Shown piece by piece: positions 1 through 64,000 of a stretch of DNA of 64,000 nucleotides. Position numbers and translations under genes: made by a program. Each line of letters starts with the position of its first letter. The first letter of the stretch is position 1. The notes below the pieces were generated by a model. It ran no database searches. It was given only the letters and a program-made list of their open reading frames with translations, and was not told the origin of the DNA. Source of the DNA: an uncultured Chthonomonadaceae bacterium (lineage in GTDB: Bacteria > Armatimonadota > Chthonomonadetes > Chthonomonadales > Chthonomonadaceae); NCBI GenBank assembly GCA_963817895.1, contig CAWFQB010000011.1:256001-320000 (forward strand), in the 5' to 3' direction.

Positions 1-438
1 AAGCGCAAGCGGCGAATTGGCGCAAATCAGCATTTTGACCGCCATCTTCGCGCCGCCGAGACTTAAATCATGAATATTGCCCAGTTCACAATCGGTATCG
101 GGCAGTCCTAAAATTTCGGCAATGGCCGCGTTCAAACGGTAGGGAGTCGGTATCGCGCAGTCGTAGCGTTTGCTGCGGCGACGCTGAAGCAGCTGAGGAT
201 TGCCGATTTTGGTGACGAACATGTTATCGCGCCGATTAACAACTGTGGAATGGCACTGGTACAACCCGCCATCTACCGTTTGCACCAACTGCACCTGCGC
301 GCCCGGCATAATCAGGGCGGCTTCCGCGGGTTCTACGGAGATGAGCAGATGTTTGCCGTCGCTGTGCCGGATGGTGGCAGGCAGACGGTATTCTTCCGGT
401 AACAGGGTGACTTCGACATATTCGGTTGCGTCGAACAT
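1..438 (-). CDS. PilZ-domain (YcgR-like) c-di-GMP-binding protein, 3' end outside window
   Basis: Not in ORF track. Manual translation from ATG at 438: MFDATEYVEVTLLP...LLQRRRSKRYDC...IHDLSLGGAKM, which contains the PilZ RxxxR and DxSxxG motifs. The frame is open to position 1. Confidence 0.75.
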   Translation of the reverse strand, partial: MFDATEYVEVTLLPEEYRLPATIRHSDGKHLLISVEPAEAALIMPGAQVQLVQTVDGGLYQCHSTVVNRRDNMFVTKIGNPQLLQRRRSKRYDCAIPTPYRLNAAIAEILGLPDTDCELGNIHDLSLGGAKMAVKMLICANSPLAL

Positions 439-592
439 AGTGAGTTGGTTTCCAAAGGCATGGAGGACTGGCAATCCTCTGCTGACGCCGACATTCGTGG
501 TTTGTTTGCGCCGGGTTCGGTAGATTATCGGTTTAAGGCGGCGGCGTGTGCAGGTTTGGAAAGGGAAAGATTGCGCAAAGATTCAAGGGGAA

Positions 593-637
593 GGGAAAAG
601 GGAAAAGGGAAAAGGGAAAAGGGAAAAGGGAAAAGGG
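593..637. repeat. (GGGAAAA)x6 heptamer tandem array, solo arm
   Basis: Six perfect units at 593-634 plus GGG. Confidence 0.95.
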
Positions 638-752
638 GTAAGAAGGAAGAGAAAAGATTAAGGAGGGATAAGGGAACGTTTGGTGATGGGGTATGCGGAG
701 GTGGATAGATCGGCAACGATGTTTTAGATGGAGGCGAAGGGCGGAACACTTA

Positions 753-1427
753 TTATGGGTCGCGGAGCATCAGCAGCGATACCCAACGCTGGCGGGAACC
801 CGGGGCAACGGGACGCGGTTCCGGGGAATGGAGGCGAAACCCCATGCGCGCGTACAGCCGTCTCGCGCCCATGTTGCCCTGAAGCACATGCAGCGCCATG
901 CGGTTTCGCCCATTCGCCTGCGCCCACTGTAAAGCGTCCTGCATCAGAAGCGTGCCTACGCCCTTGCCCCGTTCCCGCGCGTCTACCGCGAGGGCTTCGA
1001 CGTACACAAGGTCATTGCCTTTTGGAATCCGCTTGTTGATGGCGAAATTGGCGAAGACGCCGCCAACGAACGCCCGGATACCCCTCCAAAATCCAGCCTG
1101 TTCGCGGATCACCTGCCAGTAGGTCTTCAACGCGCCCCTGCCGATAGATTCGCCGATGTGCAGAATGGTAACGCCGATGATATGGTCGTCACGGACTGCA
1201 AGCCGGGTTGTGGCGAGAGAGAGAGTCTCCGCTCGGTACAGAGCGCGCAGAATACCGGCGGTCTGCTGTATGGAAAAACGCCCGAATATCCAGTGGTACA
1301 GAGCCGGAAACGCTTCCGCCAGTATCCGGCTGATGGCGTCGGCGTCCTCAGAGTTTGCAGCCCGAATATGGACCGGCGAAGGCGGGGAATTGGCTTCCGG
1401 CAGGCTGTGTTCGTCTGTATCCTCCAT
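753..1427 (-). CDS. GNAT-family N-acetyltransferase
   Basis: YVEALAVDARERGKGVGTLLM (motif A) and N..ARRLYARMGF. Confidence 0.9.
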   Translation of the reverse strand: MEDTDEHSLPEANSPPSPVHIRAANSEDADAISRILAEAFPALYHWIFGRFSIQQTAGILRALYRAETLSLATTRLAVRDDHIIGVTILHIGESIGRGALKTYWQVIREQAGFWRGIRAFVGGVFANFAINKRIPKGNDLVYVEALAVDARERGKGVGTLLMQDALQWAQANGRNRMALHVLQGNMGARRLYARMGFRLHSPEPRPVAPGSRQRWVSLLMLRDP

Positions 1428-1675
1428 GATAATTTTTATAATCCTCGTTCCTCTAATATGTCCTGAATTGATTGGTAGCGCTATTCAGTACGCGCATGCA
1501 ACGGGAAATATCAGCAAACCGCTCAGGCTTTATCCCGCAATCGTGATTATAGATGAAATGGAACATTCAATGTAGGCAATGAATGTAGGCGATTTGTTCC
1601 GAGTTCTTTCAACTTCTGACTGCGCAGGTGTCCGATTTGCGAAAGCAGGCAGGGAAATGTGGCAGGGATAATTAA

Positions 1676-1777
1676 GAGCCTATCCCAATAGGCGGTTGTA
1701 TTTGCGTCCGAAGGCCGCTTGGCCGCAGGCCACTCAGACGGGTACGTTCTTTGTACCCGGCCAATTGGGATAATTAA
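1676..1777. mobile_element. MITE copy (inverse orientation of 41906-42007) with degenerate right end
   Basis: Begins TAA|GAGCCTATCCCAATAGGC. About 97 bp align to the reverse complement of 41906-42007 with few mismatches. The last 5 bp of the right TIR are replaced. Confidence 0.8.
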
Positions 1778-1947
1778 GCTGCGCGTGACTTTCGCGCCTC
1801 CATCTGTATCTAATAGAATGTATACGCGCCGCTTCGTATCGCCGGATGCGGCATAATGGCATACGAACTTCAAGGTTTGCGCGGATATAGCATCTGAAAA
1901 TCACGGGGCAACCGTGTCGAGTTGCCGCTTTCAGAAACCTCTCTCGT

Positions 1948-2538
1948 TTGAATTGTGAAAAGGCGTTGGCAGTGGAGCGACTCATCGGATTGGGCATATT
2001 TTCGCAAAGCAAAACTGTGGACGAGCAGCAATGGCTTGACGCCGCCCGGAGCGGGCAGGAATGGGCGCTGGAGCAGTTTTTCCAGTGTTATCAGCCCGCC
2101 GTGTACGCCCTGTGCCACCGCCTGCTCGGACGCGCGGAAGATGCTGAGGACGCGACGCAGGCCGCGTTTGTCCAGGCATTTGTCGCGCTGCCGAAGTTTC
2201 GGGGAAACAGTCAGGTGAAAACATGGCTGTACCGCATTGCCGTCAATGAGGCATTAAGTCTGTTGCGCAGGCGCGGCAACGCTCCTGTGGAACTGGACGA
2301 AACCTTCCCTGCAAATTTGCCCGGACAGGAACACGAGAACATACAGGAGCGTCTGGCTGTACAGCGCGCGCTGGCAGGGTTAAAACCGGAACATCGGGCT
2401 ATACTGGTGCTTCGTTTTTGGGAAGACCTGAGTTATGAAGAGATCGCCGCCGTGCTGAACGCGCGTTTGCCGACCGTGAAAATGCGGCTTGCCCGCGCCC
2501 GCGAAAAGTTTCAGAAACAGTATGAAGTCGAGGGTTGA
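1948..2538 (+). CDS. ECF RNA polymerase sigma factor (true start may be GTG 2017)
   Basis: DAEDATQAAF..., KTWLYRIAVN (region 2); LSYEEIAAVL...TVKMRLARAR (region 4). Confidence 0.93.
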   Translation: MNCEKALAVERLIGLGIFSQSKTVDEQQWLDAARSGQEWALEQFFQCYQPAVYALCHRLLGRAEDAEDATQAAFVQAFVALPKFRGNSQVKTWLYRIAVNEALSLLRRRGNAPVELDETFPANLPGQEHENIQERLAVQRALAGLKPEHRAILVLRFWEDLSYEEIAAVLNARLPTVKMRLARAREKFQKQYEVEG

Positions 2539-2573
2539 TAGCTCACAGCGGATAGAAGCAGGATGAGGCGAAT

Positions 2574-3707
2574 TTGATGAGAAGGCAATGGCATGGTTGG
2601 CGGATGCGGGGGGCGCTCCTGCGCTATCAAGACGGCGAACTGCCCCTTGCGCAAGCGCGACAAATAGAAAATCACCTGGCCAGTTGTGATACTTGCCGGA
2701 AGCGTTTGAATGTCTGGAAGGCAGCCGAACAGTCATTGACGCGGCACACTCCCCGGCGGAACGAACTTATTACCCGGGACGCGCAACGCCTGCTGGCGGC
2801 TGTTCGGATGCGGGTGGAAGCGCAGACGCAAAACACGCAGCGGTTGGTTCGCAGGCGTAAAATCGCAGCGTTGGCGACGGCCTGCGCTTTTGCGGGCTTA
2901 TGGACGGCATATCCGGGTACGAAACTGCTTGAAGCGAAGAACGAGGCTGCTACCGATGTGTCCGTTTCCGCATCGCCGCGCAGGAATGAGAAACTCGCGA
3001 ATAACATCAGCAAGCCGCGTTCATTCCCCCTTCAATCTCTATCTCCGCAGGTGGCAATTCCCGCGGGAACCGGACGCCCTGAAAATCAGCAACCGCCGAG
3101 CGTCAGGCGCAATTACCAACATAGCGCAGTGACGACAACAAGAATGGAAATCGGCAGCAAACAGCGGACGTATCGGAAGCGCGGGAGAAGAAAATTTGAA
3201 ATGCTGGCTTCGCGACGAGCGCGCGGAAACAGATCGGCAAGCGGTCATTCGCCTGTGTCTGTCAAATCTGTTGAGGATACAGGTAACGCGCTTGTACAAG
3301 CAGGCGAGGGGACAAATAATGAACCATTTGCCGCCTCGGAAAGTTTGAGCCTGCTGGCGCAGAACATGCGCGGATTGCCGCCGGACAGCCATTTGCTGAT
3401 TACGGTGACGGATGCTGCGGAGAAGAATGTTGTCACCCAACCAGGCGGGGACACGATAACAGGCGACAATCACGCGCCATCCCTGCCGCTGAAAAGCCGG
3501 TCGTTGGAGGCAGAACCTTCCGGCGCGGCAACCGTGTCCGCGCTACAGGTGGATGACGCGGGAACGCAGGTCTGGCGTTTTTGTTCGGTTGCGCAAAACA
3601 AAGAGGGCATCACAACGGTACGCTGCGCGACAGCCTGGCAGATCGGGCGCAAGCCCATATCCAGCCTTGCCGTCATGACGGAAACCACACAGGGAGACAG
3701 AAAATGA
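2574..3707 (+). CDS. Zinc-finger (ZAS/zf-HC2) transmembrane anti-sigma factor
   Basis: YQDGEL...IENHLASCDTC (HxxxCxxC), one TM segment, directly after the ECF gene. Confidence 0.85.
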   Translation: MMRRQWHGWRMRGALLRYQDGELPLAQARQIENHLASCDTCRKRLNVWKAAEQSLTRHTPRRNELITRDAQRLLAAVRMRVEAQTQNTQRLVRRRKIAALATACAFAGLWTAYPGTKLLEAKNEAATDVSVSASPRRNEKLANNISKPRSFPLQSLSPQVAIPAGTGRPENQQPPSVRRNYQHSAVTTTRMEIGSKQRTYRKRGRRKFEMLASRRARGNRSASGHSPVSVKSVEDTGNALVQAGEGTNNEPFAASESLSLLAQNMRGLPPDSHLLITVTDAAEKNVVTQPGGDTITGDNHAPSLPLKSRSLEAEPSGAATVSALQVDDAGTQVWRFCSVAQNKEGITTVRCATAWQIGRKPISSLAVMTETTQGDRK

Positions 3708-4831
3708 ACAAACGGAATTGCTTGTGGCGCGTGGGATTGGGATTGCTGCTGCTTCTGCCGGTGAACATGGCGGGCGCTCAAGGGGGGGGTGGCATTGGCG
3801 GCGGGGTGCCGGACGATGGCTCGTCGCAGCCGGTGAACATGGACTATCCGGGAATGATTTTCAGTGGCAGTGGCAGCGTTGATGACGGGCCTCGCGGGAA
3901 CACTATTCGGCATACGCTCATGCTTACCGGACGCTTGAAATATCTGACGAAATCCATAAACGCGCATTTGGATAAGGCAACGCTGTCGGACGCATTGAAC
4001 GCGCTGGCTCAAGCTTCCGGAATGATTGTGACTGCGCCAGTGAATATTCTCGACACAAACAAGCGCCTGACCATAGAAGCGCGTAATGTCCCAATGGGAA
4101 CGGTTCTGGAAGCTATTGCCCAACAAATGGAGGTAATAATCGCGCCGCAGGATACTGTGGGCATTACACTCAAGCCCTGGCCGTCCCTGAACATCAATGG
4201 ACACAAAAGTCAATATAGAGGTTCAAACGCGCCCTGGTCAGATGAATGGCTGGAACTGCATCCTCCGGAAAATATTGCGCAGGGTGGCGGCGGTGGTTTT
4301 GGCGGCTTCGGTGGTGGGGGCAGTGGTTCAGGCGGTGGACTCGGCGGGGCGTTTGGCGGCGGACAGAGGATTGACCCTGCAAGCGGGGGAACTTCGTCGG
4401 GCAGGCGTGGTTCGGCTCCTAACGGCTTACAGGGCGCGGGCGGCGGCATGGGAACGCCACCCCCGCGACCTGAACCGGGTGTGTCCATACCGAAAGCGGA
4501 AAACCGCTCAAGTAACCCGTTCGCGTCTATGTCATACGGACCCGGCGCGTCAGGGGCTTACAATTCCGCGCCGTTGTCCATGACCGTTTCCGGTGACAGA
4601 CTGGCAGTGGCGGAGCCGACAACCGGCCCGAAAGGTGAACCGGGCTACCAGCTTACCGTGTACAACATTGCAGGGGGGCAGATGAAGATCGTGAGCAGCG
4701 TGTTTCATGCGTCTGTAAGTCGCATTGCTCACCGCTCTCTCCAATTCCAATACAATTGGAACAGCCTCCATAAAGATAAAGGTAGTTCGATCTATACAGC
4801 GCCGAAGGGGAGTGGCGGCGGTGGCATGTAG
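3704..4831 (+). CDS. Exported Gly-rich protein with secretin/TonB short N-terminal (STN)-like domain
   Basis: ATGA overlap with the anti-sigma gene; signal peptide; INAHLDKATLSDALNALAQASGM...RLTIEARNVPMGTVLEAIAQQ resembles STN; long Gly-rich linker. Confidence 0.6.
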   Translation: MNKRNCLWRVGLGLLLLLPVNMAGAQGGGGIGGGVPDDGSSQPVNMDYPGMIFSGSGSVDDGPRGNTIRHTLMLTGRLKYLTKSINAHLDKATLSDALNALAQASGMIVTAPVNILDTNKRLTIEARNVPMGTVLEAIAQQMEVIIAPQDTVGITLKPWPSLNINGHKSQYRGSNAPWSDEWLELHPPENIAQGGGGGFGGFGGGGSGSGGGLGGAFGGGQRIDPASGGTSSGRRGSAPNGLQGAGGGMGTPPPRPEPGVSIPKAENRSSNPFASMSYGPGASGAYNSAPLSMTVSGDRLAVAEPTTGPKGEPGYQLTVYNIAGGQMKIVSSVFHASVSRIAHRSLQFQYNWNSLHKDKGSSIYTAPKGSGGGGM

Positions 4832-4857
4832 GCGGGTGATTGGAGCCGATGCGCCGT

Positions 4858-5790
4858 TTAATTCATGGCGGGTTCGAGCAATGTCAGGGCGCGGTTGGTG
4901 GCATCCAGCCGCGCCCTGACGCCGAGCGGCAGCGTGAGTGGATTGGGTTCGTGGCCGAACGGGAAACCTGTAATTGTGGGTTTGCCGAGGGGCTTGAAAA
5001 AATCCTGCCAGAGCGCGTCGGGCGTGTTGGCGGGCGGGTCGGATTCCTGTGATTGCCAGCGCGTGACCGTGCCGATAACAAAGCCTGCGGCCTCCGCAAA
5101 CGCGCCCGCGTTACGTAACTGCGTCAGGTCTCGATCCACGCGGTAAACGGCTTCCCCCACATCTTCCAGCAACACGATTTTACCCTTGAAATCGGGCGGA
5201 TAGCGCGAACCGCAGGCATGCGCCAGAAGGCAGATGCAGCCGCCCGCGAGTTCGCCTTCCGCAATTCCGCCCACAAGAGTTTGCATAGCTTCGGGGGAAG
5301 CGGGCAGGGTTCCCAAAGGCTCGTTTTGTTCCAGGCTGCGCCAGAAAACATCGGTTGATAGCGCATCCAGATTGCGCAGGGAAGTGGCGTTGGGACTGTG
5401 AAAGGTGACAAATTCAGCGGCCTGCGTCAATAGCAGGTGCAGGCTTGTAATGTCGCTGTAGCCGGTGAAAATTTTCGGATGGGCGCGGAAAACATCAACA
5501 TCCAGAAGATCAAACAGGCGCATGGCCCCGTATCCGCCCCGGCAGGCGAAAATCGCGTTTACATCCGGGCGGACAAACATGGCCTGCAAATCTCCCGCCC
5601 GTTGCGTATCCGTGCCGGACAGGTAAGTGTTGCCGCTCATGCCTGCCAGAACGTGTTCGCCCACCACGACGCGATACCCGCGCCGGGTTATAATGGATAT
5701 GGCCTCATCCAGTTCCTCCGGCTTGACGGGACCGGAAGGCGCGACAATGCCGATGGTGTCGCCGGGGCGTAAGCGGGCGCATTTGCGCAC
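4858..5790 (-). CDS. LD-carboxypeptidase (peptidase S66)
   Basis: GDTIGIVAPS, RGGYG, GYSDIT, LLEDVGE and FGH motifs. GTG start at 5790 with AGGAAGAGG upstream. Confidence 0.92.
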   Translation of the reverse strand: MRKCARLRPGDTIGIVAPSGPVKPEELDEAISIITRRGYRVVVGEHVLAGMSGNTYLSGTDTQRAGDLQAMFVRPDVNAIFACRGGYGAMRLFDLLDVDVFRAHPKIFTGYSDITSLHLLLTQAAEFVTFHSPNATSLRNLDALSTDVFWRSLEQNEPLGTLPASPEAMQTLVGGIAEGELAGGCICLLAHACGSRYPPDFKGKIVLLEDVGEAVYRVDRDLTQLRNAGAFAEAAGFVIGTVTRWQSQESDPPANTPDALWQDFFKPLGKPTITGFPFGHEPNPLTLPLGVRARLDATNRALTLLEPAMN

Positions 5791-5886
5791 TGTTTTCCTC
5801 TTCCTGAATATGAAAAAGTGAAGGAAGAGCCAGATTGGTTCCTCCTTCACTTTCACGCGATACTTATGATGTTCGGCAAGGGATTG

Positions 5887-6045
5887 TTACAGCGTGGCTT
5901 TGCCCTTTGTCAACAGGTTGAAGACAACCAGCACAATGGCGACAACGAGCGCGATGTGAATCAGCGCGCCGCCGAAGTGAAGCACCAGGCCCAATAGCCA
6001 GATCACGAACAAGACAGAGATAACCGCCCAAAGAATACCGGCCAT
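5887..6045 (-). CDS. lmo0937/DUF5670-family small membrane protein (52 aa)
   Basis: Not in ORF track. MAGILWAVISVLFVIWLLGLVLHFGGALIHIALVVAIVLVVFNLLTKGKATL with GAGG RBS. Confidence 0.8.
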   Translation of the reverse strand: MAGILWAVISVLFVIWLLGLVLHFGGALIHIALVVAIVLVVFNLLTKGKATL

Positions 6046-6273
6046 TTCAATACCCTCTTTTCATCATGGAGTACACCGCCGTTATTTTCTGTTTCGGGCG
6101 TCTCAGCCCGGCAGCGATGTAGGCTTGTAAATGTAATACCTTCCAAAACCATGCGCCTCGAGTATCGGCGGAAATGGAAAGCGCGATTTGGATTGCAGAT
6201 AGGACGTAGCCAGATTTAGAAACGTTCCCAATTGTTTGAGCGTATTTTTCGTAAAGCAAAAAGGAGAAAAACT

Positions 6274-6477
6274 ATGCCGCAGTACCAACAGCAGAAAAAG
6301 GGGCAAGCGCGTATTCGCATTTTGGGCAAGGATGCCACCCGCGCCTACATGCTTCTGATGCAGAAGACCGGGGGCAAATTGCAGGCGCTTCCCAATGGCG
6401 TGTTCGTGCTGGAAGAGAACCTGCTGGAATACTTGCAATTGAACAGCATCGAGTTTGAGCGCATAGACGAAAAGTAG
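6274..6477 (+). CDS. Small hypothetical protein (67 aa)
   Basis: AAGGAG RBS before ATG 6274; plausible composition. Confidence 0.65.
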   Translation: MPQYQQQKKGQARIRILGKDATRAYMLLMQKTGGKLQALPNGVFVLEENLLEYLQLNSIEFERIDEK

Positions 6478-6496
6478 ATCGGGCGGATGTTCGCTC

Positions 6497-6572
6497 TTGA
6501 ATCCGATGCCCGTTTTGCGCTATACTAATATTGGGCCATGCAGGAGGACTCCTGTGTGGCTTTTTTCTTTTT
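6497..6572 (+). promoter_or_regulatory. Sigma70-type promoter, GGGC start and intrinsic-terminator leader upstream of pyrG
   Basis: TTGAAT(6497)-18-TATACT(6521-6526), GGGC at 6533. An 11-bp stem (6535-6545/6550-6560) is followed by T6CT5. Confidence 0.6.
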
Positions 6573-6621
6573 GTTTATATTATGGTATGGGGTAGGGCGT
6601 AACGAGGACGTGAGGACGCGA

Positions 6622-8370
6622 ATGACAAAGTATATTTTTGTGACGGGGGGCGTGGTCAGCAGCGTGGGCAAGGGCATCACGACGGCCAGCCTGGGACGAC
6701 TGCTGCGCAACCGGGGTTTTCGGGTGACACTGCAAAAACTGGACCCGTACATCAATGTGGATGCGGGAACCATGAACCCCTATCAGCACGGCGAAGTGTT
6801 CGTCACCGAAGACGGCGCGGAAACCGATCTGGATTTGGGGCATTATGAGCGGTTTGTGGACGTGGATTTGACGCGGCGGGCCAGCGTGACGACAGGCAGC
6901 GTGTACAGCAGCGTGATTGCCAAAGAGCGACGGGGCGACTATCTGGGCGAAACCGTGCAGATGATTCCGCACGTATCGGGCGAAATCAAGGAGCGGGTTC
7001 GGGACGCGGCAAAGGGCGTGGATGGGCAGCCGGACGCTGACGTGGTAATCGCGGAAGTGGGCGGAACGGTTGGCGACATCGAGGGGCAGATTTTTCTGGA
7101 AGCCATCCGGCAATTCCGCAAGGATGTGGGACACGAAAACGTGATGTACATTCACGTTACGCTGATACCCTCCGTCGGCCCGTGGAACGAAGTGAAGACT
7201 AAGCCCACGCAGCACAGCGTCAACGAACTGCGCCGCATCGGAATTCAGCCGGATGTGCTGATTTGCCGTACCAAAGTGCCGCTGTCGCAGGAGATCAAAA
7301 ATAAAATTTCCCTGTTCTGCGACGTAGATACGGGCGCGGTGATTGAGGCGCAGGATGTGGAAACCATTTACGAGGTTCCGCTGCATTTCGAGGAGGCGGG
7401 GCTTGCCGATCTGGTTGTCCGCCGCCTGAACCTGCCCGCCAACGAGCCAAACCTGACCGAGTGGCGTGAGATTGTGGAGCGTATCAAACGGCCCAAATAC
7501 GTTGTGGATGTGGCGGTTGTCGGCAAATATGTGGAAAACGGCGACGCTTATATCTCCATCGGCGAATCCCTGCGGCACGGCGGAATTGCCAATGATACCC
7601 GCGTCAATCTGCACTGGATAGACAGCGAGGAACTAGAAGACGCCAATGTCGCGGAGCGATTGGCGGGAATAGACGCCATTCTGGTCGCGCCCGGTTTCGG
7701 AGCGCGGGGCGTGGAGGGCAAAATCGCGGCGGCAAGTCTGGCCCGCGTCAACAATATTCCGTTTTTGGGCGTATGTTACGGGATGCAGATGGCCGTAGTC
7801 GAATTCGCGCGGCATGTGGGCAGTCTGGAAGGGGCGCACTCCGAAGAGGTAGACGCCACAACGCCACACCCGCTGATACACATTCTGCCGGATCAAAAAG
7901 ACGTAGTGGACAAGGGCGCGAGTATGCGTCTTGGAACCTATAAATGCCAACTCGTAGCCGGGTCGCTGGCCGAAAAACTGTACGGCGCGTCGTCCGTCAA
8001 CGAGCGGCATCGGCATCGGTACGAGGTGAACAACGACTACCGCGAACAGCTAAACAAATTGGGACTGCGCTGTTCGGGCCTGTCGCCGGACTATCGCCTT
8101 GTGGAAATTATCGAAATTCCCGAACACCCGTTTTTCATCGCCACGCAGTTTCACCCGGAATTTCGGTCGCGTCCCAACCGCGCGCATCCCCTGTTCAGCG
8201 GCCTGATTGCCGCCGCGATGCAGAACTCGCGCCGCCTGCTCGTTCCCGCCGAAACTGCATTGAGCAGCAACGGCGTGGGCGCGAAGGAACACGCCATCGT
8301 CAACAACGGACATGACGGACGCGAAAAAAGCAAGGCCAGCCGGGGCGAAATGAAACTGGAAGAGGCGTGA
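6622..8370 (+). CDS. pyrG: CTP synthase
   Basis: [51 protein letters not shown]. Confidence 0.99.
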
Positions 8371-8568
8371 CCTCACCCCCAACCCCTCTCCTTGCCGCGC
8401 AACGCGCCAGGAGAGGGGAGACTGTAAATCAATTGCATTTTCTGAACGTGCTTCAATAATTTCGTTGGAAGTGAGTTGACACGTTTCTTTATGTCAACAG
8501 AGCAGGAAGTAACAACAAAGCCCCTCTCCTGGCGCGTTGCGCGGCAAGGAGAGGGGTTGGGGGTGAGG
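8371..8568. repeat. REP-like palindrome doublet (CCTCACCCC..CCCCTCTCC family)
   Basis: 48-bp perfect inverted arms (8371-8418/8521-8568), each internally palindromic, around a 102-bp AT-rich spacer. Confidence 0.92.
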
Positions 8569-8584
8569 TAAAGAAGGCAAGACT

Positions 8585-8863
8585 ATGAACCTACAACGTT
8601 TGCCGCAAGGCAGGCAGATGAATCGGCAGATGTTTACGCTGATGTGCTATGCCTATATGTTTTTGGGCGCGTGTTCCATTGTGGCGGGGGGACTGGTGTA
8701 CGCCCTGCCGCTGTTTTTGGGCAGCAAACACCCCAAACATATTGACGCGGGGTTGGGATTTATCATTGTCGTGCTGATCGGCTTCGGCACAGCGCGTATC
8801 GCTACCGCCATCGTCAACCTGCGGCGCATAAGTAAACGAAACACCCAACACCCTATTTCGTGA
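8585..8863 (+). CDS. Small two-TM membrane protein
   Basis: Two hydrophobic segments; GAAGG upstream. Confidence 0.6.
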   Translation: MNLQRLPQGRQMNRQMFTLMCYAYMFLGACSIVAGGLVYALPLFLGSKHPKHIDAGLGFIIVVLIGFGTARIATAIVNLRRISKRNTQHPIS

Positions 8864-8871
8864 GGAGGACA

Positions 8872-10293
8872 GTGCTTGTGTCCGAGCGTGTTTTGTCCCC
8901 GATTCGCGTGGCTCCCTCCGGGCGGTATTTTGAAACGCTGGACGGTCAGCCATTTTTATTTATCGGCTTCAATGACGCGGTTTCCTGGCCGACGCTGAAG
9001 GAGTTGTACGGGCGCAAGGATGTGGCGTCGGTAGAAGCCTATTTACAGCATCTTGCAAACAGTGGCGTCAACACGCTGCGCCTGATGCTGGAATACGCGC
9101 ACTTCGACTCGCATCTGCTGGAAAAGCCCGTCGGCACGTTCAACCCGCGCATGGTTCAATTCTGGGATGATCTGCTGGCGCGCTGCCGGGAGTATGGCCT
9201 GCGCGTTTTGCTGACGCCCTGGGACACGTTCTGGATGTCCCGCCGCTGGCACAAACACCCGTACAACGTGGAACACGGCGGGCCGGCCAATAATGCGCAG
9301 GACATTTTTCTCAGCGAGGCTACGATACAGGCCACGATTCGCCGCTTTCATTTTGTCATCGAGCGGTGGGGACAGGACGGAACCATTGCCGCGTGGGATT
9401 TATGCAACGAGATTCATCCCTACTGGGGCGGCTCGCCGCAGCATCAGGCGTCCGTGATTACGCGCATTTCGGAGGCGGTACGCGCGAAGGAACTAAGTTT
9501 GTACGGCTTTACGCGCCCGCAAACGGTATCCGTTTTCGGCCCCGACCCCGGTGACGGCTACGAAGATTTAGTCTTCCGGCATCCCCATCTGGACTTTTCC
9601 ACCACGCACATTTACAGCAAGGGCGCGATAGATTCTCCCCGCAACACGGTCACGGCAGCGGTGACAATGGCGCAATGGACGCGCTACGGACGGGAACGAA
9701 CTCTGCCCAATCGCCCGTTTACCGACAGCGAACATGGCCCTATACACCTTTTCAACGACCACAAAAAGACGCTGCCCGAAGCCTTCGACGATGAGTACGA
9801 GCGGCATCTAACGTGGACGCATCTGGCGTGTGGCGGCGCGGGGAGTGGGATGCGCTGGCCCGCCCGCCATCCGCATCAGATGACGGAGGGCATGTTGAAA
9901 TCGCTGCGCAGCATGGCGTCGTTCACGCGCCTGATCGCCTGGCGGCACTTTGCGCCCCGCGACGTTGCCGGGGATATTCGGATGCAGGCGAAAAATGTGC
10001 TTGCGTTCGGCATTTCAGACGGCTTGCAGGCAGTTGTGTACCTGCTGCGCGGCAAGCAAACTCGCAATTCACCCGGCCTGCTGAAAACCTGCGAGTCTAC
10101 CGAACCGTTCCCCGTCTCCCTCCGCAACATGACCCCCGGCCCGTATTCGATTGTTCTCTGGAACACCCGCGAAGGCTGTTCCGAAGGCCAACTCACGGCA
10201 ACGGCGGGAGAAAACGGCGTTCTGCAATGGACATTGCCGTGTCTGGGCAACGACCTTGCCCTTGCCATTCGCCCCCGCTCGATCATGGAATAA
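8872..10293 (+). CDS. Clan GH-A (GH5-like) glycoside hydrolase
   Basis: GVNTLRLM, IAAWDLCNEI (acid/base NE), FSTTHIY, FTDSEHG (nucleophile); GAGGAGG RBS. Confidence 0.7.
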   Translation: MLVSERVLSPIRVAPSGRYFETLDGQPFLFIGFNDAVSWPTLKELYGRKDVASVEAYLQHLANSGVNTLRLMLEYAHFDSHLLEKPVGTFNPRMVQFWDDLLARCREYGLRVLLTPWDTFWMSRRWHKHPYNVEHGGPANNAQDIFLSEATIQATIRRFHFVIERWGQDGTIAAWDLCNEIHPYWGGSPQHQASVITRISEAVRAKELSLYGFTRPQTVSVFGPDPGDGYEDLVFRHPHLDFSTTHIYSKGAIDSPRNTVTAAVTMAQWTRYGRERTLPNRPFTDSEHGPIHLFNDHKKTLPEAFDDEYERHLTWTHLACGGAGSGMRWPARHPHQMTEGMLKSLRSMASFTRLIAWRHFAPRDVAGDIRMQAKNVLAFGISDGLQAVVYLLRGKQTRNSPGLLKTCESTEPFPVSLRNMTPGPYSIVLWNTREGCSEGQLTATAGENGVLQWTLPCLGNDLALAIRPRSIME

Positions 10294-10324
10294 CCTGCGT
10301 TTGCAGGAGGCGTAATACTCTGTA

Positions 10325-11320
10325 TTACGCCGCTTTGCGAACCCTCCTGTAGCGGCGCAGGAAGGCGGCTCCGGTCAGGCTCATGCCTGTGAAGAAAGCC
10401 ACGCTGCCGGGTTCGGGAACGGAACCGAAACCCACATAAACACCTTGTTGCGGATCGAGATAGTCCCCGACCAGATTGCCGTAGTTGTCAATTCCCCATA
10501 CTTCCGCGTTTACGCCGAGCGGTACATTGAAATCCGTGAAGCCCCCGGCGGCGGTCCATGTAAAATTGCTCGAGACGCCGCCGACATCATAACTGCCGGC
10601 CACAACGCCCTGATTGTTGATGCCCTCAAAGAACGTGCTGTCCGCGCCGGGATGGTCTACCGTGATGTACGCGCCGGAGGAGTCGCGCACAAAGCCACTC
10701 CGCAAGCCATTCTTGCCAGTTGGACTGTAAAAACCTACCACAGTCCCCGCATCGTTGATGTCTTCGGGAATTGTGCCGGCGAAGGTAGTATCAACTCCCG
10801 GCACGTCAAAAGGTGTATACCCGCCGTCGTAAAAGTAGCCATGTGCGCCTGTGGGCTGGCCCTGCGCATCAAATCCGCCAATCCCGATGCCTACAACAAG
10901 GTTCGCGTTATTGATACCGATGGCGAAACCCGAAACTGTGCCCGCGATGTCTGGTATCGGCGTCCATGTATCGGTGGCGATGTTGTAGGTGGCGCTGTGA
11001 TAGGCAAAGTTTTGCAGATACGCGCCTGCCGCAATGTTGGCATTGTTGACCCCTGCCAAAAATCCGCCGAAGGAATTGACGGGAAGGGTAGGCGTGGTAA
11101 TGGTTCCATCCGGGCTGCGGACAAACCCAAGCACGCCACCGTTCGCTAGTTGGTAACGGCCCGTAATCACGCCCTTATCGTTTTCGCCGACAGGAATAGT
11201 AAATACGCTGCCGGGCGGCTGGATGGAGAAATAGGACGTTTGCGCCCGGGCGCGGGTGTGGAGCGGCAGGAGCGCGCTCAGAGCAAACAGGGGGCACAGG
11301 AATTTCGGAACAGATTGCAT
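10325..11320 (-). CDS. PEP-CTERM sorting-domain surface protein with extracellular GINN.G repeats
   Basis: Signal peptide; repeats GINNAN/DINDAG/GINNQG; C-terminal VPEPGS + TM + RRYRR. Confidence 0.9.
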   Translation of the reverse strand: MQSVPKFLCPLFALSALLPLHTRARAQTSYFSIQPPGSVFTIPVGENDKGVITGRYQLANGGVLGFVRSPDGTITTPTLPVNSFGGFLAGVNNANIAAGAYLQNFAYHSATYNIATDTWTPIPDIAGTVSGFAIGINNANLVVGIGIGGFDAQGQPTGAHGYFYDGGYTPFDVPGVDTTFAGTIPEDINDAGTVVGFYSPTGKNGLRSGFVRDSSGAYITVDHPGADSTFFEGINNQGVVAGSYDVGGVSSNFTWTAAGGFTDFNVPLGVNAEVWGIDNYGNLVGDYLDPQQGVYVGFGSVPEPGSVAFFTGMSLTGAAFLRRYRRVRKAA

Positions 11321-11626
11321 AGTGAATAGTTTTCCTTCAACACAAGATTAATTCAAGAAGTCGTCGCCCCGGAAGCGCGGCTTTACGGAGGCTGCATCGG
11401 CGCAACCCATGCCCGTGAGGGCGGCTGTCAGACGATGTTGAAGGTACTATATACCGTCATCGTGATATTTCCGTGAAATTTACAGATTATTTTTCCTTAA
11501 GATAGCTCGGCAGGGCGCAACTCTCATGTTTTCAAGTCGTTTCGGCATTATGGGGCGGCGAATGTGCGCTCAAGCGCGTATAGGAATGTAGTTTAGCGGA
11601 ACGAGGCAAAGCGGAATGAGGCAAAA

Positions 11627-12886
11627 GTGAAATTTGCATGGGTAGTTTGGAGCGCGGTGCTGGCGCTGACAATAATGAGTCACTGTCACGCGGCGGAAAG
11701 CGGGTTGCGGGGCGCGTCGGGCAAAGTGGACATCACACCGGATAAGCCCGCGTACCTTGCCGGGTATGAGATGAACCGGCTGAGTGCGGGCGTCCATGAC
11801 CGGTTGATGGCGCGGTGTCTGGTTCTGGAATCGGGTGGGGTGAAAATCGTGTTCGTGTCGTGTGACGTGATCGGATTGCCGCGCTACCAGATTGAAAAGA
11901 TACGGGCGGCTATCAAGAGCGTTAAACCCGCGCAGGTTTTCATTGCGGCCACGCATACCCACTCCGCCCCGGACACGCTCGGACAGTGGGGACGCGACCT
12001 GCAAACCAGCGGCGTTGATTCGGAGTGGATGGCGAACTTACGAACGAAAATCGCGTCATTAGTAGAGGATACCGTCGCGCAATGCAAGCCGGTCGCGCTA
12101 AAGTTCGCGACAACGACCGAAGTGCCGCGCATTTCCAAAAACTCGCGCGTCCCGCAAATACTGGATACCGAACTCGGCGTGATGCAGATGGTATCCGCTG
12201 CGGACAACAAGCCCGTCGCCACCCTCGTTAATTATGCCTGCCACCCGGAAATACTGGATACGCGGCAGATTACGGCGGACTTTCCGCACTGGCTGTACGA
12301 CACGGTTGAAAACAACGGGGGCGGCGTTTGCCTGTATTTCAACGGGGCGCAGGGCGGCATGATTACGGCGGATTTTGACGAAACCACCGCGCCCAAAGGC
12401 CAGAACTGGCAGGCGGCGGAAACCATCGGCACAAGGCTTGGCAGGCGCGTTCTGGAAATCATCGCGAACGCGGAAACCGTTCCTGACCCGGCCATTCAAA
12501 CCCAACAGCGCGTGTTTACGGTTCCGCTGGAAAATGCCCGCTTTCAGGCGCTTATCAGCCTGAACGTGTTTCCCGGCGATATGGTGAAAAACAACCTGCT
12601 GGAAACGGAAGTGAATCGCATCACGATTGGGCCGGCGGAGTTTCTCACCCTGCCCGGTGAAGTCCTGCCCAACATCGGCCTGTATCTCAAACACGCCATG
12701 CGGACGGCGGACGGCGGCAAAAATAAGCCCAAATTCCTGCTTGGCCTGTGCAGCGACGAATTGGGCTACATCCTGACGCCGGAAGACTATTTCCTGCCGC
12801 TGTACAAATACGAATCCAGCGTGTCCGTCGGCCCACAAATCGAACCGCTGATGCTACAAAACCTGCTGGCATTGCTGAAGAAATAA
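11627..12886 (+). CDS. Exported neutral/alkaline ceramidase-like metallohydrolase
   Basis: KVDITP..LAGY, GVHDRLMARCLVL, ATHTHSAP, NYACHP, GAQG. Confidence 0.8.
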   Translation: MKFAWVVWSAVLALTIMSHCHAAESGLRGASGKVDITPDKPAYLAGYEMNRLSAGVHDRLMARCLVLESGGVKIVFVSCDVIGLPRYQIEKIRAAIKSVKPAQVFIAATHTHSAPDTLGQWGRDLQTSGVDSEWMANLRTKIASLVEDTVAQCKPVALKFATTTEVPRISKNSRVPQILDTELGVMQMVSAADNKPVATLVNYACHPEILDTRQITADFPHWLYDTVENNGGGVCLYFNGAQGGMITADFDETTAPKGQNWQAAETIGTRLGRRVLEIIANAETVPDPAIQTQQRVFTVPLENARFQALISLNVFPGDMVKNNLLETEVNRITIGPAEFLTLPGEVLPNIGLYLKHAMRTADGGKNKPKFLLGLCSDELGYILTPEDYFLPLYKYESSVSVGPQIEPLMLQNLLALLKK

Positions 12887-12904
12887 ATTGTTTATTGTTG
12901 AGGA

Positions 12905-13882
12905 ATGAGGAAGACTGTGAACTACTTTTATCGTCGTTGGTTTGGAAGCGTGACGTGTTTGGCGCTGATGAGCGTGTTGGCGGTTGGCGCGGGGGCGCAG
13001 AAAGCCTCCAGTGGAAACAGGGAGAAGACCGCAGCCGTGATGCCCACATGGTCGAAATTGCAGGATACGTATGCTTATGACGCCAAAAAGCCGCTGCATG
13101 TGAAAGAAGAGATCAAGCATAGCGATACGGCGTATGTGGTTCATGTGCAGGTGGAGGGGCCGGACGGCAAAACCGCGCCGGGCGTGTTCATGCGGCCCAA
13201 AGCCGAAGGCGTGTACCCGGTTGTTCTATTGCTGCACGGCCTGACCAGCGACAAAGAAACCATGCTCAACATTTTCGGCAAGCCGATGGTGGAGCAGGGC
13301 GTGGCGGTTCTCGCGCTGGATGCGCCGTATCATGGCGAACGCAAAGACCCGAAAGTAGACCCCTGGCAGCCGACCGTGTTTCCCGGTATCGTGCAGCAGG
13401 GCGTTCGCGAATGGCGGCGCGGCCTTGATTATCTGGCAACCCGCAAAGATGTGGACATGAAACACGTCGGCCTGCTCGGTTACAGCATGGGTTCTATGAT
13501 GGGTTCCATACTGGGCGGCGTGGACAATCGTATCGGCGCGTTTGCCCTGTGCGTGGGCGGCGACCCAATTTTGCCATCCGCCGAACAGGTTCCCGCCATG
13601 CTGCGCGAAGTGGTGTACGCGGTCAGTCCGAGCCTGTACATCGGGCATATCGCGCCCCGCCCCGTTTTGATGCTCAACGGCAAGCAGGACAAGACCATGC
13701 AGGAACCCGCTTCCAAACGGCTTTACGAGGCCGCGCATGAGCCGAAACAGCAGCTCTGGTACGACTGCGGCCATATCCTGACGCCGGACGCGGGCGTCAA
13801 AGCGGTTACGTGGGTGCTGGAAAAAGTAAAACCCGGCACAACGGTCAAACTGGACGCGAGCCATTTGCCGTCAGTCAGGTAA
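12905..13882 (+). CDS. Exported alpha/beta hydrolase
   Basis: LLLHG, GYSMG nucleophile elbow, NGKQD, CGH. Confidence 0.85.
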   Translation: MRKTVNYFYRRWFGSVTCLALMSVLAVGAGAQKASSGNREKTAAVMPTWSKLQDTYAYDAKKPLHVKEEIKHSDTAYVVHVQVEGPDGKTAPGVFMRPKAEGVYPVVLLLHGLTSDKETMLNIFGKPMVEQGVAVLALDAPYHGERKDPKVDPWQPTVFPGIVQQGVREWRRGLDYLATRKDVDMKHVGLLGYSMGSMMGSILGGVDNRIGAFALCVGGDPILPSAEQVPAMLREVVYAVSPSLYIGHIAPRPVLMLNGKQDKTMQEPASKRLYEAAHEPKQQLWYDCGHILTPDAGVKAVTWVLEKVKPGTTVKLDASHLPSVR

Positions 13883-13912
13883 TTGGTGGCTGATGTTTGG
13901 TGATTGGTTATG

Positions 13913-13943
13913 AAGCCTGAACACGCATCGTGTTCAGGCTTTT
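13913..13943 (+). terminator. Intrinsic terminator
   Basis: AAGCCTGAACACG-cat-CGTGTTCAGGCTT-TT after the hydrolase gene. Confidence 0.7.
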
Positions 13944-13948
13944 CCTGT

Positions 13949-13980
13949 TTTGCGTTCATTCGCGTTCATTCGCGGCTGAA
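13949..13980. repeat. Decamer tandem repeat ((C/T)GCGTTCATT) ending CGCGGCT
   Basis: Reverse-complement relatives at 29278-29309 and 57633-57665. Confidence 0.75.
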
Positions 13981-14134
13981 TTCTGCCTGAGAATGTCACT
14001 GCGGCGAATGATTCAGGTGTATCAGTTTCGCAACCAAACTGTTTGCAAAGCGCGTAAAATCAACGCATGAAGTTACAGAACCTTAGCAATGCATGAAAAA
14101 TCCATTTATTTTTATGCAAATACGGGCAAACCTA

Positions 14135-14163
14135 TTGACATGTTCTCGCATCTGCCTTATAAT
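14135..14163 (+). promoter_or_regulatory. Consensus sigma70 promoter
   Basis: TTGACA-17 bp-TATAAT, about 100 bp upstream of the DUF1559 gene. Confidence 0.85.
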
Positions 14164-14262
14164 GCAAATGCCTGTATCTTCCTCATTCTTTTTCCCTGTT
14201 ATGAATCTTCATGCAGGAACAGGAAGGGGCATGAGACGCTTTTCGTTAAGAAGGAGCTGCCA

Positions 14263-15048
14263 ATGTGTGGAAACAACGTTCGCCGGGGTTTTACGCTGAT
14301 TGAACTGCTCGTAGTTATCGCCATCATCGCTATTCTCGCCGCCATCCTCTTTCCCGTGTTTGCCCGCGCCCGCGAGTCCGCCCGCAAAACCTCCTGCCTC
14401 AGCAATGAGAAACAGATCGGTACGGCTTCCATGATGTACATTCAGGATTTTGATGAGTGTTACAGCGACTCGCGCGTGTCCACGGACACCATTGATGGCG
14501 CGGGCTGCTCTACAATCGGAAAGACGCCGAACTACTACGGAGCCGCGCACATTACGTGCTGGGGAGTTCGACTGTATCAGCCGGGAACAGGGAATACAAC
14601 CAAACTGCTGGCAGGATACGCGTTACGCCTTCAGCCGTATGTGAAGAACGCGCAGGTGTTTCTCTGTCCCAGTGACAGCAATGTGGATCGCTGGATTACA
14701 GGCAGTGAGCGCAGTTCCTACTATCAGCGACACGCCCATGACGCTTACGCAAGCATTAATGGCGCAAATACAAAACAGGCTGTGATTCAGCGTCCCGCCC
14801 AACTCGCCTACTTCGTGGAAGAGTTCTGGCACGCGGGTACAGTGCCTTACGCCTGGGACGGCACCAACACCGGTGCGCGCGGTTCCAACGCCGTGTTTTA
14901 CGATGGACATGCCAAGTGGCTGAAAGTCAACTATGTGACGGGAACCAACAACATCGGCTCTTATGACATGAACTGGTTCTTCAATGGCGTTGGCACCGCG
15001 TTGGGCGGACACTACAAGTTTGACACTGATCCCTATGACCAACAGTGA
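14263..15048 (+). CDS. Prepilin-type N-terminal cleavage/methylation DUF1559 protein
   Basis: [68 protein letters not shown]. Confidence 0.93.
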
Positions 15049-15067
15049 CCGGCAGGAAGGATAGACA

Positions 15068-15286
15068 ATGCGCCAAAACAAACCCGTGACGATTGGGCTG
15101 TCCGTAGCCGCCATTGTGCTGGCGATGGGAGTAATCTGGTACACCTATTCCAGTACGCACTATGGCCCGCCGCCGCCAATATCATCCGGCATGGCACTGG
15201 GTTCCGGCAAAACTATGGTTCCCGCCGGAATGAACAAGAACGCGAACCAGAGTACCGCGCCCGGAGCAACCCTGCCGCATCCCTGA
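15068..15286 (+). CDS. Small single-TM Pro-rich protein co-transcribed with the DUF1559 gene
   Basis: AGGA RBS; starts 19 bp after the DUF1559 stop; N-terminal TM. Confidence 0.7.
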   Translation: MRQNKPVTIGLSVAAIVLAMGVIWYTYSSTHYGPPPPISSGMALGSGKTMVPAGMNKNANQSTAPGATLPHP

Positions 15287-15315
15287 CGCTTACAGGGCTG
15301 CATCAAAACGGATAC

Positions 15316-15344
15316 AGGGCGCAAACCATGAAGGTTTGCGCCCT
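15316..15344. terminator. Hairpin between convergent genes
   Basis: AGGGCGCAAACC-atgaa-GGTTTGCGCCCT. Confidence 0.6.
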
Positions 15345-15391
15345 TGTTCATGTATGGCTTTAAAGGTTTTGAGAGCCTGCCCTGTCGAAAC

Positions 15392-16880
15392 TTATCTTCT
15401 GGAAAAGCGGGGCGCAGTTTCCACGCCGGAAATATCAATCGCGCGGCGAAGAGATGCGCCGGCAGTATTCGTCGGGCGAACGCTCACGTCTTCCGCGCCA
15501 GACGTTTCACGATGCGAAAGGGGCGCGTCCGCTTTGTCTGAAGGGTGGCGATGCAGCCGCACTTTGGTAATGCGCCTGCCGTCCGTGTCCTCGACCGCAA
15601 ACTCGATGTCTTCCCACCGGGCGCGTTCGCCCTTTGCCGCCGCGTGACCGATCAGGCCGAACACAAAGCCGCCAATCGTGTCCGCGTCCTCTTCGGGCAA
15701 GTCAAGCCCCATGCGCTCGTTGACATCGCCAAGACTCATCTTGCCGTCTATAATCGAAGTGGCGCTGTCCAGCACCTGAACCTGCGGCTCCTCCTGATCG
15801 TACTCGTCCTGAATGTCGCCTACAATCTCTTCCAGCACGTCCTCAATCGTCACCAGTCCCGATGTAACGCCATACTCATCGCGCACAATGGCAAGCGGCT
15901 GCTTGCTGCGCTTGAACTCGGCAAGGAGCATGTTGACCTTTTTGGTTTCGGGAATGAAGTACGGCGCGCGCATTACGCCGCGAATGGGAACCGTATCGCG
16001 CGAAATATTGCCGGGCAGTTGCAGCAGGTCTTTGGCGTGAATCACGCCCACGATATTGTCCAGATCGTCCTCATAGATAGGGATACGCGAGTGTCCCGAT
16101 TGCGCCACAAGCGTTATCAGGTCGGGCATATCGCCATTCACCTCGAAAGTGGTCAGGTCAATGCGGGGTGTCATAATCTTGCGGGCAACCGTTTCTCCGA
16201 AGTCCAGAATGCCCGAAATCATGTCCTTTTCCGCGTTATTGACAACGCCCTGTTCCACGCCCTGCTCGACTAAAATTTCCAATTCTTCCTTGTTGACCGA
16301 AGGGATGGTGAAATGGACGGTTCCGCCGAAGGGCCGCACGACAAGCGCGGACAAAAAGGTGAGCAGCGTGACAAAGGGCGTGAGAAACGCCTGTAGCAAC
16401 TGTATGGGACGGGCGGCCAGCAGCGCGAACGGTTCCGGGTTGCGCACAACCACGCTTTTCGGGGCCACTTCGCCAATCACAAGCGCGAGAATGGCAACCG
16501 GAATGGCGACAACAAACAGGGCAATGGTATGCGCGCGGGCGGCGACAAAGCCCTGCGTATGCTCCATGAGCCAGTTGGCGAGGGGCGTTGTCGCGGTTGT
16601 GGCGGCAAGGGCGGAAGACAGCGTGGCGATAAACGTGACGCCGGTTTGAATCGTCGCCATCAGGCGCGTGGGATGCGCCAGCAGCGATTTCAATCAGCAT
16701 GGCGCTGCGATTGCCCTCCTCCACCAGTTGCCGGATGCGGGTACGGCGCACCGTAATCAGCGCGTACTCGGCAATGGAGAACAGGGCATTGATACAAATC
16801 AGCACAAACACAATCAGCAGTTTGACAGGCTCGAACGGTTCGAAACTGTAAGATTGTATCGCGTTACTATGAGGTTCCAA
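15392..16880 (-). CDS. Hemolysin/CNNM-CBS-CorC family protein (frameshift near 16690)
   Basis: NALFSIAEYAL..RRTRI in one frame; GEVAPKS, MTPR, SGHSRIP, DEYG...TIEDVLEEIVG in the next. Confidence 0.9.
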
Positions 16881-17735
16881 GAAAAATAACTCCCTCGACG
16901 GGCTGTGAGTTGCTGCGTTGGGCCATAAATTCAGGATAGGGCGGATAAGGCCGTTTGTCCTGAAACGTTGGCGCCCACGATGTCAATTGCGACCGGAACT
17001 GCGCTGTAAAACGCCTGCGCGCGTACGGCATAATTTTGAACACCATGGACGTGAGCAGAATGGCGAGTACCGCTCCCAGAACCACTTCCCGCAGGGAGTG
17101 GATGCCCGCCTCAACCCGGCTTTGCGCGACGAGTAATGCCAGCAAAATCGCCAGAAAGCCGATTGCTGTGTTGCGCACCGAGAAAAAAATGGTCATTGCC
17201 AGCAGAAATCCGATGGCGCTATGACCGCTGATAATGCCCCCCTTCCACGGGGAGCCGGTATTGCTGACCAACTTGGAAATAATCACGATCAGGGTCAGCA
17301 GCACAATGCCTAAAACAACTACGCCCGCGATGTTGGGCGCGGCGTTCGGGTCTGCAATCCGGTGTCTGATTTCGATCAATCGATCCTGTCCGAAGAAGAT
17401 CAGGACGCCCGCGATAACCGCGTTTGCGGCCGCCAGCAGCACCGCGCCCGCCGCGACATCCTTCGCCAGCTTGGCGGCAGGATTATAGTTCTGGGTAATC
17501 ATGTCCACGACGGCCTCAATAGCCGTATTGAACATTTCCGCCACAATGACCAGCGTGACCGCGAACACCAGCACCAGCATGTCGCGCGGGTCCAGATTGA
17601 GCAGCAGCCCCGCCAGCAGCACGGCTACCAGAGTAAAAAAATGGAAGCGCATGTGCAGCTGCGTGCGAAAGCAGTGCAGCACGCCTTCCTGCGCATACTT
17701 GAACCCCGACAGCGCGTGTTTGCGTGGTGGCGCAT
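16867..17735 (-). CDS. dgkA: Diacylglycerol/undecaprenol kinase (DgkA) fused to PAP2-like domain (1-nt frameshift at start)
   Basis: GFKYAQEG..FRTQLHMRFH, EMFNTAIEAVVD, AKDVAAGAVL; C-terminal SGHSA and QSRVEAGIHSLREV. AAGGAGG RBS before ATG 17735. Confidence 0.85.
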
Positions 17736-17744
17736 GTTTCCTCC

Positions 17745-18198
17745 TTACATCAATGCGACGCCCAAAGTTTCACGTTCCCTCGTCCGCATCCGTTCCGCCC
17801 CCGCTTCGGTTTCGTCTTCATAGCCCAGCAGGTGCAGGACGCCATGAACGGCGAGAAGCGCCAGTTCCTGTTCCAGCGTTATGCCATGCGTTTGCGCCTG
17901 CCGGAGGGCGGTGTCCACGGAAATCACGACATCGCCCAGCATCAGCGCCATTCCCGGAACGACGGGCGGAACGGGCGCGTCCCCGGCCTGTTCCGTCAGG
18001 GCAAAAGAGAGAACATCGGTCGGTTTGTCCATGCCCCTGATAATCGCGGTTCATGGCGTGAACTGTGGCGTCATCGGTCAGTACCACGCTTACTTCCGCG
18101 CGGGCGTGGCCTTCCGCTCGCAGCAGGCGGGCCACTGCCCTGCGCAGCGGGGCTGTTTTCAGCGGGTGAGACTGTTGGTTCTGCAAGAGCAAGGCCAT
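17745..18198 (-). CDS. ybeY: rRNA maturation endoribonuclease YbeY (frameshift near 18035)
   Basis: MNRDY..DKPTDVLSF, LGDVVIS, HGVLHLLGYED. Confidence 0.92.
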
Positions 18199-18292
18199 AG
18201 CGCATCTCCGACAGACAGCGGTTCAAAATCCGTTTGGGTGGTTGTGTCGCCTGCCGCCATCCATATTCACGCCGACGCGCGAATCAGGCGAA

Positions 18293-20596
18293 TCAGGAAC
18301 GTAAACGGGTTCCGGGCGGGCAATGTCCGCGCGTACCGTTACCTGCGCTTGACGTGAAAGGCAGTTCTAGGGCAGGCGCTTCCGGGCGGAGATCGGCGCG
18401 AACAACTTCCATCGGCTGCCCGCTTGCCGTGCGCGGCGGGTCTTTCGGGTAGTCAATGCGCCCGTGCATCATGGCCTGCAAGACATGCAGAAACGCGTCG
18501 GAAATATGTTTCACATCCCGGAAGGTGAGGGGACACTCATCCAACTGCCCATCTTCGATTTTGCCCCGCACGATGCCGGTAATCAGCGCTTCGATTTTTT
18601 CCTGATTGGGCTTGTCAATGCAGCGGGCGGCGGCTTCCACCGAGTCGGCCAGCATAACAATCGCGGCTTCGCGGGTCTGCGGTTTGGGGCCGGGATAGCG
18701 GAAACGCTCTTCCATGCCGGGCGGCAGGGCCGTCGCCCCCGCCGTTATCCGCCAAGCGCCTGACGGTAGAAGAAACTGATCAGCGTGGTTCCGTGATGCT
18801 GCGCGATGATGTCGCGAATCTCATCGGGCAGGCGGTGCTGTTTCGCCATCGTCACGCCGTCGCGAACATGGGCGGTGATGATGAGCGCGGAAAGCGAGGG
18901 ACTGAGGCGGCAATGCACGTTATCGGCGCGCTGGTTTTCGATGAAGAAATCGGGGCGGTTCATCTTGCCGATGTCGTGGTAATAGCCCCCGACGCGGCAC
19001 AAAAGCGCATCCGCGCGAATGGCCTGCGCGCCCGCTTCCGCAAGCGTTCCGACCATCATGCTGTGGGCATAAGTTCCGGGCGCGACCGCGCAGAACTGTT
19101 TGAGAAGCGGGACGATCAAAGGCCGACATTTCCAGCAGGGAGGTATGGGTCAGGATTCCGAACGGTTTTTCCAGCGCCAGCACGCCGAACCAGAACAGAA
19201 AAGTGGCGAACGGGGCCACGCCTATCGCCCACGCCGAACCCGTCAGCAGTTCCGACAGCTGTCGTTGAACAGCAGGCCGAGCAGCCAGACCAGCCCGACA
19301 TTGCTCAGGGCAAGCGCGGCGGTTGTCGCCAGCAGATTGGATTTATGCCGGACATGAGACACGCTGGCGATGCCGACAAGCCCGGAAAGCAGGGTCATGA
19401 CGCTGAACCGAATCTCGTGGTTCATAATCATGCCCGACTGAATCGCCAGCAGGGCGACAATCAGCATGGCAAGGTGCATGTCCAGCAGGACGCTGACCAG
19501 CATACCCGCCGCCGTCACGCTCATCATGCCGAGATAGCCGAATTGCCAGCCGGCAAATTGCAGGCCGAGCAGGGTCGCCCCCACTTTCAGGCCAACAACA
19601 CTGAGCAGCACGATCACGGAAAGCAGGGCGAGGCGGCGCGTATCATCGTACAGGGTAGGGAGCAGGCGGGAAATATAAAAGGACGACGACCAGCACCATG
19701 ACAGCGGCAAGAATGCAGATGGCAACGCCCGTCGTGAGTTCCTGCCGGGGATCGAGCAGGCCAAGCGCGGTCAGTTTGTCCAGCGTGTCCTGCCGCACCA
19801 CGTCACCGACGGCAATGATTTTATCGCCGGGGAACAGGCGGCCATACGCGGAAGGGACGCTGCGCATAGCGGTTTGAATTGCCTGCTGCGTTCTGGAGCG
19901 GCTGTACAGGCGGTTGGGGCGCAGCGCCTGTCCCGCAACAGCAGTTACAAGATCGGCGTCACCCGCAACCGGAAGGGTTTCCTGCGCCCGAAGCCGGAGC
20001 GTCTGCTGCACCTGCCGCAAATCGTCGGACTGGTCGCGGATTTCCCGATCCATGCCCTCATCCACAAGGCGCAGGGTAGTATCGCGCAGGCGCTGGAAAA
20101 CGGTCGGGGGTACGGTCAGCAGGCGGCGGAGGGTGGCGCGAGAAAGGCCGGAACCGGATTGCAGCGATTGTACGGCTTTGTCCTGCGTGGCGGATTTGAG
20201 CAGGGCGCGGGTACTGGTCGCCCTGCGTTCCATGTCAATGCGGTCGAACAGTTCGTCTACGGTACGCCGCGCATTGATAGCCGCGTGTTCATCCACATCG
20301 TACACGCGGCGGGTGGCTTGTCCGGCGATTTTTTGAAGCGTGGCGGTTTTTTCGGAATCGAGGTAAATCACGCTGCGCGGGGAGCGCACTTCGCGCGCGC
20401 TGATTTCGCCAAGCCGCAGCGGAACCCGGTCCTGCCGCAGATGCACGGACATCATCAGGGACAGGGCGGCAATGGTCAGCAGCATCAGGCCGGCCTTCGC
20501 TTTATTGAAAGCGGGCCGCGCCGAAGCGTGACGTTTGAACCATGCGGCGAGGTTCTTCATCCATCTGGTTTTTAGCTGCGGTGTTTTAGGATTCAT
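18293..20596 (-). CDS. 7TM-HD phosphohydrolase, PgpH/YqfF-like c-di-AMP phosphodiesterase (several frameshifts)
   Basis: Extracellular domain, TM block, APGTYAHS, YYHDIGK..PDFFIENQ, QHHGT, RYPGPKPQTREAAIVMLAD; upstream of ybeY-dgkA. Confidence 0.88.
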
Positions 20597-20693
20597 GGTC
20601 GTCGTCGCGCCCGAAGGCCGACTGAACACATCATTGTTGCGCAGGCGGCGAAAATCAACAGGTAGTCTGTGCCGCGTCGCTTCCACAGGCACA

Positions 20694-21262
20694 CTACATT
20701 ATAACTGCTGCGTGTTCGCCTGTCAAGGAGGTAGTTTGCGCAAGCGCGGCTTCTATGGCAGCCGTGAGCGCGGTGGCGGTTATCGGGCCTTCGTACTGAC
20801 TGTTGTTGAGGAAAAGGGTGGGGGTTGAGTGGACACCGGAAGTTCGGATACCATCCACGTCGGCGCGAACGGCATTATATGTGGCTTCACTCTGCAAATT
20901 TGTCATAAACTCGTTCGCGTCCAGTCCGAGTTGAACGGCAGCCTGCTGGAGTTCTTCGGGCGTCAAAGCGGGCAAGCCCTCCATGAGCGCGTCGCGCATA
21001 GGCCAAAATTGGCCCATCATACCCGCCGCTTCACTGGCGCGGGCGGCATCAAGGGCGTGGGGATGAACATCCGTAAGCGGCAGATGACGGTATATAAAGC
21101 GTATTTTGTCGGCGTAGCGGGCGCGGAGGGGTTTCAGGATGTGATGCGCTTCCCGGCAGTCGCCGCACTGAAAATCGCCGTATTCCACAGGGTAACAGGC
21201 GCGTCTGCCGGCCCCTCCTGCCAGTCGCGCGCGTTTACCGGAGTGGGAAGAGGTTGAGACAT
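20694..21262 (-). CDS. DsbA-family (Thioredoxin_4) protein (frameshift near start)
   Basis: GPADAP..VEYGDFQCGDC, YRHLPL..HPHA, GVHSTPTLFLN. Confidence 0.85.
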
Positions 21263-21285
21263 AAATTCACCCTCGATTCACGGTT

Positions 21286-22266
21286 TCATCCGTCGCAACG
21301 CCGCTTGCCGCCGATGCTGCGCAATCCATCGAAGGTACCCTGAAAAACGGCTCCGGCAAGGACGGGTTCGCCGCGAAGCAGGGATTTGACAACGCGCCCC
21401 GCGCCGGAAACCAGATACCGCGCCCAGAATTCAGCAGGCAGGCGCTTGCCCTGCGCGCAAGCGCGATTGGCGAAATAATGGACGCGATTGCGAATATCAT
21501 AATATACGCGGTTGGCGGATTGCTTACCGAAACTCGCGCCCACTTTATGGTATACATGGGCAAGCGGGGCGGAAACCACATTCCAGCCCGCTTCCCGCGC
21601 CCTCATGCAGAAATCCACCTCTTCGTGAACCGCGAAAAAGGCCGGGTCAAAACCTTTGACCGCTGCCAGAGCCTGACGCTTAATGGCAAACGCGCAGCCA
21701 TGCGCCGAGTCTACGGCAACGGGAAGGTCGGAGGCGAGAGCGGGTAACACGTCTTCCCGATGGTAGTTCGCCATTTGGGGAACGTTCAAGCGTTGCGGGG
21801 CGCGGATGCCCGCGTATAGAAAATTAGTCGCGGTGTCAGGAATATCGGCGGAATCGTACTTGAAGACGAAGCTGCCGATAACGCCCGTTTTAGCATCCTG
21901 TTCCCCTGCTTCCACAAGGCTGAACAGGCAACAGGGCGCGACGGTAACATCGTTGTTGAGAACGACCACATAGTCCGCGTCGAGCGTGGCCGCGTACTCG
22001 AACCCAACATTGTTGCCCCCGGCGTAGCCAAGATTAGCGCCGGTTTCCAGCACGTCCACGCGGGGACAGGCCGCTCGGATACGCGCAACGGAATCATCGT
22101 CCGAATGGTTGTCAATCACCACAACATGAAAGTTATCGTAGTGAGAGGCGCGAACGGACTCGACACATTCAATTGTATTCGCCCAGCCATTCCAGTTCAG
22201 AATAAGAACAACCACTCTGGGAACGGGTTTGGCAAAGGGCAATGTCGGCGCGGACATGTCTTGCAT
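21286..22266 (-). CDS. Glycosyltransferase family 2
   Basis: ILNWNG, IDNHSDD, NLGYAGGNN, LNND, EEVDFC. Confidence 0.92.
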   Translation of the reverse strand: MQDMSAPTLPFAKPVPRVVVLILNWNGWANTIECVESVRASHYDNFHVVVIDNHSDDDSVARIRAACPRVDVLETGANLGYAGGNNVGFEYAATLDADYVVVLNNDVTVAPCCLFSLVEAGEQDAKTGVIGSFVFKYDSADIPDTATNFLYAGIRAPQRLNVPQMANYHREDVLPALASDLPVAVDSAHGCAFAIKRQALAAVKGFDPAFFAVHEEVDFCMRAREAGWNVVSAPLAHVYHKVGASFGKQSANRVYYDIRNRVHYFANRACAQGKRLPAEFWARYLVSGAGRVVKSLLRGEPVLAGAVFQGTFDGLRSIGGKRRCDG

Positions 22267-22364
22267 TGTTTACCGGTATTTCGGGAGCCGTCAGGCGAAG
22301 AATTGGTCTGCGCCCGAACTCCAATTTCCAATCATCCATCAACGGGAACTGCGGGTATTCGCTA

Positions 22365-23710
22365 CTAAGCCGGGACGCTGCCGCCGCGCGGCACGCGGCG
22401 ATCCACATCGGAAGGCTCAGGGATGAAGAACGTAATTAACAGGGCGGGGATATAGAGGAGGCCCACCCACACCAGCGCCTGATTGAAATCAGCCACTGTC
22501 GTTAGTTTGACGCTTAGACCGAAGATAATTGTTCCCGCCGCTGCGACCAATCTGCCTACATTATAGCAGAAACCCGCGCCGGTTGTGCGTAAAAGAGTGG
22601 GAAACAGGGGCGGAATGTACAGCGGAAACAGCCCGAATACGCCCTGCACGAAGAAATGCGCCAGTGACGCGAAGAAAATGATCTGAATATGATCGTGTGG
22701 AAAGCCATACGCGAGGTACATGGTAATGGCCCCACCAAGAAACATGACGAAAGTGGCTTTGCGATAGCCGAAATACCGCGCTACTGCGGCGGCGAAGAAA
22801 TTGCCGCCGATAGCGACGATGAAACACACAATTTGCGCTTTTGAGATGTAGTCCGTCTGCTCGGCGGGACTCATAATGGCGACATCGGGCAGATGGCGCA
22901 ACTGCTAGCGTGTACCAGAAAATCAAAGCCCAAACAGTTGTCAGCGCGGCGGAGCAGAGTATGATTGTCAATATCGTAATGCGGCGCACTTCGCCTTTGA
23001 ACAGGTCGGAAATAGCCGGGAGTTGGCGTTGTTCCTTCTGCGCCTCATGCCACTCTGTCAGGTTCGGGAATATTACGGCGTATCCAGAAGATAATCAGCG
23101 CGGGAACCACGCCCACAGCAAACACCCATCGTGGGTTGGCATGGGCAAGCGCGATTCCGGTGAGCGACGCGAGCAGAAAGCCTCCCTGATACGCGGATTG
23201 AAGGGTTGCGCTGACCCAGGGACGCCATTTTTTAGGCCAGGTTTCCGACACGAGCGACGAGCCTGCCGCCCACTCGCCGCCGATTCCGAGCGCGGACAAG
23301 AACCGAAACAGCATCAGCGCCGTCCAGGACCAGGCCAGCCCCTGAAAACCCGTGAAAATGGCGTATGTCAGAATAGTCAGGCTGATGGTGCGGCTGCGGC
23401 CATAGCGGTCACCGATACGCCCGAATACCGCGCCCCCAATCGCCCATCCCACCAGAAACGCCGCCTGAATATAGGAAGCGTGGCGGCTGACGGCGGGGTC
23501 TTGTACCTTTGTTGCAAGGAGAGAAGCCACATAAGGCAGGGCAACCAGAATGTAAAGCGAAGTGTCCAGGCCGTCGAACAGCCAACCGAGCCAGGCGGCA
23601 ATGCCGCATTTCCATTGCTGCGGCGACAGGTCGCGCAATCGGGTTACATCCTGCCCATCAGGAACAGATACAGGCGTGTCAATAGAGTCGGAAGTGGGAG
23701 TTGAAGTCAT
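22365..23710 (-). CDS. MFS transporter (frameshifts near 22905 and 23050)
   Basis: WLFDGLD, FGRIGDRYGRSR, RFLSALGIGGEW, FPTLLRTTGAGFCYNVGR. Confidence 0.88.
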
Positions 23711-23975
23711 GGGAGTGGCCTCCATGTGGAGTTGAGTTGATGTGTCAAGCATTATAAGACATTTTGACTTGAAAGTTGTCACATTTACGGGTAAAATTGT
23801 GTTTAATAGAGTAGGGCGGCGCATCAGTGACAATCGGATTTCTCCCGCGCAGGCAGGATCCGGCAGAAGTTACAGTAACATTCGCCACAGCGCCGTAAAA
23901 TCCCTCGTAACATCAGCCTTTTTCTTTATCTGCTCCGCCTCCTGTGCGGCCTTACGTTTTTCAGGAGTTAAATTT

Positions 23976-24870
23976 ATGCGCCGGATTCTGACTCTCGCTT
24001 TGTGCCTTCTGCCCGGTTTTTGCGGCATAGCCGCCCATGCGTCGGGCGAAATCGCCGCCGAGCCGTCCGCCATTACAGCCGGACAATCCTCCACGCTGAA
24101 ATGGTATTTCAACGGGGCGAAAATTACGGTTTCAGGCGGCAGTTTCGCGCCCGGCACACCGATTACGGGCAAGCAAATATTGACCGTGAAGCCGAAAAAA
24201 ACCACGAAGTACCTGTTTGACGTGTATTACCATCCCGAACTGCCCGCCGACAAGCAGGCGACGGGAACCGGCAAACTGACGCATGTGCAGTACACGGTTA
24301 CAGTGGAAGTGCTTGGCCCGATGCCGGGTCTGCTTGCTTATAAAGGGACGCACAACTGGCGAGTGAACTACCAGACGGGCTGGAAGCCGATGACCAATGA
24401 GGGCGCAGGCGATGATCTGGTGTGGTTTCAGGCCGAAGAGGACGCGGTAGATCGGCTGTCAGTGGCGATTGTGCCGCTCAAGGACAAGACGGCGGCGCAG
24501 TTGATGGAGGAGATACGCGCCGATATTCCTTCGCATTACACCCATGCGCAGGTGGTTTCGCAAAACGACGCCACGCAGCAGAGCCTGCCCGGCTCTTGTG
24601 GCGACGTTTACGGGCAACGATCAGGCGCATCCCAACACGCGCACGAGTCTTTGCATAAAAGTGTTCGTAAACGGGGAGCGGGGTTATGTGGTCAGCGCGC
24701 GGACAAGCGCGGAACGATTCAGCGCGCGACGCCCCCTGCTGGAAAACATGGTGAACAGTTTCGCCCTTACCGGCAAAATTATTCCGATCACAGCCAAAGC
24801 GAACAGCGACAGCGCATCCCCGGAAGCCGCGCAGCCGAACAACAAGACCACGCTTACTACGAAACAGTAG
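23976..24870 (+). CDS. Exported hypothetical protein, C-terminal PsbP-like fold possible (frameshift near 24590)
   Basis: AGGAG RBS, signal peptide; continues in ORF 24544-24870 (NGERGYVVSA...LENMVNSF). Confidence 0.6.
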
Positions 24871-24873
24871 GTT

Positions 24874-25090
24874 TTTACCTCACCCCACCCCCTCTCCTTG
24901 CCGCGCAACGCGCTAGGAGAGGGGCTATTGTGTATAAGGCTGAACAAAATAATAGTGGAGTTCTCGCAATTGGGAAAGAACAACGCAGATATCAAGCCCA
25001 TTATGCGCTAATGAACCTCAACTGTAATAGATGAAAAAGCCCCTCTCCTAGCGCGTTGCGCGGCAAGGAGAGGGGGTGGGGTGAGGTAAA
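24874..25090. repeat. REP-like palindrome doublet (CCTCACCCC..CCCCTCTCC family)
   Basis: 53-bp perfect inverted arms (24874-24926/25038-25090) around a 111-bp AT-rich spacer. Confidence 0.92.
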
Positions 25091-25100
25091 CTCACTTTAT

Positions 25101-25536
25101 TTAGATGCCGAAACGTCCGCCGAAGGGCTGCACCTGCGGCAGGTACTGGCGTGTCATGCCTGCCCATTTGGCGGCGAGAGCGGCGGGAGTCGTGCCCTCG
25201 GCTTTCGCGTCGGCGGGCGTCACTTCCAGCAACAGATAGCGTCGCACAACAATTTTATTGCCCATCACTTTGATGTCGGATTTGCGCAGGGCGGGCGCAG
25301 TGGCGCGGGAGAAAATTTCTGTGGCGCGGGCGTCGCATTTCTCGGTACGCATAATGGGCGTATCATTACCCGCGCTCTGCGACAGGCGGAACATTTCAAA
25401 ACCGGAAATAGCCCAGGTTGAGGCGGACTTTATCCGCAACAGGGGCAGTCGTTCCAATGGGCAAAACTTCCTGCGCGGCGGCAGGACGGGCAAAAGCGCA
25501 AACGCCGGCAAGGGCGGCAACAGCAATCCACTTCAT
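25101..25536 (-). CDS. Exported hypothetical protein (frameshift near 25430)
   Basis: AAGGAG RBS, MKWIAVAALAGVCAFARPAAAQ signal peptide; continues as ...LLEVTPADAKAEGTTPAALAAKWA. Confidence 0.6.
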
Positions 25537-26046
25537 GTCGAACTCCTTTCAAACAACTCTCCGAACAACTATGCGGCGGCAATAGTGGGCGGGCATTTCG
25601 GTTCGTACTGACTCACAGACGGCGCGTTGTCCCTGCTGTGTTCCCCGCAAATGAGATTGGAACCGGAAAATTACGCCGGACGGAATATATCAGCCTGCTA
25701 CTGACAAATTTATGGCAAAAACAGGAAATAACGCTGTGGATTAGCGTCACAGACGGCGTGGGAGCGCGTTTCCTGAACTGTACCTGCGCCGGAACGCGGG
25801 ATACGCTCTTCTGAACATCCGAAACCATCCAGGCCACCCGGCATGGTATACGCCCGACGAGATGCGGCATCTCGTCGGGCGCTAATCTTCTGAACCCCGA
25901 ACAACCCTGGCCCGACATCCGTTTGGGAAGACGCGCCTCCTCCCCGTCAGGTTCCCCGAATTGCCGCTTGCCCGCTTTATTTTCTACAATCCCCTAACAT
26001 AACTCCCCCCCTGCGCCCGTCTGAATCATTGGAGGGGCAATTGCGA

Positions 26047-26653
26047 ATGTCCGGCGAAATCAAAGCAATGTTTTCAACAGCGCCGCGCGATGGCGTTGAG
26101 GAGGATACCGAAGAGGCGCGAATGTTGGCGCGGGCGCGGGGAGGCGATCAGGCAGCCATTGGCTGGCTCATTGCCCGTTATCGTCAACGCGCCGTTCGCC
26201 TTGCCGCGCGTATTTTGCGCCGCCCGGACGAAGCCGAAGATGTCGCTCAGGAAGCGTTTATACGCGCCTTCAAAAATCTGCGCGCGTTTCGCGGGGCAGG
26301 GCCGTTTCTACACCTGGCTTTATCAGATTATTGTTCGCCTCTGTCTTGACAGGCAGCGCGTCCGCAGATGGGATGCGGAAGAGTCGCTGGACATGGACGC
26401 GCTTTGCAGAGAAGTGGCGCATCTGCCGATGGAAAGGGTAGATAACCATGTTCTGGTGGAGATGCTGCTGGATCGTCTCAGCCCGCCCATGCGCGCCATG
26501 CTGGTTTTGCGCGAACTCGAGGGTCTGGAATACGAAGAGATTGCCACGATGCTGAATATTCCCGTTGGGCGCGTGAAATGGCGGCTGCACGAGGCGCGGT
26601 CACAGTTTCGGGTTATCTGGGAAGCGGCGATGCGGGAGGTGGATCATGTTTGA
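26047..26653 (+). CDS. ECF RNA polymerase sigma factor (frameshift near 26298)
   Basis: EAEDVAQEAFIRAF; FYTWLYQI; LRELEGLEYEEIA..LNIPVGRVKWRLHEAR. Confidence 0.9.
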
Positions 26654-27098
26654 CAATCGTTTTGAACAGAATTTCGAGCAGGATTTCAAACAGGCGGAAA
26701 ACAGCGACGCGAACCTGGCTCTGCGCGAGGGTCTGTATGATCTGCCCACCCCTGATGTTTCCATGAATTTCGACGCCCGTATTCAATCGGCTCTGCTTCC
26801 GCGTTCCGCGTGGTGGCAAATTCTGTGGGCAACGGCGCGTCCCGCGCTTCCCACGGCTGTCGGAACGCTCATAGTCATGCTGCTGCTCGTAAACGGGGTA
26901 CAAAAATCCTCTGTTGGGACGCCAACATTGTCCTCTGTAATAGAAACTGCTGCCGTCAGACAGCAGCCATTCAACTCTGCTTCTGCCAACCTGCGCGGCA
27001 AAGGGGTGGAAGAAGCGGGGGAGAATATGGATTTGTCGAACGCTTCCCTCTATTTTTTCAGCCGTTCTCCGCGCTCCGCCATGCATAAAAGCGGCTGA
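26646..27098 (+). CDS. Putative single-TM anti-sigma factor
   Basis: Overlaps the ECF stop; P.PDVSMNFDARI motif followed by a TM segment. Confidence 0.6.
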   Translation: MFDNRFEQNFEQDFKQAENSDANLALREGLYDLPTPDVSMNFDARIQSALLPRSAWWQILWATARPALPTAVGTLIVMLLLVNGVQKSSVGTPTLSSVIETAAVRQQPFNSASANLRGKGVEEAGENMDLSNASLYFFSRSPRSAMHKSG

Positions 27099-27111
27099 AG
27101 TTCGGATTCGT

Positions 27112-27243
27112 CAGGGGTTGAGAACCCCTGGCTTAATGGCCTGCGGCCAGGCGTCCTACGGACGCGAATTCATGCTTTACAGATTCCTGCGTCCGAAGGA
27201 CGCTTGGCGGAACGCCATCCAGACGGGTGTTTTCAACACCCGG
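27112..27243. repeat. REP-like doublet (outer GGGGTTGAGAACCCC hairpin + inner GCGTCC..GGACGC hairpin, inverted pair)
   Basis: Hairpins at 27112-27130, 27151-27165, 27189-27203 and 27224-27243; same unit as the MITE interior. Confidence 0.8.
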
Positions 27244-27284
27244 CAAAATATCTCAGGTTGACACGAACTTTACAGGAGTTTGCT

Positions 27285-29265
27285 ATGACTGACGAAACGC
27301 TGGACGAACCGCGTGAAGGTTTTGCCGCCGGATGGATGCGCAAATGGAACATCAGGCTAGCGGGGGCCGCTGTTGGCATTGCCCTTGCGCTGCTCGTCGC
27401 GCCGGGAAGCCGCCGATTGTTTCTGGCCCAATCGCAACTCTGCGTTCCCGTACCCGGAAATGTCGCGTCCATTGCGGGCAGTCAGCTTGGGGTTCGGCCC
27501 GATCCATTCGAGGGCAAACTTGCTATACAGCCTGCCGTTGCGGTTGCCGAACGATACCCGGACGATTTGCAGATACAGATTGCGAAGGCTTCCCTGTCTC
27601 TGCCGGACGATGGCAGTAATTCCTCTCTTGCAAAACTGCGGCGATTGCGCGCGCTGGCAGGCCGCTTTGAAAACAGTCCCTCCCTGTACGCCAACATTCT
27701 GCGCTACGAGGCGCAGGGCGAAATCAGAGTGCATCATAATGTCGAGCAGAAGGCGCTGGGCGGCGAACCCCTGCCTGATGTAGTTCTGCAAAAAGCGCGT
27801 AGTATAGAGGCGCAGGGCGCTTCCGTGCCGGCCTTCGCCGCGTATGACCGGGATGCCGCAGCGGGCGAGCGGCTGGACCCGGACAACGCCTATTTCCCGT
27901 TTATGCGGGCGGTAGGGTTGTTCAGCGCGCGCCGTGACGAGGCCGCGCTGGAAGCGATTGCCCGCGCGTCTCGTAAATCCGCAATGGCGGGAGTACTACA
28001 ACGACGAACTCAAAGGGCAGTGGAAATTGCAGGATGAGGGCTTTGTCAACAATAGCGCGCTGTTTCATTCGGTTTCCGCGATGATGATTTTGTTCCCGGA
28101 GTACGCGCAGATGCGGGCGGCGGCCCGAATAACGATTTTTGAAGCGGTACAGGCGGAACGGGCAGGGGATGTCACAAAGGGGCTGGAACTGCGCGAGAAT
28201 GTCCTTCGATTGGGCAGCCTGATGCGGGTTCAGTCCGCCAGTATCATCGGTTCGCTTGTGGGCAACGCGATCACCGAACTTGCCGATCGCTGGCCGGGTG
28301 GCGAAATCGCTCACAAGTCCGACGCGCTGAACGAAAAGCAGAAGAAAGAGCGTCACCGCCTTCATTTCGACGCTTATCTGCGGCGCATACATGCCGATTC
28401 CGCGATGGCTAAATTTCATGCGGCGCAGCAGTCCGGCGATGAAATGGAGGAGATTGTCCTCGCAGGGATTAAATCGGGGACGTTCAATTATCCGTTTACT
28501 CAATTGACGGCGTGGTGGGTGGCGGATTTGGTGACGCTTTCCAACATCCTGTGGCTGCTGCTGTTGGGCGGAATTGCCACTTTGTGCCTGCGCTATTTGC
28601 GGTTACAAAAGGGCGAGGGACTGCCGAAGTACGCGGGTGGTATTCTGACGCTCGGCGTGATTGGCGGCGGATTGTCCACGCCCCTGCTGTTGCCCGACCT
28701 GTCGCCCTACTTTCAGAAGATCGCTTCGGAAGATCGTAGCTGGATGCTGCTTGTCGGCTGCCTGCCTGTTCTGCTGGCGATGGGCTGTCCGCGCCAACTC
28801 TCCGCGAACGGCTGACGCGCGGTAGGCATCTTCGCCTGTGGCCTGCTGTCCGGCCTTGCCCTGACCGGCTGTTACTTCTGGCAGGCGCATGGCATTACGG
28901 GCATCTCTTCCCTGCAACAAATCTACTATAACCTGTCCGATTCGGGTGACGCAACCGCGCAGAACCTGACCGGAAAATGGTTCTGGTTCACGCCCCTTGT
29001 GTCCCTGCTGATTTTGGTCGGAAGCGCGATTCTCAGCCGCATTGCGCGTGTGCCGCTTTCCATAGGAATGGCACGGGGGTTGCGCGGCCTGATGGTTCCC
29101 GTTGCCGCAATTCTGTTCCTCGTCTACGGCGGCATGTTGCTTTGCACCATACGGGCTGAAGCGGCAGTGGAGTACGGCATACAGCGCACACTGGAGAATC
29201 AGGGCCAATACCTCGCTGCCCTGTCCGGCAAACAGTGGCCGCGTTCTGATGCCGCTAAAAAGTAG
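27285..29265 (+). CDS. Large multi-TM membrane protein of unknown function (frameshifts near 27985 and 28790)
   Basis: AGGAG RBS; three consecutive ORF pieces; LDPDNAYFP TPR-like segment; C-terminal TM helices. Confidence 0.6.
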
Positions 29266-29381
29266 GGTGGGGACACTTTAGCCGCAAATCAACGCGAATA
29301 CACGCGAATGTATACCAAAACAAATGCCTGAACGACATGCGCGTTCAGGCATTTGCTCTCACTCTCACTCTCCACTCTCAC

Positions 29382-30224
29382 TCAGTACGCGATAAACTGC
29401 TCAAGGTACTTCTTGCCGATGAGGAAGCCCTCTTCGCGCTCTACGGCATCGTCCTCATGCTCGATGGAGATAACGCCGTTGTAGCCGTTGCGGCGCAGGG
29501 CGGCGATGTACTCGCCCCATTTGATTTGTCCCAAACCCGGAATCACATAGCGCCACCAGCCGCTGCCCTGATTGCCGACAATGCGCTTGACGTGCGTTTT
29601 TACTTCCGTGTCCTTGCCATGCGTGTGGAAAATGCGATCCGCGAACTTGTCTACGGCTTCGATGTAGTCAATGTCCTGCCACAACAGATGCGAGGGGTCG
29701 AAGTTCAGGCCGAGATTGCTGTGCGGGAGCACTTCAAACAGGCGCGTCCAGTGGGCGAGATTCTGAATGTTGGTGGCTGTCCAGTTTTCCAGCGCGAGGC
29801 TGACGCCCTTATCCGCCGCGTGTTCCAGAATGGGCGGAAACACTTCCAGGCAGTCTTCCTCAATGGTTTTGAACCGATCCTTGCCGTTGGGCGGCAGTCC
29901 CGCCATTGTGGTGACGACGTTGACGCCAAGCAGGGCGGCCGCGTCAATGGCGTTGTTCAGCGTCTGAATGTTGGCGGCGCGTCGGGCCGGATCGCCATCC
30001 GTGACGTTGGTGTACGCGCCCACTGCCGAAATTTGCAGCAGCCGCTTTTCCATCAGGGTCTTGACTTCATCCGCGCGTTCCTGCGTGAAATTGCTGGTAT
30101 CAATGTGCTTGTTTCCCGGCCCCGCCGCGATTTCCAGCCCGCCAAAGCCGTATTCGCCCGCGAACGCGGCCACGATTTCTAGATCTTCCCGACCAAAAGG
30201 GCCGGTTAATATGCCTACGTACAT
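29382..30224 (-). CDS. Sugar phosphate isomerase/epimerase (xylose-isomerase-like TIM barrel)
   Basis: LALEN, NFDPSHL, HTHGKD, ISIEHED; AAGGAG RBS. Confidence 0.9.
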   Translation of the reverse strand: MYVGILTGPFGREDLEIVAAFAGEYGFGGLEIAAGPGNKHIDTSNFTQERADEVKTLMEKRLLQISAVGAYTNVTDGDPARRAANIQTLNNAIDAAALLGVNVVTTMAGLPPNGKDRFKTIEEDCLEVFPPILEHAADKGVSLALENWTATNIQNLAHWTRLFEVLPHSNLGLNFDPSHLLWQDIDYIEAVDKFADRIFHTHGKDTEVKTHVKRIVGNQGSGWWRYVIPGLGQIKWGEYIAALRRNGYNGVISIEHEDDAVEREEGFLIGKKYLEQFIAY

Positions 30225-30237
30225 GTGAAACTCCTTC

Positions 30238-30423
30238 ATTTTGGATTTTAGATTTTGGATTTTGGATTGCTGAGTGAGCAACCCACGTCATGCGGGTACG
30301 TTCACCATTTCTTACTTAACTTCCTGCCCAAATTTATGTCACCTATCCACCAACACGAAAAACAGCCCACGCTATGATAGCGCAGGCTGTTCAATCTAAA
30401 ATCTAAAATCCAAAATCTAAAAT
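30238..30423. repeat. Inverted heptamer arrays (ATTTT(G/A)G)n / (C(T/C)AAAAT)n
   Basis: Arms 30238-30269 and 30392-30423; the loop contains a terminator-like hairpin at 30361-30391. Confidence 0.9.
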
Positions 30424-32330
30424 CACTTGATGCTTGCCGACTGTTTCAGCGGCGCGTCCGACTTGATGGCGAGTTTTTCGGCGTCTTTGGTGTAGGTCAG
30501 GAACGCGATGCACATCTCATCGGTTGTCTGTTCGCCCCAGGTCACATCGCGCGGATGCGCCTTGTTGGGGTTGCGCGGATTTTTGTCCGAGTTGTCGTAG
30601 TAGGCGACCAGATGAACGCGGCTGCCCTTCGGCAACGCGACAGGCTCTTTCAGCTGATAGCTCATCTGCCAGTTGAAGTCCCAATCCTTAATCCAGACCA
30701 GTTGTTTTTCCGTATTATCCGGCAGCGTCGCCCATATCTTCATTTCTCGGCCCAACAGGTGCATGTGCGGCATCACGGTCATCAGGTGGCTGTCTTCCGA
30801 GATGAAGGTGCTGGCCTTGACCTCCTTGCGGTCGTCGCCATACGGCAGTTTGAATCCAAAGTTAATCAGGAAGTTTGAGCGGGCGAGTTTCTCAATCGTG
30901 CCATGCTGGAAATACAGGCCAATTTTTGTCGTGTCGGTTTCCGGCTTGCCGTCCTTGTGGTAATGCACCTGAATAATCAGGTTCGCGCCCTTCGGCAAAA
31001 CGGTTCCGATGCCCGTAGGCAGATCCGTCGGATCGTTGCCCGGCGCCCATCCGCCTAAAAATCCGGTTGCGGCAAAGCCCGGCCCGCCGCCCGATGCTGT
31101 GAAGCCCGGTTCGCCGTCCTTGTCCTGTCCCTCCATCTTATCGGTCAGGTGATTGGCGTCAATGTAGTTGATAACGTGATGCACCACGCGCCGGTTGCCC
31201 GGACGGCACTCTATCGCCCGCAGCCACACATCGGTCGGGAAATTAGTTTTCACGATGAAGTTGCGGTACACGTCTTCGCCGTCCGCGCTGAGATGATACT
31301 CTTTTTCGGGCTGTAACGCAATATCGGGCGTACCCAACTGCCAGCCGTCCGCGAACTTGCCGGGAGCGGGCAGTTCCGCCGTTTTTCCCATCGGCGTCCC
31401 GTTATCGGCCCAACTCGCGAGAATGGTTTTTTCCTTATCGGAAAGCGTATGCGCGGCAACGTCCTTGAACTCGCCGTAACCGGGTGTGGGCTTCCAGGGC
31501 GGCATTTGCCCGTTCTGCGTGTAGCGCTTGATGTCGGCAGACCACGCTTTGGCCTGCTTGTAGTCGTTGAGCGTGAACGGCGCGACTTCTCCGGCTCGGT
31601 GGCAGCTTTCGCATTTGGCGCGCAGGATAGGGGCCACGTCATGCGCGTAGGTGGGAACATTGGCGGCAACGACAGCGACGGTTTTGCTGTCGCGACGGAT
31701 GGCGCAGCCGAACGCAAGTTGCGTGGGGTGCGCCACGTCTTTGCCATTTACAAGCGCGGTCAGCGTTTCGGCAAGGTCATGTTGTGTCACGCGGGTCGCA
31801 ATGGCGTTATCATCAATGCGTCCCCGATAACGAACCACGCCCTGCGCGTCCACAACAATCGCTTCGGGCGTCATTTTCGCGCCGAGCGCGTCGGTCAAGC
31901 GGCACTGCGCGTCCCGAACAACGGGAATGGCGACTTTTCTGGTTCTGACATCTTTCGTCACCTCCAGAAGGCTCTCGTGGCTGTCGGGATATACGGCAAA
32001 CATCGCGACGCCCTGTTTGGCGTATTCTGCCGCAAGCGCGTTGACGCGGGGCATGTACACGTTACAGACCGGACACTGGCACGAGACGAACAGAAACACG
32101 GTTGCCTTGTGATGGCTCAAGTCCGCGCCCGTATACGCTGTGCCGCTGATGTCGCTGAAGTTGAGAGCGTTGAGGACGCTGGCTTTGCCCGCAGGAGTGG
32201 ACGCCTTGCCCGCGCGAACGCTCTTTTCGCCCGCTTCGACGCGGCTGCTCCACGTCACCGCGCCGACCAGAGCCAATGCGCCGAGTCCACAAAGAACGCG
32301 ATTAGCGCGGTTTAGAATGTGTGTTTTCAT
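30423..32330 (-). CDS. Exported redoxin + cytochrome c + copper type II ascorbate-dependent monooxygenase-like fusion
   Basis: CQCPVC redoxin with YRGRIDD; CESCH heme motif; VVHHV, HYH, PHMHLLG and EMC copper ligands. Confidence 0.8.
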   Translation of the reverse strand: MKTHILNRANRVLCGLGALALVGAVTWSSRVEAGEKSVRAGKASTPAGKASVLNALNFSDISGTAYTGADLSHHKATVFLFVSCQCPVCNVYMPRVNALAAEYAKQGVAMFAVYPDSHESLLEVTKDVRTRKVAIPVVRDAQCRLTDALGAKMTPEAIVVDAQGVVRYRGRIDDNAIATRVTQHDLAETLTALVNGKDVAHPTQLAFGCAIRRDSKTVAVVAANVPTYAHDVAPILRAKCESCHRAGEVAPFTLNDYKQAKAWSADIKRYTQNGQMPPWKPTPGYGEFKDVAAHTLSDKEKTILASWADNGTPMGKTAELPAPGKFADGWQLGTPDIALQPEKEYHLSADGEDVYRNFIVKTNFPTDVWLRAIECRPGNRRVVHHVINYIDANHLTDKMEGQDKDGEPGFTASGGGPGFAATGFLGGWAPGNDPTDLPTGIGTVLPKGANLIIQVHYHKDGKPETDTTKIGLYFQHGTIEKLARSNFLINFGFKLPYGDDRKEVKASTFISEDSHLMTVMPHMHLLGREMKIWATLPDNTEKQLVWIKDWDFNWQMSYQLKEPVALPKGSRVHLVAYYDNSDKNPRNPNKAHPRDVTWGEQTTDEMCIAFLTYTKDAEKLAIKSDAPLKQSASIK

Positions 32331-32501
32331 GCAAATCCTCATGATGGATCAGAAGTTAAGCGCGCCGAAAAGTGCTATGATCCGCGCTCGACGGCCTGAG
32401 AAAAGGAGACGCGCGGTTGTCGCGTTCCAGAGGTTGGAGTATATTCGTACTCCCTGATATATTATACGTTCCAAACCACTATCATTGACCGCATTTTCGC
32501 G

Positions 32502-33407
32502 TTACGGTTTCAGAAATCTGGCAAAAAATTCTTCCGCCAACGCGCCGTAGGAGGTGGGATTAGCCGGATTGAGGAATCCATGCCCCTGTTTGTAGGCGGT
32601 AAAAAGCGTGGCATTGACGCCCGCCGCATGAAGCGCGTTGTACAGGCGTTCCGACTGGTCGAGCGGCACGAGCGGGTCTGCGCTGCCGTGTATAATCAGG
32701 AACGGCGACGACTGCTTATCCACATACGTAACAGGGGAACTGGATTTATAGAGTTCGGGCGCGTCTTCCGGTTTTTTGCCAAGAAAGTTCAGGACAATCA
32801 TGGAGCCGACCGACATGGCTTTGGCCTGTTCCGGTGTCAGCGTGAAATCCGCCGGACCGTAAAAATCCACCACGCACTGAACCCGGCTGCTATAACTCGC
32901 CAGTTCCGCGTCGTTGTTGTCGCGGGTGTCGCGAGTTCCAAGCAGGGCGACCAGATAGCCGCCCGCCGAATCGCCCAATCCGCCGATGCGCTGCGGGTCA
33001 ATGTTGTATTTATCGGCATGGGCGCGTATCCACCGTACCGCCCGCTGCGAATCGTCGAGTTGCGCGGGGTATTTGTTGGCGGTTGGCGTGAGCAGGCGGT
33101 AGTTGATGGAAAACGCGGAGTAGCCCTTTGCCGCCAGCGCTTTGCCCATCGGCGCGTAAAACTTTTTGTCGCCCGCCGACCACCCGCCGCCATGAATCAG
33201 CACAATCGCCGGATGTTTGCCCGCCGCCGCAGCCGGATAATAGGCGTCGAGCATCAGTTTCGCGTCGCCCGCCATGCCGTACACCACATCGTTTTCGGTT
33301 TTTACCTCTAGCGGCGTGACAGGAGCTTGTTGCGCTTGCCCGGGCGAGCCTGAAATGAAGGAAAATATCAGCAAAATAATGAAGATTGTGACTATTCGTT
33401 GTCTCAT
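32502..33407 (-). CDS. Exported alpha/beta hydrolase (HSL-type carboxylesterase)
   Basis: HGGGW, GDSAG, HGSAD, GHGF. Confidence 0.9.
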   Translation of the reverse strand: MRQRIVTIFIILLIFSFISGSPGQAQQAPVTPLEVKTENDVVYGMAGDAKLMLDAYYPAAAAGKHPAIVLIHGGGWSAGDKKFYAPMGKALAAKGYSAFSINYRLLTPTANKYPAQLDDSQRAVRWIRAHADKYNIDPQRIGGLGDSAGGYLVALLGTRDTRDNNDAELASYSSRVQCVVDFYGPADFTLTPEQAKAMSVGSMIVLNFLGKKPEDAPELYKSSSPVTYVDKQSSPFLIIHGSADPLVPLDQSERLYNALHAAGVNATLFTAYKQGHGFLNPANPTSYGALAEEFFARFLKP

Positions 33408-33441
33408 GTAAATCCTCGCGTAAAGTTCGTGAGATGAAGAG

Positions 33442-33572
33442 CCGTGAGTTGAAACTCGCGGCTATGGTAACAAAGTCCGCCTGCGCGGACTGAAGGCGGC
33501 ACAAATCATCTTTATACGGTGCAGTCCGCGCAGGCGGACTTTGTTACCATAGCCACGCAATTTATTGCACGG
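33442..33572. repeat. REP-like doublet (AGTCCGCCTGCGCGGACT family)
   Basis: 33-bp perfect inverted arms (33460-33492/33522-33554) plus outer hairpins. Confidence 0.88.
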
Positions 33573-33635
33573 AGTTTGCACAGACATAATCATTATCTGA
33601 TAGTATACCCTGCTTCGCGTTGTTGAAGAAATCTC

Positions 33636-34301
33636 ATGTCGCAACTTGATTCGGTTTCCTCTATGTCCGTAACTACAAACGAAACGCAGGGCAATGCTTC
33701 TGCCGTTGTACGCCCTAAACCATCCGTTATGGATATGGCGCGGGCGTTTCTGGTGATTGGGTGTCTCGCGTTTGGGGGGCAGGGCGGATTGCTCGCTCTG
33801 CTCAGTCGCGATCTGGTAGAGCGGCGGGGCTGGGTGAAGGAAACGGAGATTACGGAAGCGTTTACGTATGTGCAGTTGCTTCCCGGCGCGGTTGTCGTTC
33901 AGGTGGTGGCGTACTTGGGCTATCGGCTGCGGGGATGGCGCGGGGCGTTTGTGGCGACAGGTTGTTTTCTGCTGCCCTCGGTAACGGTGATGCTTCTGCT
34001 GGCGGCGGCGTATACTCGCGTGGCGGCTATCTCAGGTGTTCCTGCCGCGCTCAACGGCCTGACGGCTGCGGTTGTCGGCCTGATCGCGCTGGCCGCGTAC
34101 AAGCAGGCGCGAAAAACCATCAAGGGCGCGCTCGGCATTGCGATTGCAATCGTGGTTTGCGCGTTATCCGTTGGCTGGCGCGTCAACCCTGCTGTACTTG
34201 TCGTTAGCGCGGGACTGCTCGGCATCGTTCGCGAAGCCCTTCCAAAAAATGACAGGACAGACGCAAGCGCGAACTCGGACACAGGAAAGGCGACTGTATG
34301 A
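33636..34301 (+). CDS. Chromate transporter, short-chain subunit 1
   Basis: FLVIGCLAFGGQ, VERRGW, QLLPG, FLLPS. Confidence 0.9.
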   Translation: MSQLDSVSSMSVTTNETQGNASAVVRPKPSVMDMARAFLVIGCLAFGGQGGLLALLSRDLVERRGWVKETEITEAFTYVQLLPGAVVVQVVAYLGYRLRGWRGAFVATGCFLLPSVTVMLLLAAAYTRVAAISGVPAALNGLTAAVVGLIALAAYKQARKTIKGALGIAIAIVVCALSVGWRVNPAVLVVSAGLLGIVREALPKNDRTDASANSDTGKATV

Positions 34302-34876
34302 ATCCTGCTGCCAATTTCGTCGTAGGGTTGTATTTCCTGCCCGAACTGCAATTGCTGTGGGCGATATTCTTGCAGTTCGCGGTTATCAGCCTGCTGGCGT
34401 TTGGGGGCGGACAGGCGGTTTTGCCCCTCATCGAGCGAACAAGCGTCAATGAGCGGAACTGGCTGAGTACGCCCGCGTTTACCGCCGCAGTGGGCTTCGG
34501 CTACCTGATTCCCGGCCCGGTCACGACGATGGCGGCGTTTGTGGGGTATATGGCCGGGGGATTGGCGGGCGGAATCGCGGCCACGCTGGGGATGTTCCTC
34601 GCGCCCACGATTTTAGCGGGACTGGCCGCAGCGGGAGTGGAGAAACTGGCGAGGAGTCGGTGGATACGCGCGTTCGGGGCGGGCGCGGCTCCCGCCGTTG
34701 TGGGCTTGCTTGGCGGCACAGTGTGGAGTATCGGGCGTCACGCAGTAACTTCATGGCCGCTCGGAGGTGTAGCGGTTTTGTCTCTGCTGCTGGCAATAAA
34801 AACCAAAATCGCGCCGGTTTGGCTGCTGCTCGGCGGCGCAATTTTGGGATGGGCGGCGATGTACTTGCTTCGGTGA
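34298..34876 (+). CDS. Chromate transporter, short-chain subunit 2
   Basis: LLAFGGGQA, IPGPV, MFLAP; ATGA overlap. Confidence 0.9.
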   Translation: MNPAANFVVGLYFLPELQLLWAIFLQFAVISLLAFGGGQAVLPLIERTSVNERNWLSTPAFTAAVGFGYLIPGPVTTMAAFVGYMAGGLAGGIAATLGMFLAPTILAGLAAAGVEKLARSRWIRAFGAGAAPAVVGLLGGTVWSIGRHAVTSWPLGGVAVLSLLLAIKTKIAPVWLLLGGAILGWAAMYLLR

Positions 34877-34880
34877 CTGG

Positions 34881-34927
34881 CCCTCAACCCCTAACCCCTT
34901 CTCCCAAAAAAAGCTTGGGAGAAGGGG
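34881..34927. repeat. Solo variant of CCCTCA..CCCCT(T)CTCCC REP-like palindrome
   Basis: CCCCTTCTCCCAA-...-TTGGGAGAAGGGG between convergent genes. Confidence 0.7.
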
Positions 34928-34949
34928 AACCAGTAAGTTCAAAAGGCAT

Positions 34950-35480
34950 TTATCTAGCCAGAGCGATGCCGATGTTTTGCGGCGGCACGGTTCGCGCCTG
35001 AATGGACTGCTGCAAGTTTGGCTTGTAATCGTCCGGCGCGGCTGCCATCGCTTTCTTCAGGGCGCTCAATGACGCGCTACCGGGGATACGTTCCAGCGCC
35101 ATACGCGCGTCTTCCCGAACGTCCTTGTCCGACAGCAGTTTGGTCAATGTCGGCACGGCATGGGCATCCCCGACAACGCCCACCAGCGTCAATGCTTCCG
35201 CCCGTACCATGCGCGGACGGGGTGAATCCGCCAGTTTCAGCAATGCCGTTGTGACGGCCTGTGCCTCTTTTGCCGCGCCGGGACGAGCGGCATAGTGCGC
35301 GACGTTTTGCAGCGCGCCCGTCGCGCACTTGGCAATGCTCTTGTCGGGCGACGCCATCAGGTCGCCTAATCCGATAACCGCGTTCACGCCTGCCGGCCCC
35401 GCGCTTTTCCACGCATTAAGGCGCACATTCGCATCCGGCGATTGCAGTTGGTCAAGAATGTCTTTGGAATCTAGGTGCAT
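34950..35480 (-). CDS. HEAT-repeat protein
   Basis: VRLNA.., VRAEALTLVG..GD..AVPTL..LL, VREDARMALERIPG. Confidence 0.8.
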   Translation of the reverse strand: MHLDSKDILDQLQSPDANVRLNAWKSAGPAGVNAVIGLGDLMASPDKSIAKCATGALQNVAHYAARPGAAKEAQAVTTALLKLADSPRPRMVRAEALTLVGVVGDAHAVPTLTKLLSDKDVREDARMALERIPGSASLSALKKAMAAAPDDYKPNLQQSIQARTVPPQNIGIALAR

Positions 35481-35492
35481 GAAAATCTCCAA

Positions 35493-35606
35493 AAGTAGAC
35501 AGTAGACAGTAGGCAGTAGAAATCCCCTCTACTGAAAGCCTCGCGCAATCCTGGAAACAGTAAGCCCTGTGTCTACTGCCTACTGTCTACTGTCTACTGT
35601 CTACTT
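35493..35606. repeat. Inverted heptamer arrays (AGTAGAC)n / (TCTACTG)n
   Basis: Arms 35493-35520 and 35572-35606. Confidence 0.95.
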
Positions 35607-35607
35607 C

Positions 35608-36987
35608 CTAAAGATGAAAGGGCGCGCGGTAGGGCTGCGCGAGATAGCGGTTGGCCTCCTCGTCGCCGACGAAGCGGAAGTTGACCGGGTCCCAGTTCAA
35701 TTTGCGGCCCAACACGTAGGAGATGTTGGCGATGATGGGCAGGACGATGACATGCCGGCCTACGGTGGGATTCATCACGGTCTCTTCCCGCGTTTTGATG
35801 CACTTGCGCCAGTTCTGACGATGCCGCTCAGTGGGGTCGGCTTCGGCGGGGTCTATAAACAGGTGAACGCCATCGGAACCGGGCATGTACTTTTTGGCCT
35901 TGTTCTCCGTGTTGCAGCCGCCGTCGCCGCCCTCGACAATCAGGGTATCGCGGTCGCCATAGTATTTCGCGCCCCATTCGATTTTGTCGTCAAGGCCGGG
36001 AAACGCTTCGGGTTCGCCGGGCTGGCCCCACGTCAGCGTCCAGTCGGGATTCTTAAATTCCCACTTTACGTTTAACTGCGGCGGCGCGTCGTACACGCTG
36101 TCTACAGAAGGGGTTCCGGTCGCTTCCACGCTGACCGGGCCGGTCTGATCCATGTTCATACACCAGCTTACAATGCTCATGGCGTGGTTGCCCCGGTCGC
36201 GAATAAAGCCCGCGCCAAAGTCCATCATCCAGCGAAAATGAAAATCCACATACGCCGGGTTGTAAGGACGCCAGCGCGCGGGGCCGAGCCACATATTCCA
36301 ATCAAGATCGGCGGGGGGAGCCATCTCCTGCCCCCATCCGCCGTTCATGTCGCTGCGCATGTTGACGGGATGCCAGATGTTGACGTGGTTGACTTTGCCG
36401 ATCTGACCGTTGCGGATATATTGCGCCGCGTACCAGGCGTTGCGGTTGGAACGCCCCTGCGCCCCGAACTGCACCACGCGCTTGTACTCTTTGGATGCGT
36501 GCAGCATCGCGTGGGCCTCCTGCATGGTTTTACAAACGGGCTTTTCCGAGTACACGTCCTTGCCCGCCTGACATGCGTGGACGGTCATAATGGCGTGCCA
36601 GTGGTCGGGCGTCCCGATAGTCACGGCGTCCACGTCCTTGCTGTCCAGCACTTCCCGGTAGTCCTGCGTTACTTTGGGCTTGCTGCTGCATTTGGCGGCG
36701 ATGCCCTGCGCGCGGGTTCGGTTCACGTCGCAGATAAACGCGGCGGAATCTGCCACGACGTGCGACTGTCCCATGCCGCCCACACCAATGTGTCCGTAAA
36801 TGATGCGGTCATTCGCGCCGGGGCGACCGGGACTAGCCAACACGCCGCGCGGGATAATCGTCGGCATCCCCAGTATGGCGGCGGAAACGGCAGTCTTCTT
36901 CACAAAATCGCGCCGCGAAAGGTCGGCTGCGGGCATGGTATCCGTCGGCTGCGCGTCCGGCCCGTTAATACTATCCATTTTATCCAA
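35608..36987 (-). CDS. Tat-exported Gfo/Idh/MocA oxidoreductase
   Basis: SRRDFVK Tat motif, IGVGGMG, TPDHWHA, YSEKP, LDWNMWLGPA. Confidence 0.93.
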   Translation of the reverse strand: MDKMDSINGPDAQPTDTMPAADLSRRDFVKKTAVSAAILGMPTIIPRGVLASPGRPGANDRIIYGHIGVGGMGQSHVVADSAAFICDVNRTRAQGIAAKCSSKPKVTQDYREVLDSKDVDAVTIGTPDHWHAIMTVHACQAGKDVYSEKPVCKTMQEAHAMLHASKEYKRVVQFGAQGRSNRNAWYAAQYIRNGQIGKVNHVNIWHPVNMRSDMNGGWGQEMAPPADLDWNMWLGPARWRPYNPAYVDFHFRWMMDFGAGFIRDRGNHAMSIVSWCMNMDQTGPVSVEATGTPSVDSVYDAPPQLNVKWEFKNPDWTLTWGQPGEPEAFPGLDDKIEWGAKYYGDRDTLIVEGGDGGCNTENKAKKYMPGSDGVHLFIDPAEADPTERHRQNWRKCIKTREETVMNPTVGRHVIVLPIIANISYVLGRKLNWDPVNFRFVGDEEANRYLAQPYRAPFHL

Positions 36988-37012
36988 CGCTGGACTCCTT
37001 CCTATTCAGTTC

Positions 37013-37447
37013 CTATTCAATCGTAACCGTATTCATGCGGTCGTCTTTGCGCAGGTTCTGCACGTTTTCCAGACCCTCGGTCACTTTGCCGAACACGGCG
37101 TAGCCACCATCCAGAAACGGCGTGGCTTTGAGGGTGATATAAAATTGACAGGAGGCGCTGTCGGGATCGGATGAGCGGGCCATCGCCACCGCGCCCGCTT
37201 CATCATGTTTGAGTTTGGGCGTGACTTCAAGCGGAATAGTGCGCTTGGAACTGCCCGTTCCCGTTCCGGTTGGGTCGCCGCCCTGAATCACGAAGCCGGG
37301 TTCGTAACGGTGGAAGATGAGGCCGTTGTAAAAGCCCGATTGCGCCAGATCAATGAAATTCTGCGTGGTAATCGGAGCGAGGTCTTCAAACAGTTCAAAG
37401 CGTATCACGCCTTTGGTAGTATCCAGTACAGCCGTTCGGTTTGCCAA
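37013..37447 (-). CDS. Cyclophilin-type peptidyl-prolyl isomerase
   Basis: [40 protein letters not shown]. Confidence 0.96.
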
Positions 37448-37471
37448 GTGAGAAAGTCCTTTCTTTACTGC

Positions 37472-37533
37472 GGTATTCAGGTATTCAGGTGTTCAGGTAT
37501 AGACTCGTATCTCGTATCTCGTATCTTGTATCT
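37472..37533. repeat. Mismatched pair: (GGTATTCA)n followed by (CTCGTAT)n
   Basis: G-rich octamer arm 37472-37500, then C-rich heptamer arm 37504-37533. Confidence 0.9.
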
Positions 37534-37683
37534 GCTTACCCCTGATTCCTTTCTCCCTTATCCCTTACAAATTTCTTGCGTCATTGTAGCATAAAAATAC
37601 GCTGCCAACAGGAAGAAACGCGCGGAATGGCGAAATGTGAGAACGAGTTATTACAAACGATTACGGAGCAGGGGGAATAACGG

Positions 37684-38697
37684 GTGACAAATATTATCGC
37701 CACAGCGCCGGGACGATGCGGGCTGATCGGCAATCCTTCAGATATGTACGGGGGCTGCGTGATCTCCTGTACCACGCAGGAGCGGGCGGAGTGCCGTCTG
37801 GAACAGTCTACTGACGCGCTCTTGCTGACCAACGAGGACGAGCGGCAAATCCTGAAAACGCGGGACAGCCTGCAATTTCAGGGTGACAAACTCGATATTG
37901 CCCGTGCCGCCCTGACCTATTTCAACATCAATCCGGCGCAAGACAAGTTTGCGCTGCATTTGAAAACGGCAATTCCGATGCGGGCGGGACTGGCCGGTTC
38001 CACAGCGTTACTGGCGGCGATTGTGGGCGCGTTAGATGCGTATTTAGAATTGAACCTGAATCGTTATGCTCTTGCGGAAACCACGCGCAAGATTGAAGCG
38101 CGGGTTATGGGCATCGTGTGCGGCCTGCAAGATCAGCACATGGCGGTATTCGGTGGTCTGAACTTTATGGATTATGCTGGAAAGCAGGCTTTGGAGCAGA
38201 AGGACGATGAGCCGCTTGCCACAATAGAGCCGTTGTCTTTGTGGATGGGCGATGCGCTGAATTCGCCGCCTCTGCTCCTGGCGCACACGGGTATCCAGCA
38301 CCATTCGGGTACGGTACATAAATCGCCCCGTGAACGCTGGCTTGCGGGTGAAACCGTTGTTCGGGACAGCTACACGCAGATCGCGCGTCTGGCGCGGCAG
38401 GGCAAACGCGCCCTCGTAGAACAGCGCTGGCAGGATATGGGCGCGTTGATGAATGAAAACCATGCGATTGTGGCCGCGCTCGGCGGTTCCGGGCCTGCCA
38501 ACGAAACCCTGATTGCCGCCGCGCTACAGGCGGGGGCGTATGGCGCGAAACTGGCGGGCGCAGGCGGCGGCGGAACCATTCTCGTCCTGACCCATGCCCC
38601 GCATACTGTTGGCGAAGCCTTGATGGCAGCCGGCGCGGAGCGTTTGTTAATACCGAAACCCCAGATGGGATTGGTAGTGACGGTTGACCATGTTTAG
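37684..38697 (+). CDS. GHMP-family sugar kinase, glucuronokinase-like
   Basis: GLIGNPSDMYGG, IPMRAGLAGSTA, GIVCGLQD, SGTVH..RERWLAGE, KLAGAGGGG. Confidence 0.75.
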   Translation: MTNIIATAPGRCGLIGNPSDMYGGCVISCTTQERAECRLEQSTDALLLTNEDERQILKTRDSLQFQGDKLDIARAALTYFNINPAQDKFALHLKTAIPMRAGLAGSTALLAAIVGALDAYLELNLNRYALAETTRKIEARVMGIVCGLQDQHMAVFGGLNFMDYAGKQALEQKDDEPLATIEPLSLWMGDALNSPPLLLAHTGIQHHSGTVHKSPRERWLAGETVVRDSYTQIARLARQGKRALVEQRWQDMGALMNENHAIVAALGGSGPANETLIAAALQAGAYGAKLAGAGGGGTILVLTHAPHTVGEALMAAGAERLLIPKPQMGLVVTVDHV

Positions 38698-38728
38698 AAT
38701 GGTTGACCATGGTTGGAAAGGCAAATAC

Positions 38729-39292
38729 ATGATGTACTGTGTGAAACTGGTTCCTTGTATGCTTTTAGCAGGCTCTCTGCTCATGAGCGGCAGCCACTCC
38801 CTGGCGCAGCACCGCCATTCGGCCTCATCGCGTTCTGAATTGAGCTCGCTCGATAAAGATTATCTCAAGGATACAGCGCAAAGCAACCTTGAAGAGATTC
38901 AGTTTGCGCCCACTGTGCAGCAGATAGGTAACAGCGCGGACAGACAGTTCGCGCAACACATGAAGACCGATCATGCCAGAGCCAATGCGCAACTGAAAGC
39001 CCTTGCCGCGCGTGTAGGCTATGCGCTTCCAAAGGACGCAAGCGAGGAACAACACGCGATTATGGAGCGACTGGGCAAAATGCAGGGGGCAAAATTCTAC
39101 GCCGCCTACAAGCAAGAAATGATTCGCGACCATACCTCAGATATTGCTGAAACACAACGGGAGATTAGCCTGGGCCGCAATCCGTTAGTCAAAGCCAGCG
39201 CCGAAAAGAACCTTCTTTTGTTACAGATGCACCTGAAAATGTCCAAATCGTTGCCGGAAGGGAATTCGCAGGGCGGTAATCACCACATGTAG
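38729..39292 (+). CDS. DUF4142 (ferritin-like) exported protein
   Basis: D..YL...AQSNL.EI, FAQHM.TDH..AN..LK.LA, EMIRDH, LLQMHL. Confidence 0.8.
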   Translation: MMYCVKLVPCMLLAGSLLMSGSHSLAQHRHSASSRSELSSLDKDYLKDTAQSNLEEIQFAPTVQQIGNSADRQFAQHMKTDHARANAQLKALAARVGYALPKDASEEQHAIMERLGKMQGAKFYAAYKQEMIRDHTSDIAETQREISLGRNPLVKASAEKNLLLLQMHLKMSKSLPEGNSQGGNHHM

Positions 39293-39397
39293 ACAGAGGA
39301 ATGAAGGTTCATAAAAGCAATACCGGTTTGCTCCGAGTTTGATCTACGCTTCTTGACCGCGAACATATTACAACGCTTCAATATTCTCGGAGGACGT

Positions 39398-40333
39398 ATG
39401 CGAATCACCAGTCGCGCGCCGGTTCGCATTGATTTTGCGGGCGGGTGGACGGATGTAGGCATTTTTGCGCAGGGCGCAGGCGGCGCGGTTGTCAATGCCG
39501 CCATCAACCACTATGTAACCGGAACGCTGGAAGCCCGCAGCGCGGACGAACCCCTTGCTATGTCGCTGCCGTCCGCGCCGGGAATGGCGGAACCGGGCGG
39601 GGAGGGGTTGCGCGTGGCCTATCAATCCGACCTGCCTTCAGGTTCGGGACTTGGCACGTCGTCCGCGCTGAATGTTATCTGGCTCAGTTTGATACGTTCG
39701 CAGATTGACAGCGATGAAGACCGCGCCCACCTTGCCGAACTGGCGTATCAACTGGAATCCATGCTCGGCATTTTGGGCGGCAAGCAGGACCAGTACGCGG
39801 CGGCGTTTGGCGGCTTTAATTCCATGACGTTCGGGGAAACGGTTCATGTGGAGCGACTGGCGATTGCGCCGGAAACGGTAGAAGAACTGGAACGCCGTCT
39901 TGTCTTGTGCTATACGGGCAAGCAGCGTTTGTCCGGCAGCATCCACGAAAACGTGTGGGGCGCGTTTCGCCGGGGCGTTCCTGCCACCGTAAACGCTTTA
40001 TACGCCCTGCGCGAGTGCGCGCATCGGGCCAGAACCGCCCTGCTGAACGGGAATGTAGAGGAACTGACGCAGATAATGAGCGACAACTGGCGGCATCAAT
40101 GCGAACTGGATGCTTCCGTCACAAATCCGCAAATCAGCGGTCTTTTTGAAACAGCGCTGGAAGCGGGGGCGATGGGCGGCAAAGCCTGCGGCGCGGGCGG
40201 GGGCGGCTGCCTGCTGTTTTGCGCCCAATCAGGGAGGCAATCCGCCATCAGTGACGCGCTTGCCGCCGCCGGAGCGCACATCATCCCCTTCCAGTTCGAC
40301 CACACCGGCCTGCAAGTCACGCGGGAAGCGTAA
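39398..40333 (+). CDS. GHMP-family anomeric sugar kinase (HddA/fucokinase-like)
   Basis: RAPVRIDFAGGWTD, LPSGSGLGTSS, GGKQDQYAAAFGG, GKACGAGGGG. Confidence 0.85.
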   Translation: MRITSRAPVRIDFAGGWTDVGIFAQGAGGAVVNAAINHYVTGTLEARSADEPLAMSLPSAPGMAEPGGEGLRVAYQSDLPSGSGLGTSSALNVIWLSLIRSQIDSDEDRAHLAELAYQLESMLGILGGKQDQYAAAFGGFNSMTFGETVHVERLAIAPETVEELERRLVLCYTGKQRLSGSIHENVWGAFRRGVPATVNALYALRECAHRARTALLNGNVEELTQIMSDNWRHQCELDASVTNPQISGLFETALEAGAMGGKACGAGGGGCLLFCAQSGRQSAISDALAAAGAHIIPFQFDHTGLQVTREA

Positions 40334-40341
40334 GAGGAACC

Positions 40342-41850
40342 ATGCAAGTGAACTTACCACAAAACAGAGAAAAGGAGAAAAGGAGAAAAGGAGAAGAGGA
40401 GAGCGAGGTACCGCGAAATAGGCTAAACACACGAAAAGAAACTAAAATACAGTTCGTAGAGCGTTTAAGTTCATTTGCCTGCTCTAATTGTCTTTTGTCT
40501 TTTTTTCGTTTTTTTCGTGTCTTTCGCGGTTTGTTAATTCTCCTTTTCTCCTTTTCTCCTTTTCTCCTCTTCTGTTCGCCGGTACAGGCGGAACTGCGCG
40601 GCGGGGCGGCGAAGGTGGACATAACGCCGGATGTGAAGGCGAACGCGATTCCGCTTGGCGGGTACGCGGCGCGAAAAGCGGCGCGGGCGACGGGCGTACA
40701 CGATCCCGTGTATGCGCGGGCGTTGGCGCTTTCGGACGGCAAGACCACAGCCGTTGTCGTGTCGCTGGATTTGTGCTTTGCGCCCGCGAGTATCAAGGCG
40801 GAAGTGATGAAACGCCTGAAGGCGAATGGCAATGCCACTGTGGACGCCGCGCATCTGTTTCTGGCAGCCACGCACACCCATACGGCCCCCGACCCGCTTG
40901 CCATGCACACGGGCAACACGTTTACCCATCTGAACGGCTGGACGGTTTTCGACCAGAAATTGCTGGACTTTACCGCAGAGAAAATCGCGCAGGCGGTCAT
41001 TCAGGCCGGCAAGGACATGGTTCCGGTTCGTATTGGGGTTGCGACGCAGAACGCGACGGGAGCCAACCGCAACCGGCGCAATGACCCGACCGTTGACCCG
41101 GCCTTTACAACCCTGAAGGTAGCGCGAATTTCGGACGGCAAAACACTGGCGGCAGTCGTCAATTTTGCCGCGCATCCGACTTTGTACGACGATAAGATGA
41201 TGGAGATTTCCGCCGACTGGCCGGGCGTAATGACGGGTGATGTGGAAACAGCGGGAGAAAAGGGCGAAGCGGGGGGCGCGAAAGTGTGCCTGTTCCTCAA
41301 CGGCGCGGAGGGGGACGCTTCCCCGAACGGCGTAGATGATGTGCAGCCTGACGCCAAAGTATCCACGTATGGACACCGCATGGGCAAACGCGCGTTGGAA
41401 GCGTTGGCGGCAGCCGCCGCGCCAACAGATGCGCCGCTTGCAATGTGGACTCAGGCCGTTACCCTGCCGCCGCGCAAGCCCAACGCGCTGTTTTTTCTCG
41501 CCGCCGCGCAGATGGGCGCGACCATGCCACAGGCCAGAGACCTTGTCAACGCGCTCATGCCGACCACTACGGAGATTAATTTTATTCGTATCGGCGACCT
41601 GCTGCTGATGGGGTTTCCGTGCGAACCGACGGGCGACATTGGAATGGCCGCGAAAGCGCTTGCCCGTCAATCCGGTTACAAGGTTCCCGCCGTTGTCGCG
41701 CTCGTCAATGACTGGCTCGCGTATTGCCTGACGCCGCCGCAATACAAAGCCGGAAAGTACGAGGCTGTCATGTCGTTTTATGGCGATCAGTTCGGGCCGA
41801 CACTGTTGGAGGGGGTCAAAACCGGGCTGCTCATGCAGAGCAAGTTGTGA
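40342..41850 (+). CDS. Neutral/alkaline ceramidase-like metallohydrolase with repeat-encoded N-terminus
   Basis: GAGGA RBS; KVDITP, GVHDPVYARAL, ATHTHTAP, NRNRR, NFAAHPT, NGAEGD. Confidence 0.8.
   Translation: MQVNLPQNREKEKRRKGEEESEVPRNRLNTRKETKIQFVERLSSFACSNCLLSFFRFFRVFRGLLILLFSFSPFLLFCSPVQAELRGGAAKVDITPDVKANAIPLGGYAARKAARATGVHDPVYARALALSDGKTTAVVVSLDLCFAPASIKAEVMKRLKANGNATVDAAHLFLAATHTHTAPDPLAMHTGNTFTHLNGWTVFDQKLLDFTAEKIAQAVIQAGKDMVPVRIGVATQNATGANRNRRNDPTVDPAFTTLKVARISDGKTLAAVVNFAAHPTLYDDKMMEISADWPGVMTGDVETAGEKGEAGGAKVCLFLNGAEGDASPNGVDDVQPDAKVSTYGHRMGKRALEALAAAAAPTDAPLAMWTQAVTLPPRKPNALFFLAAAQMGATMPQARDLVNALMPTTTEINFIRIGDLLLMGFPCEPTGDIGMAAKALARQSGYKVPAVVALVNDWLAYCLTPPQYKAGKYEAVMSFYGDQFGPTLLEGVKTGLLMQSKL
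40366..40573. repeat. Nested inverted arrays (GGAGAAAA)n/(TTTTCTCC)n with inner ACCGCGAAA..CACGAAA / TTTCGTG..TTTCGCGGT
   Basis: Outer arms 40366-40401/40538-40573; inner arms about 40410-40447/40501-40530; all in frame within the CDS. Confidence 0.9.
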
Positions 41851-41905
41851 AATAGGGTTGCCGGTAATTTTCAATCCCCGACAACCCCGCGCTACAAAGG
41901 CCTTA

Positions 41906-42007
41906 GAGCCTATCCCAATAGGCCGGGTACAGAGAACGTACCCGTCTGAGTGGCCTACGGCCAAGCGTCCTTCGGACGCAAATGCAATCGCCTGTTGGGA
42001 TAGGCTC
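41906..42007. mobile_element. 102-bp MITE with 18-bp TIRs and TTA target-site duplication
   Basis: TTA|GAGCCTATCCCAATAGGC...GCCTGTTGGGATAGGCTC|TTA; second copy at 1676. Confidence 0.88.
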
Positions 42008-42037
42008 TTAGATGTAAAACGCGCCCGACACCCGCAT

Positions 42038-43090
42038 CTAATTGGTGGGAACCTGGCTCTGGTCCGGGTAAACCTTGCCATCCAGGTAGTTGGCCGCAAC
42101 GCCGAAGGGATACCACTGGTTCATGCCGCCCGCGCCCTGATGCTTCACCTTGTCGTAAAAATCCACGCCTGTCGGATGGTTGGCGCTGCCGGAAGCCTCG
42201 GTCAGCTTGACATCATAGCCGGTATATGTCTGGCTCGGAATATGCCACTTGACGTGCGTATCGCAATACAGGAAGTTGGAGCCGCCGCCGTGATAGTCCT
42301 GCGGAGCCTGGTACGGCACATTGTCGGTGGAGTATGTGGCCGGGGGTGTGCCGCCCGGAATTCCGCCCGCCTGCACCGCGCCCGCCGCGCCGCAACAAGT
42401 CTGGTTGAAGGGTGTTCCGTAGCGGTTTACAATGGCGTCATACGCGCTGTTCGGGTCTTTGTCCATCTCCTGCGCCGCTTCGTAAAGCAGAATCAGGTTG
42501 GTTGCCTGCGCGGTCAGGTCCGGGTTGAATGGCGAGTAGTTGCCCGGATCGGAGGCGCAGCCTTTCGCTATGCCGCAGTCCGTTGATTTCTGGTAGGGAC
42601 TGTTCAAGGGGCCAAGCCAGCCGACTTGAAGATACTGATTCATCACGTAGTTCTGGCCGGGGGGCTGCGAGCCGAACCCGGCGACATTACTGCGGCGAGT
42701 AGCGGCATCGGGGCAGGCCCAGACATTGGAAGAGCCGCCGTTACCCCGCTGCTTGACGTAGGGGCCGATACCGCCCGCGTCCACATACGAGCCGCCGTTG
42801 TAGTAGCCGATTACCCACGTCGGGCTGTAGTTCGACGGCCCGGTGTAGGTTGTATTGGTAATGGGCATGGGGTAGCCGCCGTCGTAGTCCTGCGCATACA
42901 GCGTGAAGGCGGTTCCCATCTGCTTGAAGTTGGATTGGCAGCTTGCCTGCCGCGCTTTTTCCCGCGCCTGCGCAAACACGGGAAAGAGTATCGCGGCTAA
43001 AATCGCGATGATAGCGATAACGACGAGCAGTTCGATAAGCGTAAACGCGCTTCGGCCTGCGCCTGCTGATTTTTGAATGCTTCTGGACAT
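42038..43090 (-). CDS. Prepilin-type DUF1559 protein (H-X9-DT-H variant)
   Basis: [51 protein letters not shown]. Confidence 0.93.
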
Positions 43091-43189
43091 TTCAACTCCT
43101 TTTGCTTCTATGCCCTTACTGAAAATTGCGTAAATCCGCGAATGTCAGCCGCCAAATCGTACTGCGCGGCTTCGTTCGTCAGACGTATC

Positions 43190-43245
43190 AGTATGCTGGA
43201 TTTGTTGTTAAGGAGTCTTTAAGGTAAGGTTAAATGTTGATTAAG
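43190..43245 (-). promoter_or_regulatory. Four 11-bp-period YTTAA boxes + -10 element (PhoP/PhoB-type activated promoter)
   Basis: Minus strand: CTTAATC-4-TTTAACC-4-CTTAAAG-4-CTTAACA-10 bp-CATACT. Confidence 0.7.
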
Positions 43246-43352
43246 AAGAAGAATGTTATAAGGCGCATGTAAAATGGCAATACGTATACAACATGTTGCG
43301 TCCAAACAAACATTCATTTGAGCAACAGCGCGGTAAAGGCAAAAACTAAAAA

Positions 43353-43401
43353 GCCCCTCTCCTGGCGCGTTGCGCGGCAAGGAGAGGGGCTGGGGTGAGG
43401 T
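43353..43401. repeat. Solo REP-like palindrome (CCCCTCTCC family)
   Basis: Nearly identical to 8521-8568. Confidence 0.9.
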
Positions 43402-43408
43402 CAAGCGA

Positions 43409-44242
43409 TTACGGGCAGGTATCGTCCTGAATGGACCACTCGCAGGCAGTGGTTGAGCCATACTTGCGGTATTTGGCATGTCCGTCACCGAACAGGGCTT
43501 CAAATCCCCCGTTATGGCGGTACGCCACTTTGGAGGCGGTATCCGTTTTGAAATGGTCGGTGCGATCCTCGGATTGAATTCCCCGGATGCTGTTGCCCTG
43601 CACGGTTGGGTCGTTCGGCGGCGCGGTTCCCGTCATGGTTTCACAAATATGAATTGTGCCTGCCGGGTCTTGAATTTGCGCCTCGATGACAGATGCGGTC
43701 GTTCCCGTTGTCACGAACCCACTTTTTTCATTGAGAGCGGTTTTGAAATTCGGAGTAAACCAGGCTGCTGTTGTGTTGGGAATCAGGTTACGCCCGTAGG
43801 ACAGCGCGTTCACCAGAAAGGGCTGCAAATTCGTGCCATCCCCGGCGGTCAGGATACCGAAGGATATGTCCGTCCGCGTTTGTCCCGTATACTGCTTGGT
43901 TGAGGGTACGATGTAAGTGGTATCCACGCCAAAGGTGTCTTTTTTCACCGTGTCCGGGCAGACGAACACCTGCTCGTTCTTGATGTAGGGCTGAATCATG
44001 GTGGGCCAGGAGACGATTTGCGTGCCGGTTCCCAACTGCGAGGGCGGGTACTGGCTGTCATAATCCGACTGGTACATAATCAGCGCTTTGCCGATCTGGT
44101 TCAGGTTGCTGATACAGGCGGTCTGGCGGGCTTTTTCGCGCGCCTGCGCGAAAACAGGAAAGAGGATGGCGGCGAGAATCGCGATAATGGCTATGACAAC
44201 GAGCAATTCAATCAGGGTGAAAGCGTTTTGCTTTCGGAGCAT
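43409..44242 (-). CDS. Prepilin-type DUF1559 protein (H-X9-DG)
   Basis: [14 protein letters not shown]..; [25 protein letters not shown]. Confidence 0.93.
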
Positions 44243-44411
44243 GGTTATTCTCCTGACATGCGAAAACAGAGATAATGGCAGACAACCATTAGAGATTGTC
44301 CTGAATTCAGGTAACACATATTCAATATTAAGGAGAGACACGAAAGTATCTCTCCTTACGTTTTTCAAAGCAACATTTCAATTGGGCGTGAACCCTGCCG
44401 CGTCAACATGC

Positions 44412-45302
44412 TTACGGACAGGAGACGCCTGCGACGCGGCAGTGATTCACAAGGAACTCGCCCGGATCGTTGGCGGTCGGCGCCCAGCCATGCTTTTGCG
44501 GCTTACGCGATTTCACGTGGCCGTCACAGTACAGGTAATTGGACTGAGTGGTGTGCCACCCCATTACGCCATGCTGATCGCATGCGTAACCGGTAAGTTC
44601 CGTCTTGCATTGGGCGTCCGTATCAAACCAACCTCCTACGGACTCCCAGGTTCCCGCACGTCCGGTGCTGCCGTTATAGGCATCCGTGCTGGATTCGGGA
44701 ATGCCTTCGAAGATAAGGTCTGTGGCGGCAGGAAAGTTGATACCGGCCTGCGAAATGCCACCCGGCAGATAGTTGAGCGTCTGGTAGCCTTTTGGCGCAA
44801 TCGCGTAGTTGTAGTTATCAACGTCATCAACCGTGACGCCTTTTGTGGTTATTCCCGGCGAACGCAGCAAGCCATTCATGGCGTAACTGCGTGGGAAGTT
44901 CAGGTAGTAGTTATTTGTGCCCGGAACCGGCGCTGTGCCCATAGGCTTCAAGGGATTATCAGGGCAGTTGAATACCTGTGACAATGACTTGCCCCGGTTT
45001 TTAAGATAGGGATCGAGAACTACGCTGACGCCATAATTGTCAAGATAGTCCCAAGAGGCTGATGAACCGGCGATACCGCCCGGCGTGGGAAACAGCTCAT
45101 CGTAATCCTGAGAGTACATTAAAAATGCGGTACCCAACTGCTTCAGGTTGGATTGGCAGCTTGACTGCCTGGCTTTTTCGCGGGCCTGCGCGAAGACGGG
45201 GAAAAGGATGGCGGCGAGAATCGCGATAATGGCGATGACGACGAGCAATTCGATCAGGGTGAAACCACTGCGTTGCGGGAAACGTCGGTTTCTCAGGGTC
45301 AT
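44412..45302 (-). CDS. Prepilin-type DUF1559 protein (H-X9-DG)
   Basis: SGFTLIELL..; [17 protein letters not shown]. Confidence 0.93.
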
Positions 45303-45412
45303 GCGTTCGGCTCCTTCTTAACTCGCAGAACATAATGGATGATTTCTGTGGCGGTCGTTGCCGCGAAGCAGTCTTCCGTTGGTTTGGAGGCTGCCGCCTA
45401 CTTAACACTCTT

Positions 45413-45446
45413 ATTGTACCCGCTGCATTGTTAAGAATATGTTAAG
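45413..45446 (-). promoter_or_regulatory. Two 11-bp-period CTTAACA boxes + -10 element
   Basis: Minus strand: CTTAACA-tatt-CTTAACA-10 bp-TACAAT. Confidence 0.7.
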
Positions 45447-45509
45447 AAACGCGAGATTAGTGCTGGATTCGCGCGTTTCTAAAATGGTTTTGCGAGATTC
45501 ACGCCAAGT

Positions 45510-45527
45510 TTGTGAGTTTTTGCGCAA
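45510..45527. promoter_or_regulatory. Candidate Rex operator
   Basis: TTGTGAGTTTTTGCGCAA vs TTGTGAAnnnnTTCACAA (11/14), just upstream of the rex promoter. Confidence 0.45.
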
Positions 45528-45541
45528 ACGTGTTGCGCGTC

Positions 45542-45570
45542 TTGACGCGCTTTACGCCGACTGGTATACT
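45542..45570 (+). promoter_or_regulatory. Sigma70 promoter of the rex operon
   Basis: TTGACG-17-TATACT. Confidence 0.75.
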
Positions 45571-45704
45571 GAAATGTCTGCTGTCATGCAAATTGTGGCT
45601 AATTTTCGGATGAGCGTTGCAACGCGCTTGCAGACGCCCTGTTGTTTTCAGGCTCGATTGCCTGTTGTTGCCTGTCCCATTCTTTTGCGCAGTGAGGTGC
45701 ATCC

Positions 45705-46496
45705 TTGTCTCAAGAGGCCAATGGAAAGCGTTCGTCTCCGCCCCCGATACCCACCGTGGAGCGGTTGGCGACGTATCTGCGATTTCTTATTGATCTGGAA
45801 CAGTCCCATGTAGACACGATTTCGTCTGCGGAAGTGGAGCATCAGACCGGCATCAACGCCGCTCAATTTCGCAAAGACCTCTCTTACCTCGGACACACGG
45901 GCAAACCGGGCGTCGGCTACAACGTGCAGGATTTGCAGTCGCGCATCACGCGCATTTTACAGATTGATAAGGAGCAGCGGGTGATTCTGGTTGGCGCGGG
46001 AAATCTCGGTTCCGCGCTTGTCGGCTATCCCGGCTTGCAGGAACACCGTTTCAATCTGGTCGCCGTGTTCGACAACAATTTCGGCAAAATCGGCAGGCCC
46101 ATGTGGAACCTGCAAATCATGGACGTGGAGCGTTTGCAGGAGGCCAATCAACTGCTGGGCGCGCGTATTGCTATCCTTGCCGTTCCCGCGCCCGCCGCGC
46201 AAAAAGTGGCCGACCAGATGGTGGAAGCGGGCATACGCGCCATTCTGAATTTCGCGCCCCTTTTGCTGCGCGTTCCCAACGACGTGTTTGTCCGCAATGT
46301 CTCATTTTTGCAGGAGTTGGCCGTGCTGTCCTACCATCTTTCCAGTGACCTGCTGCCCAATCTGCCGCACCTGCTGGACGCGGGCGGCGACAGCTTCACC
46401 ATGCCGAAAGACCTCTCTTCACCTGACAATAACGGTCATCAGACCGACAGTTCTCCCGATGTTCTTTTAAGTGTTGAGAGTACGGACGCGGCCTAG
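45705..46496 (+). CDS. rex: Redox-sensing transcriptional repressor Rex
   Basis: PTVERLATYLR, QFRKDLSY.G..GKPGVGY, VGAGNLGSAL, ILNFAP. Confidence 0.96.
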   Translation: MSQEANGKRSSPPPIPTVERLATYLRFLIDLEQSHVDTISSAEVEHQTGINAAQFRKDLSYLGHTGKPGVGYNVQDLQSRITRILQIDKEQRVILVGAGNLGSALVGYPGLQEHRFNLVAVFDNNFGKIGRPMWNLQIMDVERLQEANQLLGARIAILAVPAPAAQKVADQMVEAGIRAILNFAPLLLRVPNDVFVRNVSFLQELAVLSYHLSSDLLPNLPHLLDAGGDSFTMPKDLSSPDNNGHQTDSSPDVLLSVESTDAA

Positions 46497-46582
46497 CCGC
46501 TATTGAACGGGTTCCCTGTTGAGGCCAGTGTCGCAACGGACACTCGCGTAACCTATTTACCTAACAACCTAACAACCTTATC

Positions 46583-47239
46583 ATGTCCTTATTGTTTCCC
46601 ATTTACGCCGATGTTGTCGGCAAGCGGTGCGTGGTTGTAGGTGGCGGCAGGGTGGCCGAGCGCAAAGTGGCGGATTTGCTGGCGGCGAACGCGCAGGTAT
46701 GCGTTGTCAGCCCCGAAGTGACGCCCACGCTCACGCGGCAGGCGGCAGACGGCGCAATCGAATGGCTTGCCGCGCCCTATACGCCCGAACACCTGGAGGG
46801 CGCGTGGCTTGTTTTCGCGGCGACCAATATCCGCGCCGTGAATGCGCAGGTGTCACAGGACGCGATGGCCCGCCGTTGTTTTGTCAATGTCGCCGACGCG
46901 CCCGAAGACAGCGGTTTTCTCGTGCCGTCCGTCGTACGGCGCGGCGATTTATGTCTGAGCGTATCCACCGGCGGCAACAATCCGATTCTGTCCCGCAAAC
47001 TGTCGCAGGAACTGCAGGCGCGATATGGCCCGGAATATGGCCTGCTCGTGGAACTTTTGGGGCAGATGCGTGTCTATGTAAAGACAGGGACGACGGATAT
47101 GGAGCAGCGCCGTTTTGCCCTGTCCCAATTGGTGGAGCGCGAGGCCGAACTGCGCGCGCTGCTGAAAGCGGGTAATGCAGACGGGGCGCGCGAACTTGCA
47201 GAGAGTATTGTCCATGCGGTTTTTGCCGATAAATTTTAG
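46583..47239 (+). CDS. Precorrin-2 dehydrogenase/sirohydrochlorin ferrochelatase (SirC/Met8/CysG N-terminal type)
   Basis: VVVGGGRVAERK, LVFAATN, VNVADAP, SVSTGG. Confidence 0.92.
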   Translation: MSLLFPIYADVVGKRCVVVGGGRVAERKVADLLAANAQVCVVSPEVTPTLTRQAADGAIEWLAAPYTPEHLEGAWLVFAATNIRAVNAQVSQDAMARRCFVNVADAPEDSGFLVPSVVRRGDLCLSVSTGGNNPILSRKLSQELQARYGPEYGLLVELLGQMRVYVKTGTTDMEQRRFALSQLVEREAELRALLKAGNADGARELAESIVHAVFADKF

Positions 47240-47257
47240 GATTGTGGAGTAAGCAGT

Positions 47258-48694
47258 TTGCATTTAGTTCTGGTTGGAATCAGTCACCACGAAGCGCCGA
47301 TTGAGCTGCGGGAACGCCTGAATTGCGCCCCGCATACTCTCCATGACGCGCTGGCGCATTTGTCCGCCTGCCCCGGCGTCACAGAGGGCGTGATTCTTTC
47401 CACCTGCAACCGCATGGAGGTATACGCTGCGGTTCACGGTTCCAGTGTGGAAGAGGCTTACCGCGCCCTGACCCATCACCTTGCCCGCTTCCACCAGATT
47501 CCCGAAGCCGCGTTTGCCGCTCGCCTGTACTGCAAATCCGAAGCGGAAGCGGGCGCGCATCTGCTGCGGGTCGCGGGCGGGCTGGATTCCCTTGTCCTGG
47601 GCGAACCACAGATATTGGGGCAGGTGAAAGCCGCCCTGAAATCCGCGCAAACCGCGCAATCCAGCGGGCCGCTTGTTTCCAAACTGTTCACCTTTGCGCT
47701 TGAAGTGGGAAAACGGATACGGACGGAAACCGGCATCGGCAAAGGCGGATTTTCCATCGGCCACGCGGCAGTGGGACTGGCGCAGCGCATTTTAGACGAT
47801 TTCTCGCGCGCTCGCGTATTGATTCTGGGCGCGGGCAAAATGAGCGAAGTGACTGCCGCGCATTTGAAACGCAGCGGCGTCCAGTTTGTCGTTGTCGCCA
47901 ATCGCACGTATGACAAAGCCGTCACCCTTGCGCAGCGGTTGGGCGGGCAGGCCATTCAGTACGACCAGTTTCTGGACGAAATGGTTCGGGCGGATATTGT
48001 GATCGCTTCCACCGCCGCGCCTCACCCCATTCTGCGCCGCGAAATGCTTGCGCCCGTGATGAAAAAACGCCGGGGCAAACCGCTGTTTCTGATTGACATA
48101 GCCCTGCCCCGCGACATTGACCCCGATGTGAACGGGCTGGAAAACGTTTATCTGCGCAACATTGACGACCTACAGGAGTACATGGCGCAGGATACCCGCG
48201 CCCGCTCGTCCGAAGTGGCGGCAGCCGAACAGATTATCACTGCGGAAATCGCCGCGTTCATGTCGTGGCTGCGGCAGCGCGAAGCGGTTCCCGTGATTGC
48301 CCGTCTGCGCTCCCATCTGGAAGACATGACGCAGGAACGCTTAAATATTCTGCGTTCGCGTCTTGGCGACATAAATCCGCGCGACTGGCAAATCATCGAA
48401 ACCCAGATGCGCGCCCTGATGGATCAAGTCGCCCTCGAACCCACCCGCCGCCTGAAACGCGCCATGCAGGAAGCCAACGCGGAAACCGGCGCATCCCCAC
48501 AGTACGACCTTCTGGAAGCCACGACGGAGTTGTTCGGACTCGAGGAAAGAAAAGGAGAAAAGGAGAAAAGGAGAAAAGGAGAAGAGGAGGGAGAAGAAGC
48601 CGAACTCCCAACACCCAACACCCAACACCCAACACCGGATTCATCCTTCATCCTTCATCCTTCATCCTTTGCCACTGCGGAGGCGCTGCCATGA
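47258..48694 (+). CDS. hemA: Glutamyl-tRNA reductase with repeat-encoded C-terminal tail
   Basis: LSTCNRME, GLDSLVLGEPQILGQ, LGAGKM, ANRT, IDIALPRDI. Confidence 0.97.
   Translation: MHLVLVGISHHEAPIELRERLNCAPHTLHDALAHLSACPGVTEGVILSTCNRMEVYAAVHGSSVEEAYRALTHHLARFHQIPEAAFAARLYCKSEAEAGAHLLRVAGGLDSLVLGEPQILGQVKAALKSAQTAQSSGPLVSKLFTFALEVGKRIRTETGIGKGGFSIGHAAVGLAQRILDDFSRARVLILGAGKMSEVTAAHLKRSGVQFVVVANRTYDKAVTLAQRLGGQAIQYDQFLDEMVRADIVIASTAAPHPILRREMLAPVMKKRRGKPLFLIDIALPRDIDPDVNGLENVYLRNIDDLQEYMAQDTRARSSEVAAAEQIITAEIAAFMSWLRQREAVPVIARLRSHLEDMTQERLNILRSRLGDINPRDWQIIETQMRALMDQVALEPTRRLKRAMQEANAETGASPQYDLLEATTELFGLEERKGEKEKRRKGEEEGEEAELPTPNTQHPTPDSSFILHPSSFATAEALP
48548..48669. repeat. (GGAGAAAA)n + (CCCAACA)x4 + (TTCATCC)x4 inside the hemA 3' end
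   Basis: Three different tandem arrays, G-rich first then C-rich, in frame. Confidence 0.95.
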
Positions 48695-49548
48695 CCTTTG
48701 CTTTCTGGAACGCGATTGCGTTCGCGCTTTATTTAGCCGCTGCCGCTTGCAGCGGGGCAGTGTTGTTCCTGCGCGCGCCTGCCGCGCCCCTGTTGGCGCA
48801 GGCAAATTCCGGCAGCCCGCGCGCCGAGCGTTGGAGCCGTCCTTTACTGGGGTTGGGATTACTGGCGCAGTTTGTTGCCATCGGTCTTTGGTGCGTATCC
48901 ACACGCCATTCCCCGTTCGCAAGCACGTATGGAACAATGGCGGTGCTGGCATGGATTATCGCCCTCGCGTATCTTGCCGTAGATTGGCGCAGTCGGCTTC
49001 CCGCGGTTGGGGCGATTGCTCTGCTCGTCGCCTGCGTCGTTTTATTCTGGGGCAGCCTGCACGCGCACAACGATTTAGCCAACGCCGCCTACATCAATAA
49101 CCAGATGGTCAGCCTGCATGTGCTGGCGATACTGGCGAGTTTTGCCCTGTTCGCGCTGGCGTTCGGCTGCGCCATCCTGTATCTTGTGCAAAATAGATTG
49201 CTCAAAGCGCCCCACGTTCCCGAAACCCTGCGCCGCCTGCCGCCGCTTGCCACGCTGGACGGGGTTGCCTATCACAGCGTCGCGTTCGCCCTGCCCCTGC
49301 TCACGCTCGGCCTGACGTTGGGGATCGTTTTCATCTATAGCGGCGTTCGCCCACACTCACCCGCGAACTGGTTTGCCGACCCGACAACCCTGCTTTCCTT
49401 TGTCGCGTGGGGATTATACGTGGTTTATCTCGCCGCCCGTCTGGGATTGGGCTGGCGCGGCGTCCGCCTGCAATACATTCTGCTGGCCGGACTGGTGCTT
49501 GCCCTCGCCGTGTACGCCCTGCCGTCTACGCTGCACCATTTTGGGTAG
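48691..49548 (+). CDS. Cytochrome c assembly (CcsA/HemX-like) membrane protein
   Basis: ATGA overlap with hemA; SLHV..., YLVQNRLLK, LPPLATLD, W..DP, GWRG. Confidence 0.85.
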   Translation: MTFAFWNAIAFALYLAAAACSGAVLFLRAPAAPLLAQANSGSPRAERWSRPLLGLGLLAQFVAIGLWCVSTRHSPFASTYGTMAVLAWIIALAYLAVDWRSRLPAVGAIALLVACVVLFWGSLHAHNDLANAAYINNQMVSLHVLAILASFALFALAFGCAILYLVQNRLLKAPHVPETLRRLPPLATLDGVAYHSVAFALPLLTLGLTLGIVFIYSGVRPHSPANWFADPTTLLSFVAWGLYVVYLAARLGLGWRGVRLQYILLAGLVLALAVYALPSTLHHFG

Positions 49549-49694
49549 GTTGTTAGTTGTTAGGTTGTTAGGTCTTTGAGGTACTGATAACCTGTGGCCT
49601 GATTGACAACGCTCTCCATTTGCTTGTACACTACAATGATTGAAATACCAACTTTCCTATTGTAACCAATCCAACCACCTAACAACTAACAACT
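49546..49694. repeat. Inverted octamer arrays (TAGGTTGT)n/(ACCTAACA)n enclosing a promoter
   Basis: Arms 49546-49572 and 49677-49694. Confidence 0.85.
49603..49632 (+). promoter_or_regulatory. Sigma70-type promoter
   Basis: TTGACA-18-TACACT. Confidence 0.6.
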
Positions 49695-49706
49695 CAGTCG
49701 AAAGCG

Positions 49707-50600
49707 ATGCCCATGAAACTGTGCGCCATTACCGATGAAATATCACAGGAGTTTGAACACGCGCTGGACGTGTTGCTGGAATATGGCGCGACCGGGGCGG
49801 AACTGCGCGGGCTATGGGGAACCAATATTGCCGACCTGAGCGAAGAGCAGGCGCAAAAAGCCAAAAACGCCTTGCAGGAGCGCGGACTCGCGGTTCCCTG
49901 CCTGTCCACGCCGTTCTACAAGTGCGACCTGAACATACAGACCCCAAATCCGGGCGAGGAAGCCGGACCGATGCACCTTGCGCAGGCGCGGACGATGGAA
50001 CAGCAGGCCGAACTGCTGGAACGCTGCATCCGGCTGGCGCATTTCTTTGAGTCGCCGTTCCTGCGCGTGTTCGCCTTCTGGCGCAAGGACGTGATGACGC
50101 CCGCCATCGAGCAGCGCATCATAGACGCTTTTGAAGCGCCTGTTGAGCGGGCGTCAAAAGAGGGCGTAACCCTCGTATTGGAAAATGAACACGCCTGTTT
50201 TGTCGGTTCGGGAGCGGAGGCCGCTAAGATTTTGAGCCAGATCAACTCGCCCTGTTTGCGCGCCTGCTGGGACCCCGGCAACGCTTTTTCGCTTGGCGAA
50301 CTCCCATTTCCCGATGGCTACGAGGCCATCAAACCCTATATCGCGCATGTCCACATCAAGGACGCGCGCATGGCGCAAACACCCGATCATGGTTTACAGC
50401 CGCAATGGTGCGTGGTAGGCGAGGGTGAGATAGACTATCCGGGCCAGTTCGCCTCCCTCAAACAGGACGGCTATGACGGCTGGATTTCGCTGGAAACCCA
50501 TTACCGCCCGCCAACCGGTTCCGGTCAGGACGGCAAAGGCACGGCGGAAGAGGGTTCGCGCCCCTGCCTGGCCTACCTTAGCAGGGTTCTAGGGTTTTAG
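49707..50600 (+). CDS. Sugar phosphate isomerase/epimerase (TIM barrel)
   Basis: AITDEIS, LVLENE, WDPGN, HVHIKD, ISLETH. Confidence 0.88.
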   Translation: MPMKLCAITDEISQEFEHALDVLLEYGATGAELRGLWGTNIADLSEEQAQKAKNALQERGLAVPCLSTPFYKCDLNIQTPNPGEEAGPMHLAQARTMEQQAELLERCIRLAHFFESPFLRVFAFWRKDVMTPAIEQRIIDAFEAPVERASKEGVTLVLENEHACFVGSGAEAAKILSQINSPCLRACWDPGNAFSLGELPFPDGYEAIKPYIAHVHIKDARMAQTPDHGLQPQWCVVGEGEIDYPGQFASLKQDGYDGWISLETHYRPPTGSGQDGKGTAEEGSRPCLAYLSRVLGF

Positions 50601-50675
50601 GGTTCTATGGTTTCAGGTATGGGTTTTATGCCTGTATCTCTTTCCTAAAACCCTGAAATCTTAACACCCTGAAAA
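50583..50675. repeat. Degenerate inverted octamer arrays (AGGGTT(C/T)T)n/(CCT(G/A)AAAC)n
   Basis: Arms 50583-50617 (overlapping stop) and 50644-50675 (before AAGGA RBS). Confidence 0.7.
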
Positions 50676-50698
50676 CTTGTATTTTAAGGAATGAACTT

Positions 50699-52684
50699 AT
50701 GTTGTCCGTAGGTGGAATGAGAACGTTTTTCAATAAGTATGGCAACGGCTGCGCGCTGGTGCTGCTGCTCGTGTTTGCCGTGCCGTTGATCGTCAACTTC
50801 AGCAGCAATCAACTCGGCGGGCGGGCGGCGCGAAATACGCAGGGAGCCTCTGCGGAAGACACGGAAGTTGCCACTGTCAACGACCAGCCCATAACAGAAG
50901 CGGAATTTCGCCAGATGTCGTCTCTCATGCAGCAGAGCATGGGCAATGCCGCGCCGGGGCGGGCGTATGCGGAACAGCAGGGGCGCGTAGTACAGCGCCT
51001 GATCCAACTGGCCGTGATTCGGCAGGAAGCGCAGAAGCGCAACGCCCGCCCCTTGGACGCGGATATTGACCGCCAGATTGATAAGATGAAGGAAGCGCTG
51101 GCGCAGCAGCAGGGCAAAACAAAACTCTCCGATTCGGAATGGGAAACCTTCCTGCTGAACAACCGGAACATGTCCACGTCCGATCTGCGCGAACAAACCG
51201 CCAAAGATTTGATTCCGATGGCGCTGATGAACACGCTCAAAGCCGAACAGAAGGTAACAGAAGCGGAAGCCCGCAACCAGTACGCGCAGGCGCATCTCAC
51301 GCTGGTTCAGGTCGGCTATAAAGACCCGACTGTTCCCACTCTGCCCGGTCAAAAAACAAGCCTGCTGACCGAAGCCGAAGCGCAGAAAAAGGCCAACGAT
51401 CTGCTTGCCAAAGTGAAAGCGGGCGCGGACATCGGGCAAATCGCCGCCGCCAACGCCGCCACCAAAGAAGAGGCCAAAAAAGCGGGCGACGTTGGCAGCA
51501 TGGCCGAATACGCGCATCAGGCCGCCGGTCAGTTCTCCCTGAATCTGCAAATCCTGTACGGCAAAGACCTTGCCGAAGCGGTACACAAACTGGAAAAAGG
51601 GCAGACAACCGAAGTGGTCAAACTCGGAGGGCCGCAAAAGGCGTATGGCTTTGCCCGCCTTGTGGATCGCAAAGTGGAAACGCCCAAAGACTTCGACCCC
51701 AAAAAAGCCATCGTCGCCCTTGCCGAACAACGCGCAGGCGAACAGTTCACAGAACTTCTGAAAACGCTCGTGAAGTCCGCCAAAATCACCTTCAAGGATT
51801 TGGACAAAAAGGCGTACTACGATCTTGAGGAACTGGAAGCGGGGCAGCAGCCAAGCATGGAAGACATGATGAGCGGCAACACGCCCGTTATGCCCGACAA
51901 AGCCGAAACCGAAGCGAAACAGGCGCTCGTCAACAAAGAGTTCGAGGATATGGCGACACGCCACCCGGATGATGTCAACGCGGCCATTGTCGTGGCCGAC
52001 AACCTCAAATCCGATCCCAAAAAGATGCTGGAACCGGGCGCGCAGGATCGGCTCATCCAGATGAACGAATCCATCATCAAAACCAGCGAGGATCAGGACC
52101 GGCTCTTTGATCTGGCAGGGCTGTATCGCGACAAAAAGCAGTACGACAAGGCCAAATCGAAATACGACCGCATCGCGCTGCTGCTTAGTTATAATCCGCC
52201 CTATGACGCGGATGCCATGCAGGCGGCGGCAACGGCGCATCGCAAGTTGGAACAGGGCTATCGCAGCATCAACCAATCGGTAGCAGCGGATAAGGAAAAG
52301 GCCACGTTCGACGAATTGCAGCAGAAAATCACGATGGAACGGCTGAAGCAGGCCGAGGAGCAGCGCAAAAACAAAACAGGTACCGGCATCACTCCCAACA
52401 GCAGCATCACGCTTCCCCCCGGCGGCAGCGCGACGGTTCCCGCCAGTGGTTCGGTTCCCATGAATCTTACGCCTGCCGCGCCTTCGGGCGCAGGCAAAGA
52501 CGCGCCCTCTGCCCCTGCCGCGCCTTCTGGTTCCGGCCTGAATCTGAATATGAACGGGAATGGAGCCGGTGGCGGTTCCTCGCCCATTCAGATTACGCCT
52601 GCCGCGCCCCCCGGCAGTCCGGCAACTCCGTCGGGGGGCGGCGCAACCCCGACGGGTACGCCCACAACCGGCACAAAGCGCTAA
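50699..52684 (+). CDS. Membrane-anchored SurA N-terminal/PpiD-like chaperone with Pro/Gly-rich tail
   Basis: N-terminal TM; VATVNDQPITEAEF; EAQKKANDLLAKVKAGAD..IAA; degenerate parvulin domain. Confidence 0.75.
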   Translation: MLSVGGMRTFFNKYGNGCALVLLLVFAVPLIVNFSSNQLGGRAARNTQGASAEDTEVATVNDQPITEAEFRQMSSLMQQSMGNAAPGRAYAEQQGRVVQRLIQLAVIRQEAQKRNARPLDADIDRQIDKMKEALAQQQGKTKLSDSEWETFLLNNRNMSTSDLREQTAKDLIPMALMNTLKAEQKVTEAEARNQYAQAHLTLVQVGYKDPTVPTLPGQKTSLLTEAEAQKKANDLLAKVKAGADIGQIAAANAATKEEAKKAGDVGSMAEYAHQAAGQFSLNLQILYGKDLAEAVHKLEKGQTTEVVKLGGPQKAYGFARLVDRKVETPKDFDPKKAIVALAEQRAGEQFTELLKTLVKSAKITFKDLDKKAYYDLEELEAGQQPSMEDMMSGNTPVMPDKAETEAKQALVNKEFEDMATRHPDDVNAAIVVADNLKSDPKKMLEPGAQDRLIQMNESIIKTSEDQDRLFDLAGLYRDKKQYDKAKSKYDRIALLLSYNPPYDADAMQAAATAHRKLEQGYRSINQSVAADKEKATFDELQQKITMERLKQAEEQRKNKTGTGITPNSSITLPPGGSATVPASGSVPMNLTPAAPSGAGKDAPSAPAAPSGSGLNLNMNGNGAGGGSSPIQITPAAPPGSPATPSGGGATPTGTPTTGTKR

Positions 52685-52795
52685 CGTCTCATGCGCCGCA
52701 TTCCTGTTCCGCGCGCGTCTGCCGCCCCGGTTCCAACGGCGGCAGACGACGCAAGACTGGCCGCTTCCTTTAACCCGCCCACGTCCGGCCCATCT

Positions 52796-53476
52796 ATGCC
52801 GGGAACTTTGTATCTGGTTCCTATGCCCATTGGCAACCCGGATGACATCAGCCTGCGCGGACTGCGAATTCTGCGCGATGTTTCGCGCATTGCTGTGGAA
52901 AGCCTCGCCGTTTCCCGCAAATTGATGGCGCATTGGGATATATCCACGCCCCTGCTATCCTATCGCGGCAGAGGGGGCGAAAATAACCGCGCGGAACTGC
53001 TGTCCCTGCTGCAAACCGGGCATAACGTTGCCCTGATCTGCGATGCCGGAACACCGGGAATCGCCGATCCCTGCCTTGTCATGGTACGCGCCGCGCTGCA
53101 AAAGCATTCTCCTGTTGTCGCGCTTCCCGGCCCCGCCGCCGTTCTGGTCGCCCTGACCGCCTCAGGACTGCCTGCAAACAGGTTCGTTTTCGATGGTTTC
53201 CCGCCCCGCGAATTGTCAGGCCGAATTGAGTTTTTCAAGCGATTGGCCCATGAGGAGCGAACCATTGTTCTGTATGAACATGCCGCTCGTCTGCGGGCAA
53301 CGCTCAACGATTTACAGCAGGCGGTTGGTTCCGACCGTCCTTTAGCCCTGGTTTGGGATATGACCCGGCCTGCGGAATCGTGGCTGCGCGGAACTACCGG
53401 GGAGGTCATCGCGCTTCTTCAAAGGCAGTCCCGGCGCGGCGAAATCACGATAATTCTCGCGGGACGGACGGCGTAA
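52796..53476 (+). CDS. rsmI: 16S rRNA (cytidine-1402-2'-O)-methyltransferase
   Basis: GTLYLVPMPIGNPDDISLR, DAGTPGIADP, LPGP, SGLP...F.F.GF. Confidence 0.88.
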   Translation: MPGTLYLVPMPIGNPDDISLRGLRILRDVSRIAVESLAVSRKLMAHWDISTPLLSYRGRGGENNRAELLSLLQTGHNVALICDAGTPGIADPCLVMVRAALQKHSPVVALPGPAAVLVALTASGLPANRFVFDGFPPRELSGRIEFFKRLAHEERTIVLYEHAARLRATLNDLQQAVGSDRPLALVWDMTRPAESWLRGTTGEVIALLQRQSRRGEITIILAGRTA

Positions 53477-53714
53477 ACCATCAACTGAATTATCAACAAT
53501 GAAGAGACTTCTTCGCATCCTGGGCGGGATGTTTTCGAGAAACGAACTACATCGGGCTTTTTGTTGTAATTCCCGTACATTTTTCCGTTCAAATTCGCGC
53601 GGAAATCGCGCATAATCTACCCGGAACTGCGGAGTGGTTCAAAAAATGTTAAAAGTGGTGAAGCGAAAAAAATATTTTTACTTTTTTTCTGAAAATTGAC
53701 TGAAAACAGGTTTG

Positions 53715-53730
53715 TGGCACGAATCTTGCA
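53715..53730 (+). promoter_or_regulatory. Sigma54 (-24/-12) promoter
   Basis: TGGCAC-GAATC-TTGCA, exact consensus, in an AT-rich intergenic region. Confidence 0.75.
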
Positions 53731-53864
53731 ATAGATAGAATCAGGGAGCGTTTTCAGCCTATTTCGCGCGCGCAGTTTTTGTTGATTTTCGCTGATACAT
53801 GTAGTATTCTTACTTGAACTCTGTGAAAACGGGTACAATCTACTACAAATGAATGTGAGGAGCC

Positions 53865-54719
53865 GTGCCTCCAATAGAAACTCTTCGCGAAAGCCAGTCC
53901 GCGCAATGGCGTGTTGGCGCTGAACATGAACCGGGTATCCGCCTGCAAGACAGTATCGCTTCCGGGGAATCCGTCACTGCCGTATATTCGCCGATTACAA
54001 ACCAATTGCCTTTTAGCCCAAACCAGACGGAGACGGCATTGCTTTATCAGGATACATCCACGCTTCAAAACCGCTTTAAACACGATTTCGCGGACCCTTT
54101 GTTTCCATTGAAACCGGTCTCCTACGGAACCGTCAAGCGGTTCTTTGATGTTATGCTCTCTTTGTGCTTTATCATCACGTTTTCGCCCATTATGCTGCTG
54201 ACCGCGCTTTTGATAAAGCTGACCTCACGCGGTCCCGTTTTCTTCAAGCAGGTGCGCGTCGGACAGGGCGGGCGGCACTTCTGGTGCTATAAGTTCCGCA
54301 GCATGTGCGTGGACGCCGAAGACAAAAAACAACTGTTGATGCACCTCAACGAAGCTTCCGGCCCCGTCTTCAAAATCAAGCGCGACCCGCGCGTCACGCC
54401 CATCGGCAGCTTTATCCGCAAAATGAGCATTGATGAATTCCCCCAATTTTTCAACGTGCTGCGCGGGGATATGTCCATTGTCGGCCCGCGTCCGCCCATT
54501 CCCGCCGAAGTATCCACATACACCGCCCATCAGCGCGGACGACTAGCCGTTCGTCCCGGCCTGACCTGTTTATGGCAGGTGAGCGGACGCAGCAATATTT
54601 CCTTCGAGCGTTGGGTGGAATTGGATTTGCTGTACATCGAAACCATGTCTTTCACCAACGATGTGAGGATTGTGCTGAAAACCATTCCCGCCGTCCTCAA
54701 AGGTTCCGGCGCGCACTGA
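53865..54719 (+). CDS. Priming polyprenyl-phosphate glycosylphosphotransferase (Bac_transf)
   Basis: KRFFD, YKFRSM, DPRVT, IDEFPQ..NVLRGDMSIVGPRP, PGLT.LWQVSGR. Confidence 0.95.
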   Translation: MPPIETLRESQSAQWRVGAEHEPGIRLQDSIASGESVTAVYSPITNQLPFSPNQTETALLYQDTSTLQNRFKHDFADPLFPLKPVSYGTVKRFFDVMLSLCFIITFSPIMLLTALLIKLTSRGPVFFKQVRVGQGGRHFWCYKFRSMCVDAEDKKQLLMHLNEASGPVFKIKRDPRVTPIGSFIRKMSIDEFPQFFNVLRGDMSIVGPRPPIPAEVSTYTAHQRGRLAVRPGLTCLWQVSGRSNISFERWVELDLLYIETMSFTNDVRIVLKTIPAVLKGSGAH

Positions 54720-54723
54720 AATG

Positions 54724-54813
54724 CAGGTGTCAGGTGTCAGGTGTCAGGTATCAGGACAACAGCCTGATATAACAGGATATTTCCTGACACCTGACACCTG
54801 ACACCTGACACCT
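54724..54813. repeat. Inverted heptamer arrays (CAGGTGT)n/(CCTGACA)n
   Basis: Arms 54724-54756 and 54782-54813. Confidence 0.95.
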
Positions 54814-54819
54814 TCTCCT

Positions 54820-55632
54820 ATGTCCCCCGTCGCTGTCATTTATCTGGTGTGGGTTCCCCTCGGATTGCCGCCGCTTGAGCGTTTTCTGGCCTCTTACGCC
54901 CGCTTTCCCGCCGCTTTGCCCCATGACCTGATTGTTGTTTTCAATGGACACCAAACACCTGCCGAACTTATCCCCTTCCAAAATCGCCTGAGCGACGTAC
55001 CCCATACCCCGCGCGTTTTTGAGACGCCACAGCAGGACATTGCCAGTTACCTCGCTGTCGCCGCCACCTGTTCACAGGAGTATCTTTGTTTCCTCAATTC
55101 TTACAGTGAATTACAGGCGACGGACTGGCTCCAGAAACTTTATCAGCCCTTTCAATCTCCCACGGTGGGACTGGTGGGCGCAACGGGTTCGTGGGAAAGC
55201 CGTCAAATTGTGGTTCCCCTGCGGCAGTTGCGCACCTGGCTGTGCTACCGCCTGCATAATCGCCGCTGGCCCGCGTTTCCCAATCCGCATATCCGCTCTA
55301 CCGGGTTTATGCTGGCCCGCGAAACCATGCTGCGCCTGTCCCTGCCTCCCATTCAGAACAAACAGGATGCGTACCGGTTTGAAAGCGGGTTTTTCAGCAT
55401 GACGCGGCAGATACAATCCTGGAACCTGCAAACGCTGCTGGTAGACAGGAACGGTTCCGTCTTCGAGCCTGCAGATTGGGCAGCAATCCGCGCGTACCGT
55501 TCCGGCGATCAGAGTCAACTGTTGATTACGGACAATCGCTCACGGCTATACGAGGAGGCTGACGCGGCCACGAAACGGCAAATGAGCCGCATGGCATGGG
55601 GCGAATCGGCTCTGCCTCTGCCCGATCCATGA
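54820..55632 (+). CDS. Hypothetical protein, possibly glycosyltransferase-like
   Basis: CFLNS, PNPHIRSTGF, AYRFESG; located in the glycan cluster. Confidence 0.65.
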   Translation: MSPVAVIYLVWVPLGLPPLERFLASYARFPAALPHDLIVVFNGHQTPAELIPFQNRLSDVPHTPRVFETPQQDIASYLAVAATCSQEYLCFLNSYSELQATDWLQKLYQPFQSPTVGLVGATGSWESRQIVVPLRQLRTWLCYRLHNRRWPAFPNPHIRSTGFMLARETMLRLSLPPIQNKQDAYRFESGFFSMTRQIQSWNLQTLLVDRNGSVFEPADWAAIRAYRSGDQSQLLITDNRSRLYEEADAATKRQMSRMAWGESALPLPDP

Positions 55633-55721
55633 ATTTACGTTCCTGTTGAGAGGCAAATGGGTATAGTCATGGTACAATACTGGCATAATAGATTGTAGTT
55701 TTATCCAGAGGAGCTTTCGCA

Positions 55722-56559
55722 TTGGAATCTAATTCATCCCCAGTTTCATCCGCTGTTTCCGGCGATCCGTCCACGGTTCCGGCCAATCCTGCCGTTGGTC
55801 ATGCCGATGCCGGGACGCCCGCAGCAAACCGCCGTCTGGCGCGGCTTGCCCGTTCGCAGCGCGAGTACGTGCTGTCGGTACTGATTCCAGTTTACAACGA
55901 GGTCAACACCCTGCTGGAACTGATTGACCGGGTACGGGATGTGGAGATTACAAAAGAGATCATTCTGGTGGACGATGGCAGCACGGACGGCACGCGCGAG
56001 CTGATGCGAACGCAAATCGAAGGCCAGTTTCCTGATGTAAAAGTGTTTTACCACGAACAAAATCAGGGCAAGGGCGCGGCTATCCGAACCGCGATTTCGC
56101 AGGCGACGGGCGATTACCTGATTGTGCAGGATGCCGATCTGGAGTATGACCCGCGCGAATACTACACGCTTCTGGAACCCCTGCTGGACGGGCGCGCGGA
56201 CGTGGTATACGGCAGCCGTTTCCTGGGCGGCGGGCGCGCATCGCGTCCATTTTTTCTGGCATCGTATCGGCAATGGCCTGCTGACCCTGCTTTCCAACAT
56301 GCTGACGAACCTGAACCTGACCGATATGGAAGTGTGCTACAAAGTATTCAAGCGCGAAGTGCTGCAAAGCATCAACTTGCGCTGCAACAAATTCGACTTT
56401 GAACCCGAAGTGACCGCCAAAGTCGCCAAAAAACACTGCCGCATCTACGAAGTCCCCATCTCCTACAGTGGCCGCGATTACGAAGAGGGCAAAAAAATCG
56501 GCTGGCGCGACGGCGTTCAGGCGATCTGGACGATTATCAAGTATAAGTTTACGGATTAG
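55722..56559 (+). CDS. GT2 polyprenol-phosphate-sugar synthase (DPM1-like; frameshift near 56240)
   Basis: [57 protein letters not shown]. Confidence 0.9.
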
Positions 56560-56567
56560 GAAGGGAT

Positions 56568-56624
56568 GAGATACGAGATACAAGATAAGAGAAGCATTGC
56601 CTCGTATCTTGTATCTCGTATCTC
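56568..56624. repeat. Inverted heptamer arrays (GAGATAC)n/(CTCGTAT)n
   Basis: Arms 56568-56591 and 56601-56624. Confidence 0.92.
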
Positions 56625-56644
56625 GTGCCTCTGAGGAATTACAC

Positions 56645-57619
56645 ATGATTCTCGTAACGGGCGGCGCAGGGTACATCGGCAGCCATTATGTTCAATACGC
56701 TCTGGAGCAGGGCGAACAGGTGGTGGTTCTGGACAATCTGGCCTACGGACACAAAGAGGCCGTGCCGGAGGGCGTACCTTTTTATGACGGCGATATGGGC
56801 GATTCCGCCCTGCTCGACAAGATTTTCACCACACACGAAATTGAAGCGGTAGTGCATTTCGCGGCCTTCGCGTATGTGGGCGAGTCGGTCACAGACCCGT
56901 CCAAATACTACAACAACAATACGTGCGCCACGCTTGCCGTTCTGGATGCCATGCGCCGCCACAACGCCAAACATCTTGTTTTCTCCTCGACCTGCGCCAC
57001 GTACGGCAATCCGCAGTACGTGCCGATGGACGAAAAGCATCCTCAGAATCCCATCAACCCCTACGGCGAAAGCAAATTTTTCGTGGAGCATATCCTGAAG
57101 GCGTTTGACCATGCTTATGGCCTGCGCTTCACTGCCCTGCGCTATTTCAACGCGGCGGGAGCTGACCCGCAGGGACGCATCGGGGAGAGCCACGAACCGG
57201 AAACGCATCTCATCCCCCTGATTTTACAGGTGGCAGCCGGAACGCGCGACCATATCGGCATTTTCGGAACGGATTACGATACGCCGGACGGAACCTGCAT
57301 CCGCGATTATATCCATATTCTGGATTTAGCGCAGGCGCACTCCCTTGCCCTCAAACGGCTGCGCGACGGCAACGACAGCGCGTTTTACAATTTAGGCAGC
57401 GAACAGGGGTATTCCGTGCGCGAAGTGATTGCCGCCTGCGAAAAGGTTTCCGGCAAAACGGTAAAGGTTGTGGAAGGCCCGCGCCGCGCCGGAGATCCGC
57501 CCCGTCTGGTGGCAAGCGCGGGCAAAGCCAAATCGGAACTCGGCTGGCGGCCCCGCTTCCAGAACATGGAAGAGATTATCGCCACAGCATGGAACTGGGA
57601 ACAGCATCGCCGCTACTAA
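56645..57619 (+). CDS. galE: UDP-glucose 4-epimerase
   Basis: ILVTGGAGYIGSH, HFAA...VGES, PYGESK, LRYFNAAGA, DGTCIRDYIH. Confidence 0.96.
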   Translation: MILVTGGAGYIGSHYVQYALEQGEQVVVLDNLAYGHKEAVPEGVPFYDGDMGDSALLDKIFTTHEIEAVVHFAAFAYVGESVTDPSKYYNNNTCATLAVLDAMRRHNAKHLVFSSTCATYGNPQYVPMDEKHPQNPINPYGESKFFVEHILKAFDHAYGLRFTALRYFNAAGADPQGRIGESHEPETHLIPLILQVAAGTRDHIGIFGTDYDTPDGTCIRDYIHILDLAQAHSLALKRLRDGNDSAFYNLGSEQGYSVREVIAACEKVSGKTVKVVEGPRRAGDPPRLVASAGKAKSELGWRPRFQNMEEIIATAWNWEQHRRY

Positions 57620-57698
57620 AGATTTTCGCGTTTTCAGCCGCAAATAAACGCGCGTAAACGCAAATATAACACCCGCAACATTCGATTAGGAAAACGCC

Positions 57699-58593
57699 AT
57701 GAAGGGAATTGTTCTTGCAGGCGGCAGTGGAACGCGCCTGTATCCGGTCACGCAGGCCATTTCCAAGCAGATGCTGCCCATTTACGACAAGCCGATGATC
57801 TATTATCCGCTGTCTACGCTGATGCTGGCCGGTATTCGCGACATACTGCTGATCTCCACGCCGCAGGATTTGCCCATGTTTCAGCGGCTGCTGGGCGATG
57901 GCAGTCAATACGGCATCAATCTGTCGTATGCGGAACAGCCGCGTCCTGAAGGGCTTGGCGCAGGCGTTTCATATCGGCAAGCGGTTTCTGGATGGCGGTC
58001 CCGCGTGTCTGGTGCTTGGCGATAACATTTTCTTCGGACACGGCCTGCCCGAACAACTGCGAACCGCCGCCAACCGGTCAAGCGGCGCGACCATCTTCGG
58101 CTACTATGTCAAAGACCCGGAGCGCTACGGCGTGATGGAATTCGACGCGCAGGGCAATGTGATTTCGCTGGAAGAGAAGCCGGCCAACCCGAAATCCGAT
58201 TACGCGGTTGTCGGCCTGTACTTCTACGACAATCAGATTACCGACATCGCCGCCGCCATCAAACCCTCCCCGCGCGGCGAACTGGAAATCACGGATGTCA
58301 ACAAAGCGTATCTGGAGAAGGGTCAGCTTCATGCCGATTTATTTGGCAGGGGTATCGCGTGGCTGGACACGGGTACGCACGAGTCCCTCTTGCAGGCCAG
58401 CAACTTTGTCGAGGCCATCGAGCAGCGACAGGGATTGAAAGTGGCCTGCCCGGAAGAAATCGCCTACCAGTGCGGCTGGATAACCGCCGATCAGGTCATG
58501 GAACAGGTGGCCCGATTGGGCAAAACCGATTACGCGAAATATCTCGCGCGGCTTATCGCGGAAAAGCATCTGCCGCGTAGTTCAGGAGAGTAG
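57699..58593 (+). CDS. rfbA: Glucose-1-phosphate thymidylyltransferase (frameshift near 57953)
   Basis: [44 protein letters not shown]. Confidence 0.95.
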
Positions 58594-58674
58594 GTTGTTA
58601 GGTTGTTAGTTGTTAGGGTAATGAGGAAGACTTTCCTCACCTAACAACTAACAACCTAACAACCTAACAACCTA
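58591..58674. repeat. Inverted octamer arrays (TAGGTTGT)n/(CCTAACAA)n with inner hairpin
   Basis: Arms 58591-58617 (start on the stop codon) and 58640-58674; inner TGAGGAA/TTCCTCA. Confidence 0.95.
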
Positions 58675-58698
58675 TCTTTTGAGGATTGTGTCCAACTT

Positions 58699-59166
58699 AT
58701 GAGTACATTAGAAATAGCAGCCACCATACCCGGAGTAGTTATCAAGTCCCTGCGCAAGTTTACGGACGCGCGCGGATGGCTGTTGGAACTGTATCGCGAC
58801 GACGAACTGCCCGAAGGTTTCAAGCCGGTCATGGGCTATGTTTCCCTGACGCATCCCGGCGTGGCGCGCGGCCCGCACGAGCATCGGGATCAGGCGGATG
58901 GCTTTGTCTTCATGTCGGGAACCTACGAGGTGACTCTGTGGGAGAACCGTCCGGGCCGGGAGCATACCAAACAGGTGCTGACAGTGGGCGCGGACAATCC
59001 CATTTTTCTGGTCGTGCCGCCCGGTGTCGTCCATGCGTATCGCAACATCGGCGCGGAAGACGCGACCGTGTTGAATTTTCCTGACCAACTGTACGCCGGA
59101 TGGGGCAAAAAAGAGCCGGTGGACGAAATCCGCCACGAAGAAATGGATTCGGAGTTTAAACTGTGA
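58699..59166 (+). CDS. rfbC: dTDP-4-dehydrorhamnose 3,5-epimerase family protein
   Basis: DARGWL.E, PGVARGPHEH, VPPGVVHAY; between rfbA and rfbB. Confidence 0.85.
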   Translation: MSTLEIAATIPGVVIKSLRKFTDARGWLLELYRDDELPEGFKPVMGYVSLTHPGVARGPHEHRDQADGFVFMSGTYEVTLWENRPGREHTKQVLTVGADNPIFLVVPPGVVHAYRNIGAEDATVLNFPDQLYAGWGKKEPVDEIRHEEMDSEFKL

Positions 59167-60263
59167 GCGACCAGACTTCTCTACCTGCCCATGCGCCCGC
59201 GCCCGTAGACGCCAACGCCCGTAAAACTGTTCTCGTGACGGGTGGCGCGGGGTTTATCGGCAGCAACTATTGCCGCTACGCGCTGCAAAAGCATCCAAAC
59301 TATCGCGTGATTGTCGTGGACGCCCTGACCTATGCGGGCAACCTGTCCACAATGGCCGACATGCAGCACAACCCGGAAACGGCGGACCGATTCCGCTTTT
59401 ATCCCGGCAAAATTCAGGACGATACCGTTATCAACGGCATCATCAAGGCGGAAAAAGTAGATTACATCATCAACTTTGCCGCCGAATCGCACAACGACCG
59501 CTCCATTCTGGAACCGGGCAGTTTCATACAAACCGATGTGTACGGCGTGTTCACCCTTCTGGACGCCACCAAACAGAATAATGTAGACAAATTATTACAT
59601 GTGTCTACGGACGAAGTGTACGGCACGATTGATGACGGCCAGTTTACCGAGCAGTCGCCGATTGAACCGAATACGCCCTACTCGGCCAGCAAGGCGGGCG
59701 GCGAAATGCAGGTACGCGCCCACCGCATCACGTATGGAACGCCCGCGCTTGTCACCCGTTGCGGCAACAACTTCGGGCCGTTTCAGTACCCGGAAAAACT
59801 GATTCCCTTCTTCGTCACACGCCTGATTGACGACAAAAAGGTTCCACTGTATGGCACGGGGCAGCAGGTGCGCGACTGGGTGTATGTGATGGATCACTGT
59901 TCGGGCATTGACCACGTTCTGCACTACGGCACACTGGGCGAAGCGTACAACGTCGGCTCGGACGGCGAATGTACCAACATGGAGATTACGCAGCGTCTCC
60001 TCCAACTGCTCGACAAACCGGACACGCTTATCAAATACATCGGCGATCCGCGCGGCGGCGCGCATGACAAGCGGTATAGCGTCAACGCCGACAAACTGAA
60101 ATCGCTGGGCTGGAAATCCGAATACGACTTCGACGCGGCTCTGGAACAGACCGTCCGCTGGTACGTGGACAATCAGCAGTGGTGGCGCGACATCATCGCC
60201 ACTTCGGATTATCAGGATTTCGTCAAGCGGTTTTATGGCAAGTATCTGGGGGAAGACCTGTAA
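59163..60263 (+). CDS. rfbB: dTDP-glucose 4,6-dehydratase
   Basis: VTGGAGFIGSN, DALTYAGN, NFAAESH.DRSI, STDEVYG, PYSASK, PEKLIP. Confidence 0.96.
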   Translation: MSDQTSLPAHAPAPVDANARKTVLVTGGAGFIGSNYCRYALQKHPNYRVIVVDALTYAGNLSTMADMQHNPETADRFRFYPGKIQDDTVINGIIKAEKVDYIINFAAESHNDRSILEPGSFIQTDVYGVFTLLDATKQNNVDKLLHVSTDEVYGTIDDGQFTEQSPIEPNTPYSASKAGGEMQVRAHRITYGTPALVTRCGNNFGPFQYPEKLIPFFVTRLIDDKKVPLYGTGQQVRDWVYVMDHCSGIDHVLHYGTLGEAYNVGSDGECTNMEITQRLLQLLDKPDTLIKYIGDPRGGAHDKRYSVNADKLKSLGWKSEYDFDAALEQTVRWYVDNQQWWRDIIATSDYQDFVKRFYGKYLGEDL

Positions 60264-60264
60264 A

Positions 60265-60380
60265 GGTGTTCGGTATTCAGTGTTCGGTGTTCGGTTCACA
60301 GTCGTGACGCGCTGAAGTAAACAGAGGCGCGTTTGCATTGTCCGAATACCGAATACCAAACGCCGAACACCGAACACCGA
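60265..60380. repeat. Inverted heptamer arrays (GGT(G/A)TTC)n/(CCGAA(C/T)A)n
   Basis: Arms 60265-60294 and 60342-60380. Confidence 0.9.
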
Positions 60381-60391
60381 CTGGAGCCTAC

Positions 60392-60867
60392 ATGGGTCTT
60401 GCGCTAACGAACTGGACGGACTTGGCCGTACAGATAGAGGAACGGCGGCGTCAGGGACAGCGCATCGTGACGACCAACGGCGTTTTTGATCTGTTGCACG
60501 TCGGACACGTCCGCTATTTGCAGGCCGCGCGTGAGTTGGGCAATATGCTGGTTGTGGGCGTGAATTCCGACGCCTGCACCCGGCGCTTGAAAGGCGACTC
60601 GCGCCCGCTGGTGTCGGAGGACGAGCGCATGGAAGTATTGGCCGCGCTTGCCTGCGTGGATTACGTCACCGTGTTTGACGAGCCGACGCCCAACGCGCTG
60701 CTTGCAGTGATACGTCCCGATATTCACGCCAAAGGCGGCGATTACGATAGTAGAGCAGATGCCGGAAACGCCCTCTGGTGCGCTCATGGGGCGGGCAGGT
60801 CGTCACGCTGCCGTTTATCGCCGGACGTTCCACAAGCCGTTTGATCGAACGCATGGAAGCGAAATAG
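60392..60867 (+). CDS. RfaE domain II/HldC-like sugar-1-phosphate nucleotidyltransferase (frameshifts near 3' end)
   Basis: [40 protein letters not shown] in another frame. Confidence 0.85.
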
Positions 60868-60997
60868 ACCTGCCATGAAGGCTCCCTGTATCCAATCCGC
60901 CAGTTGTCGAAAGCGCGCAAAGCGGAACCATCCGTGAACCGTCCGATTCGTGTTAATCCTGTGTCGAACTACTCCCATGCCCGCCTGCCTTCCTGCA

Positions 60998-61883
60998 ATG
61001 GTGAAAGCCATTCGCCTGAAGTCAGTCGCCCAAAAATCTATTTGTTTTCGCCGCGCTGGTGTTTGCCGGAAAATTGTTCGATTTGCGGATGCTTGCGCTG
61101 ACAATCGCCGCTTTCGTCTTGTTTACCCTGGCGGCGGGCAGCATGTATCTGCTCAACGACATTCTGGATGTGGAGCAGGATCAGGCGGCATCCCACCAAA
61201 TGCAAGCGTCCCATTGCGTCCGGCGCATTGCCTGTGGGCGTCGCGTGGGCAGAGTTCGCGGTTCTGGCGATCGGAAGTTTGAGCGCGGCGTTCTGCGCTG
61301 CGCCCCGGCTTTGGTTTTGTCCTGTTGGGCTACGTCGTTCTGCAAATCGCGTACTGCCTGAAGCTCAAACACATTGTTTTGATTGACGTGTTTACCATTG
61401 CCATCGGCTTCGTGCTGCGGGCGGTTGCGGGCGCGCTGGTTATCAACGTCAGTTTTTCCCACTGGCTGTTGCTGTGTACCCTGCAACTGGCGCTGTTTTT
61501 AGGGTTCGGCAAGCGCCGTCAGGAGATTGATTCTGCTTGGCGAGGGCGCGGGACAGCACCGCGCCAATCTGGACGAGTACAGCAAGCCCCTGCTGGATCA
61601 GATCATCAACATCGTGGTCGGCGTTACTATTGTCTGCTACTCCGTTTACAGCGTAGAATCCGAAACGGCTCATCTGCACCCGCATTTATGGGTCACGGTT
61701 CCCATTGTGATTTACGCGCTGTTCCGCTACATGTACCTTGTCTATCAGAAGGGTTGGGGCGGCGCGCCGGACGAAGTGCTGAAAAAAGACCGCGTTTTGC
61801 AGGCGACGATCGTAGTCTGGTTTCTGGTCGTGATGCTGATTTTCAAGTTCGATACGGGAATATGGTCGGCGATACAACGATAA
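60998..61883 (+). CDS. UbiA-family polyprenyl-phosphate phosphoribosyltransferase (several frameshifts; start approximate)
   Basis: KNLFVF, YLLNDILD..D, KRPIASG, LKHIVLIDV, GFVLRAVAGA, LFLGFGKRRQE, FRYMYL. Confidence 0.8.
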
Positions 61884-61899
61884 GGAATCAATAGATATT

Positions 61900-62791
61900 A
61901 TGCGCGTACTGGTAACAGGGGCGAATGGCATGTTGGGCACGGACTTGTGCGCCATGCTGGAAGCGGGCGGGCATGAGGCGATTCGCACGGATGTCGGGGC
62001 GCGCGAGAACGTGCCTGCCGACTCGTGGGAAGCATTTGGATATTACCAATCCACAGAATGTGGCGGACGTGATTTTGAAGCATCAGCCGGATGCCGTCGT
62101 CCATACCGCCGCGTATACGGACGTGGACGGCTGTGAACGCAACCCGGACCGCGCCTATCTGCTCAACGCGCAGGGAACCTGGAACGTGGCGGCTGTGTGC
62201 GGGGCGCACAATATCGCGCTCGCGTATGTCAGCACGGATTTTGTGTTCGACGGCACGAAAACCACGCCGTACACGGAGTTTGATATGGTCAATCCCCTCA
62301 GTCACTATGGCGCGTCGAAACTGGCCGGGGAAAAACTCGTCGCGCAGTTATGCCGCAAGCACTACATCATTCGAACGCAATGGCTGTACGGCATTCACGG
62401 CAAATGTTTTCCCTCCACCATGCTCAATCTCGCCCAGACCCGCAAGGATTTGAATGTCGTGTTGGATCAAATCGGCAGCCCGACGCACACGGTTGATCTC
62501 GCCCGAACCATTATCATGCTGCTGCACACGCCCATGTACGGAACGTATCACGTCGCCAATGCGGGGCAGTGTTCCTGGGCGGAACTGGCGCAGCGCACAT
62601 TTGAACTCGCGGGCGTCACGCATGTCACAGTTCATCCCGTTCCTGCCAGCGAGTATCCCTCCCCCACCCGACGCCCCGCATACTCCGTGATGCGCCGCTA
62701 CGCTCTGGAACTGCAAGGCCGCGACAATCTTCCGCCCTGGCAGCAATCTCTCGCCGAATTTATCGCCCTGAAAAAGCAGCAAGCCTCCTGA
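61900..62791 (+). CDS. rfbD: dTDP-4-dehydrorhamnose reductase (frameshift near 62025)
   Basis: VTGANGMLG, AAYTDVD, STDFVFDG, YGASKLAGE, DQIGSPT, RPAYS. Confidence 0.93.
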
Positions 62792-62891
62792 ATTCAGATC
62801 ATCTATGTTGTACATCGTAGATCGTAGCATGGGTAACGTATCTGGCTTGTATGCCGTCTAAAGCGCAATTCCTTTCGCTGGAGATACGACG

Positions 62892-64000
62892 ATGCGCCGA
62901 TCAGACGTTCGCTTGCTTCGCTTCACTTGTTCGGGCCGATTTTGGCTCGTGGGCGCGTGTGGGTTACTTTTCATGCCACTCACACCGAAAAACGTTGTTG
63001 CGCAATCCCCGGTTCCAGTCCCACCCGCCGATGTCTTTGCGCAGGACGCCCGGATGCAGCAGAATGTGAAGGTACGCGCGCCGGGGTTGGCGGTCAAAGA
63101 TTTGCTGGCGCGATTGTCGCAGGCTGCGGGCGTGAAACTAACCGCCGATAAACTCACTGCCGAAGACAAAGTAGTTGTGTTCAGCCCCGCGCGGCCTTTG
63201 CAGGCAACGCTTGGGGATATTGCCGCTTTGTTCAATGACTACTGGCGGCGAGAAAACGGAAGTGACGGCAAGCCGCGCTACCTTCTCACCCGTAATCCCC
63301 GCGCGGTTTCTCTGGAAGAGAACTCTCCTCAATGCGTCAAGGCATCGCCTGATAACACAACTTGAGGCGCAGGTGCGCGCATTGTCGGAAACGCCGGAAC
63401 AACTGGCGCAACGGCCTGCCAACGACTCTATCCGCAAAAACCTGTCCATTGCCGAAAATCGGGCGGCCACACAGGTTTACGCCGCGCTTGCTCCCGAACA
63501 GCGGGAGGCGTTGTTTTCCCGGCGGTATCTGAACTTTGCCGCGAGCGCCATCAATCCGCAAATGCGTGAGCCGATTGGCAATGTTTACGAGGTAAGCCTG
63601 CGCTTTGCCGCGCGGTTTCAGCAGCCGGGAGATGGGTCGCCAAAGGAAACCGTTGAGGATTACGCGCGGCGTGGCGTTCAGTTTGCCATACACACCAGCG
63701 GCGGGCATGTGATTCCCGCCGTTCAGGTGTACGGCAAAGGCACGATGCACGCCGCGCTGTTCGCGGAACTCGACGCCCGCAAACAATGGATACTGCCCGC
63801 ACATGGCAATCCCTACGCGCAAACGCCCTCGCCTGTAATGACATTGCTTCCTGATGCTGAACACACAGGGAAAGCGCAATCGGAAAAACAGTGGGTTGAC
63901 CGCCTGCGCAAACTGGCCGACGTATCCGGCAAGCCGATCCTTGCGGATTTTTACCGCAGTCAGGCCGTCAATGCGCTTCCTCCGACGGAACAGGAAGAAA
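62892..64000 (+). CDS. Exported hypothetical protein with STN-like N-terminus (frameshift near 63325; runs off window)
   Basis: Signal peptide; DARMQQNVKV...VKDLLARLSQAAGVKL; downstream frame open to 64000. Confidence 0.55.

Follow-up and report, generated by a model that had tools for sequence, protein, structure and literature searches.

The ceramidase locus and its reading frame

The window analysed here is a 64,000-nt stretch of a contig from an uncultured Chthonomonadaceae bacterium (CAWFQB010000011.1, positions 256,001 to 320,000), whose genome is designated G000 below. In it a GHMP-kinase gene, with its TAA stop at 40331-33, is followed 8 nt later by ATG 40342 and the open frame of a hydrolase (Table 1), which the NCBI and ENA gene calls carry in exactly the form 40342..41850. 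The likeness of this hydrolase to the neutral/alkaline ceramidase N-terminal domain family (PF04734) consists in the profile match of the mature protein: residues 88-330 match with E 6.2e-34 and 117.9 bits, against a cut-off of 32.1, over the N-terminal half of the profile only (positions 4-258 of 509). Orthologs occur across Chthonomonadaceae and other Armatimonadota, and the dN/dS values of the mature part (0.155, 0.178 and 0.177 against the relatives G002, G001 and G021, respectively) indicate a gene under purifying selection (0.16-0.18). The window also holds a paralog, for which the first-pass annotation's description of an ordinary 23-aa signal peptide proved accurate: it starts MKFAWVVWSAVLALTIMSHCHAA, then ESGLRGASGKVDITP.

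Table 1. Coordinates of the features discussed in the text (window positions)
Feature	Position	Strand	Evidence or remark
Upstream GHMP-kinase gene	39353..40333	+	PF00288 E 1.5e-11, PF08544 E 2.8e-11
GAGGA, Shine-Dalgarno-like site	40334..40338	+	Direct reading; 3 nt ahead of ATG 40342, short spacing
Ceramidase-like hydrolase ORF, 502 aa	40342..41850	+	ORF list and Pfam
83-codon leader	40342..40590	+	Direct reading and repeat map
Palindromic MITE-like element, ~210 nt, bounded by CAGA...TCTG	40365..40574	.	Repeat map, fold, copy comparison
Outer 5' arm, (GGAGAAAA)n, translated EKEKRRKGEEE	40368..40402	+	Repeat map
Inner 5' part of terminal inverted repeat (ACCGCGAAA..CACGAAAAGAAAC block)	40410..40454	+	Repeat map
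Inner 3' part of terminal inverted repeat, translated SFFRFFRVFRG (basic n-region)	40486..40530	+	
In-frame TTG, codon 52, candidate internal start	40495..40497	+	Ser in sister assembly P0003
In-frame TTG, codon 64, candidate internal start	40531..40533	+	Without SD-like site ahead
Outer 3' arm, (TTTTCTCC)n	40539..40573	+	With 40531-40538 encodes h-region LLILLFSFSPFLLF (40531-40572)
c-region CSPVQA	40573..40590	+	V at -3, A at -1 before E84
Mature enzyme, starts ELRGGAAKVDITPD	40591..41847	+	Conserved in relatives; 420-aa frame intact
Paralog, 419 aa, 35% identical	11627..12886	+	Ordinary 23-aa signal peptide

That the frame opened by GAGGA and ATG 40342 passes through inverted repeats without a stop had been noted before, and it is indeed open from 40342 to 41850 (502 aa). 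Its 83-residue leader reads MQVNLPQNREKEKRRKGEEESEVPRNRLNTRKETKIQFVERLSSFACSNCLLSFFRFFRVFRGLLILLFSFSPFLLFCSPVQA, then ELRGGAAKVDITP. The 136-nt interior of the palindromic element that lies within the leader is open in one of the three forward frames, namely that in which ATG 40342 is continuous with the mature part; this frame was open in 1223 of 20,000 mononucleotide shuffles of the interior (0.061). The arms are stop-free in any frame: the all-purine arm lacks the T, and the all-pyrimidine arm the A or G, needed for a stop codon.

Translation most likely starts at ATG 40342, a conserved codon with a Shine-Dalgarno-like site and an upstream stop 8 nt away. This start is favored by the orthologs of two relatives (G021 and G011), which read in frame from an upstream ATG through elements of their own that differ from this one; against it stands the conserved ATG in G002, which is out of frame with the mature part. 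The leader contains two T7 runs (40500-06 and 40509-15), and single-base frame errors are seen in assemblies of this group, among them the extra base in G002 and the split P0003/P0002 gene described below; confidence in the frame is accordingly lower ahead of 40516 than in the h-region.

Anatomy and dispersal of the palindromic element

The first-pass annotation had described two nested inverted repeats at this place; the inverted repeats are there, whereas their reading as two repeats gives way to that of a single element with a composite terminal inverted repeat of ~80 nt. This repeat comprises an octamer array and a conserved inner block, an arrangement common to the other full copies. The outer arms (40368-40402/40539-40573) are 35 nt long and 94% complementary, with a perfect core of 29 nt, and the inner ones (40410-40454/40486-40530) are 45 nt long and 73% complementary. 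Folded as RNA, the element reaches -108.3 kcal/mol against -67.0 +/- 4.5 in 200 shuffles, none of which was as low (z -9.2), a hairpin stability far beyond chance. In its terminal inverted repeats, short length, lack of a coding capacity of its own and many copies, the element is MITE-like.

Small hairpin-forming repeats number in the hundreds in this genome. The element's sequence matches 91 places in it, and there are 181 octamer arrays of 2 to 6 units each; 22 of the 25 adjacent octamer-array pairs listed are convergent, and solo half-elements are common among the copies. The octamer arrays are often trailed by heptamer arrays. Three Y1_Tnp loci are also present in this genome. Searched with the 90-nt 3' arm, the three genomes of the genus give 33, 39 and 9 matches, one other genome gives a single match and 22 further relatives give none; the family thus appears practically confined to its own Chthonomonadaceae genus (one of 23 other relatives with a match).

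Flanks were read for target-site duplications at this copy only, and there no direct repeat was found. A search of Rfam returned nothing at or above any gathering score; plant microRNA hairpin models, at 50 bits against a gathering score of 211, were treated as generic-hairpin noise. An uninformative scan of the element locus gave no promoter-like sites and two terminator-like sites against 1.5 expected. No public read run contained more than 0.15 of the sampled words, and contigs built from four of these runs had a summed depth of up to ~1260 on the octamer arms against ~2-10 on most of the flank, and none of them bridges the element, all ending at the arms.

Palindromes are also found in frame elsewhere in the genome. 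Among 25 long palindrome-containing open frames tested against Pfam, 11 have domains that span the palindrome or lie on both sides of it, namely those of ValRS, IlvD, PriA, MetRS, Acs, PSCyt2/PSD1, AAA_35, PMT_2, NB-ARC and two BTAD-NB-ARC-TPR proteins. The palindrome segment is stop-free and a multiple of 3 in length in every one of the 11, and the insert in ValRS is missing from 5 of 11 aligned relatives. Since palindromes lie in frame inside ValRS, MetRS, PriA, IlvD and Acs, they are translated, as are the Rickettsia palindromic elements (RPEs), and the genome tolerates translation through them. No general enrichment of open frames is seen among the palindromes of the genome, 318 of 730 being closed in all six. 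A crude screen of G000 for other repeat-built leaders returned 7 candidates out of 125 and missed the ceramidase locus itself; it is therefore unreliable, and the seven candidates support no conclusion.

The leader as a candidate signal peptide

Residues 9-77 of the leader are entirely element-encoded, M1-N8 and S79-A83 belong to the flank, and the two ends of the element fall within the codons of N8 and C78, respectively. As the earlier annotation had it, the 3' arm encodes FFRFFRVFRG-LLILLFSFSPFLLF ahead of VQA. FFRFFRVFRG contains three Arg, there is a 21-residue uncharged run, and V and A occupy -3 and -1. The C/T-rich arm supplies in LLILLFSFSPFLLF the sole hydrophobic stretch ahead of the conserved mature start ELRGGAAKVDITPD, while CSPVQA, six non-repeat codons in G000, is the only part of the signal that is not repeat.

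Signal-peptide features were scored by hand metrics, not by a trained predictor. The leader's best 10-residue hydropathy, 2.46, falls in the range of 2.2-3.5 spanned by the nine reference leaders whose hydrophobic core is clear; a tenth, of 11 residues, reached 0.75. Just ahead of the core, residues 53-63 (those of a form starting at TTG 40495) include three basic and no acidic residues; the entire 62-residue stretch before the core has 15 basic and eight acidic ones. On these metrics the leader has the layout that characterises Sec-type signals, with a basic n-region, an uncharged hydrophobic h-region (typically some 10-20 residues) and small residues at -3/-1, and it would probably export the enzyme. 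Read from ATG 40342, the leader is 83 aa long and begins with 62 aa of highly charged N-terminal extension, which departs from the usual form of a Sec signal.

Orthologs, a sister assembly and congeners

Comparison with orthologs, which the first-pass annotation had suggested, shows that elsewhere the gene has ordinary signal peptides of 19-30 aa at the position of the element; among the 20 ortholog loci read, many have short leaders ending A|AELRAG or similar (e.g. L034, L035, L038, L040 and L048). An independent sister assembly (P0003; P0003 and P0002 are one gene split in two) has the element on an 853-kb contig with identical placement, frame and ATG. Its leader is identical to that of G000 at 65 of 83 residues, with 17 substitutions and one extra residue, and its mature part at 218 of 232 (14 residues differ); the h-region and the purine arm are unchanged.

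Two congeners likewise have element-derived leaders, each of a different make. In G001, a solo 3' arm makes up codons 3-28 of the leader (77% over 71 nt relative to the copy at C14:648605); it has neither a 5' partner arm nor a hairpin, and the gene, intact at 491 aa, has a stop one codon ahead of its ATG. In G002, the leader core ILSVTPLCLCVSVV is the translation of an arm from a second element family (97.7% over 43 nt relative to C12:9240), and one extra base is present at CCC(G)G. In the relative G021, a TTG directly after the element opens a canonical 22-aa leader. When the flanks are joined without the element, neither G000 nor G002 yields a hydrophobic core, so that the ancestral leader is not recoverable; one ancestral composite insertion and repeated insertions are both compatible with these data, and neither is preferred. 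The congeners are distant (dS 0.8-1.3), and the hairpin of G000 is still almost perfect; a recent insertion, not yet tested by selection, would look alike.

Origin of the leader and alternative explanations

The element occupies the 5' end of the coding sequence of a putatively secreted ceramidase-like enzyme. With a probability of roughly 0.6, we consider that it is translated through and forms the core of the enzyme's signal peptide. Translation from ATG 40342 would run through the entire ~210-nt non-coding palindrome, its purine arm being read as the charged stretch EKEKRRKGEEE and its pyrimidine arm as a basic and then hydrophobic one, FFRFFRVFRG-LLILLFSFSPFLLF; the arm-encoded n- and h-regions, together with the residual native c-region CSPVQA, would then make a Sec-type n-h-c signal, predicted to be cleaved before ELRGG. 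The native hydrophobic core of the orthologs being gone, the element DNA would now be in its role. This account builds on the anatomy of the element, its family membership, its frame, the ortholog comparison and the in-frame copies in essential genes, all of which are direct observations. Of the earlier proposal that repeat DNA had been exapted as, or had replaced, the export signal, the structural half thus stands (arm-encoded core, ordinary ortholog signals, element-derived congener leaders), while the functional half is what we infer. The locus is likely a case of selfish DNA turned into a working part of a protein.

The start might instead lie inside the element, at TTG 40531 or TTG 40495, leaving the 5' half untranslated and giving a signal of 20 or 32 aa that the 3' arm would still encode. 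The TTG 40495 form, M-SFFRFFRVFRG-LLILLFSFSPFLLF-CSPVQA, has a textbook n-h-c layout, the start in G001 necessarily falls within the solo 3' arm because of the stop one codon ahead of its ATG, and the G021 TTG just past its element offers a precedent in its canonical leader. Yet both TTGs lack an SD-like site ahead and a promoter-like site in the region, both are buried in the 3' side of the -108 kcal/mol stem, and the interior is open solely in the frame of ATG 40342; codon 52 is not conserved in the sister assembly, where it encodes Ser, and the TTG 40531 form has no basic n-region. We regard an internal start as unlikely. It is quite improbable, in our estimate, that the insertion destroyed the native signal and left a non-working leader on an enzyme that is unexported or poorly made, or on a gene in decay. 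The nearly perfect arms are what a recent insertion would have, the leader from the ATG is very long and charged, the paralog with its normal leader could cover a loss of function, and the G002 and sister-assembly orthologs each have a frameshift further downstream. These frameshifts are, however, probably single-base differences typical of long-read assemblies; the 420-aa mature frame is intact with its dN/dS of 0.16-0.18, the sister assembly preserves the insertion in the same frame although 14 of its 232 mature residues are different, and G001 has kept an arm-derived leader without the hairpin on an intact 491-aa gene.

Two further explanations concern the octamer arrays and the assembly. 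The octamer arrays could act as a slipped-strand on/off switch in which one 8-nt unit shifts the frame, a notion compatible with the translated-element reading. The unit length is not divisible by 3, the arrays fall downstream of the ATG and ahead of the mature part, the number of units differs from locus to locus (2 to 6 among the 181 arrays), and the CTCTT coding repeats in the leader region of Neisseria opa genes (PMC3960869) provide a precedent. Such a switch is nonetheless highly improbable here: G000 and P0003 do not differ in the peptides that the arms encode, which means that no difference in copy number is seen, only three to four units are present at the locus, no population reads from the four public runs bridge it, and arrays also lie within essential genes such as that for ValRS, where an off state would be harmful. 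That the element was placed at the locus by misassembly, which repeats attract and which the short-read contigs ending at the arms might suggest, is scarcely credible, given that a second assembly encodes the same leader on an 853-kb contig with 17 substitutions and one extra residue and that congeners have related elements at the corresponding place.

Palindromic DNA as a possible source of export signals

If the translated-element reading is correct, the locus would provide a clear and datable case in which a bacterium derived a functional protein module, an export signal, from mobile non-coding DNA. The relatives seem to display three stages of this process: in G021 and G011 an element ahead of a native signal that is still intact, in G000 and G002 an arm in the place of the native core, and in G001 a solo arm that has been domesticated. 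From this a bolder reading can be drawn, which we hold tentatively and rate at somewhat less than even odds: selfish palindromic DNA may have overwritten one enzyme's native signal peptide in three ways within this genus, through the complete hairpin element (G000), through an arm from a second family (G002) and through the solo arm that lacks a hairpin (G001), with such elements serving as a general source of signal peptides and their octamer arrays as a possible frame-shifting on/off switch. The purine arm would always be read as charged and its pyrimidine mirror as hydrophobic, in any frame and on either strand; given this bias, an in-frame copy at an N-terminus would bring with it a "charged then greasy" segment ready to serve for export or as a membrane anchor, and bacteria with many such repeats might generally obtain new signal peptides from them in this way. 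On a more practical plane, these repeats lengthen predicted proteins and can mislead the annotation of start codons and signal peptides in metagenome-assembled genomes.

Parallels with known repeat systems

A full-text literature search found no description of these elements in Armatimonadota or Chthonomonas, and none of a MITE- or RPE-derived signal peptide. A parallel may be drawn with the RPEs (Ogata et al. 2000, as cited in a review, PMC10969869). The review describes them as short, non-autonomous palindromic repeats that occur in many copies, in frame in unrelated genes including those of housekeeping enzymes, and are translated. The likeness is one of arrangement and lies in the in-frame, translated palindromic copies inside unrelated genes. 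The differences are that RPEs inhabit a reduced, intracellular host and the present family a free-living Armatimonadota genome of 7.5 Mb, that its arms consist of tandem octamers and are strictly asymmetric, purine against pyrimidine, and that it would supply a putative functional module, the signal core, where an RPE forms a surface loop. Heavy in-frame colonisation by palindromes, known mainly from Rickettsia, extends to a large genome of a free-living soil bacterium, with aminoacyl-tRNA synthetases among the colonised genes.

The opa genes of Neisseria (PMC3960869) have (CTCTT)n coding repeats in the leader-peptide region that form a proven phase-variation switch. They resemble the present arms in that the leader-encoding part contains tandem units made of pyrimidines alone, whose length is not divisible by 3; the opa array, in contrast, is simple, has no inverted partner and does not belong to a dispersed mobile family. 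In-frame fusions made by bacterial MITEs (ERIC, BOX and those of Anabaena) are mentioned in PMC10969869, in the text of which the term "signal peptide" is absent. With these the element shares terminal inverted repeats, small size, the lack of its own coding capacity, many copies and occasional in-frame intragenic copies, and it differs from them in that solo half-elements are common in its family.

A further comparison concerns REP/BIME elements, which are moved by RAYT (Y1) transposases, and the cyanobacterial STRR, which are heptamer arrays; both parallel the present family as dispersed hairpin-forming or short tandem repeats that are mostly intergenic. To our knowledge, STRR arrays occur neither as palindromic pairs nor as coding sequence. 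REPs, for their part, are much shorter than the ~210-nt element.

An in-frame palindromic element in the leader of a ceramidase-like gene

The ceramidase-like ORF at 40342..41850 is open over 502 codons from its ATG, the NCBI and ENA gene calls give the identical 502-aa form, and Pfam assigns residues 88-330 to the neutral/alkaline ceramidase N-terminal domain (PF04734, E 6.2e-34). Its leader, i.e., the codons before the conserved mature start, reads MQVNLPQN-REKEKRRKGEEESEVPRNRLNTRKETKIQFVERLSSFACSNCLLSFFRFFRVFRGLLILLFSFSPFLLF-CSPVQA, followed by the mature ELRGGAAKVDITPD, and the MITE-like palindrome lies between codon 8 and codon 78. Direct reading bears out the first-pass annotation in that an SD-like GAGGA and ATG 40342 open a frame that runs stop-free across inverted repeats, and in that a paralog carries an ordinary leader. 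The arms of its "two nested inverted repeats" also stand, but not as two separate repeats: fifteen copies, folded and read, share a layout of octamer array, conserved block (GGGAACCGCGAAACACACGAAATAAACGAAAAAAGGACAAAAA or close), variable center, and mirrored block and array, which makes them one composite terminal inverted repeat of ~80 nt; solo half-elements occur as well. The palindrome stretch folds as RNA at -108.3 kcal/mol versus -67.0 +/- 4.5 in shuffles (z -9.2).

Features of the ceramidase-like gene region (window coordinates) and in-frame palindromic elements elsewhere in the genome holding it (contig coordinates)
Feature	Position	Strand	Remarks
GHMP-kinase gene, upstream	39353..40333	+	PF00288, PF08544; TAA at 40331-33
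GAGGA, SD-like site	40334-38	+	direct reading
ATG of ceramidase-like ORF	40342	+	direct reading
Outer arms	40368-40402 / 40539-40573		35 nt, 94% complementary, 29-nt perfect core
Inner arms	40410-40454 / 40486-40530		45 nt, 73%
Paralog	11627..12886		ordinary 23-aa leader
ValRS (valyl-tRNA synthetase), locus L130	C1:907697-907800, C1:908668-908791		two different in-frame elements
IlvD, L131	C5:424241-424305		in-frame palindromic tandem-unit element; Pfam domains spanning or both sides
PriA, L155	C4:164556-164685		as for IlvD
MetRS, L157	C4:611097-611173		as for IlvD
Acetyl-CoA synthetase, L165	C6:162484-162562		as for IlvD

The purine arm (40368-40402) is a run of SD-like AAGGAG motifs, and its partner arm resembles an anti-SD sequence. 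On the minus strand, a 227-aa ORF (40317..41000), probably not a gene, is also open through the entire element, which is thus open in one reverse frame too. The downstream neighbor (42038..43090, minus strand) is a prepilin-type N-terminal methylation (PF07963) and DUF1559 (PF07596) protein, of a type common in Armatimonadota and Planctomycetota.

The 3' arm as candidate signal core

Relatives of the enzyme are present in 37 of the 41 genomes surveyed from the order, and upstream frames were read at the 20 best loci, ten of which were folded. In keeping with the earlier proposal that repeat DNA stands in the place of an export signal, many of these orthologs have at the element's position an ordinary short leader running up to the conserved AELRAGAAKVDITPD (e.g., MFRIASFFLAVVAMTALLTGSPCA, MRNIKFRTFALLTALLILAGTREAR, MRILCLIALLLCSVFPAN), and export of the enzyme would be expected from these leaders. 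In the genome holding the window (G000), only CSPVQA separates the element from the mature start; hence, only the 3' arm can supply a hydrophobic core, and judged from sequence it has to be the predicted signal core. By hand metrics this repeat-encoded core is within the range of the reference leaders: its best 10-residue hydropathy is 2.46, against 2.2-3.5 in nine of ten references and 0.75 in the tenth, which is 11 residues long; three arginines immediately precede it, and the leader has an uncharged run of 21 residues with V at -3 and A at -1. Such a signal-like core arises because the genetic code reads the pyrimidine arm that way in every frame: (TTTTCTCC)n gives a rotation of FSPFLLFS and (GGAGAAAA)n a rotation of GEKEKRRK in all frames, so that an in-frame copy on either strand always reads charged, then hydrophobic.

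A protein from an independent sister assembly (P0003, 853-kb contig) has the same leader and the same ATG, and the element as an assembly artefact is thereby ruled out. The two are identical at 65 of 83 leader positions and 218 of 232 mature positions; the peptides encoded by the two arms are the same in both, and the c-region differs while remaining A-x-A-like (FFAITAKA). The in-frame state is preserved over this divergence. The best sign that the peptide rather than the hairpin is retained comes from the congener G001, whose intact 491-aa gene begins MFVFPFRLFRVFRGSFSVCCLSSAVLLCAASPIVKA: its codons 3-28 match the family's 3' arm (77% over 71 nt), with no 5' partner arm, a stop one codon before the ATG and a transposase-like gene upstream, so that an arm-derived leader persists without the hairpin. 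A second congener, G002, has at the same place a different element family with CTTTCACCACAGAGACACAGAG ends, which matches a G000 copy at 97.7% over 43 nt; a stretch of the G002 leader, ILSVTPLCLCVSVV, is encoded by the pyrimidine-rich arm of this family. In G021 and G011, from other genera, a native-looking core is in each case separated from an upstream ATG by yet another palindrome, in frame. The mature part of the G000 enzyme shows dN/dS of 0.155 versus G002, 0.178 versus G001 and 0.177 versus G021. With the element removed, neither G000 nor G002 has a hydrophobic core left in its flanks, so that the flanks do not give back the pre-insertion leader; the native core may have been deleted at insertion or lost later, and the leaders of the three congeners may go back to a single composite insertion or to several.

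Start codon and security of the frame

From the sequence, ATG 40342 is the favored translation start. It has the sole SD-like site, though at a short spacing of 3 nt, and retains the ancestral start position relative to the upstream gene. Moreover, of the three forward frames, only the one that joins this ATG with the mature part is open across the element's 136-nt interior (in shuffles, a given frame is open with probability 0.061). This start comes at a price: the leader would be 83 aa long and include a very charged 62-aa extension. Initiation may instead occur at the internal TTG 40531 or TTG 40495, and G001 demonstrates that the arm can host a start, but in the sister assembly TTG 40495 is replaced by a serine codon, which favors ATG 40342. 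Octamer slippage acting as a switch, as known from opa genes, is conceivable but unlikely: the arm peptides are identical in both assemblies.

The leader contains two T7 runs (40500-06 and 40509-15); given also the single-base frame errors in the group's assemblies, the reading frame is less certain upstream of 40516 than in the core. Public sequencing runs yielded no contig bridging the element. Ceramidase orthologs are broken by single-base frame changes in two relatives: G002 carries a single additional base at CCC(G)G (L031, about 2630), and the sister assembly has the gene split, with products of 333 aa and 198 aa (P0003/P0002). These breaks and the 81% completeness of G000, though in 14 contigs, suggest indel errors in these assemblies.

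The element family and translated palindromes elsewhere

The element belongs to a dispersed family: its stretch has matches at 91 places in the 7.48-Mb genome that holds it, where a pattern search found 181 arrays of at least two GGAGAA[A/G]A units; among those listed, 22 of 25 adjacent array pairs are convergent (purine then pyrimidine array), 21-222 nt apart. Single octamer arrays often have heptamer arrays after them, e.g., (TACGAGA)n, (TTCATCC)n or (CTCAACT)n. The 90-nt 3' arm has 33, 39 and 9 matches in the three genomes of the genus and one match in one other genome, and was not found in 22 further relatives searched; an Rfam search of the element returned no family at its gathering score. 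Three Y1-transposase (PF01797) loci are present in G000 (C1:1366786-1367142, C5:223662-224000 and C2:68237-68578), one with an internal TAG, and these loci are possible movers of the hairpin repeats.

G000 has 730 palindromic loci when these are called from inverted 11-mer seeds no more than 400 nt apart, with 8 or more seeds on one diagonal; they are built from different 7-9-nt units such as AGGTTGTT, CAGGATTAA, AAGGATG and CACAGAGA. Forty-five sit in open frames reaching at least 80 codons on either side. Among 25 such frames tested against Pfam, domains bridge the palindrome or flank it on both sides in 11, occur on one side only in 6, and are absent in 8. The eleven are valyl-tRNA synthetase (two separate elements), dihydroxy-acid dehydratase, PriA, methionyl-tRNA synthetase, acetyl-CoA synthetase, a PSCyt2/PSD1 protein, two BTAD-NB-ARC-TPR regulators, an AAA_35 protein, a PMT_2 glycosyltransferase and an NB-ARC protein. 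At the first ValRS site, 5 of 11 aligned relatives are insert-free, with WWT(E/D/K/L)(D/E)G running directly into a conserved (R/K)(Y/H/C)..A segment; in G000, a GGAGAAAA-type palindrome encodes an insert of 46 residues here, and its two congeners have differing inserts at the same point, between WWTE and VRxFGxRR. None of the 11 aligned segments contains a stop, and each has a length divisible by three. The in-frame presence of such elements in ValRS, an essential single-copy enzyme, demonstrates that ribosomes translate them.

This parallels the in-frame, translated palindromes described for Rickettsia palindromic elements in a MITE review, which also covers intragenic ERIC, BOX and Anabaena MITEs and does not use the term "signal peptide" (PMC10969869). 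Likewise, pyrimidine repeats in the leader-coding region, as in the G000 ceramidase leader, are described for opa (PMC3960869). Both phenomena are thus already known; a full-text literature search found nothing describing these elements in Armatimonadota and nothing on a MITE-derived signal peptide.

A second gene with an element directly after its start codon codes for an OppC/DppC-type permease (L133, C1:1438970-1439134), in which a 165-nt element of the same octamer type as that of the ceramidase gene lies between an ATG overlapping the upstream stop (TAATG) and the OppC_N domain.
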